Positions 1 through 13,056 of a stretch of DNA of 13,056 nt are shown piece by piece (the stretch's first letter is position 1; each line of letters starts with the position of its first letter). The DNA comes from Myxococcota bacterium. GTDB taxonomy: Bacteria; Myxococcota; XYA12-FULL-58-9; JALHOP01. The notes below the pieces were generated by a model that was not told where the DNA came from, made no database searches, and saw nothing but the letters and a program-made list of their open reading frames with translations. Made by a program: the position numbers and the translations under genes. The DNA is taken from NCBI GenBank assembly GCA_041288095.1, contig JBGGMJ010000016.1, positions 1 through 13,056 of the forward strand, written 5' to 3'.

Positions 1-387
1 AAGAGGGTTCGTGTCAATCCCGCGCTCGCCGATGTTCCGCCCGGAACGGTAACGGCCCAGCTGTCCTACGACGCTGACGAGCGTCCCCGTGGCGTGAGTG
101 GTTGCGACTCCCCGAACAAATGCGGAGCGCCGAGCCAGCCACGCTTCGAGGTGGCCATGGCCCCGGACGGCGACCCGTATGCAAACTTCCAGGTAGTCAT
201 GCGCGACGCCGACAGCGGTGAGGAACGACGCGTCTTGGCCAGCGGAGAGCCTGACCGAGAGGGCGTCGTGCATTTGCAGCTGGCCGATTGGATGGATGGC
301 GCACGAGGATGCATCATGCTGGCCGGCGTCGGCTGGGGCGGCGCCGTCGGCCCAGCGCTCGACCTCGGCTGTATTCGCCGACAGTAG
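1..387 (+). CDS. Hypothetical protein, C-terminal part (5' end outside window)
   Basis: The frame of ORF 94..387 is open from base 1 (KRVRVNPALADVPPGTVTAQLSYDADERPRGVSGCDSPNKCG...) to TAG at 385-387, 36 bp before miaB on the same strand. Four Cys; no family recognised. Confidence 0.6.
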   Translation, partial: KRVRVNPALADVPPGTVTAQLSYDADERPRGVSGCDSPNKCGAPSQPRFEVAMAPDGDPYANFQVVMRDADSGEERRVLASGEPDREGVVHLQLADWMDGARGCIMLAGVGWGGAVGPALDLGCIRRQ

Positions 388-423
388 ACAGTCCAGGCGC
401 AAAAACGCTATCCGGCCGCACGG

Positions 424-1911
424 ATGTCGCGCCAGGTCTACATCGAAACCTACGGCTGCCAGATGAACGAGCTCGACTCCGAGCTCGTGCAGGGCCAGCT
501 CGAGGCGCTGGGCTACGGCTTCACCGCCAAAGCGGACGAGGCCGACGTCGTGTTGCTCAACACCTGCTCGGTGCGCGAGCACAGTGAGCACAAGGTCTGG
601 TCGTACCTGGGGCGTCTCGGGCAGGCCAAGCGCGAGCAGGGCCGTGAGGTCGTCGTCGGTGTCCTCGGGTGCATGGCCGAGCGCGAGGCCGGCAACATCT
701 TCACGCGCATGCCGCACGTCGACTTGGTGTGCGGGCCATCGATGCTCGACAAGCTGCCGTCGCTCCTCGACAACGTCGTGCAGTCCAAGTCGCGCCAGTC
801 CGCGTTGACGGGCCATACAGCCAGGCGCAGCGCGACGCTCGACGCGGCCATGGACGGCATCGAGGCGATGGACCTGTCGCGCGCTTTCTCACCATACGCC
901 AACGACCGCGAAAGCGGAATCCAGAAGCGTCAGGCCTACGTGCGTATCACCCGCGGCTGCAACAAGTTCTGCAGCTTCTGCGTCGTGCCATATACACGCG
1001 GGCCCGAGGTCCACCGCCCCGCTCAGCACATCATCGACGAGGTGAAACGGCTCGTCGACGCGGGCGTGCTCGAAGTCACGCTCATCGGTCAAACGATCAA
1101 CCACTATCACCACGAAGGCACGAGCTTCGCGCAGCTCCTTTATCGCGTTCACGAGGAAGTCCCCGACCTCGCGCGTCTGCGCTTTCTCACCTCGTATCCG
1201 CGCGATTTCACGGACGAGGCTCTCGACGTCATGGCGGCGTGTGACCGCATCGCCAAGTACCTGCACGTGCCCGCGCAGAGCGGCTCCGACCGCATGCTCA
1301 AGCTCATGAATCGCGGCTACACCGTCGGTGAGTACATGGACTTGCTCGATCGCGCTCGGGCGCGCATGCCCAGCGTCCGCCTCGCCGGCGACATGATCGT
1401 CGGCTTTCCTACCGAGACCGATGAGGACCACCTCATGTCGCTGCAGCTCCTCGAGCGTGCACGCTACAAGAGCTGCTACGCCTTCAAGTACTCGCCGCGC
1501 CCCGGCACGGTTTCATCGCGCCGCTACGAAGACGATGTGCCGGACGAGGTCAAGCGCGCTCGAAACCAAAGCATGCTCGAGGTGCTGACCAGCACGAGCA
1601 TCGCGAACAACCAATCGCGCGTCGGTCAGGTGCTCGACGTCATCGTCGAGAGCGAGACCAGATTGCGCCGCGAGAGCGCGCCCATCGATGGTGTCGTCGT
1701 CGGTTGGGCCAAGAAGGAATCTGTCCGACTGATCGGACGCACCGACGGTGACGAGATCGTCGCTTTCGACGGTCCCCGCTCACTCCTCGGTAGCATGACC
1801 AAGGTGCGCGCTTTGTCCGCTACGGCGGTCACGATTCTCGGCGAGCACGTAGGCCAGCGCCAGCAAAAGGCCCACCACGGCGCAACCCCACCACAGGTAG
1901 AGGGGCCCTAG
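424..1911 (+). CDS. miaB: tRNA-2-methylthio-N6-dimethylallyladenosine synthase (radical SAM methylthiotransferase)
   Basis: N-terminal MTTase/UPF0004 cysteine motifs ETYGCQMN, NTCSVRE and LGCMA. Radical SAM CxxxCxxC motif RGCNKFCSFCVVPYTRG (Cys codons 958-981). Also HVPAQSGSD, DMIVGFPTET, FKYSPRPGT, and a C-terminal TRAM domain (LIGRT...ILGE). Confidence 0.96.
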   Translation: MSRQVYIETYGCQMNELDSELVQGQLEALGYGFTAKADEADVVLLNTCSVREHSEHKVWSYLGRLGQAKREQGREVVVGVLGCMAEREAGNIFTRMPHVDLVCGPSMLDKLPSLLDNVVQSKSRQSALTGHTARRSATLDAAMDGIEAMDLSRAFSPYANDRESGIQKRQAYVRITRGCNKFCSFCVVPYTRGPEVHRPAQHIIDEVKRLVDAGVLEVTLIGQTINHYHHEGTSFAQLLYRVHEEVPDLARLRFLTSYPRDFTDEALDVMAACDRIAKYLHVPAQSGSDRMLKLMNRGYTVGEYMDLLDRARARMPSVRLAGDMIVGFPTETDEDHLMSLQLLERARYKSCYAFKYSPRPGTVSSRRYEDDVPDEVKRARNQSMLEVLTSTSIANNQSRVGQVLDVIVESETRLRRESAPIDGVVVGWAKKESVRLIGRTDGDEIVAFDGPRSLLGSMTKVRALSATAVTILGEHVGQRQQKAHHGATPPQVEGP

Positions 1912-2994
1912 TCGCTGGTAGACGAGCGTGCCCACGAACGGCGCCACGAGTCGGCCGCCGGCGTGAGCAGCGAAGGTCATGCCCATGTAGCGTCCGGTCT
2001 CGCCGGGTGGCGCCGCTTTGGCGACGTGCGTGTTCAACGCCGGAAAGATCACCAGCTCGCCAAGGGTGAAGATGGTCATCGCGGTGACCGCCATGGCGTA
2101 CTCTGACGTGAACGGCAGCAGCAGGTAACCGCCCGCGAAGCCGACGAGCCCACCGGCGATGACTCGGAGCGTCGGCATGCTCGCGAGCCGCGCCGCCGCC
2201 GGGACCTGCGAGAAGGTGATGATCAGCGTGTTCACCACGACGAGGAGCCCAATCCGTCGTTCGGAGAAGCCGTTGACCACGTTGTGGTAGAGCGGGGCGG
2301 TCGTGAACATCTGGATCAAGAGCGCCGAGACGACGACCTGTCCACCGATGAGCAGCGCGACACCCGAGGGGCGACGCGCTTCGCTCTTTTCCCTCGCTGC
2401 GCGCGGGGCGGCTGTTCCTTCTTTCACGTAGAGTAGGGTGAGCACGGCGCCGGCGAACGCAGCCGCGGCATCGACGTAGAAGAGCGCCGGGTAGGAGATC
2501 GCGGCGAGGAAGCCGCCGACGCCCGCGCCGATACTCACGCCGAGATTCACCGCCAGCTGCATCAACCCGAACGCGCGCCCCATGTCCTCGGGCCGCGCCG
2601 CACCCGCCAGCGCCGCCGTGTTGGCCGGCCGCACCGCTTCACCAAACGCCGCGAGCACGAACATCGCCACCATGAGCCAGTCGACGTCCGGGATGCGGCT
2701 GATGAGCACGAAGCCTATGGCGTTGCTGGTGAGGCTCGCCACCATGATGCGCTTGGGGCCGAGCCTGTCGACCAGGGCGCCGCCGGCGATGACACCGACG
2801 ACGGCTCCGGCACCGTGCGCCGTGAGCACGCGGCCCACGGTCTCGACATCGGCCCCGAGGTGATTGCTTACGTAGAGGCTCAGGAAGGTGATCACCATCG
2901 AGCCGACGCGGTTCACCAAGCAGACGACCGCGAGGATCCACACGCGCGGCGGCAGGCCGCGGTAGGTCGATAGATAACCTTCGAGCCAGCTCAC
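1780..2994 (-). CDS. Major facilitator superfamily transporter (DHA1/MdtH-like; substrate unknown)
   Basis: 404 aa with about 12 hydrophobic segments. MFS motif A (GALVDRLGPKR) and motif-C-like NLGVSIGAGVGG. GTG start overlaps the upstream TGA (GTGA, 2991-2994). Confidence 0.92.
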   Translation of the reverse strand: MSWLEGYLSTYRGLPPRVWILAVVCLVNRVGSMVITFLSLYVSNHLGADVETVGRVLTAHGAGAVVGVIAGGALVDRLGPKRIMVASLTSNAIGFVLISRIPDVDWLMVAMFVLAAFGEAVRPANTAALAGAARPEDMGRAFGLMQLAVNLGVSIGAGVGGFLAAISYPALFYVDAAAAFAGAVLTLLYVKEGTAAPRAAREKSEARRPSGVALLIGGQVVVSALLIQMFTTAPLYHNVVNGFSERRIGLLVVVNTLIITFSQVPAAARLASMPTLRVIAGGLVGFAGGYLLLPFTSEYAMAVTAMTIFTLGELVIFPALNTHVAKAAPPGETGRYMGMTFAAHAGGRLVAPFVGTLVYQRLGPLYLWWGCAVVGLLLALAYVLAENRDRRSGQSAHLGHATEE

Positions 2995-3704
2995 TCGAGA
3001 TCGAAGATCACCGACACGCTCGCGCTGATGGTGATCTGACCCGGCGCGAAGCCCTCGGTGCCTTCTCCGCCCGGGCCGGCGCTCTGCATCACGTTCTGCG
3101 ACATCGGACCGTTGTTGCCGCGGTGACTCCAGTAATAGCCGCCGCCGCCACCTTCGCTGATGCTCGAAACCTTCCCGACCTTCATGCCGAGCTCGCCAGC
3201 CATGGCCACCGCCTTTTCGCGCGCCGCCTTCAAGGCCATGGCGCGGGCGTGGTCGCGATGTTTGCGCAGCTCGCTCGAGCGGAAATCGATGCCGTCGACC
3301 TTGTTGACGCCGGCTTCGAGCAGCGCGGTGACCACCGCCTCGAAGCGCTTCACGTCACGCAAGGTGATGGCGACGCTGCGGCGTACGCTATAGCCGTCAG
3401 GCTGAGCGAGGCGTGTGTGGCCGTAGCTCGAGCTCTCGAAGATCGGCTCCATGCTCATGTTGTCCGTCTGGATGTCCTTGGCCTCGATACCGAGCTTGGC
3501 CGCGGTAGCGAGCGTCTTCTTCAGACGCTCGTCGTTCACGTCCTTGGCCTTGGCGATCGCCTTCTCCCAGGACTCGACGGCGAGCAGGAGCTGCACGGTG
3601 TCGGGCGCGACGCGAACGTCGGCGCTGCCGGAAACCGAGATGCTTCGGGGCGATGGTTGCATGGGCGCGGCTCCGATGAGTGCCAGAGTGAGGAGGATGG
3701 ACAT
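2991..3704 (-). CDS. SIMPL / DUF541 domain periplasmic protein (YggE/BP26-like)
   Basis: Hydrophobic signal-like N-terminus. Typical SIMPL motifs ISVSGSADVRVAPD, GVNKVDGIDF, ARAMALKAAREKAVAMAGELGMKVGKVSSISE and C-terminal PGQITISASVSVIFDL. Confidence 0.9.
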   Translation of the reverse strand: MSILLTLALIGAAPMQPSPRSISVSGSADVRVAPDTVQLLLAVESWEKAIAKAKDVNDERLKKTLATAAKLGIEAKDIQTDNMSMEPIFESSSYGHTRLAQPDGYSVRRSVAITLRDVKRFEAVVTALLEAGVNKVDGIDFRSSELRKHRDHARAMALKAAREKAVAMAGELGMKVGKVSSISEGGGGGYYWSHRGNNGPMSQNVMQSAGPGGEGTEGFAPGQITISASVSVIFDLE

Positions 3705-3728
3705 GGTTTTGGGTTATAACGGGTGACC
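3705..3728. promoter_or_regulatory. Putative bidirectional promoter core (palindrome GTTATAAC, 3713-3720)
   Basis: AT-rich patch between divergent genes only 18-24 bp apart. TATAAC reads on both strands. There is no clear Shine-Dalgarno sequence for either gene. The hexamer lacks the conserved final T of TATAAT. Confidence 0.45.
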
Positions 3729-4049
3729 GTGTACGACTGCCAACGTTGTGGTGCTTGCTGCACCAACACCACCGCCAACGAGAGCGAAGGCTACCGCGAC
3801 TATGTCGCCGTCGAGCCTGGGGACGGCATCCGTAAGCGCAAAGACCTGATGAAGCGCTTCGTCATCTTGAACAACGAGGGCGAGGCGCACCTGAAGCTCG
3901 ATGCCGAGGGCCGCTGCGCGGCGCTACGGGGGGCGCTGGGACGAAAGGTCTGGTGTGTCATCTACGCCGACCGCCCCAGCCCCTGCCGCCGGGTCGAAGC
4001 CGGCAGCAAGCTCTGTCTGACGTACCGTCGTGACAAGGGCATCGATTGA
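3729..4049 (+). CDS. YkgJ-family cysteine cluster protein (CxxCxxCC; putative Zn or Fe-S binding)
   Basis: DCQRCGACC at the N-terminus, GRCAAL, then CVIYADRPSPCR. The start is GTG at 3723 or 3729; 3729 is preferred because it is symmetric with the divergent start (see findings). Confidence 0.88.
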   Translation: MYDCQRCGACCTNTTANESEGYRDYVAVEPGDGIRKRKDLMKRFVILNNEGEAHLKLDAEGRCAALRGALGRKVWCVIYADRPSPCRRVEAGSKLCLTYRRDKGID

Positions 4050-4085
4050 CGGTGCCGCGTACGCAACTTCCTCGAAGCGGCACCG
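4050..4085 (+). repeat. 9-bp perfect inverted repeat (stem-loop) immediately after the YkgJ-like stop codon
   Basis: CGGTGCCGC (4050-4058) and GCGGCACCG (4077-4085) with an 18-nt loop. No U-tract follows, so it is not a canonical intrinsic terminator. Confidence 0.6.
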
Positions 4086-4089
4086 ATAA
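4063..4089 (+). promoter_or_regulatory. Putative sigma-28 (FliA/WhiG-type) promoter
   Basis: GCAACTTC-N11-ACCGATAA compared with the consensus TAAAGTTT-N11-GCCGATAA: -10 matches 7/8, -35 matches 4/8, spacing exact. Confidence 0.4.
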
Positions 4090-4238
4090 GGTGGACATCA
4101 GAAAGAGCTTTCGGGCTCCCTATCCTTCGAATCGTCCGCTGTAGCGGTGGCACCCACTGCTCGCGGATCAGCGCACTATTTCCGGAACCATCTCATTTTT
4201 CGAACGATACGATGCTTCGCCCCGCCGCGGAGACATCG

Positions 4239-5411
4239 ATGCAACCAGTTCGTGACGTTCCTCCTGGTCGTTCTCTTCTTCCTGGCCTCCCGTCTTCGGT
4301 GCCCCCGAAGCCGTCGTTCGTCGACAGTCAGTCGACGCAGCTAAACTTTGCCTCCGGTGGGCAGGCTGTCGATCAAGCCTCGTTCGACAAAGCCATGGCC
4401 GAGAAGGACAAGGGTCGTTGGTGGCGTCCGCTCGTCGCCATGGCCGCCGCCGGCGCCGCTGGTGTCGGTGTCGCGCTCGGCATCGGCGCATTGGCTCCCG
4501 CTCTCAGCCCGCTCGTCGTGAGCGGCGCGACCGCCGTCGCCGGCGCGGGTACCTACTTCCTCGCGCAGAAGCTCCTGCAGCCCAAGAGCACGCTGCCCCC
4601 GGCTACCAGTCAGGAAGAGTTCGACAAGGCGCAAGCCGCGAAGAACACCAAGGCGTGGTGGAAGTCCGGAGTGCTCGCCCTGGGCGCCCTCCTGGCGACC
4701 GGCGCGCTCGGCATCGGCGTCGACATGGGTCTCAAGGCGCTGCTCTCCCCGACCATGGCGTCGACGATTCAAACCGCGATCAGCCCGGCACTCTGGGGCT
4801 TCACGAACGCTATCGCGGGCGCTGTCACCTTCTTGTTCATTCAGAAAGTGACCGAGCCGGTCGGCGCCTTCATCTCGCGCTGGTCCGCCAAGGGCAGCCC
4901 GATTCAGTCGACCCACACGCCCGAGATCTTCAAGTCGTTCATCGACATCAACGAAGGCGCGAACGCGGTCAACTCGCTCGCTCTCTCGGGTGCCATTTCG
5001 GTCAACTCGTTGAAGAATCAGCTGCAAGACACGATTCGCGATGCGCGCTTGTTCATCGATTCCGCGAGCCTGTCGTGGGACGCCGACGAAGCAGCGGCGA
5101 AGATCAAGCAGGCAGGCTCGATGCTCGGCCGCACGCTGATCGCCACCGAGACCTTGAACTTCAGCGTCACGCCGGACTTCCCGGGTGTCATGAAGCTGCT
5201 GCACGAGGCGCTCGGCGCGTACTTCGAGGACCTACCCGAAGCGACGCGTAACGAGTTGATCGCCGCGGCCATCGAGGCTGTCAAAGCGCGTCGTCCGGCG
5301 CCGGCCGATCCGCGCATCCCAACCACAGAGGCGGCCATCAAGGCCTACTACTTGCCGATGCTCGAAGGCGTCATCAACGGCAAGGTGGCGGTGCAGAATG
5401 TTTCGCACTGA
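4239..5411 (+). CDS. Uncharacterised membrane-associated protein A (390 aa; two tandem Gly/Ala-rich hairpin repeats plus a helical domain)
   Basis: Long ORF with GC3-rich codon usage. ATG 4239 has GGAG at 4229-4232 (6-nt spacing), so it is preferred over ATG 4212. Internal repeat present, and the protein resembles the downstream one. Confidence 0.85.
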   Translation: MQPVRDVPPGRSLLPGLPSSVPPKPSFVDSQSTQLNFASGGQAVDQASFDKAMAEKDKGRWWRPLVAMAAAGAAGVGVALGIGALAPALSPLVVSGATAVAGAGTYFLAQKLLQPKSTLPPATSQEEFDKAQAAKNTKAWWKSGVLALGALLATGALGIGVDMGLKALLSPTMASTIQTAISPALWGFTNAIAGAVTFLFIQKVTEPVGAFISRWSAKGSPIQSTHTPEIFKSFIDINEGANAVNSLALSGAISVNSLKNQLQDTIRDARLFIDSASLSWDADEAAAKIKQAGSMLGRTLIATETLNFSVTPDFPGVMKLLHEALGAYFEDLPEATRNELIAAAIEAVKARRPAPADPRIPTTEAAIKAYYLPMLEGVINGKVAVQNVSH

Positions 5412-7152
5412 TTTCATCAACTCGCACGGCTTGCCGGCCCTCGAAGGTCTGGCGCCCGGTGCGGTAACCGTTGCCGACCCCGGGACGCCGCAGCAGGGCC
5501 AGGGCAAGGTTCCGATCGCCGACGTCGCCGCGGCGAACAAGTCGCGCTGGATCTCGGCGGGTCTGTACGTCGCTGGCGGAGTCGTGGGCGGTCTCGCCCG
5601 ACTCGGCCTGCGCCAATGGATTCCCAACTACTCGAGCGCCGCGACGCCGCTGGTCAACATCGGCACGCAGATCGCGATGTCGCCCGGCCAACAGGCGATC
5701 CAGCTGATCACCACGCCGATCAGCGTGCTGGCTTACAAGTGGGTCTACGGTGGCAAGCAGGAGGGCGAGCCGAAACAAGTTCGCGCCATCGACCCGGCCT
5801 ACGAGGGTGACCTCGTGCGCGTCTACATCAAGCGCAGCCGGCTCGACACCTGGGTCGCCGGGCCCGTGTCGGACTTCGGCACGTACCTGCAGGTCACGAA
5901 GAATAGCTGCCAGGTCGTTTCGAAGCGTCTGCAAGCCAACGACATCGACGGTGCCGCGCGTGTCCTCGCCTCGGCGCTGTTCTACGACCGCCAGCTCTGG
6001 GCGCAGCACCAGCCGGAAGGTGCGACCGCGTACGAGCTGATGTTCATCGACTTGCACTCCTACTTCGAGGGTCTCTCCCCAGCCGCGATCGCGGACTTGA
6101 AGAAGGCGACCATCGCCGAAGCTCTTCGGCTCGACGCGGGCAAGGACAAGGGTCTCGAGAAGTACGTCGGGATCATGGTCGACGGGCTCACCTCGGACAA
6201 ACCGCCGCAGGCTTTGCAGCAGCCGTGGGGCGACGAGGCAGCGGCGCTGGCGATCTCGGATCACACCCAGAAGGACGCCGGGACCTGGGCCAAGGAGCTC
6301 ATCGATGAAGCGCTCGACAAGACGCTTCGCGGTAAGGGCTGGCAGGAGCAGATGCAGATCAAGAAGGACTTCAACAAAGCGTTGAAGACCGTCGTCAAGG
6401 ATCTGCAGGAGCTCGAGACGGGCACGGGTCGGCTCGCCACCCCGGACGAGCTCTGGCGCTTGATGAACAGCGCCATGGCCAAGGACGCCGGCAAGAGCCT
6501 CGAGCTCAAAGCGGCGCTCATCTCGGTCGGCGTGTTCGTGCTGCTCTCCGGCGGCGCGACGTTCGCGTACGCGAAAGCGTTACCCTTGGTGCCTGGTTGG
6601 TCGCAGGCCGGCTTCGGCCAGATCATCCCAACGGTCATCAGCTACCTGACGATCACGGCGCGTTTTGGTCTCGAGAAGTTCATCGCCTTCGGCCGCGCGC
6701 TCGGTTGGGCGGGCACCTCTCGCGCGACGCTCGGCAAGACGGTGGACCGCGACTTCCGTAACATGCGCGTGCGCACCGCCATGGTGGACCGCCGCGTGAC
6801 CTCGTGGTTGTCGCTGTTCAGCAACTTCACCGGTGGCCTGCAGAAGTACGCGATCGACGCGGCGGCCTTGGTTCAGAAAGGCAAGATCGACCAGGCGGCG
6901 GGTCTCCTCGCCGGCATGCAGAAGATGGCACACCAGTCGTTCTTCTACTTCTGGCCCTTCACCAAGCTGATGCACCGGGTGTTCGAGCGTATCGGCCCGA
7001 ACTTCGACGGCATCACCAAGGCGCAGCGTGACGAGCTCGCGACCAAGGTGCTGGCGCGCCTCGAGGCGATGGGCACCGACAAGGGCACCATGGCGACGTA
7101 TCACAAGCCGTTCATCGAAGGCTTGTTGGGCCGTAACGTCAGAGTGGTCTAG
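5398..7152 (+). CDS. Uncharacterised membrane-associated protein B (584 aa; two copies of the module shared with protein A)
   Basis: Long ORF with GC3-rich codon usage. It overlaps the end of gene A by 14 bp, with SD-like AAGGTGG at 5382-5388. Hydrophobic segments at about aa 51-117 and 372-437. Confidence 0.87.
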   Translation: MFRTDFINSHGLPALEGLAPGAVTVADPGTPQQGQGKVPIADVAAANKSRWISAGLYVAGGVVGGLARLGLRQWIPNYSSAATPLVNIGTQIAMSPGQQAIQLITTPISVLAYKWVYGGKQEGEPKQVRAIDPAYEGDLVRVYIKRSRLDTWVAGPVSDFGTYLQVTKNSCQVVSKRLQANDIDGAARVLASALFYDRQLWAQHQPEGATAYELMFIDLHSYFEGLSPAAIADLKKATIAEALRLDAGKDKGLEKYVGIMVDGLTSDKPPQALQQPWGDEAAALAISDHTQKDAGTWAKELIDEALDKTLRGKGWQEQMQIKKDFNKALKTVVKDLQELETGTGRLATPDELWRLMNSAMAKDAGKSLELKAALISVGVFVLLSGGATFAYAKALPLVPGWSQAGFGQIIPTVISYLTITARFGLEKFIAFGRALGWAGTSRATLGKTVDRDFRNMRVRTAMVDRRVTSWLSLFSNFTGGLQKYAIDAAALVQKGKIDQAAGLLAGMQKMAHQSFFYFWPFTKLMHRVFERIGPNFDGITKAQRDELATKVLARLEAMGTDKGTMATYHKPFIEGLLGRNVRVV

Positions 7153-7171
7153 CTCACGCGGCGGCAGCGGG

Positions 7172-9514
7172 TCACTCGACCCGCTCCACCAAGAGCTGCT
7201 GACTATCCGCGCGTCCGTTATCGTCGACGGCGCGCACGACGAAGTTGCCGGGGTGGGCCTGCCACAAGAAGGTCTCCCCGGCACTCGCGTGTCCGACATA
7301 GCGATCGTCGACGAACCAGCGTAGATCGCGGGCGTCGGCGCCGGTGACCGCCGCGAACGGCACCACCGCCGAGCGCGGGTCGTCGATGCGCAAGCTGTAG
7401 GTCAGCACCGACTGCGGAGAGGTGATCCGCGGGGGCTTTCCCGTGCTGCTCATATCGTCGAGCTTGCAGCGAGCAGCGTATCTCGGTGGCAGGCGGCGAC
7501 GGAGTCCGGCGCGCTCGAAGACGCGCGCGATGTTGCTCGGCCACAGCTCGTAAACCTCGAGATGTCGGCCCGCCGTGACCTCTTCGCCGGGACAGGCGCG
7601 CTCACCCGTGGCGTCGTCGACGACGACCCGCGCGTGCACGTCACACGTGGCGATCGGCGAGACCCCCGCGATGAAGGCGGTGCGCTGGGTACGCGGGCAG
7701 TGCTCGCCCGGCACCATGCCCGAGACGGCGCAGACCTCGCCGTGCTGAATGGTCGCGAGGCGCGCCGGCGCCTGGTGCTCGATGCCCGGTCGCAGCGCGT
7801 CGATGATCTCGAAGGCCAGTGGCGCGGCGGCGGTGCGACCAACGAAAGCGGGATTGCCGTGGCCGTCGAAGTTCCCGACCCAGACCGCCAAAACGTACTG
7901 ACCCGCCACCGCCACGGTCCACGCGTCGCGGAAACCGTAGGACGTGCCGGTCTTCCACGCGACCTCGACGCGGTCGCGCACCGGCGCGAACGGTGATGCA
8001 TTCGGACGCTCCTGGCCTCGCAGCATGGCCATGGTCAGCTCGGCCGCCTCGGGGCTCGTGAGCCGGTCGCCTTTGACGGACGCGCCGTCCATCTGATCGC
8101 GGAGGCCGCGCATGACGCCGTCGTTGGCGAGCGCCGCGTACATGACGACGAGGTCGCGCATGGTCACCTCGGCGCTGCCCAGGACGTACGACAGACCATA
8201 GCGCTCCCTGCTTGCGGCCGTGACGATGCCCATCCGCGCGAGGAGATCGAACATGCTCGCGCCTTCCTCGCGGCGCAGGCGTGACTCGAGATCCACCGCC
8301 GGCAGGTTGCGGCTACGCACCAGCGCATCGGTGGCGTTGATCGGCCCCACGAAGGTGCCGTCGAAGTTCTCGGGCTCGTAGATACCGTAGCGCGCGGGCG
8401 CATCCTCGAGGACCGTGCGTGGGTGAATCAGACCGCGCTCGAGCGCCAGCGCGTAGATCATCGGTTTCAATGTCGAGCCCGGCGAGCGGGGGGATCGCGT
8501 GCCGTCGACCTGGCCGGCGATCGTGTCGTCCGTGAATGACGCCGAGCCAATGCTCGCGAGAACCTCCATGCCGCGGCGATCCACGAGCATCGCGGCGGCA
8601 TTCGTGAGACCGCGATCACGACCGCGCTCGACCCAACCGGTGACGCGGCGCTCGAGCAGATCTTGCAGCCCTCGGTCGATGGTCGTGCGAATCTGCCCGG
8701 CCACCGGGCCCGCGACCTTGCCACGCCGCGCCAGCACGCCATCGCATACATGGGGCGCCGCGAAAGGGAGCTCCGAGCGTGGCCGCACCGCCAAGTCCGC
8801 TCCAGCGGCCAACACCTCGGCGTCATCCTCGGGTACCTGCTCGCGCCATCGCTCGATGAGGCGTTGACGCGCGGCACGCATGTCGGTGGGCGTGAGACCG
8901 TCCTTGGTGGGTGCGCGGCGGTTCGGGCTTTGCGGCATGACTGCGAGCGCCATGCTCTCGGCGCGCGACAGCTCACGCGCGGTCTTCCCGAAATACACCA
9001 GGCTCGCGGCGCCGATGCCTTCGACGTTGCCGCCATACGGCGCGAGGTTCAGGTACGCTTCGAGAATTTCTCGCTTGCCGTAGAACAGCTCGAGTTGCAG
9101 CGCGCGCAACATCTGCAGGAGCTTTCCGCTGATCGTGGTCGTCACCAGACCGTAGCGCAAGCGCGCGACCTGCATGGTGATGGTCGAAGCACCACGGCGC
9201 GGCGCTCCGCCGGCGGCGTCGAAAATGGCGTGAGCGAGCGCGACCGGGTTCACGCCGGGATGCCGGTAGAACCAGTGGTCTTCGTAGAGGAGCGTCGCTT
9301 CCACGAGCTCCGGTGCCACCTCGTCGAGCGTCGTGTAGACGCGGTAGCGCTCGTCCGCGGCGAGCGCGAGGCGCATGAGCTTGCCATCACGGTCGGTGAC
9401 GGCGACACCGAAGCTCACGTCGTCGAGCAACGGCGGTTTTCCCGCGATGAAGAGCGCCGCCGCCGCGACGCCACAGGTCGCGGCGATTGCTCGCCACAAC
9501 CCGCGCGATTTCAC
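7172..9514 (-). CDS. pbpC: Penicillin-binding protein 1C (bifunctional transglycosylase/transpeptidase)
   Basis: N-terminal membrane anchor. GT51 motifs EDHWFYRHPGVNP, GASTITMQVAR and KREILEAYLNLAPYGGN. Transpeptidase motifs SxxK (STLK, 8465-8476), SRN and KTGTS. BiPBP_C-like C-terminus. GTGA overlap with the alpha-2-macroglobulin gene, which is the classic context for this gene. Confidence 0.95.
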   Translation of the reverse strand: MKSRGLWRAIAATCGVAAAALFIAGKPPLLDDVSFGVAVTDRDGKLMRLALAADERYRVYTTLDEVAPELVEATLLYEDHWFYRHPGVNPVALAHAIFDAAGGAPRRGASTITMQVARLRYGLVTTTISGKLLQMLRALQLELFYGKREILEAYLNLAPYGGNVEGIGAASLVYFGKTARELSRAESMALAVMPQSPNRRAPTKDGLTPTDMRAARQRLIERWREQVPEDDAEVLAAGADLAVRPRSELPFAAPHVCDGVLARRGKVAGPVAGQIRTTIDRGLQDLLERRVTGWVERGRDRGLTNAAAMLVDRRGMEVLASIGSASFTDDTIAGQVDGTRSPRSPGSTLKPMIYALALERGLIHPRTVLEDAPARYGIYEPENFDGTFVGPINATDALVRSRNLPAVDLESRLRREEGASMFDLLARMGIVTAASRERYGLSYVLGSAEVTMRDLVVMYAALANDGVMRGLRDQMDGASVKGDRLTSPEAAELTMAMLRGQERPNASPFAPVRDRVEVAWKTGTSYGFRDAWTVAVAGQYVLAVWVGNFDGHGNPAFVGRTAAAPLAFEIIDALRPGIEHQAPARLATIQHGEVCAVSGMVPGEHCPRTQRTAFIAGVSPIATCDVHARVVVDDATGERACPGEEVTAGRHLEVYELWPSNIARVFERAGLRRRLPPRYAARCKLDDMSSTGKPPRITSPQSVLTYSLRIDDPRSAVVPFAAVTGADARDLRWFVDDRYVGHASAGETFLWQAHPGNFVVRAVDDNGRADSQQLLVERVE

Positions 9515-12500
9515 TTACCGACCACCGTGATGGCGGCACGGGCAGAGCTTCCGCGCACGTCCGGCGCATACATGGCGGCGGCGTGCGTCGGCGGCACCAC
9601 GAACGCTCCGCGCGTGGTGGCTCGCAGACGATAGATCACCTCTTTGACGTCCTTCGTGAGGTCGCCGTAGAAGACCGCGCGGTCTTCGCGTGCGTCGATG
9701 TACTCCGGCTGCCAGGTGCTGCTCGCTGCAAGCACCCGACCGCCGTCACCGTCGAGCACGAGATCGAAGCCCGCCGGCAAGAGCTCGACCACCGCCACGT
9801 CGTGCACGGTCTCGGTCACGGCCCGCATTTTCACGTGGACGCTCACGGTGTCGCCAATGGCGACCTCGCCCATGGTCTTGCCCTTGTCGTCTTCGTAGGA
9901 GCGGATGATCTCGATCCCATGCGTCTCGGCGGCGGTCGCGGGCTCGCGATCGAAGCCGGACACCGTCACCGCGTAGAAGAGGGGAAGGTCCGCGTCGTTG
10001 CTGATGTGAAGCGTCTTGGTGTCGAGGCTTACTTCGCCCGTCGGGAAGGCCGTGCCGTGCAACGCCAGGTTCTGCTTCTTGCCGTCGTCGGTCGTCGCCG
10101 CGACGGTCGCTTTGGCCGCGACGTTCTTCGCCGCGTCCGAGCGCGCATACGCCGCTAAAGCATACAGCGTCCACGCCGAGCCGATGGTGTTGGCGCGCCC
10201 GCCGCCGGCGCTGCCCACCATGCGCTCGATGAGCTTCTTGTCGAAGTCACCCAAGCGCTCCGGAAAGTGCATGACCAACACGTAGAAGAGCTGCGCCGCG
10301 TAGGTTTGCTCGTTGTAGAAGGTGCCCGCGTCACCCGGCACGTCGCGCGCCATCTCGGCGAGACGAATGAGACTCGAGGCCTCGCTTTCATCACGCGCCA
10401 GCCGATACGCGGCCGCGAGGAATGCCACGGTGATGTCGCTCTTCCAGGCGCCGCCTTGATCCTTACGGAGGAAGTCGCGCAGCTCCGCGAGCTCACGCGC
10501 CGACTGCTCGCCGGAGCGGGCCAAGAGGTAGACCGCGAAAGCACGCAAGCGAGCGGACGGCATCCCGGCCAGCGGCCGCCGTGCGAGCTCGCGCGCATTG
10601 GCCAGCGCTCTCTTCTTGAGCTCCGCCGCCACCGGCAAACCGCGCTCGGTGGTTTCGATCAAGAAGTGCGTGGCGTAGAGCGATGCGTAATCCGAGACAC
10701 GCGACGAGGCGGTCCAGTAGCCGAACGAGCCGTCGTCGTTTTGTCGCGACTGCAAGACGTCGAGCGCGTTCTCTACCGCGGGTTTCGTTTGTTTGGTCTT
10801 GCTGGCGAGCTCCGGGAACTGGCGCAAGAGCAAGCTCGGCACGGCGGCGCTCACCACCTGCTCGGTGCACAGGTGTGGGAAATTCTCGACGTAGGTTTGG
10901 AGGCTCCGCGCCAGCGCCAGCGGCGCCGATGACACGGTGACCTCGTGCTTGGCGTACTCGGGCAAGAGCCGTCGTGTGAGCGCGACGTCGACGCCGCCGG
11001 ACGCGACGATACCCGAGAGTACCTGACTCGCGAACGCGCTCGCCGGCCGTACGCTGGTGTCGGTCGTGAGCGTCGCCGAGGCGCTGCCGCTGCGCGCCGT
11101 CAGCTTCAGCGAGGTCGATCCGAGCTTGGTCGTGCCCTGCAGCTTGAAACGTACCGCGCCCTCGCGACCCTCCGCGATGGTCAACGTCTGCGACACGTCG
11201 CCGAGCACCTTCACGCCGTCAGCCGCCTGCAAGGTGACGTCGACCTTCGCGTCTTTGCCCGAGCCCTCGACGTTGTTGGCAACGGCGACGCTCATTTCGG
11301 CGGTGTCACCCGGGGCGATGAACAGCGGTGCGTTCGGAGAGATGACGAACGGACCCCGCACCGTGGTCTTCTTTTGTGCCACCCCGACCGCATCGGGCGC
11401 GAGCGCCGCGGCCATCACCCGCATGGTGCCGTTGAAGGTGTCCGGCACTTGATAGGTGAAGGTCTTGGTCTCGGGACCCGCGTCGATGATCCCCGACCAG
11501 AACGCCACGGGCGCGTCGTGCTTGCGGCGGAATGGGTTCAAGTTCTTGCTAGCGCCGCCGTCGCCGTCACCGCCCTGTTTCATGAGGGCCGCGACGACGT
11601 GATGCTCGGGCAGGATGAGGTCGAGGATCTGCTTGGTGCGCACCTCCAGCGCCCGCTTCTCGAAGAAGAACGCGAGTGGATTCGGCGTCTCGTAGTGCGC
11701 CACTTGCAGGATACCCTCGTCGACTCCCCAGACCACCATCTTCGTCGGCCGGTCGGCGCTATAGCGGACATTGAGCTTGTCACCGGGCTTGACGAGCTCG
11801 GGGCTCTCGAGCTGAATGGCGACGGTGCGCGCTTTCTGGCTCACGGAGAAGCCGACGACGCCGTACGACAGCGGGCTCATGAAGATCTCGGGCGACGCCG
11901 AAGCGCGTGTGAAGGCGACGCTTACGTAGCCGTTGCCCTCGATGCCCGGCGGCAGGTCGATGGTCTGGACGGTTGCGTTGGTGCCGGTCTTGAACCACTT
12001 GTGCGCGTAGACCTTGTCGCGCTCGATGGTGATGAGGCCGCTGCCCGCATACGGTGCCTTGATGGCAACGCTTACCGGCTCGCCCGCGGCGTAGTCCCGT
12101 TTGTCGAGCACGAGCTCGAGCTCGGCGTTGCGCTCGACGCTGCGCGACAGGTTGGCTTCGCCTTGAACACTGTAGCGGACACGTGAGACCTCGAGGTCGC
12201 GCTTGTCGCGGATCGAGACGATGAAGGTACCGGGCTCGCTGGTGTCGAGCTTCAGGCGGGTGCCGGCGGACTTGATCGCGAGCTTCTCTTCGCCGCGCGT
12301 GATCTCCTTGCGGACCGATTGGTAGGCGAACGAGCCGTTGTTCTGACGCTGCAGCACCGACACGTAGCGTTCTTCCACGCGCACCGCGCGCAGCTCGTCG
12401 ACGTCGACCGCCTTGACGCTCTTGTCGACGGCCATGAAGCGCACGCCGACCTCGCCGTCCTTCTTCACGAACGACAAGTCACCTTCGCGCTTCACACCCA

Positions 12501-13056
12501 CGAAATACGGCCGTGGCGAGACCAGCGCTCGCGCGGAGCCGGAGACGCCGCGCCCACCATCGAGCTCGAAGCCGGTGGCGTAGACCGACACCGTGTACGA
12601 GCTGCCCGCGAAACGCTTGAGGTCGAGCGCGAAGGCGCAGCGACCTTCACCGTCGGTCGTGCACTCCGAGAGCGACTCCTCGTAGCTCTCGTCGGCCGCG
12701 GCGGGATCGGTGAAGGCGTAGTCCTTGAACGCCCCGAAGTGGATCGCCTGAGGCGACAGATACATGGTCGCGGCCACGCGGTGGTCCGCCGCGGCGGTGC
12801 CGAAGAGATTGTACAGACCGACGTGCGCCGACAGATCCTCGGGTGTCATCCAGCCGCCGAGCTTGCCGTCGCCGATGCGGGTCTCGATGCGCAAGCGATC
12901 GGGGAGGAACTCCTCGACGCGCACGCTGACGCTACCGAGGAGCGAATTCCCCTTCTTGTCGTTCACGATGTACGCGTTCACGGTGTAGTCGCCGGTCGGC
13001 GCGGTTTCGAAGGTCGTGTATGCCAGCTCGATGAAGCCGCTCGCCGGCAGCGCCAG
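9511..13056 (-). CDS. yfhM: Bacterial alpha-2-macroglobulin (YfhM-like), 5' end outside window
   Basis: The frame is open to the window edge (LALPASGFIELAYTTFETAPTGDYTVNAY...). Motifs VEEFLPDRL, VDEGILQ and PDTFNGTMRVMA, thioester motif CTEQ (10858-10869), RQNDDGSFGYW, and a C-terminal receptor-binding-like domain (VELLPAGF, DAREDR, AMYAP). Confidence 0.95.
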   Translation of the reverse strand: MALPASGFIELAYTTFETAPTGDYTVNAYIVNDKKGNSLLGSVSVRVEEFLPDRLRIETRIGDGKLGGWMTPEDLSAHVGLYNLFGTAAADHRVAATMYLSPQAIHFGAFKDYAFTDPAAADESYEESLSECTTDGEGRCAFALDLKRFAGSSYTVSVYATGFELDGGRGVSGSARALVSPRPYFVGVKREGDLSFVKKDGEVGVRFMAVDKSVKAVDVDELRAVRVEERYVSVLQRQNNGSFAYQSVRKEITRGEEKLAIKSAGTRLKLDTSEPGTFIVSIRDKRDLEVSRVRYSVQGEANLSRSVERNAELELVLDKRDYAAGEPVSVAIKAPYAGSGLITIERDKVYAHKWFKTGTNATVQTIDLPPGIEGNGYVSVAFTRASASPEIFMSPLSYGVVGFSVSQKARTVAIQLESPELVKPGDKLNVRYSADRPTKMVVWGVDEGILQVAHYETPNPLAFFFEKRALEVRTKQILDLILPEHHVVAALMKQGGDGDGGASKNLNPFRRKHDAPVAFWSGIIDAGPETKTFTYQVPDTFNGTMRVMAAALAPDAVGVAQKKTTVRGPFVISPNAPLFIAPGDTAEMSVAVANNVEGSGKDAKVDVTLQAADGVKVLGDVSQTLTIAEGREGAVRFKLQGTTKLGSTSLKLTARSGSASATLTTDTSVRPASAFASQVLSGIVASGGVDVALTRRLLPEYAKHEVTVSSAPLALARSLQTYVENFPHLCTEQVVSAAVPSLLLRQFPELASKTKQTKPAVENALDVLQSRQNDDGSFGYWTASSRVSDYASLYATHFLIETTERGLPVAAELKKRALANARELARRPLAGMPSARLRAFAVYLLARSGEQSARELAELRDFLRKDQGGAWKSDITVAFLAAAYRLARDESEASSLIRLAEMARDVPGDAGTFYNEQTYAAQLFYVLVMHFPERLGDFDKKLIERMVGSAGGGRANTIGSAWTLYALAAYARSDAAKNVAAKATVAATTDDGKKQNLALHGTAFPTGEVSLDTKTLHISNDADLPLFYAVTVSGFDREPATAAETHGIEIIRSYEDDKGKTMGEVAIGDTVSVHVKMRAVTETVHDVAVVELLPAGFDLVLDGDGGRVLAASSTWQPEYIDAREDRAVFYGDLTKDVKEVIYRLRATTRGAFVVPPTHAAAMYAPDVRGSSARAAITVVGK

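Follow-up and report, generated by a model that had tools for sequence, protein, structure and literature searches.

Paired, internally repeated hairpin-and-helix proteins of one myxobacterial genus and a sigma-28-like promoter class upstream of most of their genes

The subunits of YaxAB/XaxAB and Hbl/Nhe carry a hydrophobic hairpin-like element and are believed to assemble as hetero-oligomers on a membrane, and Hbl and Nhe carry signal peptides. Chlamydial Inc proteins combine a two-lobed hydrophobic hairpin with a helical domain downstream, occur as many lineage-specific paralogues and are linked to type III secretion; to our knowledge they have no wider homology. The sigma-28 regulons of flagellated bacteria include resident membrane proteins. 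For translocators of type III secretion systems (T3SS), PxLxxP is the N-terminal class II chaperone-binding motif according to the accessible portion of PMC4536800, and the sigma-28 -10 consensus is given as GCCGATAA in the accessible portion of PMC2859248. The myxobacterial system termed T3SS* has, according to the part of PMC10849154 that was available, no homologue of needle or translocon components, and in that same part we found no description of substrates of the Myxococcus type-III-like system.

Here we analyze a pair of genes, A and B, from an uncultured soil myxobacterium, contained in a stretch of 13,056 nucleotides (the window). With the tools used, their family could not be assigned to any described family or fold, so that it represents a new building block, used thrice across two coupled genes. 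A preliminary description had proposed a two-component membrane system; its restriction to one genus, its presence as four pairs per genome and its sigma-28-type promoter class go beyond that view.

Three module copies in two overlapping genes

Gene A (4239..5411, + strand, 390 aa; ORF list, translation and database form P0009) overlaps gene B (5398..7152, + strand, 584 aa; ORF list, translation and 7 homologue clusters) by 14 nt according to the ORF coordinates, and the overlap is 11-20 nt across all four pairs of the source genome. The start of A at ATG 4239, as first described, is most likely the true one, rather than ATG 4212, from which the residues had been numbered, because the 390-aa database form P0009 begins at M10 of the 4212 ORF; the longer ORF encodes 399 aa, and ATG 4212 lies only 1 nt past the -10 box. 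A Shine-Dalgarno-like GGAG element read from the sequence (4229..4232, + strand) stands 6 nt upstream of ATG 4239 and is conserved in loci L001, L002, and L003. The predicted ribosome-binding site of B, AAGGTGG (5382..5388, + strand), is 9 nt upstream of ATG 5398 and sits within the 3' end of A. Downstream, between the convergent genes B and pbpC, an 8-bp GC-rich stem-loop (AGCGGGTC ACTC GACCCGCT, 7166..7185) could possibly act as a two-way terminator; it is missing from the terminator scan list because it lacks a T run.

Together the two proteins contain a module of ~230 residues, once in A and twice in B (B1 and B2). The first copy, a hairpin plus five-helix bundle (A, aa 135-395; 4614..5396, + strand), was delimited by hhalign, the module alignment and the AlphaFold2 (AF2) model; the second (B1, aa 38-272; 5509..6213, + strand), distinguished by a polar second hairpin arm, by hhalign and pLDDT; and the third (B2, aa 352-584; 6451..7149, + strand) by hhalign, pLDDT and dN/dS. 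A helical linker, defined by AF2 secondary structure, joins B1 to B2 (aa 273-351; 6214..6450, + strand). All six ordered blocks that had been aligned by hand across the three segments were recovered in the translations of 4212-5411 and 5398-7152, and they align in a 43-copy module alignment. The count of three copies needed one correction, as A also carries a partial fourth copy consisting of the hairpin only: an extra Gly/Ala-rich helical hairpin (aa 57-125 in the 4212 numbering; 4380..4586, + strand) identified by its hydrophobic peak and by the module HMM (E 1.8e-4). The same hairpin scores E 3.3e-4, 0.011, and 1.2 in three orthologues of A; it is confined to the orthologue group of the window's A and is missing in the A paralogues P0027-P0029.

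Pairwise BLASTP of A against B was not significant (best E 0.79), and the similarity is thus not demonstrable from the window alone, but it becomes clear once homologues are included. Comparison of the A family with the B family by hhalign gave a probability of 95.1% (E 3.2e-8). With orthologue-only sub-alignments, the A module matched B1 at 96.0% (E 4.1e-9) and B2 at 94.7% (E 6.1e-8), while B1 matched B2 at 88.1% (E 3.1e-6). Profiles enriched with paralogues (12 A-type rows; 16 B-type rows per half) raised the three module comparisons to 99.8% (E 3.5e-29), 99.7% (E 3.3e-27) and 99.1% (E 7.4e-19), compared with a probability of at most 1.0% and E of at least 0.057 in six controls with one side reversed. 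By these profile comparisons the three module copies are homologous, and the proposed paralogy of the three segments was thereby borne out. The invariant module positions are mostly Pro, Gly, Ala, Leu, Phe, Tyr, and Asp/Arg pairs, none of them catalytic-looking.

The earlier impression of an unrecognized family without catalytic motif held in every collection searched. Pfam and NCBIfam gave nothing above cut-off for A or B (best FlaF, E 0.021, 15.3 bits against a cut-off of 23.6), PADLOC defence-system protein models matched 0 of 8 family proteins at E <=1, and PHROGs yielded no significant match (best E 0.008). A profile search of the PDB returned FliL as the best hit of B (E 0.31) and nothing for A; Foldseek found no match at E <=0.001 for either model against PDB or for B against BFVD, and the fold libraries gave no fold match to the A and B models. 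In the ESM Atlas the nearest neighbours of B were HopW, HopAU1, and CesT clusters at 0.76-0.77, with 0.75 for the A module, all lower than the value attained by shuffled proteins in a third of cases.

Family matches numbered 13 among 1.84 billion representative proteins, and the family is limited to one genus (4 of the 22 genomes of its class). In every one of the 13 loci, which come from four genomes and three named MAG records, B stands directly after A. The A-family profile detected exactly 12 module copies in the source genome, all inside its four A-B pairs (four in A and two in each of four B) with no solo copy; together with the conserved gene overlap, this is the coupled two-gene unit that had been proposed. 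The window locus is syntenic in three other MAGs. The four pairs lie in unrelated neighbourhoods with no common third gene, no secretion gene was found beside any of them, and their flanking orphans showed no mutual similarity by all-against-all BLASTP and module HMM. When metagenome contigs were searched with a degenerate DNA pattern of the GPxFDG...AQR(D/E)E block, 0 stretches matched. More than half of the sampled words are present in two soil-metagenome runs, both from one study, and no RNA run is listed as containing the locus.

Comparison with orthologues gave dN/dS values of 0.19-0.32 for A and 0.12-0.24 for B, and 0.09-0.10 for the neighbouring pbpC and miaB-like genes; both A and B are under purifying selection. 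The most constrained segment is the B2 hairpin (0.02-0.09), and only the N-terminus is less constrained than the linker of B (aa 273-351, 0.23-0.32).

A promoter class and a FliA-like sigma factor

Upstream of A lies a bipartite promoter-like site (4179..4210, + strand) composed of TTTCCGGAACC (4179-4189), a 15-nt spacer and CGATAC (4205-4210). Its boxes are present in 4 of 4 loci of OG1, 2 of 2 of OG2 and 4 of 4 of OG3, so that three of the four pair types have the site and the fourth, OG4, does not (0/3 loci); in these 10 of 13 loci, orthologues and paralogues alike, the boxes are conserved while the spacers vary. Genome-wide, 24 sites occur at spacers of 15-19 nt (13 at 16 and 9 at 17), a count somewhat inflated by broadening of the pattern after genome-wide matches had been seen, vs 0-3 sites in each of eight other 5-nt spacer bins, 0 in the reversed control and 1 in the swapped control. 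The motif is common to about 20 other genes. A candidate sigma-54 promoter at 4147-4165 was rejected by eye because its GG-to-GC spacing is wrong, and a sigma-70 promoter scan of 3650-7400 found none.

In 17 of 22 sites a C precedes CGATA, at a position not covered by the search pattern, and in 10 of 22 the preceding bases are GC (by eye). The -10 box of the class, GCCGATA(A/C), is like the sigma-28 consensus GCCGATAA, whereas its -35 box is unlike the E. coli sigma-28 box TAAAGTTT (both in the accessible portion of PMC2859248). In the window's own site AA directly precedes CGATAC, giving AACGATAC, which differs from GCCGATAA. Through its -10 box, the class resembles sigma-28 promoters.

The motif also occurs upstream of an operon for a sigma factor of 294 aa. 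In the PDB this factor matches FliA/sigma-28 best (E 6.4e-27), and it scores 164 bits, under the NCBIfam FliA/WhiG cut-off of 189.6. The one ground for assigning the motif to this FliA-like factor, which may read it, is its position upstream of that factor's own operon, as a second sigma factor scores 166. The contig bearing the sigma operon (C92) also encodes FliP, a YscJ/FliF-type ring protein, FliM/FliN and a T3SS-type ATPase. Flagellin and rod/hook families and the type VI secretion protein TssC were not found in the source genome, which is 90% complete, and their absence at that completeness is not proof of loss. Within the order, the export gate FHIPEP is present in 22 of 22 genomes and the FliA-like sigma in 20 of 22. 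The ORFs behind the promoter class are mostly orphans without signal-like N-termini, 14 of 20 having no Pfam family, and both orphans tested are genus-only (4/22 genomes each).

The main value of the locus lies in this setting: an apparently non-flagellated myxobacterium keeps a FliA-like sigma on a contig with type-III-like export genes, and a sigma-28-like class would drive some twenty genes, three of the four A-B pairs among them, that are mostly genus-specific. With a promoter motif and a short list of candidate genes, what the apparatus handles becomes directly testable.

Membrane residence, export and other readings

The reading we prefer, which we hold at about an even chance, is that A and B form a resident membrane hetero-complex belonging to the programme of the FliA-like sigma. 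Transcription would start at the sigma-28-type promoter, and a single mRNA would yield the two proteins in a fixed ratio, the ribosome site of B lying inside A. One A and one B would together supply three copies of a Gly/Ala-rich hairpin and five-helix bundle; the A and B2 hairpins would most likely be embedded in the cytoplasmic membrane of the producer, both of their ends facing inward, and the cytoplasmic face would hold the helical bundles along with the degenerate B1 hairpin. Through the promoter, three of the four paralogous pairs would belong to a regulon made up mostly of genus-specific proteins, apparently under the FliA-like sigma, encoded on a contig with a flagellum-less export apparatus resembling type III secretion, with which the complex may work as a lineage-specific membrane accessory or cargo.

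Binding between the subunits is suggested by co-folding, which gave a median score of 0.47 (runs 0.46, 0.57, and 0.47) against 0.00 for the best control, a value in the tool's 'weak support' band, where by the tool's own account a positive call is false more often than true for any guess not already likely; the partner pLDDT was at least 73, and at least 61% of contacts were common to the runs. Along with the gene overlap and the A-then-B order in 13 of 13 loci, this leaves the hetero-oligomer of the preliminary description standing as a tentative prediction, in which A may bind B.

Placement of the subunits in a membrane, also proposed earlier, is plausible from the sequence. The hydrophobic peaks of the A and B2 hairpins reach 2.03 (the extra A hairpin, aa 57-125), 1.87, and 1.99, but the first arm of each hairpin exceeds the Kyte-Doolittle threshold of 1.6 only at its peak; stable spanning is not assured because mean arm hydrophobicity is 1.0-1.4, under that usual threshold, and because the second arm of B1 is polar in all paralogues (mean 0.00). 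First arms contain 0.7-0.8 charged residues, and the loops are 10-19 residues long. On average, Lys and Arg number 2.6-3.5 in the 15 residues preceding the hairpin, 1.4-2.1 after it and 0.7-1.3 in the loop, a pattern that fits the positive-inside rule for an in-out-in hairpin. The AF2 models of A and B are all-helical, with pLDDT of 72-85 for A aa 265-390, 76-94 for B aa 160-270, and 81-93 for B aa 470-580, and below 50 in every hairpin. No signal-like N-terminal segment was found in A or B.

These same features bear on a serious but rather unlikely alternative, namely that A and B are soluble in the producer, leave by the needle-less type-III-like apparatus or another route, and insert their hairpins into the membrane of a target (prey) cell as a three-module hetero-oligomer, a translocon-like or pore-forming cargo. 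Just moderately hydrophobic hairpins and the lack of a signal peptide would suit export, as would a T3SS* without needle or translocon homologues (accessible portion of PMC10849154), but the flanking charges follow the positive-inside rule as in ordinary inner-membrane proteins. The N-termini are proline-rich and poorly conserved, and that of A carries the short motif LPGLP (4278..4292, + strand; A alignment), in which P24 and P27 are invariant. LPG[LF] occurs in 7 of 11 A-type N-termini, a count reached by 0 of 2000 shuffles, although the sequences are related and amount to three independent paralogue groups rather than seven; LPx[LFM] occurs in 8 of 11 A-type and 7 of 14 B-type N-termini. 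Against export, PxLxxP within the first 45 residues is at chance, being present in 2 of 11 A-type sequences (shuffle mean 0.97, reached by 516 of 2000 shuffles) and 0 of 14 B-type sequences; no gene next to the four pairs matched a TPR family, and the 138-aa TPR protein of the sigma operon was rejected as a class II chaperone since it matches only generic TPR structures. A genus-restricted, multi-copy family, set against a sigma factor and export gate found almost throughout the order, is what cargo might look like, as is a promoter class mostly upstream of orphans without signal-like N-termini, the two tested being genus-only; in the ESM Atlas, B lies nearest to clusters of type III effectors and chaperones, but its score of 0.77 is under the noise level. 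Resident membrane proteins in the sigma-28 regulons of flagellated bacteria, however, make co-regulation compatible with residence, and the purifying selection on the orthologues is not far from that on housekeeping neighbours. A bolder form of the idea, which we judge somewhat less probable still, is that the A-B pair is the missing membrane-inserting cargo of a needle-less, flagellum-derived myxobacterial type III apparatus. The pair would be made under the FliA-like sigma, would leave the cell on contact and, in the membrane of the target, would form a pore or docking platform that is a three-module hetero-oligomer. Were the cargo reading true, the other genus-specific proteins of the promoter class would give such a system its first set of candidate effectors; were A and B an ordinary inner-membrane complex, they would still be a clean lineage-specific, internally triplicated membrane protein family.

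It is improbable that the pair is a soluble cytoplasmic scaffold or regulator in which the Gly/Ala-rich hairpins provide helices for the interior of a larger helical assembly. The low mean arm hydrophobicity, the polar second arm of B1, the all-helical models and the absence of catalytic-looking invariant residues would all agree with it, but three segments exceed 1.6 on the Kyte-Doolittle scale with peaks of about 2.0, the first arms are nearly free of charge, and the B2 hairpin is the most constrained segment, as expected if it is lipid-embedded or tightly packed. That A and B act on their own, as a defence or toxin pair that damages membranes (abortive-infection-like or bacteriocin-like) and has no connection with the type-III-like apparatus, is highly improbable: the lineage-specific, multi-copy distribution, unrelated neighbourhoods and hydrophobic hairpins would fit, but PADLOC and PHROGs gave no significant match, no immunity-like small gene, mobile-element genes or compositional anomaly was found around the window pair, the locus keeps its synteny in the three other MAGs, and its promoter motif is common to about 20 other genes.

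Comparison with described systems

The preliminary description had likened the pair to alpha-pore-formers and to type III translocator pairs, a likeness that holds for the architecture but finds no fold match. YaxAB/XaxAB and Hbl/Nhe, of the ClyA superfamily, resemble A and B in that related helical subunits are encoded side by side. A and B nevertheless have no Pfam or PDB sequence match to ClyA-type or YaxAB pore-formers, and no ClyA-type structure is among their listed fold matches, the models being poor in the hairpins (pLDDT <50). Furthermore, A and B lack the signal peptide of Hbl and Nhe, and one of the two subunits, B, has two modules, unlike ClyA-type toxins.

Translocator pairs of T3SS (YopB/YopD, IpaB/IpaC, and CopB/CopD) are likewise encoded by two adjacent co-expressed genes, and they are helical proteins with hydrophobic helices, no signal peptide, a short conserved proline/leucine motif near the N-terminus and a presumed hetero-oligomeric state in the membrane; for A and B, the common promoter class suggests that they are regulated together with a type-III-like apparatus. 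Unlike A and B, translocators are not paralogous to each other, and A and B differ from them further in a PxLxxP frequency at chance, the lack of an adjacent TPR chaperone, the lack of a sequence or fold match in the collections searched and the presence of four pairs.

With Inc proteins, A and B share a hairpin followed by a helical domain, lineage specificity, paralogues, the lack of wider homology and a type III link. Inc proteins belong to obligate intracellular pathogens, insert into a host vacuole membrane and are not known to have a three-module repeat or an obligate gene pair, and no homology of A or B to them was detected.

Finally, the promoter class departs from the sigma-28 (FliA) late-gene regulon of flagellated bacteria in its -35 box, in its mostly genus-specific targets of unknown function and in a genome where no flagellin, rod or hook protein was found. 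It is like that regulon in a -10 box that resembles GCCGATAA (accessible portion of PMC2859248), in a FliA-like sigma encoded on a contig with type III export genes and in the presence of the motif upstream of the sigma itself.

The gene pair and its repeated module

Our analysis lends good support to a reading of genes A and B as a three-module hetero-unit with hairpin anchors that is co-regulated with a sigma-28-like programme. The window has a G+C content of ~65% with no compositional break, and upstream of the pair it carries a MiaB-like radical-SAM gene (424-1911, plus strand), an MFS transporter (1780-2994, minus), a SIMPL-family gene (2991-3704, minus) and a small CxxCxxCC gene (3723-4049, plus). 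Convergent with B are pbpC (7172-9514, minus), which encodes transglycosylase, transpeptidase and PBP C-terminal domains, and then a bacterial alpha-2-macroglobulin gene (9511-13056, minus); together (7172-13056) they form the known PbpC-macroglobulin gene pairing. Both genes of interest are on the plus strand, with the longest ORF of A at 4212-5411 (399 aa) and B at 5398-7152 (584 aa), so that they overlap by 14 nt. The true start of A is almost certainly the ATG at 4239, because the -10 box of the promoter-like site ends 1 nt before the ATG at 4212. No ribosome site precedes the latter; GGAG lies 6 nt 5' of the ATG at 4239, which is also the start in the public protein record. For B, AAGGTGG is found 9 nt upstream of its ATG, within the end of A. 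Comparison with orthologues gave dN/dS values of 0.19 and 0.32 for A and of 0.12, 0.24 and 0.23 for B, and those of the neighbouring pbpC and miaB-like gene were 0.09 and 0.10; the hairpin of the second module of B was the most constrained part of that protein (0.02-0.09).

The preliminary description had proposed that one segment of A and two of B (B1 and B2) are paralogous, and all of the motif blocks it quoted were found in the translations. The repeat is not demonstrable from the two sequences alone, as A and B showed no significant similarity by BLASTP (best E 0.79), and the paralogy was confirmed by hhalign once homologues were included. A single comparison of the whole A family with the whole B family gave a probability of 95.1% (E 3.2e-8). 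Orthologue-only sub-alignments resulted in 96.0% (E 4.1e-9) for the A module against B1, 94.7% (6.1e-8) for the A module against B2 and 88.1% (3.1e-6) for B1 against B2; with paralogues, the same comparisons reached 99.8% (3.5e-29), 99.7% (3.3e-27) and 99.1% (7.4e-19), respectively. Controls in which one partner was reversed (n=6) gave a probability of at most 1.0% and an E of at least 0.057.

When 43 module copies were merged into one alignment, the first hairpin arm had conserved Ser and Gly, and Pro was conserved at both the hairpin turn and the hairpin end, followed by D-x-R, g-D-x3-A-A-x2-L with a Pro 23 residues after it, L-x-P-x-F, R-x2-L and a terminal Y-x2-P-x3-G-L. No catalytic motif is recognisable among these positions, in agreement with what had been noted from the window alone. 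Searching the window's own genome with the A profile returned exactly 12 module copies, of which the B genes account for 8 and the A genes for 4. The orthologue group of the window's A has an additional N-terminal hairpin (aa 57-125; module HMM E 1.8e-4) that is absent from the other A paralogues.

Distribution of the pair

Of 5.8 billion clusters queried through a word index, 7 were B-type and 6 were A-type, those of the query included, and 13 proteins reached E <=0.001 when 1.84 billion representatives were searched exhaustively with the B profile in HMMER. The window's own genome (5.85 Mb in 212 contigs, 90% complete) has three A-B pairs besides that of the window, and at all 13 loci examined (4 in this genome, 6 in three sister genomes and 3 in named MAG records) the one-module gene was directly followed by the two-module gene. 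The family is limited to one genus of its class, where all four genomes carry 3-4 B genes apiece; none was found in the other 18 genomes of the class, which consists of one order with 22 species genomes, and an even phylum-wide sample of 401 genomes yielded a sole additional match that was marginal (E 8.5e-4, 17.9 bits).

Relatives with a named record are MAGs that bear the label Myxococcota or "uncultured Bdellovibrionales"; their loci remain syntenic for pbpC and the macroglobulin gene, and the pairing of these two is kept there. One related MAG has an extra 769-aa ORF between B and pbpC (L002 9825-12134, minus) that the window lacks. Within the window's genome the neighbourhoods of the four pairs are mutually unrelated, no secretion genes were found beside them, and the flanking orphans have no similarity to one another or to the module. 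At the pair on contig C182, two orphan ORFs of 217 and 207 aa (L012 7175-8471, minus) lie downstream on the same strand, adjoin rplJ/rplA and are likewise without module similarity. The B-type gene of two other assemblies looks split, one public contig of 54,312 bp encoding a B1-only protein of 283 aa and a B2-only protein of 312 aa (P0021 and P0020), the other, of 45,248 bp, a 442-aa protein whose C-terminal third is apparently out of frame and a 218-aa B2 fragment (P0023 and P0024); these may be either natural splits or frameshifts or assembly errors.

A shared promoter class and the FliA-like sigma factor

A bipartite promoter-like site, TTTCCGGAACC-N15-CGATAC, was located upstream of A (4179-4210, plus). 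Both boxes recur ahead of gene A in two further paralogous pairs of the same genome, the proteins of which are just 25-34% identical to those of the window, and across orthologues the boxes are conserved and the spacers diverge. By orthologue group, the motif was present at 4/4, 2/2 and 4/4 loci, and at 0/3 in the fourth group. A generalised pattern matched 24 sites in the genome at spacers of 15-19 (13 at 16 and 9 at 17), an absolute count that is generous since the pattern was widened after hits had been seen; independent of this widening is the contrast in spacing, in that eight further 5-nt bins of spacer length contained 0-3 sites each. The reversed pattern gave none and swapped boxes gave one. 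The base preceding CGATA, which was outside the search pattern, was C in 17 of 22 sites, with GC in 10 of 22; the resulting GCCGATA(A/C) is close to the sigma-28 -10 consensus, quoted in PMC2859248 as GCCGATAA.

The same promoter type (TTTCACAACCC...CGATAA) was found upstream of a four-gene operon on contig C92 (35188-38090, minus; 15188-18090 of extracted locus L047) that encodes a 185-aa orphan, a 138-aa TPR protein, a 159-aa orphan and a 294-aa FliA-like sigma factor, and the site is conserved in the two sister genomes with this region assembled. The best solved relatives of the sigma factor are FliA/sigma-28 (E 6.4e-27), and it scored 164 bits against the FliA/WhiG model, under the 189.6 cut-off. 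The same contig bears FliP, a YscJ/FliF-type protein, a FliM/FliN protein and an ATPase with a T3SS ATPase C-terminal domain; flagellin family, rod/hook family and TssC were not found in this 90%-complete genome. Most of the order's 22 genomes have two full-length FHIPEP copies and this one has a single gene; the assembly may therefore lack a second export system.

About 20 further sites of the class occur in the genome (e.g., C197:46375, C156:9872, C136:1677, C43:24774 and C211:13802, as contig and position). Among the 20 ORFs downstream of these, some picks of which are visibly spurious, 14 matched none of the Pfam families at E <=0.001 and two more have sub-threshold matches alone, with the remaining four being SpoU methylase, FAD monooxygenase, PHB depolymerase and a lysyl-tRNA synthetase-like protein; a hydrophobic N-terminus was present in none. 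Two large orphans that were checked (1045 and 610 aa) occur, with paralogues, in the same genus only (4/22 genomes each). As the sigma factor is found in 20/22 and FHIPEP in 22/22 genomes of the order, the regulator and the machine are both conserved, and the target genes beside them are genus-specific.

Membrane character, binding and relation to known systems

Family, structure and similarity libraries gave no convincing match to A or B, and a conceptual literature search found them in no family, fold or publication, with description under another name being possible. AF2 models from shallow family alignments had a mean pLDDT of 47 (A) and 50 (B) and were confident in the helical bundles only (A 265-390 at 72-85; B 160-270 and 470-580 at 76-94), with every hairpin below 50. 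Co-folding of B with A 130-399 from family alignments scored 0.46, 0.57 and 0.47 versus 0.00 in three controls, with a partner pLDDT of at least 73 and a run-to-run contact agreement of at least 61%, which hints that the two proteins may bind.

Kyte-Doolittle 19-residue peaks were 2.03 and 1.87 for the hairpins of A, 1.99 for B2 and just 1.31 for B1. Across the 43 modules, mean hydrophobicity was 1.24-1.38 in the first arm and 1.16 (A), 1.03 (B2) and 0.00 (B1) in the second, and Lys+Arg counts were 2.6-3.5 before and 1.4-2.1 after the hairpin, versus 0.7-1.3 in the loop. This pattern fits in-out-in hairpins of an inner-membrane protein; exported hairpin proteins present the same picture, so the final location of A and B is not settled by membrane character. 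We favour a resident inner-membrane complex, because proteins with such features are nearly always of this kind and the charge distribution fits.

Export of A and B as a translocon-like pair gains from several observations, namely the regulon pattern, the lack of signal peptides, a conserved LPGL motif at the N-terminus, the moderate hydrophobicity of the hairpins and the myxobacterial T3SS*, for which no needle or translocon homologues are known according to PMC10849154 and PMC12075869. Both specific tests run set the pair apart from T3SS translocators, as the translocator motif PxLxxP, as defined in PMC4536800, occurs at chance level and a TPR chaperone gene is absent beside the pairs.
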